Shown in pieces: positions 1-64,000 of a stretch of DNA of 64,000 nucleotides. The notes below the pieces were generated by a model. The model was not told the origin of the DNA. It did no database searches and saw only the letters and a list, made by a program, of their open reading frames with translations. Positions within the stretch are counted from its first letter, which is position 1; the number at the start of each line of letters is the position of its first letter. The stretch comes from Pseudovirgaria hyperparasitica. Taxonomy: Eukaryota. The position numbers and the translations under genes are program-made. Location of the stretch: the NCBI GenBank assembly GCA_010093815.1, contig ML996575.1, one strand, 5' to 3'.

Positions 1-232
1 TGGGATGGAATGTGTATTGGGAAATTCTTGGATTGGGTAGAATGTACTGTAGATAGTGGATGCGATGGAATGTATTGTGTATACACATCCCCAGCAAAAG
101 GTATGAGAGAACATGGGGGATGTTAGTTATGTTGGGTCTTTGAGTATGCACATTGTGTATAATGCGCTGACACTTGATTATTGAATGCATAAATTTTGTC
201 TAAGGTCATGAAATGTCATTAATTAATATGCT

Positions 233-1630
<1,398 letters not shown>

Positions 1631-4195
1631 TATGGAGACTGAGCCCGAGTATCAAAGTCGACTTGTCTGACGAGCCAGTGCTCTGATCTGGGACCCGGTC
1701 CATTACTTATATCCCACGAGTGTCCAACGCATAACTGCCTCGGTGGAGCATAGCATGCATACAGAGCCGGTTGTTGTCGCTGGTAATGCTGTATATCAAA
1801 CGTCCGCAAGCTGACGCATATCAGGGGGAGGATAAATCCAGCCTTTCGAATAAAGTGTTTGCCCAGAATTGCATGTTGTAGCATCAAAAAAGACATGTAT
1901 CTCGTGTTTCGACTGTGACTTTTCAGAAGATCTCACATCGTTTACTGGCGAAGCGGAGGCAGGATAGGACGGATCGTGCCGTGCCAACCTTGCGCCCCTG
2001 GTGCCTTCGTTGCATTCCACAAATACGAGTGGCTAGGCGAGCATAACAATCTGCTAACAAGATAAAAGAAGGCAAGCGGTCAGCTTGACACGTTTTCGAT
2101 GGCAGTCATGCTGGGTCGGAGAAATTACCAACGACCGAGATGGCGGAAAATCGGCTATTCTCCGATACAGCCTCCAGCCCCGAGCTGGATCGCAAAAATC
2201 AGGCAGCAGGGCGGCGACTCAGAGTATGTCGAAGGGTTCCGTCATGATCCGTACGGCGTATGGTCCTTGTTCAAGGCACCAGAGAGCAGTTGCCCTAATG
2301 ACTTGACGCCGTGATGTTGCTGATGATAGGAGTTCATACTTTTCCGATAGTGGTCACAAAGCGAGCTTTTTCAAGCTGAACCTTTTCAGGCAACCCTTGA
2401 GGCATACTCCTTTGACCAATAGGCCGTGTGGCGCCCACATAGGATATTCAACAGTCTTTCTTCAATACGAAATGAGTGAATAGCGTTCAAAGATTGAGAT
2501 CTCCAGCATGTCGTGACGCCAACAGACTGTTCGTGGTTTGCCGTTTGATGCTTATACCGTAATAATGAAGCATCCATGGTACGGTGAGTTGCAAGGGCAG
2601 GAAGCGTCGACTACTAGTCCTCGAACAGCCAAAGACTCTCTCAGCCCTACCTAGATGTAAACAGTCTAGGTCAGCTACCAACATGGTACTGAGAAATCGC
2701 TCAGTTGAGGCTGATATGGCAATCGGGGCAACTTGGGGTTGAATCCGGCTTTCGAGGTTGTTCGAGCTGGCAAGCTACGAATAGATATACCAATGTGTTG
2801 TACTGATCAGGAAATGCCAGCACTCTATCAGACCAATAATTCATAGATTTTGCAGCGAGCAACCGTTCGAACGGTTGTATATCCATCGGAGAGCGCATCA
2901 AGGGGCACAGAGGCCCCCGTCCCGGCATCTAATGATTGACATCTGTAGCCACAAAAAGAAAGCAAAAAGCAAATGAAGCGGCCATGTTCCGTGTATGAGG
3001 AGAGAACCAAGGCGCGAGCGTGATTTGCCAAGCCCGGTCATCCGATACGGGATTCAGGTTACGCATGACAGTAGAAGATTTTACATGACTAGATTTTCTC
3101 AGACACCTTGCTTCAATCACCCGTTGTGCATTTCCCAAGTCCAGCATGTTATATCTGCCTTTCAAGCTGAATGTAGCAGTCGTTTCGTCAACCGCATATG
3201 GTCTCTCCCGAACAAATCAGGCCACCGCTAATTAGTACAAACCTTAAAGGGGTGGGCCTCTAAGGATTTCTGGTCGTTTCACAGTACAACGGTATAATTA
3301 ATTAATCAGAGGCAGAATCCCCTTTGTTTGTCGGCTGGGCCTAGAACTTCTTATTCATCACTGTCAAACACTCGAAACACAGCCGATGAGTCGCCAAGAC
3401 TTCTCCTCTCCGCCTTCTCTATCGCCGCGTGGCCTGCATGACGATGATCGAAGGCCAAGCCTACTGCATACATCCCTGAGCCTCTACCGACACGATGGTC
3501 ATCTCATCCCAAGTCATTTGGCAAATACACTGCCAGGCCCACCTGTGTCCTCGGCCCCGGTAACCGTTGTGCTTGGCCCCAAGGAATCTCGAACGCTGGA
3601 AGACAGCGACGTGCTAGGTTCCCGCTGTCCATTTCCCCTTGGCCATCGCCCTACGCCTACTCGGGCATCGGACTTTGGCTTTGTTGGGAAAGTTATTAGC
3701 CCTACTAACAATGTGGCATGATAAAGTCTCCCCTATGCCTTCATAAGAATGGTGTGAGTCCGCTCGTTTCCGGGCACGATGTTCAAGAGATTCTTCTTGG
3801 CGCAATCCTTGCTTCGCGAGAGACGACTGGACAGCCAAGGTCACCGACCTACCACGAACCCGTCATTTTCGACCGTGGCTTTACGCTTCCTAATTAACTT
3901 TGGCTTGTCGAAATGTCCTGGCAATGAGGCTAACAGCGACCCATCAGCGCATTCTTAAACACCATTGTTCTGCCCGTTGTGAACTTGTGACACCATGTTT
4001 TGTACTTAACGGTCCATAGGAACCTTTTATGCCTCGATTTCTCATTCCGTTGTGCAACAATCCAGAGATACTGTTTGCGGTATCCAGCCTCTTTAGCCTT
4101 CATTTTATTTCATCCTTTTAATTTAAAGTCAACCTTTCTCTCGCCTCGAGCTCTGGTTCCGCTTACTATTCTGTCCTCATCCCTTTCGTACCACG

Positions 4196-5093
4196 ATGTT
4201 GTCAATACTTTCTCTCACCCTGTGCGCTGCGAGCCTGGTACTGGCGTGCTCCGATCACACAGAATATCATCGCGCAAAGCGCCAGATCGCCGAAAAGGAT
4301 TGGGCCTACGAAGCTTCATACAATTGGGGAAAAATCAACCCAGGCAAGTGTCCGCCAGACACCTACCTATAGGACAGTCAGCTAACCTATATCCTCTACA
4401 GACTACGAGCTCTGCCAAACAGGCACAATGCAGTCCCCCATCCCTCTCTTACTGACACAAGGTCTATCTCTCAACCACCGTCCCACATTCAACTTCCCCG
4501 AGACCACAAACGGCACGTTCCGCAACTGGGGCTACGGCCCGGGCTTCAACGTCTACACCGGTGCTGACATCACCAAAAACCCTTCTGTCACCTTCGAGGA
4601 GAACATCGAAGACCCCGGGACCGGTGCCCTGAGTTCTCGCAACGAAACGGCCTACCTCCTCGGCTGGCACATTCACTCCCCGGCAGACCACAGTGTCGGT
4701 GGAGACCGGTCCAAAGCCGAGCTACACTTCGTCTTTGCCAAACCCGACGGCCACGAGCGCGCCGTCTTCGCCGTCCGAATCGACCCCGGCAACTCCGAGT
4801 CTGCCTTTTTCGCGCAATTGCCCAATCCGCTCATCTCGTGGCGCGATGCGGCGACCGAGAAGTCGGGCGTGGAGATGAACCTGAACCTGGCGCTGGAGGA
4901 GGCGAACACGTTCAATGAGTTCTGGACGTACCGTGGGAGTCTGACTAGTCCGCCGTGTACGGAGGGGCTGCGGTGGTTTGTGGCGCGGAATATCCTGTTT
5001 GTCAGTAATGCGCAGATGCAGGAGATTCTGAGGGTCAGCACGTATTCTGCGAGGGCTGAGCAGGAGGTTTGGCTGCATGCTGTCAATGTGTGA
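4196..5093 (+). CDS. Secreted alpha-class carbonic anhydrase
   Basis: ATG 4196 with signal peptide MLSILSLTLCAASLVLA. One intron 4344-4401 (GC-AG). Motifs CQTGTMQSPI, zinc ligands WHIHSPADH and ELHFV, and YRGSLTSPPCTEG. Confidence 0.93.
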
Positions 5094-5329
5094 GATCAGG
5101 TCTGGACGGACGTTTCTGCTTTGTTGTCACTACTGGGCGGTTTGGTGATGTTGGCGCTTTTCAGTTGGGTGGATGGGTAGGCAAGTGGTTTCGGTGTGGG
5201 GTGTGCAGCATTTTAAAGGTGAAAAAGCATAGGTGTGGCCTTGTGACATTAATGTATACTTCAGCGTCTTAATCCAGATCATGATGTTACCGGGCCTACT
5301 GGTCATAGCAACATAGGCCATCTTACCAA

Positions 5330-5620
5330 GGTTGAATACTACTACTGTTCATGTCCAGCACCAACTTGCTATCGAACCATTAAGCGAGCGTCAGAGTCTA
5401 GTACCCCTTAATTAGTATCCGGACCTTATCATATAAGCTCCCATAATCAGTAGAGATCTAGAACAAGTGTAAGGTACTATCTAGTGCTAAACATTAAGCT
5501 TGCTAGATAACATCTACTTTTAGTACTAATTAATAATAGATCTAGTGAGATAATCTCATTATTCAGTTATTCGAGTACTGTTTCAGGCATGAGTAATGAG
5601 ACAGATATCTAGAGCGAGAA
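5330..5620. other. AT-rich, TpA-rich patch (RIP-like degenerate sequence)
   Basis: Visibly enriched in TA/CTAG/TAG (e.g. tagtactaattaataatagatctagt), no ORF; boundaries approximate. Confidence 0.45.
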
Positions 5621-5943
5621 ATGTCACTGTTATGTCACTGCGCGACTGATTAGAAACGCCTGCACGAGGAATGACATTCAACGCATCCCACATGCAGAAA
5701 TGGTCCTACAATCTTTGTCACATCCCACATCCTAATGTGGTCCTTCAATTTTGTCACAGACCACAGACCTACGTTCATGGCTCGCATAGCCCCGGAATAT
5801 AAGTTACGGCCGTTTCTCGTGGAGAGAGCTCCGTGGCAACAGCAGTTCCTCCGAAGGATCCACAGTGATAAATCCATGTAAGCTCTCTTATTCTTAGCCA
5901 TACCTATAGCGCGTCTAATCATGCTGTAGCATCTGCACTCACA

Positions 5944-6405
5944 ATGCGGTTCTTCAATTTTAACACCATCCTCGCCGCAGCCATGCTCGCTCTTCCATCT
6001 GCCCTTGCGGCAGACTGTCGGGACCTGGAGACCTGCCTCACCTACTACGAAGACGCAGAATGCAAAGGACCCCTCGGCAATGTGACCGGCAAACCTTTCG
6101 ACGGACTCGGCAGCTACGCCGTCACCTGCAAAAACAATTGCTTTCACTATCCCGCAAGTTTCAAAAGCCTGCAGTTCGACAACTACGACGGTGTTTACAT
6201 TAGTTGCGAAGTCTTTACCGATTCCGATTGCAGGAAAAATAAGAAAAAACTTGAATCAGATCATGGAACTGTTTATGCTATAAAAGATCCAAAGGGGGAC
6301 CATGGCTTACAGCGAACGTGCGCCAAGCATGAGGGCGAGGGCGACTGGAAGAGTATGAAATGCGTCAAGAGCACGTGCCCGGATTGGTCGTTGGCGTGGT
6401 GGTGA
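5944..6405 (+). CDS. Small secreted cysteine-rich protein (153 aa, 10 Cys), effector candidate
   Basis: Intronless ORF, acaATG context, signal peptide MRFFNFNTILAAAMLALPSALA, 10 Cys in the mature part, no family recognised. Confidence 0.85.
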   Translation: MRFFNFNTILAAAMLALPSALAADCRDLETCLTYYEDAECKGPLGNVTGKPFDGLGSYAVTCKNNCFHYPASFKSLQFDNYDGVYISCEVFTDSDCRKNKKKLESDHGTVYAIKDPKGDHGLQRTCAKHEGEGDWKSMKCVKSTCPDWSLAWW

Positions 6406-6639
6406 CACGGTTCACGGACTTGTTATGTGCCTAGAACTTAACACTCTTGGCACTCATACCCGTGTGTTCTCTCTGTCCTCGAATCAGAGAGATTGTCATA
6501 CAGGCATCATAAGCTCATACTATACCTCGCCAAGTGTACGGGGTAGCGTGTGAGGCACCTATCTTGGGCAATCTTACATGTCTATATAGTGACCTAGGAC
6601 TGCAGGACAGCGACTTATCGAGTAGTCACGGACATGGAT

Positions 6640-7210
6640 GTATATAACAACGCAATTGTATATAGAGACATTACCTTACAAGAACAAGAAACATTTGAAA
6701 GGAATAATCAAACAGCGTGAAGTAGATGCTACTTAATAACTTCAGACCTAGGTATAAGCTATAAGTAACTACTCTATATACACTATATGGCTATCTAGGC
6801 CCTAGGTAGAATAATGTGTTAGTTTATAGTGTGACTACTAAGAGAGAGGGAGAAAATAAAGATGAAAAGAAGTTTCTGGAGAGGTGTCCTATATCATAAA
6901 ATATACTACTATCCAGATTCTCTTCTAGATATAAAGTAGCTAGAAAACAATCTATATCGGTATATAATACCTTCTTTATAATTAATTATTTATATATACC
7001 AGCAGTAGACAGGAAATCTATCTACACTTCTCAACATTAAGAGCGGTAGAAGGGAGATATATCAAACGTATAATGCAATATAAGAGTATATAAGTATAAT
7101 TCTTTAAGATACCATTCCCTTCTCCAAGCGTGCGCTCCTCTAGGGCGAGACACGTTCAGCTACTATGAGAAAAGTACACTGATGGTACGCTCTCCTCTCT
7201 TCATATATAC
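6640..7210. other. AT-rich, TpA-rich patch (RIP-like degenerate sequence)
   Basis: No ORF of 60 aa or more in 6406-7549; runs such as tatataataccttctttataattaattatttatatatacc; boundaries approximate. Confidence 0.5.
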
Positions 7211-7631
7211 TACGTAAGTATCAAACAAGATCCACTGATAGGACATAGCACAGAAACGTAACAGAGAGAGCCATCTGCGACCTGGGCGTGTAGCACAATG
7301 ACGTACGTCTAGGTCCTTGGCATGAATTCACACCTTCCACATTCGAAGATAGCCAGTATTTGAATTGAAACCAGTTAAGACCGTGAGTCGGTATCCCTCT
7401 AAATGTCTCTCAGTCCAAGACATTCTATCCCAGCTCTCGAGTACCTAAGCTTCAACTAACCTCCACCCCGTCCTGATTCCTGAACACGATCCCCACACCT
7501 ACCAAACAAGCCCCGTCTGCAGAATCATAACTCCTCCTACTTCCCACCCTCACCAATCCTCCCACTCCCCAGAGAAAACCAAGCCCTCACACCAGCACCC
7601 CTTTTCCCATATTCTCCACCGTCTCCCAAGA

Positions 7632-8207
7632 ATGTCAGACTCCGCCATCTGCACCCACGCCACCACGCCTCCCATCCTCATCAACACAACCAACCTCTCC
7701 GGCCAGATCTGCGGCGCCAACATCCGCCCGTCGACGGCATCAACAGTGTCCTCCTCCGGCTTCTCCATCGCAACCTGCTGTGATGAAGGCGCGGAGGTGC
7801 GTGTTCAGGACGACTGCACTCAGTTTTGCAAGTACGGCTTGACTGAGGTGGATTTCCGGCGCTGCGTGGCGGGATTGTTTGATGGTAGACCGAAGACAGG
7901 GCTGGATGTTTATTGTGAGGCTGTGGATGAGGGGATTGGTGGGGGAGGGGGTAGTAGTAGTGGTGGTGTGAGTTGGAGTTCGATGGTGACGGAGACGGTG
8001 GCCAGCACACCGACGGAGGTGCCAACGATGGTCGAATCAACCGTAATGAGCGCAGAACCGGCGCCTCCAAGTGGTCTGTAGTGCCCTTGACGTATAAACG
8101 GATCCACGCTGACAGAGCGCTCAGAAACTGGTGCGGCGAGCCACTTGCCGAGTTCAAAGATGGCGGTTGGGATATTAGGTGCGGTGATGGCAGTTCTTGG
8201 ATTTTGA
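7632..8207 (+). CDS. 8-Cys, Ser/Thr/Gly-rich protein with hydrophobic GPI-signal-like C-terminus
   Basis: ORF from 7632, then intron 8074-8124 (G|GTCTGT...GCTGAC...CAG) joining in frame to ETGAASHLPSSKMAVGILGAVMAVLGF* (TGA 8205-8207). Confidence 0.7.
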
Positions 8208-8473
8208 CGTGACTGGACATAGTTTAAATGGTGGGAATGCAAAACAGTTCGTCGACTACGGAGCTTTGGAAGACCAATAAGGGCCACACAGGTCAATTGG
8301 CCGGCGTATGAAGGTCGAATACATTTCAACAGGACCGGGAGGAGAGTAGTGTCATCACAATGGTTCATATACCACGAAAGTGTGAATTTTGCTCTCTGCC
8401 GTTGCAAGGTGCAGAATGAAAGCTTCAGGAAATACTACGTGGGAAGCAGAGACATCTAGCGCGAGCTTGTATT

Positions 8474-10778
8474 CTACCCCAAACCGGGATCAGGACTGTC
8501 ACTGGCATCCCATTGCGCCAACAACTGATCAACACGATACTGCGTTGCCCAACCAGTGTCCGTTTCAATCTCTCTCAGTAGTGACAGGACTAGCTCGCGG
8601 TCTCGACGGTCAGTGAAACATTGCCCGGCCACATACAGCGGCTGTATACCATGAATTCGAATGGATGCCTCGCTCTGCGAAAGTGCAATACTGACAATTT
8701 CCTGACAATGTCTCTGACAGAACTCAAGAACGTTTCCGTAAGACTTTGTCCGAGCCGCTACGGTAGAGCGTCCAGCGGTAGACTCGTGAGGCTTGTTGAT
8801 CAGAAGGAGTACTTGACTAAAGTGGTAATGCTGCATAGTGGCAGCACACATCGGAATGCTAAACCATACTTCGTGAAATCGATGATCGGTTGCAAAATCT
8901 TCATTTGGTGGGTCCAGGCGGGCTGGGGGGAAGAACGTCTGTGGCAGTATGTCGTACCACTTCTGAAAATGCTTCTCTAGGCAATACCAGAATTCGAGCA
9001 GATTGCGCTGTTTGGCGCCGAGCCATGCGCCTCCTCCAACTTCAGGAGGAACATCGTCTCCTGAAGCCATGAAGTTTACAAGCTTCATCATTAGCCATAT
9101 AAGACCATTTGATATAAGGTCCTCTTTCATTCCAGTGTAGTTGTCGTCGTTGCTAGCCTCAATGAACCCATCAGCATCTACTATAAGGCCTGCCTCTCGC
9201 CAGAGTTCGTGGTCTTCCGTATCTATACGTGTATAGGTATTGTTGATGACTGTCAAGTGTAAGTGCAGAACCTCAAATCTACAGCACTACAGACTAGCGT
9301 CGTGGTATGATCAAGTTAAGTGGCATGACTTACAAGCCGCAAGCATGTCTTGTCTGGCAATGTTCCAGAACGTAGCCTTCTTGGCTTTCAGTAGCGGACT
9401 TGGACTGACGGAAAAAGAAACACGCTCGAACGGCATCATCTGCTCCTTTGCGATATCCAACAGTGACCTGGCCCCACTGAGATGTCGTGACCACTCTGGA
9501 TTGGATGCATCCAGGAATTCATACACACCCAAGATGGCCGAAGCAACCAATAGTTCGACCGAATGAGGGCAAGATATAGATTGATTATTCATGCGGCGTC
9601 GTTTTTGTCCTGGCGCCTCTACGCCGTCCTGGAGATCTACAGTGCCCCCTAATTCGTTGGCTCGAGCCGACGAATCGTCCATTAGCCGCTGACGAAGAAT
9701 GTGTATAGCCTGATTGTAGTATTCTGTGGCTTTGTGAGACCAATTCACGTTCTGGTCTCCAGGATACAGCTCAGTGCGACCGACACGGGACTTCTTCCCA
9801 CCATATGTTGGCTTACCACCGTGAATATGTGCGAGTGCTTTGGCTGCGAGTGCAATGGCGGAGTACTTGAGGAGTGGATGCAGGAGGGCTTTTACAGGAA
9901 CGTAGTACGAAAAATAGAGCCCAAGATCGAATAAGTCCATCCATAAGCCAGGACCCTCTGAGAAGTAGCGTAGCAAATATGCAACTTCTCGATTGTTCTC
10001 CGGTGGGTGTCTTCCTCCAAGAGAGGTAGTTGTTCTATTGCGATGTGACGACATCCTCCGCAATGGTGAAACGGCGTTTGGAGACGATTGCTGCAGAGTT
10101 TGATCGACTGGATTCAGAATAAAGTCAAGATTGAGGTTTTTCATCATGGTCGTCCGAGGAGAGAGCCCAAGGTCCATTGTGGTCGTAGAGCTAGGAGAGC
10201 GGAGGTGTTGTCCGCCTGCTGCATCCATCGCAAATGAAAGCTGCTCAGGGGTCTGGGTAGCTTCTGAGACACAGGTGTCAGACTGCATCGCTTGATCCAT
10301 CAGCACCACTGAATGACAATCCGTGTTGCTATCGAGAGGTGTCATGAAAGCTGCATTTGGCGAATATTGTTTGATATTCGGATCGTGGGACGAGCTCGAC
10401 TGTGGTGAAGTGACATATGTAGGATGTGGGGACGAGGGATCTTCGTAGGGGTTCGTCGTGTGTACGAATGTGACATTCTTCGGTATGGAGAGCCAAACAC
10501 TTTCGTCGTCGAACGTGTTCTTGTAAGAGTAATATCTTCCCAGGGCTGCTTGCTCGCCAGCATCATCGATCCCACCATTCATGGATGCATTGTGCTGATG
10601 TCGGAACGTTATCCCGGAACTTGGAACGCATTTTCGAGAAGCCTTGATACACTGCGAGCATTCAGGCTTCTCTTCACTGCATTTGAGCTTGCGCTGGCGG
10701 CAGGTCAGACTATTGTAAGTTTAGCTGGATTGTAGAAGAGCGGGATGGAACAGATTACCATCCAGTTCGGGAGCGCAT
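8474..10778 (-). CDS. Zn(II)2Cys6 transcription factor with fungal-specific TF C-terminal domain
   Basis: ATG 10778; intron 10710-10758 restores MRSRTGCLTCRQRKLKCSEEKPECSQCIKASRKC; intron 9250-9333 joins ORFs 9311-10582 and 8474-9256 (LAAFINNTYTRID). Confidence 0.92.
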
Positions 10779-11466
10779 CAGAAACGATTAGTCTGATCGG
10801 CAACTAGTCTCGTCAAATCATGACGAACGTGATAGGGCTCCTGAATGGCGTCAAGAGAGCATTTAGGAAGCATAGCTGTTGAAGTTGCGAAAACGACAAT
10901 CACAGAGAACGAAGAGTGCGGGGAGACAGAGTGCCGCGAAGCGGGGTGTGTAACTAGGGGGAGGTCGACGCGACATCGAATGAGATTTTAACCTCGCGAT
11001 GCTGGTAGAAAGTATTAGCAATCGCAATCGCGAATACAGTACATGCACTCGATCCGGCTGTATATGCATGCTGTTCTGCGGAATATGCTGAAGAATCTTG
11101 TGCTTGCGTCCAACCACGCGTGAATAAGAGACTTTAAGATGAGACAAAACACGAGTCAGTGAGATCGTACGATGTCGTCTTGATACAAGCTAAACGAAGA
11201 TCCACGGCAGGTCGTGCAGCAAATACGTAAACTCGTTTTCATCATTAATTGGACCGTTTATCATTGATATGCAAGGGGCGTTATCTAAATGAGACGGGAT
11301 GAACCAAGCAGCCACACCAGGTGCCGTAGAAAAGCCTACGTGCTGGCAGGCTCAAACGATGGGTATCGAGTTGGCAAAATAAGACAGATAAATCCCGTTG
11401 TGATGCCCGACTCTGCCAATCGAGCGCCACATTGCTTGAATGGGTACTTATTGTGCAATTCTGAGC

Positions 11467-12261
11467 TCATAGGCTTCCTCTCCTGCTTGGAAACTGGACA
11501 CCATCCACGGCTGGCGAGTCTGTGAACCAGGAGACCCGGTCTTGACCAAAGGAGTTGACGAGACCAGACGGTAACGAGTGGCCCTCCTCCGTATCGAAAA
11601 TCTGCCTCATGATCTCCTTCTTGCCGCCACCAGTGGCCACAAAGGCAATCTTGATTCCGTGAGTTGCCACGGGAAGGGAGATTGTGATGCGCTTCGGTGG
11701 GGGTTTGGGAGAATTATCGATAGGCAGAACCCAAGCATCAGTCTCGCGGAGCAGTGGCGAGCCTGGGAACAAGCTGCAGGTGTGGCCATCAGGACCGCAT
11801 CCAAGCAGGAGGAGGTCAAACATGGGTAGCTTGACACTGTCACGCGACGCGAATTCCTTGACCAGAGTCTTTTCGTATTGATCCGCCATTTCTTGAGTGT
11901 CGTCCAGGTATTCCACGTCAATCGGGAAAACAGTCGGCTTTCCCATCTCTTCTGGAATCTTATCCAACAACTCGTCCTTTAGGAGTTTATAGTTGCTGTC
12001 CTCGTGGTCGAGTGGAACAGCACGCTCATCTGCGAAGAAGATGCGCCATTTCGCAAATTGGACCTGATCGGTCGGACTGCTGCTCTTACTTTGCAAAAGG
12101 GCTTTGGCGAGGACTTTGGGCAGTGAGCCACCAGATACACCAACGCGAAAAACCTCGTGTCTCTCTATGGCAACGTTTTGAGCGTCCAATACGAACGACC
12201 GGAGATTTCTGGCGAGGTCTTCCGGGTCGGCGAAAGCGTATAGGTTTGGGGGCTTAACCAT
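11467..12261 (-). CDS. 6-phosphogluconolactonase (yeast Sol1/Sol3 family)
   Basis: Intronless 264 aa ORF with GVSGGSLP, FFADERAVPLDHEDSNY, DLLLLGCGPDGHTCSLFP and SPKPPPKRIT motifs. Confidence 0.96.
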   Translation of the reverse strand: MVKPPNLYAFADPEDLARNLRSFVLDAQNVAIERHEVFRVGVSGGSLPKVLAKALLQSKSSSPTDQVQFAKWRIFFADERAVPLDHEDSNYKLLKDELLDKIPEEMGKPTVFPIDVEYLDDTQEMADQYEKTLVKEFASRDSVKLPMFDLLLLGCGPDGHTCSLFPGSPLLRETDAWVLPIDNSPKPPPKRITISLPVATHGIKIAFVATGGGKKEIMRQIFDTEEGHSLPSGLVNSFGQDRVSWFTDSPAVDGVQFPSRRGSL

Positions 12262-13939
12262 TGCGACGGAGTAGCGGAGTGTGACGGAATGGAGGACAGT
12301 GGGGTCGGAGTAATTACAGCTAATACTGTTGATGGAATAAAAAAGCTAATATTATGGCAGAGAAGGCAGAGTGTCAACGATGCGGGCGCGGGGACAGGTG
12401 TGGCAGACCGGGAAATTTAATAAGCGGCAGGATGATGAAGGAGATTATGACGATAGTGACAAGTGGGCCGGTCATCCATGGTTTGTCGGGGCGCCTTGCC
12501 CGCTGGCGATCCGTCCACCACAACAGAACGCTGCGTTTCACATGCTGATCGAACGTCGAATTGTTTTGCGGTCTCTAGATGAGTTTTCCCGGATTTTCAT
12601 GTCAGAATGGAATTTATTCGCCGCAAACGGCAGACGGTATCACCATTCGTTACCGCTGTCTACGGGTGAAGATGTTCTCCATATGATGCCGGTAGAGATA
12701 AGTGACTAAGCCAAGTGCAGCACTGCAGTGACCCTCGGAGCTTCAGGAAAAGCCACCCAACCCCGAGACGAGGCCAAGTTAGAAATTAAACATTATTGCA
12801 TCACAAGTATTAGGTACATGCCCAGTCATCCCGTTCCATTGTCGCATTCCATTGTCCCATTGTCCTGTTGTTGTCAACGTACACGTGCCGACAGCGCTAG
12901 TCCCTGTTCATCCAATTGTTTTGATTCCCTCAGCGAGCATACCAGGCAATCGTGTATGCACAATGGAGTCGTGAGTGAGTTTGGCTCTACTTAGGTACTG
13001 GTATCTCGTTCTCGTATCCCAGACAATGATTATCAGTGTCGCCGCGACTACGTTCAAGCATTGAGAAGAGACATTTAAGCGCCCACGCCTAAGACACCGC
13101 TTTCTGGTCGAAGTGAGTACAATTTAATTAGTCCTTCTGTCCACGCAGAGCATCGATGTACCCTGCGAAGCTTCATCACACTGCGCAGCCTCTCTTGTTT
13201 GAAGCAGGTATTTGGCATTAAGTAGATTTAGCTACCTTCCCCTAAAGTGTCAGACACGCAAGACATACCAACCGAAAGGCCTGAGGACGATTTCAGAATA
13301 TGATATATGTGGTGTCAACCTGTTATACTAGACAGCACTGATACGCCAGCGAGAGCAGACACCATTCTGAACACGATGCTCATAGCACCATTTCAATCAC
13401 GATGCATAGCCACACGGCAGATGGCATTCCACCATGGAGTCTGTCATCGGAGACTAGTCCGAACCACATCCCCACGATTAGTCTTCATCTGAGTATCGAC
13501 GGCATAATGCTCAGTACAAACAAAAGAGCCAGCTGCGCAGCAAATGTACGCCAATGATACACCAGAACTAATCCGTATCAAGCTAAGCGCAGTTAGGCAT
13601 CAACTCGTTTCAAGAGTATGCACCTGAAGGATTTAACTGCGCCACCTTCAAAAGTGTCGCGTATGGTACGGATCTCCAATCGATATTTAGTGGAAGTCCA
13701 ACAACCCATACCTGAGGAGGAAAGGACTTTACTACTAGCAACAACATTTCGTTTCGCTGAAAATAGCACAGCACCCCCACCCCCAAAGGCAAATATCAAG
13801 CCATCAGCCGCAGCCCAGTCTTGCAATTCTACCCTGAAGAATTCATTAACATTACTACATAAACGTGCTCGCATCATACAGTAGCCAGACATGCCCACAC
13901 GAATTCACAACACACGCTGAACCTTCATACACACAAAAC

Positions 13940-14553
13940 ATGGCCCCTCACGCCCCAACACCCCTTCCATCAAACATCCAGACACTCTCATCATCCCCCT
14001 CCTCATCCCCAATCCCCATGTCCTCCCGTCTCTGCCCCAACGCCCGCTTCTGCTGGAACTTTGAATGGAGCAGCTACACCCTCTCCAACGCCGACTCCGC
14101 AACCCTCGCACGACGAGTCTGCATGATTGTCATTCTCGCCCTAAGCACCACGATCGACGCATTCACTGCCTTCTTCGCACTCAAAGGCATGCATCTAGTC
14201 AGCTTCGTGCTCGACGTGATTCTGGGCGTGCTAGGCTTCTTCTTCATTGCCTGGTGTCTCGTGCAGATTGGGGAACTGAGGGGTGTGCGTATTGTGCTGG
14301 GGAAGACGCTGGTGAGTGTGCACGCTCGTGTGTTCTAGACTGCGGTGATACTGATGATTGTCGAAAGACGAGGTCGCATTTCGACGTGTTTCTGGGCGTC
14401 ATGGCGGTGTATCATGTGGGGTTGTTGGTGGGCTTGTTTACGGGGCTTATGCTCTTGGGTGTGACGGGGACGGGGTTGGTAGCGTGGCTTTTGATCTTTG
14501 CGGCGGCGTGGATAGCGACCTGGACGCCGGAGTATGGGAGTGTTATGGTTTAG
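13940..14553 (+). CDS. Hypothetical small integral membrane protein (~4 TM)
   Basis: aacATG at 13940; phase-0 intron 14312-14367 (GTGAGT...CTGAT...AAG) joins two ORFs that each carry two hydrophobic segments. Confidence 0.75.
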
Positions 14554-16196
14554 GTGTGAGTTGCTAGGTGGAGCCTGTGATAGCGAATGTGCTTGGGTCG
14601 TATGCAACATGTCCACTCTCGATCCTCAATCTCGCGCGCGACATCAATTCATCTCGCGGATCAGAGCCAGGTAGGTAGCCTGGACGAACGTCAATTCGAA
14701 TCCTGGGCTTGTGTCCGCACTTCTCGAAGTCAAAGCAACATCTCAGTATTAGTAGCACTGCATCCAACGAAACCAAAAGCGCAACTTCAAGCCATATTGT
14801 GCGAACATTACCACAAATTCTCGTACGTTATATGGATGATCCAATCTATACCGAATATATCCCCTAACTAGAGCGAGAACCAACGAAGGACTTTGCGCCA
14901 TTTCAGCAATATCGGAAGGATATTTGTGGGCTTTGGCGTTCCTTTACTGTGTGGATGAATGTTGCAAAGGGTCTGGTATGTGAGTAGTGTTGATGGTTAG
15001 GTGCTTGATCCAAAACACCTTTGAAGATGGGAGAGTTTGAACACTTGTATATCTATCAACGGGCTTTCGGACTTTCCAGAATTTCTGCCGGAACGCTCTG
15101 TTGCACTAATACCGGTTGATAGTATTCCTTCTCGCCTTAGACCATACACCATATGACTACATAACTTCCAGCGCCTCTGACAGAAGATATGTGGCACTTA
15201 AGGTATCAATGCATCCCAATAATCATGGACATCGCGATTCTCAGCCTCGATTCGCCTTGGAGAACCAATTACATCATACATAAGCAAGTATAACGTGTGA
15301 TTCAGAGATGATATGACATATATCTAGTGCTCCATCAAAGACTCGCGTCAGAGTTAGAATGGCTCAGAGATTGAGGGATAGCAGGATAGCAGGTATATGG
15401 CAAGTCGATATCTCAAAGAACTACTTGCTTGTATAATCCATCGAATACAGAGCTATCATCCCTTTCCTTACATTCTATACGCCATAGAGTAGTCCTCGCT
15501 GCATCTCTACTCGTCTTAACTATCATTATCTACCAGGATACTCCTACAGACAACTCATAGTCCTAGCTATCCTCATCTTACTATAGTCTAGTAAATATCA
15601 ATCACTCTATGACGTACGTTACATAGATTGGACCTACCAGACCTGATCCTGGTATACTGGTACTACCTATCCCCAATACTAACGATATCTCCTTCTTGGG
15701 TGTAGACTTGTCTTCTGTCCAACGTGCTTGCTGGGCTTTGTTCTTAGTGGATATATCTATTTTGGGTTTATATACCTTAATGTATGAGTGTGTCGCTGAG
15801 GCATAAATATACGCAATGCATGATGACTGATCGAATAGGCATTTTCAGGTGCACTGTCATGGGACGCAGTGAGAGGAATACTGTTATTCACTGCTTCGAT
15901 GCTTTGTTGCGGCTTTACCTCATCGCCCAATTCCTTCTTCCAATTATGCCCAGACTGCCCTCCTGGCCTTCTCTCTTTCGTATCCTCCACGCTACTCCCC
16001 CTTTCTCTCGGCACCTTCGTGTCGTGCCAACACCTACAACACAATAGACTACAAACCTCAACACGATACACGGTTATTCTGCACTCCCGGTACACGCTAT
16101 GCTATGTACATGGGATATGCAAGTTTATTACGCATGCATGGATTGACTGGCATGTAATATATCTAAAATCATACACTCCAGCCCGACTCCCAACCC

Positions 16197-17307
16197 CTAA
16201 AACGAAGCCGCCTGCGACGCAGGCAGCAACCTCAGCTTCGGCGCGCCCCTCTCCGCCCTCAACCGATTCGTATTCTCCACCGTCGCCCGATCAAACGCCC
16301 ACCACCAATTCTGATAGAACGTCTGACCAATCTCCCATCCCTTATCATCCGCCTCATTGCCCACGATGCGCACAGGGTCGGACTCGTCGTCGATGTGCTG
16401 AATCAGGGTGACCTGGGGCATCTCGCCGCGGGCGACCGGGGGCCGCATGAATTCCGGGAGTGAGAAGCAGCAGATGATTTTTGTGCGGACTTCGGGCCAG
16501 GGGAGCATGTCGAGGACGGGGTGGTGGGGGATGGTTTGCTGGGCTTTCGTGGGCTGCATGCTGGCGGGGAGGTGGGCGAAGATGGGGAGGGAGTCGGAGG
16601 AGAGGGTGCGGGATGCGAAGGGGTCCCAGAGGTTGTCGGTGCAGCCGAGCATGCAGGCGAGCTTGAAGCTGGCGTTGAGGGCGGCGAGGAGGGGGACGTC
16701 GATGTTGCGGTCGTTGCCCATGGGGAAGAGGAAGGTGGAGGTGAAGGGGTCGTCGGGGAGGGTTTCGAGGTCTTTGGTGGTGAGGTCTGGGAAGCCGAGG
16801 GTGGTGAGGTCTTGGGAGGTTGGGTCGAGGGGGAGGGTTTCGGCGTCTTCTATCCAGGCGTCGTCGGGGAGGGGCATGAGGGAGTCGATTAGGATGTTGT
16901 TGTGTTGGATGGAGTGTTGTAGGGTTTGCTGGTTGAGGAAGAGGTCGTCGTTGTTGTTGTATGGAGTGAAGAGTTGAGCATCTTGGTTGGCTATTACACC
17001 ATTGTCGCTCGAACCGGAGTGACTAGGGGCGTATGGTGAGTGAGATGAACTCGATATGCTCTGATCAGAAGGACTGAGAGATGAGCTGTCACGTGTGACG
17101 TTATGCTCTCTCTGTCCCCTGGCCTGGTCTTCAAGTGCCTTTATCTTCTCTCTTCTTCTCTGTCCTAGCACGGTATTAGAGACACTCGAACAAGTTCTGA
17201 CAGTTCAATCATGACGTACGGTATCGACGTTGTGCCAACACATTCAGCACTCGTTTCCTGTCAGGGTCACCCGGAGAGGGTACCTGCTTTTCTCTTGGTG
17301 CTGTCAT
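16197..17307 (-). CDS. bZIP transcription factor with DUF3425-type C-terminal domain
   Basis: ATG 17307; intron 17165-17219 restores the basic region DRKRVLNVLAQRRYRQRRREKIKALE; C-terminal LPASMQPTKAQQTIPHHPVLDMLPWPEVR and WEIGQTFYQNWWWAFD...TNRLRAERG. Confidence 0.9.
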
Positions 17308-17901
17308 GGTATATCATGCAGCCCTATCTCCACAGTAATTCGATGAGCTATGAACACGTTTCGAATTCAAGAATAATAAGACAGCTTGTGTTCACAGTCC
17401 GGGATGACAGACCGAAGGGGAGGATAACATCCAACCTGTGGGGGCCAAACATTGGAAAAGTGGAGCACATAACGTTAAGCGCCAAGAGTAAGGCGGGAAG
17501 GCAGCATCCGATTCTCTGCTCTCACTCTCTGCATCTTCCACTTTCCCATATATCCAGGTCAATGTCTAAGGACTGACGATCAGCGTGCACGTTATGTCTG
17601 ATCAAATAGCTTGTCATGTCAATGGCTGCCTGCAGACGGCGCGTTGAGAGTGCACGTAAGGACTCCTAGTTGCTAATCAGCATAGTAGTCTTTCGCGTTA
17701 TGCTTTCTTACACAGGTTTCGTATATAAGAAAGCTGCCCAGCGACTCTAACAATGCCCATACCAGACCAACTCACTAGCAAGCAAAACATCAACAGCTCT
17801 AAATCTCATTTCAAGGCAAAAGACAACACACCTCCGCACCAAGAACAAACATCCTACTCTCACCCTCCAACCAGTCTACACTCTACCTAATTACACCCAC
17901 C

Positions 17902-18357
17902 ATGTCATCCACCAAATCAGACATGACTCCCACGACCGCCCTCCCATCAACCACAACAAGCACCCCCTCAAAGCTCACCACAAACACCATAAACACCCTT
18001 GCCGTCATGCGCGGCCTTATCGGCATCGGCTCCATGATCGCGCCCATCCCCGTAGGATCACTATTCGGCCTAGGCCGTCTCTCCCCCGGCGGCGCGCTCG
18101 TGATGCGTCTTGCCGGCTCCCGCGATCTCGCCGCTGCGGGCCTGCTCTGGACCGCGAAACAGGACGGCACGACAGAGGTGGAGAAGAGCGAGGTTAGGAG
18201 AGCGCTGTGGGCGGGGATCGCGATTGATGCGATGGACGTGGGCAGTACATTGCTGCTGTTGGGTCAGGGGGGCATCAGGGGGAGGTTTGCGGGGTTGTTT
18301 ATTGCGGGCGGGGTTGGGTTTGTGGGGATGGCGGGGATAGGGTTGAGGGGGATTTGA
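17902..18357 (+). CDS. Small membrane protein, DUF4267-like
   Basis: 151 aa with four hydrophobic segments and RLAGSRDLAAAG and IAIDAMD motifs; TATATAA at about 17723; divergent from the bZIP gene. Confidence 0.75.
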   Translation: MSSTKSDMTPTTALPSTTTSTPSKLTTNTINTLAVMRGLIGIGSMIAPIPVGSLFGLGRLSPGGALVMRLAGSRDLAAAGLLWTAKQDGTTEVEKSEVRRALWAGIAIDAMDVGSTLLLLGQGGIRGRFAGLFIAGGVGFVGMAGIGLRGI

Positions 18358-18668
18358 AGAAGGAGGTGAGATGGGAAGGGGACGGTGTGTGAGAAGTGGA
18401 GAAGGAGTGGGCATGTTGTTTTGGTTGATGTGTAGCATAGCATGGACTTGGAGTAATGGCTAGTTCTACTGTGTGAATTATAGAATTATCTCTACACACT
18501 CACAGTATGCCTGGTAAAGAGCCTACAGCAACACTAGCCTGATACGAATGGGGTATCACGGGAAAAGTCACGTGTCGGATCTGACTCAGCCACCAATCAC
18601 AGCCCTCGCCCCAAACGAAAGAGGAAATCGATTGAAGATTCCATCGTTGAAGACCGGGGAAGTTCAAA

Positions 18669-18718
18669 GGTAACGGTCCCGGACCGTTACCACGCCGAGG
18701 ACCGTTACCATGCCGAGG
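18669..18718. repeat. Compound inverted plus direct repeat of GGACCGTTACC
   Basis: GGTAACGGTCC-C-GGACCGTTACC (18669-18691), overlapping an 18-bp tandem unit GGACCGTTACCAYGCCGA x2 (18681-18716). Confidence 0.85.
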
Positions 18719-21476
18719 TCTGTTTCCTTGTTTCTGCCTAGCAATGAATCTCTTGATTCCAAGGCATCAATCAAGCTTGTTCCAATCACTTCAAGGCTTT
18801 CCCTGTTTTCCGCAAGTTTCCTCGTTGGCAACTATCTATTTTTGGCTTATTATCGTCATCATCACTCATTTCTAGATGGCACGAATGTAGGATCGAGCGA
18901 TGAAACAGGAATAGGACCTGTGCTAATTGTGACTTGATGTACGTGCCTCGAATGAGGCTCTAGGACGATCAGACCGCCGTGCGCCAACACGCAGCTGCAA
19001 GATCAGGCATGTAAAATGATGAGGTGCTGTCGAGACTATCTTGGTGATATCATCAAACCGACTAAATCATGTGTGACGAGATTGTGCTGCGTCAAGCTCC
19101 CATGTCGCAAGACAAAGCTCGTACGATCCATCTGACCGCATTATTGCGCCAGTAATACCAGACGGTATGCAGTACGCAATGTCGTGCACGATTTGACGCA
19201 ATTCCTAGCCAATCTCTTCACTTGACGCAACAGTGACAAGACTACACATTGTACCTAGGAGAAGACGCTTGTCGGAAGTCACTGTAACAAGAACGTCAAA
19301 CATCAAATGGCCACCAGGTTAATAAGAGATCAGGCCAAGTGGAGTAATACCAAACAATTTGGCGCTGTAGGGGCCACGTGAAAGTGTGGCGACCGGGGCT
19401 GTGGCAAGCTCTCTCTCCCCTTGCTCTTTGAGTGGAGAGCTTGTGCAGCTGTGGGTAGGGGAGCTCTCGGCGCAACTCCGTGAAGGTTTGATTTGATTTG
19501 AGGTTGACGATAATTAAATCAGACATCTATGAGCGATCTCATAAAGATGACGGGAGCTGATGCTGGCATTCTTCGCTCTCTACCCTACTGTGCTTCCCGG
19601 AGCGCACTGCGACACGACGCACGGTGTATGACTGAGGCAGCAGATACGAGGAGCTGCTGCTGCATGAGGGATAGTCGTGTGACGGCAGGATGAGTAGTGA
19701 GGAGGATACGATACAAAGCTGCCACTTTTGAAGATGATCAGCTGGCAGTCGGGCAGATACGAGGGTATGAAGGATGTGATAAAGAAAGGATTGGCGGGAC
19801 TGTCCAGATTGTTCACAACGCCGCCCCATGCTCAGTGGGGCTCGCGCCAGCAGTAGACAAAGCTGCTGGAGAACAACATGGCCCAAATGAGTCGAGGTTC
19901 GATTGTGCTGGTTCGGTGGCGTGAGAGATGTTGAACTTTGCCGAGCTCGGTCGACGCGGGTTGGGAGTTGAGGCCGTGCGGAGCAATGGTATTGTGCAGC
20001 ATTATTATTACTGCAGAGCGTATAGGATACATCTGGCACTGTGGCGTCGCCGAGATGCTTTGGGCCCGTATGGCGCGAATGAAGCCAAACTTTGAACTAT
20101 CATAGCCATCATGGAACGGAAAACCCCGCGAACCCTAAAGTCGTCTATCAGCAATGCCAGGATCCACGGCACGACAAGGACGACGACATGACAAGACAAT
20201 GTCAATCAATCATATTATACCATCCATTATCCACCATCCTCCACCATCCGTATCCAGGACAAGGGAAAGGGTCAAGCCTGCTGGATGCTGCGGCTCTGGC
20301 TCTGGACCTCGCTAGGTGCATATCCTTACCCGACCGTGTCATGCCCACGCCCCAGCTCCACCCTCGCATCCAGAAGCTCACGAGCACAAGTATGCTTGTT
20401 TCACATGACAACCTCCGCAGTGCTGAGCGGTATGGTGCTCCTGATCCATGGTCGTGGTCATCGTCGCTCGATGGTCAGTTGCATAGTCGGTGTGACGAAC
20501 GGTCTGTCTTGGGGGCGAAGAAGAGACAGGATGGGGACGAGAGAGCGAGGATGAGGGCGAGGAAGAGGATCGTTGAGAGTGGAAGCTTGCACATATGATA
20601 TGCTATGAACAGCAAGGGGACCGTGTCTGATGTGCAGTGGATGTATGTAATGTATAGTATGTATGTAAGTAGTAGTAGTAATATGTGTAGTATGCACCTA
20701 GTGGAGTGATGGGCAGCTGGTAACTGGACTGGTTATCAACTACTTCTTAGTGAGGTTTAGGTAGGGGCACAGCGACTGGACAAACACCCAACACACTTCT
20801 CACACCAAGAACACCCAGAAGACACAACACCCCGCAATCTAGACTTTCGTCCACTGTTTCTACTCTGCTTCTGGCTTCTGGCGTTTGGGCTTCTGGCGTC
20901 TGGCCTTGGCCACCCAACAATCAGTCGTCGCGAATAATTGAATCAATATCTACCTCTACCGCCATTCACTCCTTCACTTCTCTTTGTCCGATCACTCTCT
21001 CAGCCTTTCCGATCACACATCAACGCCTCATCTTCACTCCGCTGCCTGTCTTGCATGACCGATCCTTAGCATCTCGGTCCCTATCCCTGTCCTGTCCTGG
21101 CCTGTCCTGATCCTTAATACTGGTCGCCCAAGACCTCACAGACCTCGTCGCGAACAAGCAACCTTCCATCTGCATTTGAACACCCACTGCGCACTTGTTC
21201 GATTAAGCTGCTGGAGCTGCTTCTAATACTGCATCCATTTGCTTCTTCTCGCCTTCAAGAGTCCGGAACATGCGTCTACTCGGCTAGGCTTGCTTGATGC
21301 GACCATAAACTACTCCCTGCATCTTCTCCGCTTGTAGCATCCGAAGAGACCGAGCTTGACTGACCATTCAGGAAAACTGCTTCCTGGCTTTTATACAATC
21401 TGCAGTTTAGCTCTGCATACCTTCAAATCTCTCCAAGCTTCACGATATTCCCTCTGTCTGCACAGCTTCATTCGAC

Positions 21477-23336
21477 ATGAGCCAGACATATGCCAATTCG
21501 TCGCTGGCTCAATTCCTCTACGGCTCCGACATTCCTGCTACCACTCAAGCCTCGCGCTCTCAGCGCACGCAGATCCGACGCAATGATTCACAACCACCAG
21601 CACCATTGGGTTACTTCAACGCATTCCAAGCCCGCGCGCGGCCTGTCCTCGATTCTCCACCAACCTACGACAAGTCAGAAAGTATACAACCTCTCGCTAT
21701 TCCTCCTGCAATCGAGCCTCTACCCGAATACTCCGTAACCATACACATGGAAGGACCAATCGGGTTGAAGAATGAGCTGTGCACACCCTTTACACGCTCG
21801 AAGAACAGTCTATGGCAGGACGTCTACGGTGTTCTCTCTGGAACCTCGCTGTCTCTTTACCGCTTGAAGAAGCCTCAGCTATTTGCAAAAAACCGTATTA
21901 TGAGGCCAGGGAGGTTGATAAAATCATATACCCTGCAACATGCCGAGGTTGGAGTGGCAATGGATTTCAAGAAGACCCACCCAATCCCAAAGCATTATTT
22001 GGGTCACCTAATCCCGCCAGCTGCAAGAGACAAGATTAGTAAATCGGATCCTCAGCTTTTTGAGCCCGTCAGAGAACATGTGCTTCGAATACGTCCAGAA
22101 GGTGAACAGATCTTGCTCTGCGCCTCGTCTGCGAAAGAGATGCTGGATTGGGTCGAGGCCATTTGCGCAGCCATGGACATCGCGCCTCCTCTAGAAGACC
22201 GTGCTGAGCCAAGATACAGAAGTCTTCCGCGCCGCTCACGAAGACAGCGTATGCTTGAAGCGCAATTGACAGGGGACATTGAGCAGTTGACTGAGCTTTC
22301 AGCAGGCCGGAGATTCGTCGAAGAGCAGAGGCGCTTGCTCGAACAACTATACCCGAATCTGGCCAATGCGGATGCATCTGAATCTTCATCAGCAGACCTG
22401 GCAGCTTTACAGTTAACACAATCAAATGATCCGGACGCCGACGATCTCGACCCAGCAGACGTGCGAGAAGAAGCATCAACACCGTTTGTTGAAGAGCCCA
22501 TCACGCGACGACACTCCCTCCCCACCGATCTCGCTTCCCACCCTAATACATCAACACGTTCGAACTCCAGTACCTCCACCACAAACGCATCTCACACCAT
22601 CCCGACAATCCATGAGCAGGAACAAGATGAGCAGAGCTCAGAGTCACACCCACGTCTCTCTTTGTCCTCCAACAGTTCCACCACACCGTCAACCCAGTCT
22701 TGCAGTTCCAAACCTACTGCCAGAAGTACACCTTCGGCAGCTCATATTCTCCGCTACCGCAAACGCTGCGCGCCAATACTCCTCGCCAGCTCTCCGCGCA
22801 ACTCCGACATCATATTCAAAGACGGCGCGCGCATGCGCATCATACCCGAAGAAAGCACTCTGATTGCGTACGAGCAACAACCACCAAGATACGAGAGCCA
22901 CCAATTTCCACTGTCCGTAAAACGTATTTCCGAACCGCCGTCTCCAACTACAGATGTTCCTATCGAGCAGGTCCAGAGCAGCACAGAAGGATCATCAATC
23001 AGCCCTTCGTCACGACCTCCGCATCCACCACGCGGCACATCGTCCTGCTCCACGTCCCGCGACAGTGTTGCGTCGTGCAGCGTGTCCAGCGCAGCAGCCA
23101 CGCCGAACGTCGAACGCGAATTGGACTTGACCATCTCCGCCTCCACGCTCGAGCAGACAAGCACGCACGACACCATCACTTCTGTCAAGAAGGATAAGAC
23201 AGTGCCGAGCGGAACCGGAAAGGGACGCAAGACGCGCTACTTTGGCGGTATAAGGCTCAATTTTGCTGAACACATCTCGTCCGACGGCCATGTGGCGGAT
23301 GTCGGTGTGAGCTATCCGTATTCCTGGGGTGGATAA
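21477..23336 (+). CDS. PH-domain-containing protein
   Basis: 619 aa intronless ORF; PH-like block LPEYSVTIHMEG...WQDVYGVLSGTSLSLY...SYTLQHAEVGVAMDF...HVLRIRPEGEQILL...MLDWVEAICAAMDIAPPLEDR; Ser-rich tail. Confidence 0.88.
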   Translation: MSQTYANSSLAQFLYGSDIPATTQASRSQRTQIRRNDSQPPAPLGYFNAFQARARPVLDSPPTYDKSESIQPLAIPPAIEPLPEYSVTIHMEGPIGLKNELCTPFTRSKNSLWQDVYGVLSGTSLSLYRLKKPQLFAKNRIMRPGRLIKSYTLQHAEVGVAMDFKKTHPIPKHYLGHLIPPAARDKISKSDPQLFEPVREHVLRIRPEGEQILLCASSAKEMLDWVEAICAAMDIAPPLEDRAEPRYRSLPRRSRRQRMLEAQLTGDIEQLTELSAGRRFVEEQRRLLEQLYPNLANADASESSSADLAALQLTQSNDPDADDLDPADVREEASTPFVEEPITRRHSLPTDLASHPNTSTRSNSSTSTTNASHTIPTIHEQEQDEQSSESHPRLSLSSNSSTTPSTQSCSSKPTARSTPSAAHILRYRKRCAPILLASSPRNSDIIFKDGARMRIIPEESTLIAYEQQPPRYESHQFPLSVKRISEPPSPTTDVPIEQVQSSTEGSSISPSSRPPHPPRGTSSCSTSRDSVASCSVSSAAATPNVERELDLTISASTLEQTSTHDTITSVKKDKTVPSGTGKGRKTRYFGGIRLNFAEHISSDGHVADVGVSYPYSWGG

Positions 23337-24307
23337 TTTAATGAATGATATAAACGGACACTTTTGAGAGAATTGTTTTTTCTTCCCCGCAGGCCATCTT
23401 GGAGGCCTATGAAGAAGAAGCAAACAAACAAACAAATATACGAATTGTCGGATATTCCCTCGCTGTTTTCCACGACTTCCCTTTTGTCTTTTTGTCTATA
23501 TTCTAATCTTCAGGATCCATTCGGATTTCGAAATGCATCTGTACAAAAAAGTTCGACATGATTGCGTATATACCCTCTTTCTTATTCTGATTCTTCTGAT
23601 TCTTCTCAATCTTTGCATTTTTCATCGTTCAAGGCCACGCTTGTGGGCTTGCTATGGGTCCGACGGCATCTTGAGATCGGACGAAATGGAATGGACTTGA
23701 TGGAAATGGCATTTTTTTGGCTCGTAGCCAGTGGTCAGATTATTGCTGGATGTGATGATTTGAGATTACCATCTTGCATTTGATGAATCGTATCCCTTGC
23801 GCCGTGTTCGTGTGATTTGTTGGTTCGTGCTGTTTCTGCGCTTGTGATGAGAGGGGTTCGGTCGTGGTATTCGAGTTCGCTCATTGCCGATAATTTGATT
23901 CTCGTGTGCGGATTCTCGCCTTGCTGTCTCGGCCATTCCGTCGTTACTGCGTTGTGTCGATGGTGGGTGTTATTCTCGGTAGTCCACATAGATCGTTCTC
24001 GCTGACCTCTTCCATGACTGATATCGCGCGAACCTTGAAAACATCCTAGTCTGGAGCATTTCTGCCCTGCGTGTGCTCATCGTACGGTGGACAATAGTTG
24101 CCTAGATCGAGTCGCATGTAGAGCGGGTATTATGGTCGCAGATCGCACCGTTCCGCAAGATATCTTGCCATGCGAAAACATGCAGAAGACAGCTGCTGTG
24201 AGTGCCACGCCGTCGTTCCGTGCTATACGGCAGCATTCTCGCCCCAGCAAATCTCCCGCCTGCGCCAATCTCTCACGCAATCCTCAATTGCTCATGCCAT
24301 CCCCCTT

Positions 24308-25044
24308 TCACCCACCCAAGCGCTCCTCAACCCCCTCAATATCCACATCCACACCCTTTCCACCCTCTTCGATAATCTCTGCCGCGTGTTCAAGCTCCTT
24401 CACGCGCTCCTCCAGGCCCCTCAGCAGCGCCGCAATCTCTTCTCTCTGGCCCTTGACGTCGTCGAAGAGGGCTTTGTTTGCGGCTTGCACGTCTGCGATC
24501 TCGGTGGTGAGGCTTGAGGCGTGCGTGCTGAGGAAGGGGTGGAGGTGGGCGTGGAAGAGCGTTGAGGGGGAGAGGGTGTGTGGGGGGATTGGGGCGGATG
24601 CGTTGGGTGTGGATGTAGATGTGGATGTGGCAGCGCGGTCTTTGCGTTTGCGTGCGTCGGCGAGGAGGTCGTCGAGGGCGTTGAGCGCGGGCGTGACGTT
24701 TCGCTCCTGAACGATTTTATCGAATTCGGTCTGGTGGGACACAAAGCAACGTCAGTACTGTTACTCCCCGTTTGTTGCCCGTCTTTGACACAGGAATATA
24801 CCTTGCATTGCTCGCCCAGCCTCGCGACAAAGTCTCGATGGAGCGCGTCCAGGTTCTCGGGCTTGTATTTCGCCGTCGTGGGAAAGCAGTCTGCAAAATT
24901 GCTGTAGTTGCATTTCTTGAATGTCGCGTCGAGCGCGTTCGTGAAGATGTTTTGGAGGGCTTGTGCGCGTGGGCCTGGGGCTGTGGCTATGGGAGGTGCG
25001 GTTTCTGGGGATTGGGAGCGTGTGTTTGGGGCTGCGGATGGCAT
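24308..25044 (-). CDS. NNF1: Kinetochore MIND complex subunit Nnf1
   Basis: TAPGPRAQAL...CNYSNFADCFPT, intron 24731-24801, EFDKIVQERNVTPALNALDDLLADARKRK, PPHTLSP and a C-terminal coiled coil. Start 25044 (aaaATG) preferred; 25080 is an alternative. Confidence 0.85.
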
Positions 25045-26235
25045 TTTATTTTTATTTTTGGGAGGTGTTGGTTGTGGCATGCAGGGAGGTGGGTGACGAT
25101 ATTGGGTAGAGGGGGATTCGTTTTGGGAGCGCGGGGCGGATGGAAAGGGCTGCGGAGGGGCTAGGCTGTGTTAGGTATAGCGTTGTGTAGGGAATGACAT
25201 ACTGTTAAGAAATTTTTCGAAGCATCTTTTTTTTCAAACTTACATGATGTCGCCGACGTCTGGGAATGGTGGTGGTATATGTGTCAATGCACGCTTTAGC
25301 TAGTTTCGTGTTTCGTAGCACGCTGTGGCAAGCTTAACACATCGGCCTTCACTTGCTTTCCGTGGAAGCCAGCTCGCATTTTTCAAGTCTCCGAATGAGC
25401 CGTCTCCATGAAATTTGATCAGTTCTCAGGCGACTATGATGTGCATGCTGGCTCATACAGAGCCAAGTCCCTAGAGCTAGTGAAGCTACCTGCTTGCGTC
25501 GTCGAAGGAGGTTCGAAGATGCCAAGTCTGACTATGTAGGATGCTCGCACGATCCAGTAGTCAGACATATAAAAAGACAACCAAAGAAGACCACAACGAA
25601 CAATAGTAGTGCGAAAGCTCTGGCTCATCATGGACCATCTGAGAAAAACTCAGTCCATTATACACACAGAGACACGCTGACTCTGTCAGTGTTCGTCGTA
25701 GATCGACAATTCGCAATCCTCTGGTGCTCCATGTATAATTCTTGCCAACGTATGCAACTAAATTCGGAATCTTCATTCTTCCAGGGACAGGCCCTGTTAT
25801 CTCCATGCGAGGGTATGTGAAAAAATAACTCATATGCCGCACTATATGGTAACTGTAGGGATCATCACCCCGCATACATCCAGCGAGTGGCATTCTAAGG
25901 ACCGAGTTGCATCACGAGCACAAGCAGGGAGAACGCCGGATATGGGGAGCGATGAATAGTTTCATACTATGCCTCTTCAATTCAGTAGCGTCCTTATGAT
26001 CCCGGCTATCCTTCTTACGGTCGCACTGCTCGGGTTGTGATTTGCTGTACTTCCGAATGGTCCCGCTCTGATGGATTCTCCAGACTTTTGGTCTGGGGTA
26101 ACATGGATTCAAAGTGCGTGCATTGTCTGAAGAGAAGACCGATGGTATAAATTGAGGGCATCGCCCTCTGAAATTCCTCTTGATGCTTTCACCCTACTTC
26201 TAGTATCATTGCCACCTTTTACACCCACTATCACT

Positions 26236-28015
26236 ATGGGCCGCACTAACTCTGTTGCTCATGAGCGCAATGACAGTATCCGTGAACGGGCCCAGGCAGT
26301 TGCCGCACAGGTCGAAACGCAACAGTCATGGATAGAAAAGCGTCTGAAGCCCAGCAAGATCTCGGCCAGATATCCCATCAAGGGCAAGACCCTGTTGTTT
26401 GCAACATGCGGCTTTGGCAGTCTTGGAGATGCTCTGTTTGGTTATAATTCAGGGTATGTTCCCTGCCATCCTCGTCTCTAACATCTCGCTGACCACATAC
26501 AGTATCATGTCCGGTCTGCTTATCAACCCGGTCTTTGTCTCGCGCATCTTCAAAGACTACGGTGGCGCAGATGGCTCGACTGCTATGATTAATCCTTCGA
26601 TCACAGGTATATCTGTGGCATGTCTGCAGGCGTCTGCCGCTGTAGGGTCCCTACTCGCCGGACGTCTGGGCGATATCATCGGGCGGAAGAGATGTGTGCG
26701 TCTCGGCGCGTTCATCTACTTCTTCAGTGCCTTTATCCAGATGTTTGCACCCGGATTCACACCTTTCATCATCGGTCGGACCATCCAGGGAGTGGGTGTT
26801 GGCATTCTTTCCATGACAGTCCCGATCATTCAGACCGAGATTGCTGCTCCTCATCGCCGTGGAATGATGGTCGGTATCGAATACACTTTCTTGATCGCGG
26901 GCTACATGCTGTCTTGCTGGGTGGACTACGGGTTCAATTTCATGCTCCCCAAGGAGATGTCTTGGCAGGGGCCTTTCATCGTCCAGATCGGTCTATCTTT
27001 CATCTTGCTCATCATGTCGTTCTTCCTTCCAGAGACACCGAGATGGCTTGCCAAAAACGGTTTCATGCAGGAAAGTCTGCAGACAGTGGCAGATTTGCAC
27101 TCGGACGGAGATACCGACGCAGTGCATGTCCAGAAAGTCTTCTATGAAATCCAAGAGGCTGTGGTATACGAGAGTGGTCTAGGAAAATCCACATGGTCGG
27201 CAAGTCTTACTTAACAGTTCATATCAAGGATATCTTGCTGACCATCTTTGTGCAGGAGATGTTTACCCGCTACCGCAAACGCACCATCATCGGCATTACG
27301 GTTCAGATGTTTGCACAACTCAATGGCATCAACATCATCTCGTTCTACCTTCCGAGTACATTGGCGTCTGCTGGGTTCAGCGAGCGCAAATCTCTCCTGT
27401 ATACGGCTGCCAACGCGATGCCGTACACCGCAGCGACGATCGTGACATGGTGGCTTGCCGACAGCTGGGGAAGGAAACCTCTCCTGTTGACTGGAGGTAC
27501 GTTCTAATGCCTTGTGAATCGTATGCAGAACTCTTGCTAACTTGAACAAAGGCATTGCAATGGCCGTCTTACTCGGCATCGTATGTGTCTTCACCGAAGC
27601 CAACCTACCTGTGGACATCAAAGCCAACGGCCAGTACGCATTCGTAATGCTCTACAACATCTTCTACGGCTTCACCTGGGGCCCAATGCCATGGCTCTTG
27701 CCCGCCGAGATCTTCCCGCTGCGATCAAGGTCAAAAGGCATGGCGCTAGCAACGACGTCGAACTGGATCTTCAACTTCATCATCGGGATGGTATCGCCAG
27801 ATGCGTTTGCAGGGATAGGCGGCTACTTCTATCTCATCATTGCGGGTTTCTGTCTCTGTTCGGCGGCCCTGTCTCACTTCTACTATATTGAGACGGGATC
27901 ACATAACTTGGAGGGAATCGCCAATGCATTTGGGGAGAAAGCTTTTGCCGACGACGACGCGGAAGTCATGCAGGTGGCTGATGTGAGAGGGGAGGAGAAA
28001 AGTACCGTTGCTTGA
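26236..28015 (+). CDS. MFS sugar porter family transporter
   Basis: Introns 26454-26502, 27200-27255 (GC-AG) and 27497-27551; motifs LFGYNSG, GDIIGRK, PETPRWL, QLNGINII, DSWGRK, WGPMPWLLPAEIFP. Confidence 0.95.
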
Positions 28016-28573
28016 GCGTCTTTAGGGCGTATAGAATAGATTTGATAGATAAAAATGATAGAGATTGGTGCCTTTTGCAGTAGCAGTCCGAGAGCCTTCA
28101 ATCATCAATTACGACGATTACAGTGCAAGGTCTTCTCCAAGATGACTCTTAGTATGTTGTGGAACCACAACTGGGACAAACTCAGTTATGAAGTGAGAAG
28201 TACTGCATCTTTCCAAGACTGTGGTGTATCAATTAGGACTTCGACGCGTTAGTCCTCTATCATGCTGGTAAGAAGACAGTCACGTGCTGTTGCTCTAGTG
28301 TGAAAACTACAGGACGCTTACTACTTGCGACTAATGTACGGCTCATGCATTAGGGTCAGATTGACATTTGCTACTTTCATCCTGCTTGAGTCTCTGCCAA
28401 AGTTCAATTTACTCGTTTGCTTATCGAATGCTTCATCGCATCCTGATGTTCTCTTAGAGAAAGTAAACTGAGTGGAAAGTGCCCTGCGCTCACACTACCA
28501 CTCCCTTAGAGCACGACTTGTTAGTCGAGATAATATAGTAGGGTCATTGGATATCTTGAGTGGTCCTTTCCTC

Positions 28574-30830
28574 ATGAAGAAAAACAATTGTGAGCTGTGT
28601 CGTGTAAGACGTACCCGAGCCATGGTAAATGCGCAGCACTGATAGAAGCCTGATCGACAGCAACGAAAGATCAAATGTGATCGAGAGGATCCATGCAGCA
28701 ACTGCAAAAAGAATGGGCTAGAATGCATATTCATCGATCGACCAAAACTACCAAGAGGTCGAAATGGCGGTCGAAGGAGTGCTAATGATGATCTAACGGC
28801 ACGGCTGAGGAAGCTCGAAAATATGATAGCGAGTGTCGCTGCAGCAAGGCAATCGAGTGGACCTGGTGCGAATCAGGTAAAGGCAGCTGGTCAGCTGAAC
28901 TATCTCGGGCTAAAGTAAAATCAGCATGCTGTACCGAATGCGCAGAAGGAGAACAGTCTTCCATCTCAAGAGAGTAAGCTGGACCAATATCTAGGAGGCT
29001 CTTTTTGGAACAGCTTAGCATCAGAGGTCAGTATCACTTAAAGCGCGTAATGCATGTCTCACCTCATGACAGGTGACTGAGATTCGGGGACTACTCCAAG
29101 ACCCCCAAATTGAGTGTGATGAAGAAGACGAAGAAGATATCCCTATAAGTGATAAAACACCGTCTAGCCCAGGAAGACAGAACTCTGTCGATTTGTCCAC
29201 CCAGAATCACTTCAATTTTGTCCTTACCGGTCCGGGCACTTTCTTTGTGACCCCTGGTCTTCTGAACCACCCACCACAAGGTGTGGTCGACCAAATGTGC
29301 ACTTCTTTCCTTACGCTTGTGGACCCCATCCTAAAGTTTGTCCATGCTCCGTCATTCCGCTCCTGTATGCAAAATCATGGGGGCTACATGACATACCAAC
29401 AAGATCATGCAGGTATAGAAGCCTTGAAATATGCGACTTACTTCGCAGCCATTGCAGCAGAAACCCCTGAATTCAGTGCCCGGGTGCTGGGGATCGACAA
29501 AAAGCAGGCCTTGGATCGCTACAGGTTCTGCACAGAAGTGGCGCTGTCAAAGGCGAATTTCTTAGATGCTCGGGATCTTATCACTCTTCAGGCTCTTATC
29601 ATCTACACATACATAATTCGAGTACAAGAGTTGGGCAAACAGCAGAATAGCCTTTCCGGCACTATTGTACAGCTTTCTCGCAGCTTCAATCTACATCTAC
29701 CGGCTGGGTATCGGAATGTTTCGCCTTTCGAAGCTGAGATGCGCCGCAGACTATGGAGCAGTGTTCGGATGCTCGATTATTACACTGCCATTGATCGCGG
29801 TTCTGAACCGCTTTTACTTGAAGATCCGAAACAAGAATCTCCCCGGCCGCATAATATCAATGATGAAGACTTCGGACCAGATTCAATAGATCTTCCTCCC
29901 GAAAGAGAAGGGATAACTGATTCATCATGGACCATTCTGTGCTGGCAAGTACTCTCTCATGTCAAGCGTATGAACTACCACGCTATAACCGTGCATCCTC
30001 CGAAGTCCAAAGCAGACTGGGAACAAAGATTCTCGTTCGCTAGAGAATATGAAAGGATGTGTCACGAAAAGCTGTATCCTTATCTGGATTTATCCAATCA
30101 GCATCACTTTATGCTGATGCTAAGTGCTCGAGAGACCATTGGGGTCACAAAGCTATTCGCTCTCCGACCACTGCGCAAATACCCAGGAGCAACCGCACCG
30201 CCGGTGGACAACTCATACATTTTAGAGCTGTCCTTGGGTATTTTAAAGGAATCTATGGCTTCATGCGAAACGCGCGGGTCACCGCATCAATGGTGGCTAT
30301 GGATCCTGTGGTTCGCCCTAGCTGTAGCTCTTGCAGAGCTTTGCGTGCGACCAGATGCAAGTGACGATGTCTGGGATATTGTCGAGAAAACATATCAACA
30401 TTACAGTACTCGTATCGCTGACGGGAAGAAAGGTCAGTTATGGCAACCTATACGGCGCTTACGCAAGAGAGCGTTATCGCATAGAGGACCACGACAGGCA
30501 ATTGGTTCGACTGTAACGTTTGAACCAGCCGCATCGGCGCAGGCTTCCATAAGCCAGACGACTCCAGGACTATATTATCCGTCATTTAATTTTAATGCAC
30601 ACATACCTTCTACAATGCAGATGCCGGACTCGTTGCAGGTTTGGCCACGAACAGACACCGAGAACACCGTTACACAGTCCGATGCAAGTATGTTTGCTAC
30701 AACTCAACCGATAGATCCCACGAGAAGCAATATGCCTGGCATGGACCCAAACTTGGACATGAATGATGTTGGCTGGAATAGCTGGAACACATTTGTGGAC
30801 GACTTCATGAGCTTTGATCAGCCATATTGA
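28574..30830 (+). CDS. Zn(II)2Cys6 transcription factor with fungal TF middle homology region
   Basis: Introns 28604-28660, 28877-28924 and 29027-29072 give [32 protein letters not shown]...YLGGSFWNSLASEV; later VDPILKFVHAP, LQAL, FEAEMRRRLW, PHNINDED. Confidence 0.92.
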
Positions 30831-31955
30831 GCTATTACTTTCCATCCAGAACAACATACTAGGCGAGAGGTGACAGCAATGAAGAACTTCATCTACGCTG
30901 TTGTCAGTCGCGTCCATCGCCCCTGTAGCAACGATTCAACAGCATGGATACGTCGCGTCTACACTATCACTGCCGCCTGCCTCGTCTCTGTACCCAGATC
31001 TTTTACTTACCGAATATCCTGGCGCGTTGATACAACGCGCTTTGGTTACCACATTGCCCAGTGATGCATCCACTTTCACGGGTTCGTCGCCGAGGGCGTC
31101 TGCCGAAGGTGTCTATATCGCCTGCAATCCTTCAGCCGAACGATCAGCATACGCCTTTGAAGCGTGCATGTGGCTCCATACATGCGAGAGGACCGCTCCT
31201 CCCAATCTTCCAGGTCATTCGCACATTATACCGATGCCATAGAATCAACAGCCCAAAAGCGCCCTTTGGTCTGTCCCAATATCAAGCTTCTCCAGACTGT
31301 CTTGGATACTGGTCCTGGACTTGTACGTCTGGCGGGGCTGGTTACGACGTAAGAGGTAATCGGGTGAGAAGGTTACGCGTAGATATATACTTTTTCGATG
31401 CCAACACTATCAATCCGACTGGTGAGTGGGGCTGGTGTTCTTGGGGCCAACGGCGGGGGCAATGAACGCGAATTGTCACGAATGTGAAGTTGTGGGCTTC
31501 AGAAGGAGACACGATGCTGTTATGCACTCATTGCAACCCAAACTCTCAGGTTTGGTTAGCATTATGCGAGATTCAGTGTAGAACCTTCTCCTTTGACTAC
31601 AGATGGCAATCACAGACGCACCGAGTTGTTGAGAATTTACGCGTACGCAGTGTCGATGCTTCTAGCATCGATCATCTTAGATGGACATGAGATGTCTTAG
31701 ACAGATTAGAGTAAAGCAGCTTGTCTTGTGGAGAATTTAACGATTGTGCTAGGACCGGGGTTTGTTATTATCACAATTCATATGGTCGGGACGGACCTTC
31801 GGGCTGATTGCAGTCGGAGATAAACGCTAGTCGCAGCCCCGCCAACCCGAAAATGGAATTCTGTTTTGTTTGCACGCGTCGCTGCAACCACGAACATCAA
31901 CCTCAGGCGACCACCAACTGCAAACCTCAACACCAGAACATAGCAACCAGACATA

Positions 31956-32938
31956 ATGGTTAGTTGAGAACGCGCAGCTTTGCTTCCAGTCAATGATCGC
32001 TGACCATGTTCCAGGCCACACCACCCAATACAAACCCGATCCGCCCATCTCCTCTCTCCTTCAACTCTCCATCACGCGCCTCACCTTTCCGCCGTCCCAA
32101 CTCTCCTCTTGCCCAGTCTCCTACCACGACGGGCAACCACCGCAATAGCGTTTCATACCTTAAGAATCCCTCAACACCCTCGGGTTTGTCTCCCGAGAAG
32201 TCGTACTCGCCGCTACGCAACTCGACTAATGTACGCCCTGACGAAGCCAACTCCACAATCCCATCTTGGAAAACCACACGCGGCACCACTGCACCACCAG
32301 ATGTGCCTGCATCGCCGACACGCACCACGTCAAACTTCTCGGATGCGACTGTCCGCCCACTCCAAGCCACACCGCGCGGGACACCTACGCGAGATACATT
32401 TGGCGGACGGGCAGGTGGATCAGCGGACAACATTACAAAGGTGCCAGCACCACTACTGCACTCTTTGCGCGAGTCGTTCTCGGTGCTGGACCGATCGAAC
32501 AGCGGCACAGTGTCGAATGCAGATGTCTCGGCAACACTCACACAATTGGGACTGGATAGCACAAGCCAAGCTTATTTACCGCCTGCGTCATCGCCTATAA
32601 ATCTCAGTACTTACTTAAACACACTCTCCAGCTTGATCGCGCCGCTCTCGCAGCCATCAGAACTCCTGGCTGCGTTTGCGGCTTTTGATGATGACGATAG
32701 TGGGCAGATCGACTTGGAAGAGTTGAAGGATGCCTTGATGCACACAGCACCGGAGCCCGGGGAAAGAAGGTTGTCGGAGAGAGAGTTTGAGAGCGTGGTA
32801 GGTGATTTCAGTGGCAGAAGGGCTTTCGGTAAAGGTGGAATGGGTAAGTCAAAGAGAGGAGACGTTTTCAGGTACCAAGAGTTTGTCGGTGGAATTGTGG
32901 GAGGTGCTGACGGGAAAGACGGAGGAAAAATGGCATAG
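31956..32938 (+). CDS. EF-hand protein, myosin regulatory light chain-like, with long Ser/Pro-rich N-terminus
   Basis: LRESFSVLDRSNSGTVSNADV and AFAAFDDDDSGQIDLEEL EF-hands; likely ATG-only first coding exon (31956-31958) with intron 31959-32014. Confidence 0.85.
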
Positions 32939-33995
32939 GGTCGACATGACTGTCAGAGATGAGTGCTTCAATTTTTTGCTCTGGTTGTGTTTGGATGGCA
33001 AGGCATTCTCTGGAAGATGTCAGGAGCTTCAATGGCATGCAAGCTAAGTAACGAATAAGCCTATGAAATGGGATTCCGTTCCCGATCACGACTGAATTAT
33101 CACCCCTTGCTGAGATCACAACATAAGACTGGAGACTAATGGATAGAAACTCTGCTGGGTCGCAGCAGCCATATCGAAGCAAAGCTGGCCTGAAATGCGT
33201 ATCACAGTACCTTCCTTCATGGTCATCCCACCGCATTGTGCGCGGTCGACTTCGGCCTTCATCATCTCCACTACCCTAAGCCGTCTTTCAGGTGGTCGGA
33301 CTTAGTCTCTCGACTGGTGCTCACACGAGAAAATACGTCTCTGAAACACTTCCTACCGCAACCATTGATTAGTGCTGTAACAAGTGAGTCTTATGGCCAC
33401 TCAATTTCTTCGAGGCCTCGGATCGTCGTCCCGCATCAGTTTGTTACCCAGGCAATCCCATACATCATGTCAATTAACAGCTACTGGGGTGCAACAGCTT
33501 TGCAACGTGTGTGGCATGTCTATTCGCTTGGTTCAGATGATAGTTCATGGAAGTCGTTGCATGAAGCCGCTGATTCTTGTGGACGAGGCTAATGCAAGGC
33601 ATCGCAAGATGGTTACTTTTAGACATGGGTGTGAATATGACGCAGCGGCAGCCGACAGCACAAAACTCCTACCATATCGTGTTTTGTAACGCATCGAGTC
33701 CCGTTGCGAGCGAGGATCTTGCTTCATTAAACAGGCATAATGCAGATAATACGATAGGTATACTATCCCTCTGTTACTGCCATCTAATACCACAATCATA
33801 GCAACATTGAAAACATGTATATTGACCAAGCAGTATCCGATGGATTACTGTAAAGCGTTAGGCCCGTACAAGCTGAGGCCATTCTTGGGACATGTGACGC
33901 GACGACATCAGACCATCAGCAACAAGCTTTTGGCACCAAACGGATACAAATTCAGAGTCTAAAGCCATCTAGAAAGACGATCGAATCCATCAAAC

Positions 33996-34976
33996 ATGCC
34001 ACCGCACCTCATATCATCCTCCTCCTTCACCCTTCCAACAGCGACCCACTCGCTCTCATTCACCCTACACACCCCATTAACCCCACCCACCCCAACTGCA
34101 CCCCTCATAATAATCTTCCCTGGCTACGGCGACGTCGCATACTCCTGGCACCGCGTCGTCTCCCTCCTCGCGCTCAGATTCTCCGTCCTCACGTACGACC
34201 GCTCCGGTCTCGGCGCCTCCCTGCGCGGCCCGAACCGCGCCCTCGCCGCAGTCGCCGCATCCGAACTCTGCCAGGCCCTGTCCAATCGATCCGCGCCTCC
34301 CGTGCCGCTCCCATCGCCACCGTACGTGCTGCTCGCACACTCGTACGGTGCACTCGTGGCGCGCGAATTCCTGGCATTGGACTCCCCCTTGGGCCGGGCC
34401 GGGGAGTGTGTGAAAGGGATGGTGCTGGTCGATCCGGCGAGCGAGAAGCAGCATGAGTATTTTGACTTTGAGCTTGTGGATAGGATTGGCGAGGGGGTAA
34501 GTCTAGCGCGTGCGACGGGGCTGCGTGCGAAGAGTAGATTTACTGATGAGGAGTGGCGGACGCGGGTACGTTTGATGACTGGGGGTTTGCCTGCTGCGAA
34601 GGAGGAAGGTGCGAACTTTGTGGAGCACTGTAGGAGTGTGAGGGCGCTGAGGCAGATTGAAAGGAGGGCATTGGGCAAGAGGCCGTTGAGTGTTGTGCTT
34701 GCGCGAAGTAGGTTGGATTACGAGGCGGTGCTTACGGCGGGCGTGGCTAGGGGGAATGGGACGGTAGAGGAGCGGGAGAAAATGAGAAGCTTGTTGGGTG
34801 TATGGGATGCAGAGACGAGGAGGTTAGCTGCAGAGCAGCTGGGCATGAGCGAGAATGCGAAGTTGGTGGAGGTGGAATGTGGGCATAACGTGCATCTGCT
34901 GAGACCAGATGTTGTTGCTGGGGAAGTGGAGTGGGTTATGACACAGTTGGAAGGGAAGATCAAGGAGAAGATATGA
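33996..34976 (+). CDS. Alpha/beta-fold hydrolase
   Basis: 326 aa intronless ORF; IIFPGYG, TYDRSGLG, nucleophile elbow AHSYG, GMVLVDP, C-terminal CGHNVH. Confidence 0.9.
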   Translation: MPPHLISSSSFTLPTATHSLSFTLHTPLTPPTPTAPLIIIFPGYGDVAYSWHRVVSLLALRFSVLTYDRSGLGASLRGPNRALAAVAASELCQALSNRSAPPVPLPSPPYVLLAHSYGALVAREFLALDSPLGRAGECVKGMVLVDPASEKQHEYFDFELVDRIGEGVSLARATGLRAKSRFTDEEWRTRVRLMTGGLPAAKEEGANFVEHCRSVRALRQIERRALGKRPLSVVLARSRLDYEAVLTAGVARGNGTVEEREKMRSLLGVWDAETRRLAAEQLGMSENAKLVEVECGHNVHLLRPDVVAGEVEWVMTQLEGKIKEKI

Positions 34977-35757
34977 GTGAGTGTCACATGAAAGTTCAAG
35001 ACGAAGGGTGATACTATGTTGTGTCAGTGAGGTGGATTGGGACAGTTTGCTCTAGACATGAGGACTAAGTATAGATGATATGATGATGACCTATGTTTCT
35101 AAAGTTTGAGAGGAGGTCGATTCTGGGTTGAAACCGTATCACGACGCTGTATGTCGCTCACCCCCAATGACATCCATGCATTCACTAGCTCAGCGTCAAA
35201 CGCAGCATATGTTCGACTCCTGTATTCCGCCAATTCTAAGCATCTCCTATCATCCGACCTCTATGAACCAGTAACAGACTCACAGATTCCATTCTACCCT
35301 GACAGCTAGACTAATCATACCCGTCGCAATTACTCCAGGTTTTACGTTCAGCCTAATTCTAAAAGGCTCAGATCAGAACCACTGTCTGCCTCCGAGAGAT
35401 CATCTAGTCTGCCAAGTTTCCACTGAGTATGGCCACCCGGATTTAGGATATTCTCATTGATCACAAGCGTCATTTGCTAAGGACAATTTGTCAATCTTCT
35501 ATCGTAGACACAGCTTTGACGCGCATATGCGGACCATATTGAGACGATAGAAGTGGTGTTGGTGTCAGTTGGACGTCTCGATACTTGTCTCTGTTTCTGG
35601 TTAGATATTGGTAGATCTATGTAGCTGATTGATGTAAAATGTATCATGACAAAGTCTGCTTAGCAGGAGCTATTTCTGGTATTGATGTAAAACAATGGTA
35701 TCATTCTACTGCGCCCACCTCACAGGGACTAGAATCTTTCTTGCCAGCCTGCTGCTA

Positions 35758-37480
35758 TCAATACAAGTAGATAAAATCCTCATTGACAAGATCTGTCATG
35801 TCATCAAACGCCTTGTCTCCAATACCACCACCGGAATCCCCATTCATGACCCCAGCCTTGTTCCCTATCGTCCTCCCGGTCTCCATACTATAATCAACAA
35901 CAATCGCATTTTTCCCTGCGACCAAGCGCATATTCGCATGCTTGCGATTCAGTATTCTGATCCAAGCGGCGGCAGCAACCACGACAAGCATGATAACAAT
36001 GAATAATGCGAGATTGACGCGAAGACCGCGAGCATAGCGTGGAGCCTCTGCTGGGGTGAATAAATGTGGTCCAATGATATTCCCCGCACTGGCTCCTACA
36101 AAGAGAATACCGGTGTTAACTTTGCGCTTCGTGTCGCCACCAGTGTTTTGGCCGGACCATGAGTAGATGAGAGGCGATATGCCAGGGTAGACGGAGATGA
36201 GATAGTATCCGACGAGCAGAGGGGCTTGGTTCGCCTGGGTGTGCTCGAGAAACATGAGCATCAGGATTCCGACAATGGGGGGAATACATAGGATGATGAG
36301 GACTGGGGACTTCTTTTTCAACTTTGTAGCCGCCCAAGCGCCACCGAGAGTGGATATAATTTGCACGGCGCCGAAGGGCATGTTGAATAGTATTGTGGTG
36401 AATGAGTCGAATCCGAATGACTTTACGATCAGGGGCCCGAAAGTCGTGATACTGTGATGGATCAGTGTTGATTATGACTGTGCTGTCTTCCTCGACTTAC
36501 TTACCCGCCACTTGGAATGCTGACCGCAGTCAACATGGAGAACCAAAGCCATGTCTTGGGATCAAGGATACACTCCTTAACGTGTTCCCATTTCCATACC
36601 CTTGACGCAACTCCCATCTGGTTCATCCTCAAACGCTCCACAGCAATTACCTTTTCATCATGAGTGAGGAATCTAGCCTCCATCGGCGAGTCGGGCATAA
36701 ATATACTGCGTCAAGGTCAGTATCAACCAAATGAACCGCTAATCAGTGGTCTTACAAACAGAAGATGGAGACCACAAACGTTAACAGGCCACAGAACAGA
36801 AAGATAATCTGATACGAATGCAGCCTCCGACTATCAATGTGGCCCAACCCATAACTCAACAGACTACCCAAGATATTCACTACGCCTAACATTGCATACC
36901 ACGACGCATTCCTATTCGTCTGCTCATGCCTCCGATACCACATCTGCACGACGGCAATGAAAGCAGGTGCAACAGCCGCCTCTGCCGCTCCAAGCAAGAA
37001 TCTCGTCGCCAATAGGCCCCCAAAATTGGTCGCGCCAACCATTCCGCAAAGCACAATCGCCCAAGTCAATACCATCACGGAGATGAACTTACCAATTGGT
37101 AGTTTCACAAGCAGGAAGGAGATTATGGGTTGGAAGACGAGTTGCGCCACGTATACGATACTACCCAGCCATGAGTACTGGTCACCGACGAGGTTCGCAT
37201 CGTCTAGCAGACCGAAGACAGAGGCGTAGGAGAGTGATGTCTTGTCGAGGCTCTGCAGGAAGTAGATGGTGAGGAGGAGAGGGAGCAGCGCGAGGTCGAT
37301 CTTGCGAAGGACACGTTTGTTGTCTTCAGGGGAGACGTAGATGCGCTCTTCAGTGGCTAACAGAGCTGCTGCTTTGTCGACATGTTGTGGTCGCGCAGCG
37401 TGTGTTTCGAGATTCGTATTTTCGATTGTCTCGACGGCGTCTTTGGCCTTGTCTTGTCCGGTCGCATGCATTGCTGGCAT
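35758..37480 (-). CDS. MFS transporter, allantoate permease (Dal5/ACS) family
   Basis: Introns 36706-36755 and 36452-36504; VLRKIDLALLP, LDKTSLSYASVFG, YSWLGSI, RFLLGAAEA, MWYRRHEQ, PDSPMEARFL, NTGGDTKR, AFDDMTDLVNEDFIY. Confidence 0.95.
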
Positions 37481-38064
37481 TACGAGTGACAGGAGATAGA
37501 GATTACCAGCGAACTCGGAAGTGGGCCTCTTGCAGGATATATAGAATGTACTTCATGTTCCCTTGCTTGGAATACCCGGAAGCCGTTGTAACCTACCGGA
37601 TCAGCTCACGACTCAGGATGTCTCATGGTCCCTTACCGGGACTCGTTCGTCATTGAAAAACCCCATGTGAATTTGGCTTAGAGTGCGGAGAAAGATGCCC
37701 GGGTTGACTCCGTAGGTAGGGTCTGTAGTCACGATAAGCCAATCATATGCCCATCTGGGTACGCATGGCGCGGGGAACATGGCGGGATTGTTTCCGTCTT
37801 TACTATTACCAGAATTCCCTTAGTTTCGAACCAGCAAGCACCGCGGTGTGTTGTAGATGCAATTTGCAAACACCGGATTCGACCTCGAGGCGGATTCTCC
37901 AGGTTTGTTATGTCCTTTTAGGTCAATACATAAGAGTTGGTGTAAAGGCTGCTGTGAGTAAAGCTTCCCCAAAGCTGTCAGAAACCGACAGTGCAATAAA
38001 GTCCCATCATATTTCAGAAAACCAAATACTTCTTTTCTCGAGCCATTTCGTACGTTCTTTCATC

Positions 38065-40599
38065 ATGGGACAGAGTGAAATTGTACCAGAAGCGTGGCAA
38101 GTAGATGCTTCACTGACCAGCAGTGCACATGCCCCCGAAGTGTATCTTCATACAACAACACCGCTCGGGAAGTGTTCCTGGACGTTCCAAACCATCAGAA
38201 AGAACCTCTTTCGCACCACGTTCTCCAGCGAAAACCACCCTATACCACCTCATCCAAGTGCAAAGCGACCAGCTACAAGGCTCAACCCTCAATCAGTCGC
38301 TGTCACCACACCAGAAGAAACCTCGAAATTCATTCGACTTGAGAATCTAAGTGTCAATATCTCCTGGTCTGGCACACCGCTCCTAAAATTTATCTTTGAC
38401 GGCCAAGCCAAGCCTCTTCACGAAGACCTGCCTTTTCGCTCATACGCCTTCGATGGCCCAGGCATCGCCCACTACACACGTTATGCACGCAACACCCTTC
38501 ACGTTGGCCTCGGCGAGAAAAGTGCCCCAATGGATTTATCCAACCGGCACTTCAAGCTCTCCGCAACCGACTGCTTTGGGTACGATGTATACCGCACTGA
38601 TCCAATGTACAAACACATTCCCCTGTTAATCAATGCCACTGCAGACGGTGTTGTCGGTTCATTCTCTACCTGCCACTCCCGCGGCTTTTACTCAGTCGGC
38701 TCTGAAATGGACGGCTTGTGGGGTCATTTCAAAGTGTACCGTCAGGAGCATGGTGGGCTTGAGGAGTACCTTATCGTCGGCCGTACACTGCAAGAAGTAG
38801 TTCACACATACGCCGAGCTCGTTGGCTACCCTCTTCTCGTGCCTCGCTGGGCATTCGGGTACATCGCAGGCGGAATGAAGTATAGCATGCTCGACAACCC
38901 TCGAGCAAGTGAAGCCTTGATTGAGTTTGCGGAAAAGTTGAAGAAGTATGACATCCCGTGCTCTGGGTTTCAGATGAGTAGCGGGTACACAGTCGCAGAG
39001 ACAGAACCGAAGACGCGAAATGTGTTCACGTGGAATCGGCATCGATTCCCGGATCCGAAGGGGTTTGTAGACGAGTATCATCGGCGAGGTATTAGGCTGA
39101 TCGCGAACGTAAAGCCGTATGTATTGGGTAATCATCCAGAATACGAAAAGTTGAGCGCAGCTGGTGCGTTCTTTAACGATCCGAAAACAGGAGGAAGCGC
39201 AACAGCGCGGCTGTGGAGTGCTGGAGGAGGAGAGAGTGGCGTCGGAGGCCACCTGGACTTCACATCCACAGCAGCATATGACTGGTGGTACTCTGGCGTG
39301 CGCGAGCTTAGAAAACTCGGCATTGATTGCATCTGGAACGACAACAACGAATGGACTGTGCCGGACGACGAATGGCACTGCGCCTTGAATGATTCAGCCT
39401 ACCTCGAGAAACCGTCAGGTCAGATCTCGGACCGCATTGGGCTTTGGGGTCGTAGTCTCAACACCGAGCTCATGTCGAAATCTTCGCATGATGCATGCCT
39501 CGCTGTATACCCCGACGAGCGCCCATTCGTTCTGACCCGCAGTGCAACCGCCGGCTCGATGCGATACTGCGCAAGCACTTGGTCCGGCGACAATGTGACG
39601 TCCTGGGACGGGATGAAAGGCGCAAACGCTTTGTCGTTGACGGCATCTTTCTGTCTTCTGCACTGCTATGGGCATGATATCGGCGGGTTTGAAGGTCCAC
39701 AGCCGAGTGCAGAACTGCTGGTACGCTGGGTCCAGCAAGGCATTTATTCGCCTCGGTTCGCAATCAATTGCTTCAAAACATCACCTGATAACAATAGCGT
39801 CGGTGATATTATTGAGCCGTGGATGTATCCGGAGGTCTTGACAGTCGTGCGGAAGGCTTTGCGGAGACGATATGAGCTCATCCCGTACTTGTATTCTCTC
39901 ATGCTCAACAGCCATCTGCATGCAATGCCACCACAGCGATGGACAGGATGGGGATATGAGTCGGATCCTGAAGTATGGACGAGCCGCGTATTAAAAGACG
40001 GCGAGACGGAATACTGGCTCGGTGATGCGCTTCTTGTTGGCGGTGTTTTTGAGGCTGGTGCTAATAAGGCACGCATGTATCTGCCGAAAGGTCCACGATT
40101 TGTAGACGTCCATACCGCTCAGCTTTACAGCGGTGGCCAATGGGTCGAGATCGAGTCACATTGGGAAAAGAGTATTCCTGTGCTTGCGAGAGTTGGAGCT
40201 GCGATTCCTATCGGCAAGCCAGTGCAAGTCCTTTCCGTTGGCGACAAAGAGAACACGGCAAACCTTTCAGTGGATGACTACCGTGGTATTGAGATATTTC
40301 CTGACACGGAATATTTCGAGACGGAATGGATGAACAATGTTTGGTACGAAGACGACGGGGTATCACGGACTGATAATACGATCTCAGAGTTCGCCATCTC
40401 GTACAGATGGACAAGTCAGGAAGTCGAGATACAGTATGAAGAAAAGCTAAAGGGGGGTTATCAGCCTCCCTGGCGAACCTTGAGTATCATTTTACCTTTG
40501 AATGATCGACGAACTGTCAGATTGAATGACGCCGCGCTTATGACGAAAGGCATGGATGAGCTTGGTCGATATGTTTTCGAGAGTGTAAAACTTCGTTAG
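38065..40599 (+). CDS. Glycoside hydrolase family 31, intracellular (no signal peptide)
   Basis: Intronless; start atcATGG at 38065 (MGQSEIVP) preferred over 37747; GLGEK, DPMYKHIP, FTWNRHRFPDP, nucleophile WNDNNE, acid/base TWSGDN, GHDIGGF, YWLGDALLV. Confidence 0.93.
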   Translation: MGQSEIVPEAWQVDASLTSSAHAPEVYLHTTTPLGKCSWTFQTIRKNLFRTTFSSENHPIPPHPSAKRPATRLNPQSVAVTTPEETSKFIRLENLSVNISWSGTPLLKFIFDGQAKPLHEDLPFRSYAFDGPGIAHYTRYARNTLHVGLGEKSAPMDLSNRHFKLSATDCFGYDVYRTDPMYKHIPLLINATADGVVGSFSTCHSRGFYSVGSEMDGLWGHFKVYRQEHGGLEEYLIVGRTLQEVVHTYAELVGYPLLVPRWAFGYIAGGMKYSMLDNPRASEALIEFAEKLKKYDIPCSGFQMSSGYTVAETEPKTRNVFTWNRHRFPDPKGFVDEYHRRGIRLIANVKPYVLGNHPEYEKLSAAGAFFNDPKTGGSATARLWSAGGGESGVGGHLDFTSTAAYDWWYSGVRELRKLGIDCIWNDNNEWTVPDDEWHCALNDSAYLEKPSGQISDRIGLWGRSLNTELMSKSSHDACLAVYPDERPFVLTRSATAGSMRYCASTWSGDNVTSWDGMKGANALSLTASFCLLHCYGHDIGGFEGPQPSAELLVRWVQQGIYSPRFAINCFKTSPDNNSVGDIIEPWMYPEVLTVVRKALRRRYELIPYLYSLMLNSHLHAMPPQRWTGWGYESDPEVWTSRVLKDGETEYWLGDALLVGGVFEAGANKARMYLPKGPRFVDVHTAQLYSGGQWVEIESHWEKSIPVLARVGAAIPIGKPVQVLSVGDKENTANLSVDDYRGIEIFPDTEYFETEWMNNVWYEDDGVSRTDNTISEFAISYRWTSQEVEIQYEEKLKGGYQPPWRTLSIILPLNDRRTVRLNDAALMTKGMDELGRYVFESVKLR

Positions 40600-41167
40600 A
40601 GACTGCCATATAGGTAACGTACATGTATATCTGTACATATCAATAGGAGCAGACGAGGCAAACTGTGTTCTTAGCATAAATGATAGGGCTGTCTGGGTAG
40701 ACACTTGCGGAAGGCCAGAGAATTGTCAAAAGTACATAACCATAAGCCGTGAACGGTGAATAGCTGATCTCAAGGAAATTCATCACCATTGCCTTCGCAC
40801 TATCAGTCATCTGTTCCACCCGGATGTTGTGATAATTTCGAACCTTCTAAGTGCTGGGATTCAGGAAGAGCTTGAGCTTTGGATATCAAGGAGAGCATCT
40901 ATCGGATATCTATAGCGGCAATAGAATATAGACAGGTAATAATATTGGAGCTAACCATTGAAGCATTAGGATGTAGTAAGATTTTCTTGTCTTTGGAAGA
41001 TAAGTTGAGGTAGTTTTTCGAAAGTAGTATTTATGCCTTAGGCACTACTGAACCTAACAGGACGTCATTCAGAAACGCGTACGGAAAGCGCCGACGCGAA
41101 GTTGCCCGCTCACATATAACCACCATTCAATGCAGCTTTCCACTTACGTTTTAATCTGAATATCATA

Positions 41168-42214
41168 ATGCCCGAAAATCTCCCAGCCCTTGTGGCACAG
41201 AAATTCCAGTCCGCTCTAGCAGCGAAAGAGCTGATATTTTCATCGACCGAACTGACAGTCATACGTACTTCATCAGGACTACCGGTAATCACAACGCAAT
41301 TCACGCTCAGTATCTTTCTAGTGGACTTACATGCAGCACTCTAGTTTCAATTACGTTATTGTCCAGCTCTCGCAAAGAAGCCCACCTCTACTACGCCCAA
41401 GTCGAGCGCAACTGCGAAACGAGTCGATCCCTTTGAAGATCCTATAGAGTTGCTTCATATAGCCAGCATTCCGCCTACCGATAGCTCCCACGTCCTCGTA
41501 CTGAACAAGTATCCTGTGATTCGGAATCACTTCATACTTGCAACCAAGCAGAACAAACCCCAAACACACCAGTTGGAGGAAGACGATCTCGCCATAACGT
41601 TGCAGTGCATTCAAGATTGGGAAAGGGATGGCAATCGACGTCTTTACGCATTCTTCAATTCTGGGGCTCATAGTGGAGCAAGTCAGCCGCATAGACATTT
41701 GCAATTTTTGCCTGTCGAGTCTATGTCTCATCAAGAGGGCAGCGCGAGCTGGACCTTGATGACGGACCGCATCATTGCGAGCTCAGAGAAGCTATTACCA
41801 TTTGCCTATTTCCACGTCAAATTTACCTCGGACATAAGCCCAGGCCAGTTGCACCGAGAGTACCTGAATTTGTACAATGCTGCTGAACGGTCTGTTCGTA
41901 CTTACATCTCATCGTCGTGCGGTGATCTCCAATTGCATCCAACGGGTGGAGGCGACTTGCCTATTAGTTACAATCTCGCCATGACAAGCGAAGGATTGAT
42001 CATTGCTCCCAGGAGAAGGGAGGGGATCGCAGTCAGGGATGACCAGGAAGGGTTTGTGGCGCTCAATGGAACAGTGCTCTCCGGAAGCCTTATGGTCAAG
42101 GATGCACTTGAATACGAGATCCTACAAAAACGGTTGCACGTCCTAGATGAACTCCTGATATCAATTGGAATCCCACATCATGCAGAGGATGGCGAAGGTC
42201 CGAACAAGCTGTAA
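41168..42214 (+). CDS. ATP adenylyltransferase / Ap4A phosphorylase (yeast Apa1/Apa2 family)
   Basis: Intron 41285-41344; FQLRYCPALAKKP, DPFEDP, LVLNKYPVIRNHFILAT, FFNSGAHSGASQPHRHLQF (HxHxQ), SYNLAMT, ALNGTVLSG. Confidence 0.93.
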
Positions 42215-44859
42215 GAACGGCGATGTCGTGGACAATACGAACCTTGTCAGCGCTGCTGTTGCCATTCTGTCAACTTTTGCGGCCAAAGTGCCTGATGCTA
42301 CTACCATTCTATGTTTGATAGGCGCTATCATTTGCCTCCATCCGAACTTGCATGGCTGTGGAAAACCAGTTGGAAAGGCCGTACATGGCTGATACTACCT
42401 ACGTTTAGCCTCAAGTGTCACTTTTACAGCCGGAGACGACCAGACTTGTCGAGACATGTTTAATCACGCCACCAGTATCGGGCAGTCGCGCAAGATACGA
42501 TGCGTCGAATAGGAACTGTCGTGCGCCAACCTGCTTGGTCCCACACCATTGCTTCGATGTTGATTATGACCCTTATGCTCTGGTCGAAGATCTACACAGT
42601 ACATGTGCGAAGCAAAAGACAGGGGTGGCCCGAGAAACAGCATGACTATGCACAGAAGAAAAAGGCTGTTCTCGACCCAGATCAATGCTCGTGCCAAAGA
42701 GTCAGGGCTTCCCGTGTCAGCAAAGGCGGACGGGAAGGATCCGATGGAGCTAGATCACCGGTGAATGGTCCTTAATGAGCCCAAGGCTGTAAGGAATGTT
42801 AGCTCGCCCGTTTGCCAGCGTACATCCGAAGCACTGTATCGACATGCCTTTGTCGAGACATGCTTCTCATGTTTTCAATGCGGACGTAATTGTATCATAT
42901 GATGGTACAGTATGAGATGCGTACCAGCATGCGGGCATTCAATTTGTAGTGAAGACTCTAAGACATCTAAGAACAACAAGACCTCTGTTTACGGACGAGC
43001 TATCGGTCGATATAACGACAAGGATAGAGGCATCTTGTACATCGATCAAGCAGCCTCAAGTCTAAGATTCTGAACCTAGATTGGGCAGTACCTGTGATAT
43101 GTAATAACCCTTGTAGTGTCTTACAATGGTGAGTGGCCAACCTGAGCCTGTGGGATCACACTACGCCGTTACCATGAACACGCTCAACTAGGACTACCGC
43201 CTGGTAAACCAAGTCTTTTGGAGATGATCAATTATCTCAATCGTCTCAGACACGAATATCAGAGAATCTTCGCCAAGCACGCTACGCTCCTTCGTACGAT
43301 CACTCAATGCCGTTCGATCCTAGCGACAAGCTCGCAGTACTTTGCACAGTTCTCATCAAATTCGCACTAATCCATCTTACTCAGATATACACGGCAAGCT
43401 GCTATGGACATAGCGCGAGCTCTGAGACTGTGCAAAGGCAAATCAGGGAGAAAGTCCAATCCAGATGGATAGTGAGGCATGTTGGTGGTGGGGGTTGCAC
43501 AATGTGTCGATCCTTGCGGGACCACAGTTTGCGGAGTAATCCAGGCCCGATCTTACGGATAAGATTATGGGATTCCCGTGATCCCGCCAGCCTGAGGTGG
43601 CCATTTGAGACGGCTCCAGCGGTCCCCGACCGATCCCTCGAAGCGTCCAAATGTGGTAATTGTATAGCGAATTGCCAGGCCCTGATCAACATGTCGAGCC
43701 TTGGGGTGTATCATAGATGCGCACACAGAGTTACCAAGACCGGGTAGAGCGTCCTCTGACGATGGAACGATTCAAGTTTCTAAATGACTACCTGGCCGAC
43801 TTCGATTCTTGTTATCATAGGCCATGTCTCGAAAACTATTCATACCGAGTTGAGCGTGCTTCTACTGGTTGTCGAAGGTGGTTTCGCCACGTGTTACTGC
43901 TCTAGATTCACTCCAAGACCATCAGACGATCGCTTTGAGCATGATTCTGAGGAATGATGATGGCACGTAAGATTGTGAGAGCCTCTGGTCCCCCTGGGCA
44001 CGTTATGGGGCCTCCCATGTACCAGCACAAAGGTCAGACATGCGGTCGTACAACCTCATCAATCCTCGCCAACAACCACGTGTTGGCGCGGGTGATGTGG
44101 CTTAGGGAGGAGGGGTGCTTGAAGATGCTATTTTAGTTTTGAACCTGAGGCGCATGAGTGTTCGCACCGCCACAAGTTGAATGGCTTTGCTGCTTCCTGG
44201 CGCACACTATCACGAGTGCGTCCCTAATTATTGGGCGTACGACTTTGGAAGGATTATCGTCACATCGATCGGGGGGGACGTCTTGTAACTCTCTGCTGAT
44301 TAACGCGCAGCACACCAACTCGGCCGAGCCGTCAACAATAATGACTGGATGTGGTCACGTTCGGCGATTGATGAGTGCAGGAGCCGGACCCAAAATAAGT
44401 TGTATGATAATTAGTATGCAGTCAGTCGAACGACTTGGTACTTTGAGCAGTTTAGGCCACCAATCACAGAGAACCCGTCGTACCCGCGCATCTGCCCCCA
44501 AAGCATTCGTTGAAGATGCGATGCGGTATTGTGCAAGACGACTGCAGGGCGACGATTTGCAAATGGGGAGCCAATTTTTTAGCGCGAAGTCAACTCATGC
44601 CAAGCGACAAACAAGCACCGGGGCCGGTTCCTCGGAGCATTGGGGCTTGGATGATCACTGGATCGAGCGTAAGATCCTCCGCCCGGCCGACAAAGCCGCA
44701 TTTGGCACACGGCAGGATCTGAACACAAGGCTGGTTGGATCGGAAAGAATGGAAGTTACATTTGTTGTGCACTGCTGGAAGCTAGAAAGCACAAGTGCCA
44801 CGGATGATTCCATAGCACATGATGATGATGTTGCTGTTGATGGTAACGGGCAGCGCAGC

Positions 44860-47800
44860 CCGTCCGGCGCGCGCGCGCGCGTGCGGCCAGAAGAGAATGA
44901 AGTATTGTACAGATTTGTACAATTGCCCCAAACGAGACGTTCCACAAAGCAGGGCCCCTAAATTATCCTACGGGATCCCCAGAACGACAGAGGTTACAAC
45001 AACCAATATGGGTGAAGGGCACTACGGATAAGCCGCAAGCACCATGAATAATTCGACTAGGGCTAGCGAGTGAAATAGTGGAGGAGGAGGGTGAGGAGGC
45101 AGAGGGCGCGCTCCCCCCTCCCAAAACCCTAGGAGCTATCCAAATTTGTGCCAGGAAGTCCCTAGTTCGTAGGTTAATTAGGTAGGATGGGTATGTGTAC
45201 AGTACTCGTTTGCCGAGTCAGTCACAACTGCAACGTGGAATCCACGGTCCCTTGCGTTGACGAGGCTATGGATCTTGCAGGGTTCAGGAAAGAAGAGATT
45301 GGCTGCTTTTTGATGTTGACGAAGGGGGGGTTGGACCAGGGAGGGAGGATTCACGGATGCGGCAACGACGCAACCGGGACGAGAAGCCAGCTCAAAACAG
45401 AAAAAGGGTCAAACTGTTAGGGACAAGGAGGGGGGAGGTTTGGAAGACCGAACATGGCACTTGACGCTACAGCAGTCAGCAAGTTGAAACAAAAAGGTGA
45501 ATTGAAAGGTGGGAGAGAAGCCTTGCGCAAGACGTCATTGGATAGGGCAGATATTGCTTCCTACTCCTGGCGGATCCTGGGGACATGGACTGCCTTACAT
45601 GATTGCTTGCTATAATTGCGAACGGCGACGACGACGACGACGACACGGCAGCAGCAGCAGGCAACAATGGTGCACTCCTCCATATAGTAGAGGCGCGCGC
45701 CGGGTGTGTTAGTGCAAGCAAGCAAGCAAGCAATACGAGCAAAGAGGAGCAGGTCGACGCCGAGGAGGAACTAAAATTAGTGGCATATGATACGCAACAG
45801 AAACGTTTGACGGCAAGAGTGGCAGCGACTTGGCGACGTGGGTGGTGGGCATGCAGGTGAGAGTGTGTAGTGTGGTCTTCTCGAACGATGAAGGATGCAT
45901 GCCTGTGAATGCACGAAACATGTGATGTTGTTGCCAGTGCGTGCAAGAGACCTTTGGCGCATATCTGATTGATGTAGGTAATAGCGGCATCATGGATCTC
46001 TTCCACCGCTACGAGAGGGCTGTTCTGGCGGTGATGGACACCCTACTACTACCTAGTACCTGGTAATCAGTTCATGGACGGGCAAGCACAGCAATGATGT
46101 TACATAGGATAGAGGGAGATACGATGCACGAGTGACAGGATGACGATAGAGGAGGGTTAGAAGTGGTAGTAGTAGTAGCAACGGTAACTTGTAAGGATGT
46201 GGAAAGTAAAGTGGGGAGAGAGAGAAAGTGGGGAGTCGGTGATGATAGTATAATGGTGGTAATGGTAGCAATGGTAGTTAATTAGTGTAGTGTAATAGTT
46301 GTAGTGTATCGAGTCGTTGAAGCTTGCGGGCGGGCGGGCGCCGGGCGGTGAAGTTTGACGGGGGGCAGTGCACCGCCAGGACCACCAGCCCCAGAAAGCG
46401 GGTCTACAATGCCTGTTTTAGGCTTAGCGCTACTCTATTTCTGGTCCTTTGCGGGCCGCTAAACCAGATAGGGAGCGTGCGCAGGGATGTTCTGTGGCTC
46501 AGCACACCAGACGCCGCCTGCTCTCACCGACACCAACCACTATCAGAGTCCCCAGGCTACTACTACTGAACTACTGACTACTGACTGTAGACGACAGATC
46601 ACAACGACAATGACGATGACTGACTCCACTGCTGCTGCTGTCTGTTGACACTGACAATTTCGCTTTCTGGTTCTAGTAGTTCTCTCGGCTCGGCTTTGCA
46701 TTGCATTACCTATCAGCCTAGCGAGCTCTTACCGGACGAATCACACGGAGAGCTACCAAGTCCCGGACGTGAGCGATGATGCTGGCAGTGTTGTGTATAG
46801 TGAGAAGTCGGAGGGGCAGCTTGAGAGTCGGACGGCATCATATCACAGCACTCAACTTACTCACTCAGGGCACTGGCCTTTTTTTCCTTTTTCTTCCTTT
46901 TTTCCATTTGTGAATCGATGTGTCTATCTATTCTATGATGGGCGGCTATGTTGCTGGAGAGGTGCAATCTGCAGGATCAGTCATTATCGGACCATTCCAC
47001 TATTACTGTCTGAGTATGAGGGATGGTGGATGCACGTTTGTTTCCTTGACCGATCATGAATTCCTGGGCGGGCGGGAGTCGGGACTGGGCTTTCTCTTTT
47101 GTGGCCTATTACTTATCTACCTACGCCAACAAGAAAACCCGCCCAAATCGCCTATGAACCGCCTAACAAGTCGCTATCATGCTCCCTGTTGAGCGTTGAC
47201 CCCCTCCCCTAAAAAACTGACTGTCCGCGCACTCACTGCCGCCTACCACTCGCCCAGACACGCCGCTAAATTTGGGGGGGGAAAAGGGTGCCCGCTTTGG
47301 CGTGACGCCACGGTCTCTTTTGTTTTGCTTGCATTTGCATGCCATACACATACACACACATACACACACACACACATAGTGCATTAATTCTTCGCTTGTC
47401 CATCCTCAATCTAATTAATCATCCAGTTTCTAAGCCTGAGGGGGTGAGTGGACTCTCGTCTGTTGGCTTTTCCCCCCTTTCGAAGCAAAAAAACACAAAC
47501 ACGGCAACCCACCAGTAATATCTCATTCCAACCTGCATGCACTGCATGGCTTGGCCGTGGTCCTGTCATTCTCGCAGGCCCCATCCATTTCTTGCCTACA
47601 TACACACACACCGCACAATCTGCCCGTTTTCCCATACACAATTCGTGCCGGTGCGTGCGAACTGGCGGAGGACTTCACCCTCTTTTCACACTCACACTTG
47701 CCGGCCCAACGCGTTAGTGCCGGTGCCTACTGCTCCTCTCACCGTCACCACTCACACACTCTCTATCTCTCTGTCTGTCTCTCCCACCACCCTCTCGTGT

Positions 47801-48250
47801 TCTCGATGCAGGGCCAAGCTTTGATTAGAGGGACAATGGCTTTGTGTTCGTACCTGTTACCGCCATCACTGCCCTTCTCTGCTGCCAATCCATCCATCAT
47901 GAGCCACGGTCTGATGCGGGCCATGGCGTCAGGGCCTCCTCCCGCAAAACAAGGCTATGGTACAGTACCTTTTTCTCCTAAACTTACCGGCGGTCGACTG
48001 CGACTCTCTCTGGCTTGTTCTGTATATGCATTATTGCCGCAGTTGCTGCTGCTGCTCCCTCCTTGTGAGCGTCGGCGCGAGGGCCTGGAGTTTTCTTGGT
48101 GTGTGTCCTCGTATACAAGTACATAACCACGCTTCGCCCCCCGATTCGTGTGCCTCATGTTCATGCCTTTTGCTTTACACTACTACTCTGGCTCTGGCTC
48201 TGTTTAGCAGTTTGTAACGTCTTGAGAAGGCTCCTCCTCCTGTTGTCAAT
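44860..48250. repeat. Microsatellite-rich non-coding region upstream of the C2H2 gene
   Basis: (GC)n near 44867, (CGA)n near 45626, (GCAA)n near 45714, (GTA)n near 46165, (CA)n near 47345 and others; no credible CDS. Confidence 0.6.
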
Positions 48251-48648
48251 CTCCACCCAAATCGGTTCAGATCGCCTCGCTCAACAGAAAGCATTGCTAT
48301 ACTACCACTCGGACTATTTCTCGTGTCTTGGTCCTGAACCATCCTCCCACGCATTCATCAGTTCGTCATAAGCAGTGTGTTTGAGAGCAAATTACGCTTC
48401 TACCACCATTGCCCGCCTTGGTCAGTCACACATCCCATCACCAAGAGAAAGTGGAGCCTCTGGCTGTTCCTGTCCGTAAATCTTTCTCCCCTGTCCATCC
48501 CTGCGCCTTGACACTAAGCCAACACCTCGACACTATCCCCCCCTCGCCCCCTCCCCCCCTCGCTCCCCATCCCACCGCGGGCCCTTGTCGCTCGCTAGCC
48601 CCCATCGACCCAGCAATTGTCCCAAGAGCGCACGCACCCGAAGCCAGC

Positions 48649-48684
48649 ATGACGGCTCTGTGCTTACACTGCATAGGAATATAA
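48649..48684 (+). promoter_or_regulatory. Candidate uORF MTALCLHCIGI* in the C2H2 gene leader
   Basis: The only ATG seen between about 48170 and the main ATG at 48755; A at -3; stop 70 nt before the main start. Confidence 0.45.
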
Positions 48685-48754
48685 TACTTTCCACTCTGCC
48701 CGCTGCGAGGCGTTGCTGATCTCAAACTACAATCGATCTGCTTAATCGTAAACA

Positions 48755-50774
48755 ATGGCGACGTACGCAGACTATCCTGCCACTATGCCTCCTCATGACT
48801 TCGACCTCTACCCTTCCCAAGACTCCTACGACATCTCCCAGCCCTATCTCCCTTCCGACTTTATCAACAACACTGCCTTTACCACATACGACTCTCAACC
48901 AACGACACATGCATACTCCAACCTTTCGCAATATACCTACCCGCTGCAAGGCCAACAGGTGAAGAACACCTTCCAGACACAAACACCCTCGGGCTCGCCT
49001 CACTCCCTGTCGCATTCCTTTGACATGCAACCTCCCAATCTTTCGGCATCGAGCGAATCTGGTGCATCCGTCTCTTCGTCTGCCATGGGATCACCGTCCT
49101 TGAATCACCAATATCAGGAAGCGTGGGGTCCTCTAGATCAAGGGCTTGCCATTGATCAGGGCATGTTGAAGGATAGCTTCTTGCCAGAAAGCTACAACCC
49201 TGCCTTGGACCTGGAATACGCTGGTCTTGTCGCTAATGACAAGCTATCAGGCTGTGTTGGTGAGTCGGAACACATTTCTTCGAGTACAGGCGGTCTCGTA
49301 TTTCCTTTTGTCCGTCGTCAGTTGCCTCTTGCGATGCCTTCAGTCGTCAGCAGTGGATCTCCTTCAAGTCAATCAACCATCATGTCCACACCATCTACAC
49401 TGAGTCGCGTGGACACGTCTCTTTATAACGTCTTCAAATCTCCTACTACTCCCGCGTCCGCCATGACACCAAGCACTGCACAGTCTCCATTTTATAGAAG
49501 AGAGTCGAGCCAGTTGTCCAAATCAATCCAGAGCCCAAGCAGACATCGGCCGCGTAGGAATTCACTTCTTTCGACTGAAGTGTTTCCTGACTCCCAACTG
49601 TCACAGCCTGCCAGCCTTTCTCCTTCATCTCCGCAGTCAATTGCTTCTCAGTTTTCTCAGTTCATACCGCCAATTGGCACATCTTGTCGGTTTCCATTTT
49701 CCAGTCAATATGCGTGCTTTTTGACTGCTTTGACGCATGGGACATGCAGTACTGACTGTAGATATAGATCCCACACTCATTCAACCCTTCCCGTCGCCAC
49801 TTCCATACGCCGCATCACCATACCCTGAATTCCGCACACCCCACTTTCCCTTTGTCGAGCAACCACCATCGCCCGCACCATCTCATAGCTCTTCCCGCAG
49901 TCAGCACACCGACTCGAGACGGTTCAAGAACTCTGGTAGCCAATCTCCATATCTACATACTGCACAGTTTCAGCCATACGGTGCATGGCATGGCGGCCGT
50001 CGACCATCCGTCTCTTCGATACACTCTCGACATTCCACACAAAGCCGTAGGAGTGGGAGCTACGAGCTGGACGAAGAGTCGCGTGAGAAAGGTCTCTGTC
50101 CCATTCCAGAGTGTGGTCGTGTCTTCAAGGACTTGAAGGCGCACATGCTCACTCACCAGAATGAGAGACCGGAGAAGTGTCCGATTGTCAACTGCGAGTA
50201 TCACCAGAAAGGTTTTGCTCGCAAGTATGACAAGAACCGACACACCTTGACGCACTACAAAGGGACCATGGTCTGTGGTTTCTGCCCTGGCTCAGGCTCG
50301 GCTGCCGAGAAGAGCTTCAACCGTGCAGATGTGTTCAAGCGACACTTGACGTCAGTCCATGGCGTTGAGCAGACCCCGCCCAACAGTCGCAAGAAGTCGC
50401 CGACCACGTCAAAGAAGTCCCACGCTGTTCTACAGAATGCTGCTGGTACTTGTTCGACTTGCAGCGTTACTTTTGTCAATGCACAAGAATTCTACGAGCA
50501 TCTCGACGACTGTGTCCTGCGCGTAGTGCAGCAAGCTGATCCCAGCGAGGCCATCAACCAAAAACTCCTCTCGTCTGTTGCAGATGACCAGGACGTCAAG
50601 GACACGATGGAACGCAACTATCTTCCCACCGACGACGTTATCGCACCTACATATGACGAGCAAAACGACGATGAGGATGACGACGAGGACGAAGACGAAG
50701 ACGCCACCTATGCATCGCGCACCACGCGCTCTGGCAAGGGCGGTCTCAAGTCGAAGAAAGACAATCAGCATTGA
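48755..50774 (+). CDS. C2H2 zinc-finger transcription factor
   Basis: acaATGG start; intron from donor 49260 (G|GTGAGT) or 49686 to acceptor 49767 (or 49761), branch ACTGAC 49751-49756; fingers CPIPECGRVFKDLKAHMLTH, CPIVNCEYHQKGFARKYDKNRHTLTH, CGFCPG...FNRADVFKRHLTSVH, CSTCSVTF...FYEHLDDC; acidic tract; TGA 50772-50774. Confidence 0.93.
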
Positions 50775-50834
50775 CAATCAGCGGCCTCCCGGGGCGGCGT
50801 GGTGCAACAACCCACCAGCCAAGCCGGGGGAGCC
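50772..50834 (+). promoter_or_regulatory. Candidate stop-codon readthrough signal: TGA-CAATCA plus 3' GC-rich stem-loop
   Basis: TGA CAA TCA matches stop-CARYYA; 50783-50792 can pair with 50824-50834, starting 8 nt after the stop. Confidence 0.65.
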
Positions 50835-51191
50835 CCCAGCAAGATCATGAAGCGCAGCCAACGCGCTGGCCTAACCTACTCCAAAGGAGGCGTCGCCATC
50901 TCCAGCGCCGGTCGCAAGAAGAAGAAGAACTATCCTCTCTCCTGGGGCTGTTCCATCGACAAGATGAAGATGAAGAAACGCGTCTTGTGCGTCTACGATG
51001 GCTCCCGTCGGCTATGGAAGGACGACATGATGCTCGACCAGGAGTTCGAGGTTCGCATCCCGATGCCGGACGGCCGGGGCTATGTTACAGACCTCGACGT
51101 CCAGACGCTGAATCGCGCCGATGCTCTACACGCAGCGACTGAAGAGGAGAAGGGCCCTTGGACGGAGAACACCAACATCTCTGGCCTATAA
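50775..51191 (+). CDS. In-frame C-terminal extension (138 codons) of the C2H2 factor beyond the TGA
   Basis: Same frame as the zinc-finger exon, no stop until TAA 51189-51191, C/G-ending codons like the upstream exon, non-repetitive sequence GLTYSKGG...GRKKKKNYPLSWGCS...KMKMKKRVLCVYDGSRRLWKDDMML...YVTDLDVQTL. Confidence 0.75.
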   Translation, partial: QSAASRGGVVQQPTSQAGGAPSKIMKRSQRAGLTYSKGGVAISSAGRKKKKNYPLSWGCSIDKMKMKKRVLCVYDGSRRLWKDDMMLDQEFEVRIPMPDGRGYVTDLDVQTLNRADALHAATEEEKGPWTENTNISGL

Positions 51192-51499
51192 TCTGTGCCC
51201 TCGACACGGTCCTAAAACACATATATCTTCTCTACGTCGTTGTGCATTACCTACAAAACCCGCCTGTCCTTGACCCACCCCACACCATAGGACTTGTACT
51301 TCTACCTACCTCACGCCAATGCGAATCACTCCCAGGCATGGCCCTCCCAACCCAAAAAAAACTCACTTTTTTCTCCTCCATCATTCTATTACCCTTACTT
51401 CTCTTCGAATGGACATATTTTTTGACGATGAAAATGCATGAGCGATGTGTATGATGGGATCTTAATTCTGGGCGGGAGCTTGGACTAGTAAGCACCTGC

Positions 51500-54400
51500 A
51501 TGGTTCTTCTTTTTTTTAACTACAAAGTAGCGATACCATGACTTTATGTTTTTTTTTTTGATTATTGTTTTCGCTTTTTTTTCTTTCTTTTGGGGTGTGT
51601 GTGTGTGTGTGTGCGAATGGAAAGGACGGAACGTGCTGGTCGCGGATTTTGGTCGCGAGTACTTCGTTTTTAAAAGGCTGGCTGGCTGGGGATACACAAT
51701 ACATGCATACATACGTTGTTTGGGCTTGCTTGCTTGTGTTGCGGTGTGAAGCTGTGATGCTGTGAACTGATACTGTAATGTGCTGTGCCTTTTCGTGTTT
51801 TGTCGGCTGTTGAATGTCGTTGTTGTCCACAGCCCTCTTCTCCCTTGCTTGCTGTTTGTTTCCAACGCATTTCTCTGTGTATGTGTATGTTGTATGTGCC
51901 GCATGCACGCACGCACGGCGGTACGGCGCGAACACGGCTGTCCATACCATACCTGATTAACTACCATATCTAACCACCATACCATACCAGCCTTGTCGCA
52001 ATGCTATGCTATGCTGTGCTATTTTATGTTATGTTATGCAGTGGCTATCCCTATTCTCGTCTCGCCTGTCTCGTCGTCGTCGCCTTTTATGTTGTTGGTC
52101 CTGGTCATCTGCCCCCTTGCTTGCTTGCGTGCGTCTAGAGTATCTTCCTGCTGTGCCTCTAGGTAGAGAAAATCACGCGTGCTGTATGTGTATATGTATG
52201 TATGGGTATATGTCTATATATATATGCGATGGCTGTAGTGATTCGCTTGCTTTCACGGCATGTGTGTATGGATACGTATATATGTGTGTATGGATATATT
52301 TCTATGTATGTTTGTCTATGTATGTGTGTCTATGTATGTGTGTCTATGTATGTGTGTCTATGTATGTGTGTCTATGTATGTGTGTCTATGTGCTTTATAT
52401 GTTTTCTATGAGTGCCTCGTCGTCGTCGTCGTCGTCGTCATCGTGCTTGTAGATGGCAAAGTGCTGGTCTTCTATTTCTCTATCTAATCCCATAGCGCAT
52501 CAAATCAAGAACAGGAACAAGAACAAGAACAAGAACATGAACAAAACAGAACCAGACCACCACCCGCACAAAGCGCACTGCGATATCTACGGATGGACAC
52601 CGGGGGCTCAGTGCTCAGTGCTCAGTGCTCGGTGGCCCGGCTGCTTGGGTCTTGGGTTTGGGTTGGGTTCAACTGGGTTGGGGAATGGAAAGGGTAGGCT
52701 AGGCTGGGTTAGCGCTAGGATTTAAGCGCTAGGCCGGAGTAGGCTGGATGAGGGTAGGGAGGGTCAGGCTAGAGAAGGGTAGAGACTAATAGAGAGGGAG
52801 ATCGCATCGCGGCGCTAGCTTGGATTGGACTGGACTTGACTTGGTTGGTTTGGACTAGCTTGGGATATATAGTATCGAGCTAGCATCTCGCTGCCTGGAT
52901 AGATGTCAGTCTAGGGAGGTAACAGAGCAGAACAGGACAGAACAGGGTGATGCCATGCCATAGAAGACTACGCTAACGCACCGATCGCACCGATCTGGTT
53001 GTTCCAGTAGCCGGGATAACGACACCTTGCAGTCAGTACTTACACCGGCCGGAGTGACTAGACGGATGTGGATTCTCTGCTTTGTTTCTTTGCTATGTAT
53101 GTAGGTGAGGGGTTGATGCCTTGCCTTGGGGCGCGGATCGTTCTGGGTGTGAGTTTGGACGTGGGTGTGCGTGTGGGTGTAGGTGTAGAGGGGCATGGGC
53201 ATCCTACTATTCCCGGGGTGGACTAGGGGCGGTGAGGGACACCGCTATGGACATATCTACATACAGAGTAACAGAGACACGCGGCTCATGGTTGCTTTTT
53301 CCGTCGCGAAGACGGATCATATGCGTAGTATGCGTGAAATGTGTAGGGTCTATGGTTGCATGTATGCGAGTGAGTGTATGTATGTTGCACAGCATTTTAA
53401 CAGTTTTGATTAAGAGGCTTGGGAATTTGCCTGACGGGCTTGGAGAATCAGGCCATTATGGCGTGGTTTTTGTTTGTGGGTTGGATGTGTATGTGTGGTA
53501 TGTTTGTTATCCAAGGAAGTAGTTCTAGACTTTTTCACCTATTGCCATAATAATCAACACCGATACGATGCGATTGATGGATTGGAGCATCTTTCGTCTG
53601 ATCTGCCTAGACTGACTTTCTCTCTTTCCGTGGGTCGACGGTCGAGGTCGGACAGACAGCCAGGTCACGTTTTTCTTCTTCCATCTTCCCTTGATTCTCT
53701 GGTTCTACACTTACTAAACTAACCAACAAGCCATGGCGCGCGCGTCCGCTACCGGGTTCCTGTTTAGGACGGCCCACTCGGAGATTTTCCTTGGGTGGGC
53801 GCGGCGGAGGGGGGGAAACTTATTTAGTTTTCTTGAGGAGGCTTGCATCGTTTCGCTATGGAGATACTAGATGCTGCTCGCTCTTTGTTTGTTGCTCACA
53901 TGCTGCTGCAGAGATTGTGAGAAGGAGGGGAACGGATGAGAGTCGTGTGTGTTTGTTTCTAGATTGGGGCGCGTGATGTGTGTTCGTGTTGTGTCGGGAG
54001 ATGCCATGCCATGCCAGGCCAGACCAGATTCAAGCTTCCGCCATGGACGGGAAGGTGAAGATCTGGAGCCCGTGAAAGTTGTGGATGATGCCGAAAGTGT
54101 GGCGTTCTAAGCAGAATGAGACGACGATGCTGGATGGTTCATTGATGGTGATGATGCTTCATTCGGGCTGCTTCCTCGGAGTAGCTACCGACCTCCTGAT
54201 TATGAGGTGGGCTTCTTCGCCCCGCACACAACCATCATTAACCAGAATACCCAGATTACCCATCCCGTCGCACAGAGTATCCAGTACAATATCTACATTC
54301 GGCGGCGGCATTGTTTCGTTCTTCAAGTCAATATCCGCCATGGAAAAAATCTTTCCGAGCGAACTATCGTTATGGTCATGGTTATCGATTGGGGCGGTTT

Positions 54401-56200
54401 TCCAACCTATACGATCGATGCGCTGTCATATCGTTCTGTTCATTCTGTTGGCGCTTTTCCGGTTTCGCGCCTTTGTTCGGCTGTTCTGGTCTTGTCACGG
54501 CGATGATTCAGAATTACTCGCTCCTCATCCTCCTCCTCCACACATCTCCACCTCCACTTCCACCACCACTGCTGCCGCTGGCATTGCCTGCATCCAGTAT
54601 ATTCGTGCATTGTTTGCACTGCCCTGGCGCACTCGGCCTCGCCGCCGCCGCGTGCTGCTGACTCTGCGCATGGCGGATGGATGGATGGATGGATGACTTG
54701 GCTCTCAAGCCTCGTACCTACAATACCACCTACCTCCATACCTCCCTCCATTCCCTGCATAACATGCTATCCTGTCGTATCCCATCCCATCTGCATCCCA
54801 TCCCATGCCCTTACCTCACCTCGCATCACCGCGCCTCGCCTCGCCCAAACCCGTCCGACAATTACAAAATCCTCTTACCCTATAACTCGATGCCTCGCAT
54901 TCCCATGCCTTGCCTTGCCATACCATGCCCTCCTCCTCCTCCTTCATCCATACCCCCACTCTCCTCCACTACCCCTTCTCCACGCCCCCATCCCTGCCCC
55001 GACCACAACCACAACCACACCCCCGGTGGGTGCATCGTCCTCGCTAACCCATGCCAAGTCCCCCTCGCACGGTCCGCTCGTCTACATGCCCCCTTCCCTG
55101 CGCTCTGCCTCTTTTCGGGGCCTGCGGGCCTGGTCTAGCCTCCTCGAATGGGGATGCGGCTCTGCTGGGGAGGGATAGTAGGGTTGAGGGGGGTTATGCC
55201 GGTGGTAGGTGCTGGTAATGGTCTGGTCTCCTCGGGCGGGCGGGCTTGCTTGCTTGCTTGCTTGCAGGCATGGATGTTGGCGAGCGCCGTGGAGTTGGGA
55301 TTTGCTCTATACCTTTCCTTGCCAGGCTTGCCTTACCTTTCTTACCTGGTCCTGGCCTTGTCTTGCCTTGCCTGCCGGTGACCTGGATTGATGGATGAGA
55401 TGAGATGAGATGAGATGAGATGGATAGGATGGGATGGATCCATAGACGGGGATTGAAACACCACGCACGCGCGCGCCGGCGCGCGCGGTGGGCTTTTCCT
55501 TTGTGCGAGGGAATACGTGTGTGCAAGGCTGGCCTGGGCTGGCTGGTTGATTGGTTGGGAGGCTTTAGAAGGGGTGATGGGGTGTTTCTATATTAGGCTC
55601 TTCTGTATTATTAGATCTTTTCGCGCACTTCTCTCGGTGCGGCGGTTGGGTCCTGGTGTGGTGGTGAGAGGCTCTGTTTGCACACTCCTCCCCTGCCAGA
55701 CGTACAGTACTAGCACTGCTAGAACTGCCTACCAGAACTCCCCAAACTGCATCGTCGCACGCACGCATAGAATAAGTATAGAACATCTAGTATCAGGCGT
55801 TGTGACGTGTTATGTCACTGATATTACGATGATGGTGATTCGGCGGATGCGTTCTCGACCGCTGCGGCGGCACTCTGGTTGTGCCGGTGTGTGCAGTGCG
55901 CGGTGGCTTCGATACGAGGTCGGACTATATTCCGTTTGACGTGGCTGCAGTACCGCGAGGGGGAGGGGGGGGTAAGAAACGGGGTGTTGGCGGGCGGGTT
56001 TATTTGTTTGTGTTCTGGCTTGGTTCTGGTTTGTGGTATATAGTCTGGGTGTGAGTTTGGGGGGAGGGGGTCGATGCGATAAGGAGGGTCTGGGTCGTTG
56101 AGAGGTGGAGGGTTGTGTGTGTATATTTGTGTGTGTATATTTGTGGGTGGATACGAGATGTGTGTTTCTTCTGGAGTTTTAGGTAAAAGGTATGGCAGGA
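51500..56200. repeat. Microsatellite-rich non-coding region downstream of the C2H2 gene
   Basis: (GT)n near 51594, (TCG)n near 52417, (CAAGAA)n near 52510, (GATG)n near 54676, (GCTT)n near 55244, (GATGA)n near 55395, T-runs. Confidence 0.65.
52313..52391. repeat. 14-bp tandem repeat (TGTCTATGTATGTG) x ~5.6
   Basis: Five perfect units 52313-52382 plus a partial unit. Confidence 0.9.
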
Positions 56201-56699
56201 TGGACATACATCCATACGTCCTTTTGTCGAATGGCTGCGCTTTGCAGGATACGACTGGCTCTCGTATGATTGCTTCTTGTTATGGTCATTTAGCACGTCT
56301 CGGACTCTGAGCATGCTTAATTCGTAGCTGTTTTACTGCTCTTCAACTGCTGCTTGTGGTACCTTGTTGGGTTTATTAATTCTATTTCTGAACTGTGGTG
56401 CCTTGCAGCTCTTTATATTTGTGGTTCATATACCCAATGAGAGCTAGTAAGGAGACTAACTATAGCAACGATACACACACGCTGTTTCACCCTAGAGAGG
56501 TCGTAAGTAAGTTGCGAAGAGCATATGGAAGAGACTCGACATTGACCGTCATAAGACAATATATGTACGTACTCTGTTCGAGAGACATGTACATAGAAGT
56601 AACGTTCAGGAGTAGTAAAATGCCGAGGTCTATCTGTTATATCAGGCAAGCAGCAAGGTTTTGCTGGTGTCGTACACTTTAGGATACTATGGACACTTA

Positions 56700-59100
56700 A
56701 ATGCACCCTTTAAAGCGTCGTTGTAGCTAAGGACTTGTTTGATATAGGGGAAGAAGGTGAAGTCATGTACATCTGCCTCTGCGTGGTACTAAAATAGTTA
56801 AGTGATAGTCATGCAGAAACCTTATGCTTCTTGGATAGATCACTCACGAAGTAAGCTCACCATTCCTTCACAACTGCCGTGGAACCTCTGGTCTTTCAGT
56901 CATGTCCATGTGTGAGAATTGACGTCATCGCTTCGTTGAATGTGTCTCGTTGTCTATGATGAAGACTTCACTGGCCTCTTAGGACTCGAATCAAGCATGT
57001 GCTGCGTACACAGTATAGACTGGATGATACTGGGCACGAGAAATGTACTGTTTGTATGCTTGATAGTGGAAGTTATTCCCGTATGTCAGTACATTACTAT
57101 GTATATATCTAGCTAGGTTCAGAGTACTTAAATCTTGTCACGCACCAGCAAGGTCAAGGGCTTTACATCTAACGTTCCCCTAAGCACTCGACGTTCTACC
57201 TAGTACGCTCTATGCTAGCAGACTCTATACTAGGACAGGATGTACAGAATATGGGCCTCGCACGAAGCATCTAGGTACGACACCTCCGGATCCTCTACTT
57301 TCATAGCGAGCTAGTTATCGCTCTCCTTCATTAAAACAATTGTAATAAGAATATAACTACATGATTATATTAGCGAGCGTGCATGAGCGCATATAGACTT
57401 AACGAAACCTAGATTGGTACAATACAAACGTTAGGAGCAATACAGATAGTAATGTCTATAAATCAGAAGTCATGGTCAGGTCCTACACGATAGATAGGTG
57501 ATACGTCAAGATTAAATTGAAAATCTGGTACTAGCCATAGGTCTATCATACTAATGCCGAGTTCTTATAACAATTTCCTCAATTTGAAAGTTGATAGCTC
57601 TATGCAATACTAGCGTGCTATCACGAGCATATTTAATTGTAGTCACTAGAAGCTGCCATTTTCGGTCATAGAGTGATTTAAATTTATGATTACGTTATTC
57701 GGAAGACGATAGTCAATCATAAGCCGGATGCTTCCGATATAGTTTGACCATGAGCACACCAGCATATATGTCCGATAAGCGGCAGTGATACAAGCAGCGG
57801 ATAGTGATATACTATATCCTAGAGTTTTCAAGTTACCATCTCCGGGAATGTAAAACTAGACGGTTTAAGTATGGACTTTGTATCCTTGTTGGGGCTACAC
57901 AATAGACGGTAAACTATGCAAATAGGATTACTACCGATAACGCATGATGTTATGATATATGTACCATTAGATTTAAACTCTCTAGACATCACTTTAACAT
58001 TAGTCTAGCTCATGGTACCAACTATACCGATACTCGAGACACGAATGACAGATGCTATGGTATGACGATTCCCCTGTATATCTAACAGGAATACGATAGT
58101 AATACTCGTAACATCGTGAGTAAGTCCCGTGGTTATAGACGAAAATATAATATTATCTAAAAGTCTTCTATTAATGGTTATTCCTATGATAGAGATAGTA
58201 AAAGTTATATAACCTATTTCAATAGAATAGGTATCAATAATTGTAGAACTCTGCTATAAAAAATGTAGCTAGACCTGAATACTATTATACAAGGCTATAT
58301 ACTAGATCGAAGCGCTGCCTGTGGAAGTACTTAGTATCCCTCAGGCATCTACACTAATAGTATACTATAGTATGACTTCTACCAAGGAGTAGGTAGTAGG
58401 AAGCAGGACTCTAAAGACGTCGCGTTTAATAACGTTAGGCTAGATTTGAACCTAAAATTCAGTCTAAAGCAGGTAGACAGTGTATATAAGCTTAGATTAC
58501 AACATAGACGCTAATTAGAATGTCTGTAGAAAATTTACAAACAACGATGAGAATATTATGCTATACCATCTACGTAAAGTCATACATTACATGGACAGGT
58601 ACTTATAGAGGAGTAGCCTTATCTATATAGAGCCATCTAGATATATAGAGAGAGATAGAGAGAGACAAAGAGACTTCTACTAGGTATAGTACTATCTAAT
58701 ACTAGATAGCATGACTATCACTTCTTTATACTACATACTTTCCTTAGCTATATTCTAGTCATTCTCTATACTCTATTTCCACCCTAGGACTTTAAACTCC
58801 TGGCGTCCACCCTCTATGTATAACCGTTCCTCCTTTCGGGTAGTATAATATAATATAAAGGGTGATATGATTTAGGACGGCATGGAACTACTATATAAGA
58901 AGACTAGCACTGTGATGCTATCATTGAATCTAATACATACTTCTTGAAGCTTACAGACAAGAGATATGCCTCTTTAAATACTTGAATGACTCCTTTCTAC
59001 AGCTGACAATAAGGAGATAGTGTTATTTATTGACTGCGCGTTGTCTTAGGTGCTCGCGTAGCCATCAAGTTGTAAGTGAAAAATCGGTTATACTCTTACA
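56700..59100. other. AT-rich, TpA-rich ORF-poor tract, possible RIP-degraded repeat relic
   Basis: Almost no ORFs of 60 aa or more; abundant TATA/CTAG/TAG, strongest at about 58080-58950. No transposase or RT motif recognisable. Confidence 0.5.
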
Positions 59101-61144
59101 GAATGTCTATTTCCTCAGCACTCTGGGAAGGTGGCACGTTACGATGTCATCTAAGATCTGGCTCCATTTCCAACTTGTTAGCTTTGAAGTAATTCGATAT
59201 TAGTTCTCCCTGGGTTGTATTGAAATCTTCAGTCCTTTGCCCAATTACACTATTTGTCCGCGTCTTCTTGCTTTAGCGCACCCATTCAAGACCTAGCACC
59301 TGATACATGCTTACGCCGTGTATAATCTACTGCGATGCTGACGACATCTCTCTGTAATGGTGCCAGTGACTTCCATCTACTCTTACTTATAGTGACCAAA
59401 GATCCAGAAGCTGCCTGGACATAACTTTCAACAACCTTCACATTGGTTCTGATAAGGAGGTCAGGATACAGCGTGGTAACATGTGCAGACATCTTACATA
59501 TTACTCGAAGCAGCATTGGGGGATCGAGTCCGCTACGCGTTGCAGATCTGAGATCTAGGAGCTTATTGTAACTCGGTTTCAGCAAACAGATTGAAAATTA
59601 ACAAGGACATTATACTTCATACTCAACCAAGATATGGATGACAATGGAACGGCACAGTCATCTATTAAGACGGCCACCCATTTCGGAAAGGAGATGTTCC
59701 ATACAATATGCCAAGTGACGGACAGACTGACTCACAATCAGACGCATCTATTCGTGTATCCCAGCAGTCAGGCATGTCTATCGAAGCATCCTGGTTGTTT
59801 GCTAACACATTGGTCACCTGATGAATAATACTGATCAGTTGACTTGGAAATAGGCGGAACTTTTAGGGATAGATCCAAGGGAATCATAGGTATAAAAGGT
59901 AGGAGACCGACCCAATAACGCTACATCCAAGACGATGTCTGCCAACAATGGTGACACGGGAAGCACTGTTTACGCAGCATGACGCCCCACCTCCCTATAG
60001 CGCAACCTGTGCCACATGCCTGCCATTATCGATTAGCCTTCCAACAACAGACTGCTAACCGATTGCAAGATAATATGAAGACAATATCTGAGATTGTGTG
60101 GAATGAAGACATTTCGACATTATCACCAAGGGGGTTGCGGGTTCTGACTGTTGAAGCGCGTGTATTCTGTTGCTGAACTCGAGCCGGGCTTATTCGAGCC
60201 GCAGTAGACGGGACAAATTCACGTCGGCCATGATGGCAGAAATTGTTGAATGTTTTTGAATCGTATATACCTCGTATTCTTCTCGTGGAGCGAACATTTT
60301 TTCTTTAGCACTTTGCCTTCAAACGTAAACGATAAAATTCAACACAACGCCAGTAACGCCACGGTAATCTGGACTCTTCTTTGCAATCCTGGCTCCTATA
60401 TCTATGTGAGTAGCGCGCAGGTCCATCTCGGCATGCAGTGCTGTTGCAGTGTGGCGCCGACACATGCTTTCTCGCTTCCAGCGTGAAAAGAGAATTGCAT
60501 GCCGTTTTTAGGCTACATGCTACTATCTTAGAGACCTACGTGGAAGATTGGAGGCTTCCAGTAGGTCAATTGAATCGACATTGGTTGTCCTAGGTGACAG
60601 TCGTTTGGCACCTTGTAAATCTGGAATGTAGAGCAATGGTGTGCATATTCCCACGTTTTGTAGCGCCTTAGTTATGTACATTAGGAGCTCAATCATGTAC
60701 AACAGCTTGGGGTCTTAACTGTTACAAGCAGTGATGATCACAATCAGATGCTAGTGCCTGTTCGAGCAGACCATGGTTCGGCAGCATGTGTCCGTTGCCA
60801 AGAACGCCCAACCATGGGGTAAACAAGGCACCAACCCCAGATCTGCACTCTAACTAGCCCCTATAGGCATGGCGCTATGAATGGACTGTACCGGCTCCAT
60901 CACATGGGTGGACGATTCGGCAGCCCTGCTTCATCGCGCAAGTCTACACGATGCTTCTCTCGACTGAGCCGGGTTCTTGGTCGAACGACCATGAGGTACC
61001 ACGAGAGCGCCGGCCTAAGTCTTGATAATTAGACGGGCCTAGATGAACAAATATAAATAGAGTCTTACTCCCTGCGTTAATTGACGTTCCTCAAGCAGGC
61101 ATCAACCATCCTATTCCGCACGCTCATACTCCAAATCTCTCATC

Positions 61145-61702
61145 ATGTACTGGTTCAACCCTCTCGTGCTTGTTAGCACGCTCACTCTTGCCTCCGCAGC
61201 AGTCCTCCCAGCTGTAGAGAAGCGCGATGGCGCCCAAACCGTCAAGGACATCAACAGCATCTCATCCCAGACAGACGCTATCTACAAGCAAGTCAACGAC
61301 TTCAAGGGTGGCCCACTCTCCTCCCTCCAAGCCCTCGGCATTCAGACCGCCTCTATCAAGCTCGACAACACCATCAAGCAAGGCACCAAGAACGCCAACA
61401 AATCAGCCAAGTTTACCTCGGACGAGAGCAATAACATTGCTATTGCTACCCTGGACCTCCAACCCAAAGTCACTGTGCTTATTGATGCGTTGATCAACAA
61501 GAAGCAAGGCTTCCAGACCGCGTTGTTGGGACTGAGCGCTGTGCCACTTGTCAAGCAGACGCTGACCACGTTGAGGGCTGATACAAAGACTTTTGGACAG
61601 GCAGTGACCGCGAAGTTGACACCTGATATTGCGGAGTTGGCTCCGATTGTGTTGGACTTGATTGACCAGGACTTCGCCAGGGGTATCGCTGCTTTCTCTT
61701 GA
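61145..61702 (+). CDS. Secreted HsbA / cell-wall mannoprotein Mp1-like protein
   Basis: Signal peptide, KR processing site, Cys-free amphipathic helical domain (LQPKVTVLIDALINKKQGF...IDQDFARGIAAFS); TATAAATA at 61052-61059. Confidence 0.85.
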   Translation: MYWFNPLVLVSTLTLASAAVLPAVEKRDGAQTVKDINSISSQTDAIYKQVNDFKGGPLSSLQALGIQTASIKLDNTIKQGTKNANKSAKFTSDESNNIAIATLDLQPKVTVLIDALINKKQGFQTALLGLSAVPLVKQTLTTLRADTKTFGQAVTAKLTPDIAELAPIVLDLIDQDFARGIAAFS

Positions 61703-61762
61703 AGAGGCAGTTGAGGTATACGAGATATGAGATAGCTGCATACAATGCATTGAGACTCTATG

Positions 61763-64000
61763 TCACCTATACAGCTGTCCAACTATAGGCCTCTCGGCAA
61801 GTCTACTAGTGAACGAACAATGCCTGACGCTAGGCGCAACCGTGGACTCATCATCCGGCGAGACATCTCCCCATACGACCTCCTGTACGTGCGCATCATT
61901 ATCTCCAGGCAAGCCATGGCACGCTGCACTGATGACAGCGCTGTTGCTCACTTCCCCAAGGCCATTATGCAGCTTTTTAAATGCACCCAAGCATAACGTC
62001 AGGATTGTCACAAGTAGACATATACATACCAAGCCGATGATGCCCGCACTGGAGTAGCCCAACCTGGAAAGGCGATCATCAGGGTCGATATTATGATTCC
62101 GATCCACACCATCAATACGCACCATAAAGATGCTTTGAGATGTCATCCAGTGTAGTAGCGCTGAAACACCCATCAGAGGCAACGCGTACATGATCGGTAA
62201 TGTGAAGAAGTGAGTCGGCCGCTGGGCACCTCTGGGCCGCTCAGACACTCTAAGGCCCTTGCGACGGACGGCGAGACGATCAAACTCTTCTGCGATGGCC
62301 AATTTGCAGTAGATGTTGTTATATGCAACATACAAGATGGAGAAGCCAAGTTGTGGGATGTTGGCTACTAAGAGAGAAGGCACGATGCCGGAACTACCTA
62401 CATCATCTCCTTGGAATGATGCTAGGGATTGTATGTTCGGAACGCCTAAGCCGTTCGCAAAAGCTGAGCCGTGTGCGCCGTCGATGGCAAAGTATAGAGC
62501 AATTCCTAATACGATGGCGTAGACAGATGATCTGTATTGTCAATTAGATGGTGAGGAAACCAGTCTTCATGATCACGAAACTCACAGGCCGATTGTGGAG
62601 AAGAATTGCACACTGTTTGCGCCATGCCACCAGCGAAGATGTCGGCCGGTGTGAACTTGGGGATCGTAGTGCGCAGCCCAGTTGTCTTTTCGAATCTGTC
62701 TAGAGGAGACTAGACACATTCCTCGCGTTGTCTCATCCTCGAATTGAAGGAATGAGGAGATAGCGTCACCCAATGTGCGCAGGAATTGCCCGACTGGCTT
62801 CTCGAACACTAAATAGGCGATTATAATGGTCTTGATACTGCCGACCACAACGACAGCCAACATTAACCAGACGTTGAATTGTAGCTGGCAAACGTCGGGA
62901 GTTGAGCGGGCTAGACAGCGTGAGATGGGATGGTCAAGTAAGGTCCAGTTCTTGCCATGACTGGTACCCTCTTCCGCCAGTTCCAGACTGCAACGGTCGC
63001 TGTCCTGGCTCGTGCTGTTGAGGATGTCTCGGCATATCCAACGGAAAGGGTCCCCATTGGTACTGGCTTTGTCCATAGAGACAGCACGTTGAGGGTATCG
63101 AGACCAAAGTAAAGGTTCATCCTCAGCATTACTAGTGACAACGAGCAAGTCACTGTACGATTGAGGGAAGCTATTCGAGTAGTTCCTGATGCATGACATG
63201 GTGTCCATCTCAACAAATGCTGAGGCTAGAGTAGGATCGCGACCATCCTTTAGGAGAGAGATCACGGTGGTATCGTTCTCTCTCCAGAATTCGTAAGTGT
63301 TCTTAGTGTCGTAGGAGTTGAACAGCTTAGGTGAGGAATTCTCGACTGAAGGCTGCCATGTCGTATTCGTAAAGTAACCCTCGGTAACAAGCGCGATGGC
63401 GTACTGGTTGGATTGGCTTGACGTGAAGAAAACAGAATTAAAGCTATATCTTCCGTCAGGATAAATAGTCGAATGGGATGGAAGTTGAGCTTACAATAGA
63501 TGTAAAGGCATGGATGTTATCCCGAGAAGCAGCCACAAGATGGCTCTCTTTTTGCTAATGTACTTTAAATTTCGGAGACTTTGGACACCAATTTCAACCC
63601 ATTTTCTTTTCGCATGCGCTCGATCGACCTCATCCCTGGACGGTGCCATCAATCCTTCCATGGCGTACGTAGAAGCTCCAAGTATAAAAGTTGATATGGC
63701 ATTCAGTCCTCCATGAATGCCAGTGTCTGCACGGTGAACATAGCTGCAAGAGCCACGAACAATAGTGCCAGAGCCGTGTTCCACACCAAAATTCCGATAC
63801 ATCCAGATATAGACGACGAGATTGATCACCAGAGCTCCAGTAGAAAGAGCTAAGGCGCGCACAAGACCAGCTTTCCACCCAGCTACGAAGGTATTGTAGA
63901 CTGATGCGAAATGTCCAGTACCAAATTGCTCACGCTCTTTGTGCTCGAGTCTTTCAGGAAAAGATCGCGGGTAATCCACCGTCCAGCTTGGCTCAATTTC
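61763..64000 (-). CDS. Multi-pass membrane protein, DUF6536-like; 5' end lies beyond the window
   Basis: Introns 63444-63494 and 62532-62585; GWKAG, NAISTFILGASTYAM...MAPSRDEVDRAH...WVEIGVQSLRNL, SMPLHLFFNSVFF, LRTLGDAISSFL, ANIPQL, KGLRVS, SNSAVISAACH; frame open to 64000. Confidence 0.85.

Follow-up and report, generated by a model that had tools for sequence, protein, structure and literature searches.

A conserved UGA-CAA-YYA signal between the zinc fingers and the ancestral C-terminal domain of a fungal C2H2 transcription factor points to probable programmed stop-codon readthrough

The locus occupies positions 48,755–51,191 on the plus strand of a 64,000-nt stretch of DNA (hereafter the window) from Pseudovirgaria hyperparasitica contig ML996575.1 (GCA_010093815.1) and encodes a C2H2 transcription factor. 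In the major (short) splice form, coding begins in exon 1 (48755–49259) with the ATG at 48755 of a listed open reading frame, and the product of this exon is identical to the N-terminus of a public 645-aa gene model (P0271). The RNA-derived contigs of two sequencing runs, X3 and X4, contain a joint from 49258/49259 to 49767/49768, corresponding to the removal of a 508-nt GT..AG intron (49260–49767; joint depth 454 in X3 and 1313 in X4). An alternative donor at 49686, implied by the junction of P0271, gives an 82-nt intron and a long 645-aa form. The retained part of the 508-nt intron has a contig depth of 87 in X3 and 258 in X4, and a related lineage (L002) shows both alternative donors as well. 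Exon 2 (49768–50771) comprises the zinc-finger region, which gives Pfam zf-C2H2 matches (E 4.5e-06), an acidic tract, and a tail ending in ...RSGKGGLKSKKDNQH. The fingers are three C2H2-like motifs and one C2HC motif, and the finger region is 84–100% identical to the 120 proteins listed as its matches.

Exon 2 ends with GAC AAT CAG CAT followed by an in-frame TGA (50772–50774), the proposed leaky stop. The six bases directly after it, CAATCA (50775–50780), fit the stop-CARYYA pattern of readthrough hexanucleotides, and a stem-loop is predicted right behind them (50781–50840) from folding and covariation. The frame of exon 2 stays open past the TGA for 138 codons (50775–51188), up to a TAA at 51189–51191 that would end the long form of the protein. 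This proposed readthrough extension, delineated from the open frame, protein matches, dN/dS and an AlphaFold model, is divided into a variable linker (50775–50867; dN/dS 0.58 among stop-bearing lineages) and a conserved C-terminal domain (50868–51161; dN/dS 0.15), with a basic RKKKK cluster at 50913–50927. Its first in-frame ATG is at 50847. Downstream of 51191, AT- and repeat-rich, UTR-like sequence begins, and the 3' UTR (51192–51900) extends to 51900 at least in an RNA-derived contig (X3 record 8) that is gap-free to the end of that stretch. The short splice form would yield proteins of 503 aa when terminated at the TGA and 642 aa when read through, and the long splice form proteins of 645 and 784 aa, respectively. 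An earlier note, made from the letters of the window, had described the end of the zinc-finger exon, the open frame, the hexanucleotide, the first ATG of the extension, the onset of UTR-like DNA only past 51191 and the two sizes of the short splice form, all of which were found as described.

A candidate identity considered for the factor was an NsdC/Nsd3-type developmental C2H2 protein (AN4263/Afu7g03910). The fingers of NsdC/Nsd3 are two C-X2-C-X12-H-X3-H motifs and a C2HC finger (PMC13599534). Those counted on the translation of the window are C-X4-C-X9-H-X3-H, C-X4-C-X15-H-X3-H, C-X2-C-X19-H-X4-H and C-X2-C-X12-H-X3-C, of which only the C2HC finger fits. The name NsdC was not found among the matches or the cluster members, Aspergillus orthologues included, and the NsdC identity of the window factor is not supported.

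When the extension was compared with the protein database, 598 matches at E ≤ 0.001 were obtained (best 1.9e-54). All of the 120 matches listed from these 598 are longer proteins that bear the same precomputed domain tag, PF28332.1. The domain lies at the C-terminus of proteins of ∼400–1300 aa, and in Eurotiomycete-like and Leotiomycete-like orthologues it is encoded without interruption. Sequence comparison thus identifies the extension as the conserved ancestral C-terminal domain of a Pezizomycotina-wide C2H2 factor family. The earlier note had spoken of a hidden 139-aa domain; the extension is, more exactly, no newly hidden domain but the ancestral C-terminal domain of the family, uninterrupted in other orthologues. 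The basic cluster is nearly invariant in the alignments (RKKKK in the window and RKKRK in most relatives) and, judged by composition, is a possible nuclear localization signal. A Pfam scan of the extension returned no families; PF28332.1 is outside the Pfam set scanned and is named in no paper found. The AlphaFold model of the extension has a small fold of a beta-hairpin and a helix, with a mean pLDDT of 65 that rises to ∼80–87 over residues 60–130. Foldseek comparison of this model with the PDB gave nothing at E ≤ 0.001, the best Z of 3.3 in the VIA-align structure comparison is within noise, and the ESM Atlas search with the extension gave no usable match. Several weak VIA-align rows (Z 2.1–2.5) are SNF5/SMARCB1-type repeat domains, the one at Z 2.1 among them being an RSC module with no mention of SNF5 in its title; these rows were given no weight.

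Conservation of the stop was analyzed among 268 confirmed metagenome relatives, from which 80 loci were kept, 76 of them with both landmark motifs. The two motifs lie in one frame in all 76 loci. Exactly one in-frame stop is present at the homologous site in 53 of the 76, and none in the other 23. The stop with its context is therefore not a sense codon in all orthologues, an outcome that the earlier note had named as one that would speak against its reading. Together with the 598 protein matches, the recurrence of the stop and hexanucleotide in 53/76 loci places the open frame far beyond chance. All 54 stops (those of the 53 loci and the window) are TGA followed by CAA-YYA, which is the defining context of the type I class, CAR-YYA with C at the +4 position, and the hexanucleotide is CAATCA in 27 sequences, CAACTA in 14, CAATTA in 11 and CAACCA in two. 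Clustering at 92% nucleotide identity, with the window counted, gave 51 clusters, of which 34 bear the stop. In all 34 the TGA, the CAA and the third-position A of the next codon are invariant, whereas the residue encoded after Gln varies (Leu in 16 clusters, Ser in 16 and Pro in two). The third positions of the stop and of the two codons after it have an entropy of 0, compared with 0.45–1.79 bits at neighboring codons. Elsewhere in these genes, the fraction of Gln codons that are CAA is 0.41 and that of Leu/Ser/Pro codons ending in A is 0.14, and the true terminal stops have a +4 C in only 4 of 34 cases. Taken at the sequence level, the stop and its context are conserved beyond coding constraint.

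The frame downstream of the stop is conserved as a protein-coding sequence. The dN/dS ratio among stop-bearing lineages is 0.153 for the C-terminal domain and 0.172 upstream of the stop, values that were obtained across 34 lineages in which synonymous sites are largely saturated. Indels in the relatives all preserve the frame, and each of the 54 stop-bearing sequences has a single frame and a single stop. These comparisons indicate that the downstream open reading frame is under purifying selection as strong as that acting upstream (0.15 versus 0.17), which is the outcome that the earlier note had proposed to look for past the stop. The stop-bearing sequences belong to Dothideomycete-like and lichen-type lineages; the lineages share ancestry and their counts are not independent events, and roughly one gain and three losses of the stop are enough to account for the gene tree. 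In one lineage (L016/L017) the stop is replaced, with GGT-CAA at the site, and in another (L038/L042) it was lost through a deletion of ∼9 codons. Both losses keep the long protein, which fits a functional long form.

The minimum-energy fold of the stem-loop at 50781–50840 has an energy of −32.3 kcal/mol (z −1.78), and its outer helix pairs 50784–50792 with 50824–50831 and 50835. Over the 34 lineages this 9-pair helix, which was picked by eye from the same sequences, is 92.8% paired, compared with 80.7% in shuffles and 31–59% when the helix is slid. It contains 35 double-change cells versus 10.3 expected, a number reached in none of 500 shuffles, and compensatory changes are seen as CG in 15 versus UA in 12 at one pair and CG in 22 versus AU in five at another. 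The helix is part of the single-sequence minimum-energy fold in seven of the eight lineages tested, with modest z-scores (−0.01 to −3.3). The inner 3-pair helix is weaker (77% paired), and RNAalifold predicted no consensus structure for the alignment of the 34 sequences. The 5' arm of the helix is missing in three of the 34 lineages (L008, L009 and L023), in which the hexanucleotide is still kept. The predicted stem-loop would probably aid readthrough.

The TGA is present in contigs of four runs (X1–X4, from two samples and two studies), and no differing letters are listed. In the RNA-derived contig of the window organism, the upstream intron is spliced out and the sequence continues unbroken from 49767 to 51900 with the TGA kept; the RNA origin of X3 and X4 is deduced from the GT..AG joint, which is absent in X1 and X2, as the runs carry no RNA label. 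Two other lineages contribute five mRNA-type contigs that are spliced (L003–L006 and L020, as compared with the genomic L002 and L019), and these keep the TGA as well. The stop is thus kept in the mature mRNA, minor species aside, since assembled contigs cannot reveal minor spliced or edited species. In run X4, two very minor variant contigs occur near 50780 and 50810.

Among the other explanations that were considered for the long form, A-to-I editing of the mRNA, possibly in the sexual stage, would convert UGA to UGG, and the long form would be translated from edited transcripts. Stop-loss editing of this kind is known from filamentous ascomycetes, sometimes in conserved form (as described in PMC13123824), local RNA structure adjoins the stop, and the two X4 variant contigs could be read in the same sense. 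However, the fungal editing described so far favors UAG, and according to the same source the edited stops of DBF2 are TAG in 94% of Sordariomycetes and the conserved editing is a Sordariomycete trait, whereas here the stop is TGA in 54/54 sequences of Dothideomycete-like and lichen-type lineages. The stop also lies 5' of the helix and outside the hairpin loop, in folds that cover the sequence from the stop onwards, and editing gives no reason for the invariant CAA-YYA that follows. No A-to-G difference is listed at 50774 in the RNA-derived contigs, which drop rare variants, and the five mRNA-type contigs of other lineages read TGA. Editing, which the earlier note had named as an outcome that would count against readthrough, is therefore considered improbable as the source of the long form.

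Slightly less probable still is a minor or condition-specific alternative splice that removes the segment with the stop, so that the long form would come from a rare spliced mRNA. The gene already uses alternative 5' splice sites upstream, some in-frame GT..AG pair spans the stop in all 34 lineages, and several public gene models bridge the stop by an intron. Against this, an in-frame candidate with both a GTRNGY donor and a CTRAY branch site is found in only five of the 34 lineages, no donor–acceptor pair is common to more than three lineages, and most lineages lack an AG within ∼40 nt after the stop. Every indel within the would-be intron has a length divisible by three, and a second stop never occurs there. 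The spliced RNA-derived contigs of three lineages retain the segment, and no joint spans the stop; this includes the weak GC-AG candidate at 50734–50781 by which, as the earlier note had cautioned, the stop might be spliced out. The introns in the bridging models remove conserved residues, namely the SGKGxIK motif and sometimes the start of the C-terminal domain, and are implausible. As the main route to the long form, an intron over the stop was rejected, given that the contigs keep the TGA and that there is no conserved candidate.

Separate translation of the C-terminal domain, through reinitiation, internal initiation or a transcript of its own, has a still smaller probability. It would find a start in the ATG at 50847 of the window, and metagenome ORF callers list stand-alone ORFs of 129–147 aa (P0122–P0124). 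Only three of the 34 lineages, however, have an in-frame ATG after the stop and ahead of the conserved domain, the first Met elsewhere lying inside the domain, and on this basis an independent start codon was rejected. All 54 sequences keep both parts in one frame with one stop, which a separate cistron would not require, and the lineages without the stop have both parts as one uninterrupted ORF. RNA contig depth is similar on either side of the stop, although this is a weak measure. That the stop is a true terminator only, and the downstream frame an untranslated relic or one kept for a role at the RNA level, is the least probable of these alternatives: public annotation of the window gene and of genes from at least four other species does end at the stop, but a dN/dS of 0.15, frame-kept indels and the lack of further stops over 34 near-saturated lineages do not fit a relic. 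A sequencing error or strain-specific nonsense allele was rejected, as four runs from two studies contain the TGA and so do 53 other loci.

We consider it likely that the UGA undergoes programmed readthrough of the tobamovirus (stop-CARYYA) type, which would yield a short and a long form of the protein. This is the reading advanced in the earlier note, and the conserved stop and motif, the selection downstream and the presence of the TGA in mRNA argue in its favor. The ancestral C-terminal domain of the transcription factor would sit behind a programmed leaky UGA. Most ribosomes would terminate at the UGA (50772–50774) and release the short form of 503 aa (645 aa for the long splice variant), which would contain the zinc fingers and the acidic tract and lack the C-terminal domain. 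Some ribosomes would decode the UGA by means of a near-cognate tRNA, a step favored by the +4 C, by the CAA-YYA of the type I context and probably by the stem-loop, and would then add 138 codons that comprise the linker, the basic RKKKK cluster and the small, folded conserved domain. Each splice variant would thus give rise to two proteoforms, with the efficiency of termination setting their ratio. From the sequence we infer the readthrough event itself, its efficiency, the inserted residue and differing roles of the two forms. With a long 3' region behind the stop, the mRNA might become a target of nonsense-mediated decay, a cost that the model leaves unexplained.

Comparison with known systems places the element closest to type I readthrough. 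The stop-CARYYA signal has been defined with the +4 C as its key base and also works on UGA, and 3' structures that begin ∼8 nt after leaky stops have been described (PMC5397192, PMC3542737). With type I cases, such as the TMV replicase and the cellular Arabidopsis eRF1-1 mRNA, the locus shares the +4 C, the CAA-YYA as the main conserved motif and, as proposed, a minor extended form beside a predominant short one (PMC5397192, PMC3542737). It differs in having UGA in every lineage, whereas the natural cases described are mostly UAG (PMC3542737), and in being a cellular fungal transcription factor gene with a predicted covarying stem-loop after the hexanucleotide, in which an ancestral conserved domain would be added instead of a new tail. 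Type II elements (UGA-CGG or UGA-CUA with an extended stem-loop ∼8 nt downstream, found in alphaviruses, tobraviruses and coltiviruses) likewise have UGA, and the stem-loop here is predicted 6–9 nt after the stop; the next triplet, however, is CAA in 54/54 sequences, not CGG or CUA, and the stem is missing in three of the 34 lineages. Peroxisomal dual targeting in Ustilago and other fungi is, like the case proposed here, programmed cellular UGA readthrough that depends on a short 3' context, but, as described by Stiebler et al. (2014; PMC4207609), the context is CUA and a short targeting-signal tail is added to metabolic enzymes, in contrast to a 138-residue conserved domain on a transcription factor. 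Readthrough of animal transcription factors (Drosophila Drifter/vvl and traffic jam, human VDR) similarly produces a second isoform from one mRNA, and these animal cases are not described there as driven by CARYYA (PMC8417969, PMC9226519, PMC5868278). A-to-I stop-loss editing of FgDBF2 and other genes likewise concerns filamentous ascomycete genes in which a conserved in-frame stop precedes a functional extension, but is described for UAG in hairpin loops, Sordariomycetes and short disordered tails (PMC13123824), as opposed to the TGA, the CAA-YYA and the domain predicted to be folded at this locus. Our literature search found no readthrough case in a fungal transcription factor.

Among insects and mammals, conserved readthrough of cellular genes is amply documented, and a handful of yeast genes are readthrough cases. 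Documented fungal cases are few, and those found are peroxisomal targeting extensions. A search of CC-licensed PMC papers and bioRxiv, which may miss subscription papers, found no description of the present case; if readthrough occurs as proposed, it would, to our knowledge, be without precedent both as deeply conserved CARYYA-type readthrough of a cellular gene in fungi and as readthrough of a fungal transcription factor. The case would add a clear, motif-defined example whose comparative signature is unusually strong, with a 9-nt signal that is invariant over 34 lineages and a stem that covaries. A viral-type recoding signal would be linked to the dosage of a transcription-factor domain, four proteoforms would arise from the locus through readthrough together with the conserved choice of 5' splice site, and a natural UGA-CARYYA element with an associated structure would provide material for mechanistic work in fungi. 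Public gene models of the family disagree with one another: five (for the window gene and for genes from at least four further species) stop at the TGA and so do not include the conserved domain, others have the bridging introns described above, and Mycosphaerellales models such as P0135 appear to lack the cassette. Annotations in Dothideomycetes and lichen fungi would be corrected once the recoding event is recognized.

We lean slightly towards a broader interpretation, in which the locus is an ancient cellular recoding switch. The UGA-CAA-YYA signal and the stem-loop would have been inserted between the DNA-binding part and the C-terminal domain with its putative nuclear localization signal before Dothideomycete-like and lichen-forming (Lecanoromycete-like) fungi split, and would have been kept since, with three lineages losing the signal by different routes; the ratio of the two forms, and with it the transcriptional program, would be tied to termination efficiency. 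The level of release factor, stress or tRNA supply, for example, could then set the ratio of the transcription-factor forms.

On the plus strand of the window, the gene of the C2H2 zinc-finger factor starts at ATG 48755, and its zinc-finger exon ends in CAG CAT TGA, with the TGA at 50772–50774. The hexanucleotide CAATCA lies directly 3′ of this stop, and the same frame stays open for a further 138 codons (50775–51188; the extension) up to a TAA at 51189–51191, beyond which the DNA is T-rich and repeat-rich; this is the arrangement that the earlier note had described. Repeats lie 3′ of the gene (51590–51615, 52280–52400), namely a (TG)n microsatellite and tandem copies of a GT-rich unit of ∼16 nt. 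The TGA is covered by four sequencing runs (X1–X4, from two samples and two studies), for which no differing letters are listed. In the contigs of X3 and X4, both from the second study, 508 nt with GT..AG ends (49260–49767) are skipped. This skip is absent from the X1 and X2 contigs, which argues that X3 and X4 are RNA-derived, though they carry no RNA label on record. The TGA is thus real in sequencing runs and RNA-derived contigs alike, a check that the earlier note had asked for. The major mRNA form encodes 503 aa up to the TGA, and use of an alternative donor at 49686 gives a 645-aa form identical to P0271, a public model that NCBI files under Pseudovirgaria hyperparasitica and that ends in ...KKDNQH at the TGA. 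Record 8 of X3 (2453 nt) has the upstream intron spliced and then follows 49767–51900 with no other letters and no gaps. The TGA, the entire extension and 700 nt or more of the 3′ UTR are therefore part of the dominant mRNA. No splicing around the TGA was found in this mRNA.

Several further features of the transcripts were observed. Two alternative 5′ splice sites are joined to one common acceptor in the window (49260–49767 versus 49686–49767) and in the orthologous metagenome locus L002 (at 2457–2998), and the choice of donor decides whether a segment of about 142 aa, rich in Ser and Pro, is kept. The two splice forms occur among the RNA-derived contigs of the window organism and also among those of mRNA type from the L002 lineage (L003 and L006 versus L004 and L005). 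The X3 and X4 contigs also carry 255 letters 5′ of about 48676 that are unmatched to the compared stretch, where the DNA reads ...ctgcatag/g, which suggests a 5′ UTR intron near 48676 with an upstream exon before 48600; an intron of ∼108 nt likewise lies 5′ of the coding region in the lineages of L002 and L019. The X4 assembly is fragmented into short pieces at about 50750–50840. Its two very minor variant pieces (depth 5.9 versus 1475, and 28 versus about 1500) place the variant sites, by contig geometry, near 50780 and 50810 and not at 50774; the positions inferred from contig ends are an A at 50780 and an A at 50810 or 50811. Error, allelic variation or low-level editing could each account for these low-depth variants.

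The 138-residue extension has no match in the local Pfam library. A search limited to longer proteins gave 598 relatives at E ≤ 0.001 (best 1.9e-54), and all 120 listed matches are C2H2 proteins of 258–907 aa with the precomputed tag PF28332.1. In an exhaustive profile-free search, most long hits carried the match at their C-terminal end. Alignment of these relatives (A1) identifies the extension as a highly conserved C-terminal domain of a C2H2 factor family, and its conserved part (the C-domain, 50868–51161) contains the motifs GLTxSKGGV, GRKKRKNYPxSWG, KMKMKKRVLCVYDGxRRLWKDDMMLDxEFEVR, YVTDLDVxT and EEKGPW. AlphaFold predicts a β-hairpin and a helix for extension residues 60–130 (pLDDT about 80–87), and a basic cluster in the extension looks like a putative NLS. 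No convincing resemblance of the C-domain model to solved structures was found. Several weak matches of the model (meefe83d02867, residues about 54–129; Z 2.1–2.5, within noise) are to SNF5/SMARCB1-type repeat domains of chromatin remodellers, and the match with Z 2.1 is an RSC module with SNF5 absent from its title; for the modelled fold, this similarity may be at most a lead to the role of the C-domain. NsdC may be considered as a candidate identity of the factor. The finger spacing fits the description of NsdC/Nsd3 only in part, and the name NsdC was not found among the relatives, Aspergillus orthologues included.

Scanning of metagenome contigs with A1 gave 268 confirmed relatives, the best 80 of which were analysed. 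The landmark FYEHLDD marks the last finger and RLWKDDM the C-domain; both were present in 76 of the 80 loci (L032, L050, L071 and L075 were dropped for one missing landmark), and they share one frame in each of these 76 as well as in the window. A single in-frame stop lies between them at a homologous position in 53 of the 76 loci and in the window, and is absent from the other 23. It is TGA in all 54 stop-bearing sequences (window counted), followed by CAATCA (27), CAACTA (14), CAATTA (11) or CAACCA (2). Clustering at 92% nucleotide identity left 51 clusters, and each of the 34 that bear the stop has TGA, then CAA, then YYA. The conservation for which the earlier note proposed a test, an in-frame stop with the tobamovirus-type (type I) leaky hexanucleotide CARYYA, is therefore present. 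Since YYA is fixed while the residue it encodes varies (Leu in 16 clusters, Ser in 16, Pro in 2), conservation is at the nucleotide and not the amino-acid level. For comparison, the fraction of CAA among Gln codons at other sites of these genes is 0.41, and only 0.14 of the Leu/Ser/Pro codons end in A; the base after the true terminal stop is C in only 4 of 34. Past the stop, dN/dS is below 1, the other outcome named in that test. Pairwise Nei–Gojobori medians for the 34 stop-bearing clusters, with saturated-dS pairs dropped, are 0.153 for the C-domain (357 pairs used, 204 dropped), 0.172 upstream of the stop (303 used, 258 dropped) and 0.576 for the linker after the stop (499 used, 62 dropped). 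All length differences between orthologues are frame-preserving. An in-frame ATG 5′ of the conserved domain occurs in only 3 of 34 lineages, so a separate start of the C-domain is not conserved.

Removal of the stop by splicing, which the earlier note had named as a refutation, is contradicted as the main route by the mRNAs: the stop is contiguous in X3 record 8 and in all five mRNA copies among the metagenome loci, which retain the TGA and the downstream sequence. These copies are recognized as spliced by clean GT..AG gaps relative to otherwise colinear genomic loci (L003–L006 against L002, where one gap is 109 nt and the other 110 or 537 nt; L020 against L019, 108 and 294 nt). Among in-frame GT..AG intron candidates of 45–350 nt across the stop, only 5 of 34 lineages offer any whose donor and branch site are reasonable, and no conserved intron was found, with any donor/acceptor position common to at most 3 of the 34. 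Public models disagree: some end at the internal TGA without the conserved domain (P0271, P0312, P0327, P0342, P0343), and others bridge it by predicted introns that delete conserved residues (P0353, P0113, P0053, P0072, P0093, P0345, P0014, P0005); such introns are the usual output of an ab initio predictor that meets an in-frame stop.

In most lineages the hexanucleotide is followed by RCA CAY YCC CGR GGY G and, ∼30 nt on, by CGGGRGT. The two stretches are predicted to form a 9-pair helix, picked from the same sequences in which its pairs were counted (the 34-sequence alignment A2), with 92.8% of cells paired versus 80.7% after shuffling and 31–59% with a slid partner. Two-sided changes number 35 cells versus 10.3 expected, a value reached by none of 500 shuffles; among the pair types are CG (15) with UA (12) and CG (22) with AU (5). 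The helix starts 6–9 nt 3′ of the stop and appears in single-sequence folds of seven of eight lineages; the window is one of the seven, with a fold at −32.3 kcal/mol and z −1.78. RNAalifold predicted no consensus structure for the full alignment. L008, L009 and L023 have no 5′ arm and keep TGA-CAA-YYA. The stem-loop is probably an accessory element, and we treat the hexanucleotide as the core signal.

By best named-protein matches, the stop-bearing lineages comprise a Dothideomycete group, mostly Pleosporales-like and including the window, and a lichen-type group with Lecanoromycete records as its nearest matches. In a third group, which is divergent, identity to any listed protein is at most 57%, and the two closest are an unnamed protein and a Pseudocercospora record. 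Stop-free lineages match Chaetothyriales and Verrucariales (Eurotiomycetes) and Leotiomycetes records. A gene tree built by maximum likelihood from the 51 clusters, rooted only at the midpoint, requires four changes of the stop state, such as a single gain with three losses (14.5 on average when labels are shuffled, with 0 of 500 shuffles as low as 4). In L016/L017, GGT-CAA replaces TGA-CAA with the CAA retained; in L038/L042, about nine codons including the stop are deleted relative to the sister locus L052. Two of the losses can thus be read from the DNA as independent natural 'repairs', and both would preserve the long protein.

UGA is usually decoded by near-cognate tRNAs for Trp, Cys or Arg, and in yeast, readthrough in TMV-type contexts ranges from percent levels to tens of percent. 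A-to-I stop-loss editing of the UGA, which would also produce the long protein, is the main rival explanation. It would leave the invariant CAA-YYA without explanation and is reported to prefer UAG within hairpin loops, the conserved DBF2 example being described as a Sordariomycete trait (PMC13123824). The features of readthrough given in the literature include the consensus stop-CARYYA with C as the top-ranking +4 base (PMC5397192), stimulation of UGA readthrough by CARYYA and, commonly, 3′ structures from about 8 nt past the stop (PMC3542737). As the locus matches these features, we conclude that readthrough of the UGA at some frequency is likely. Ribosomes would sometimes pass UGA 50772–50774, and each splice variant would yield a short and a long transcription factor. 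The locus would be a new instance of the known type I mechanism, with a predicted stem resembling that of type II (UGA-CGG/CUA with a 3′ stem-loop). A published description of readthrough in this factor was not found among the CC-licensed PMC papers and bioRxiv preprints searched. What is new here is the setting in a fungal transcription factor; conservation of the signal is very deep. If readthrough is true, the two splice forms and the leaky stop would together give four proteoforms.
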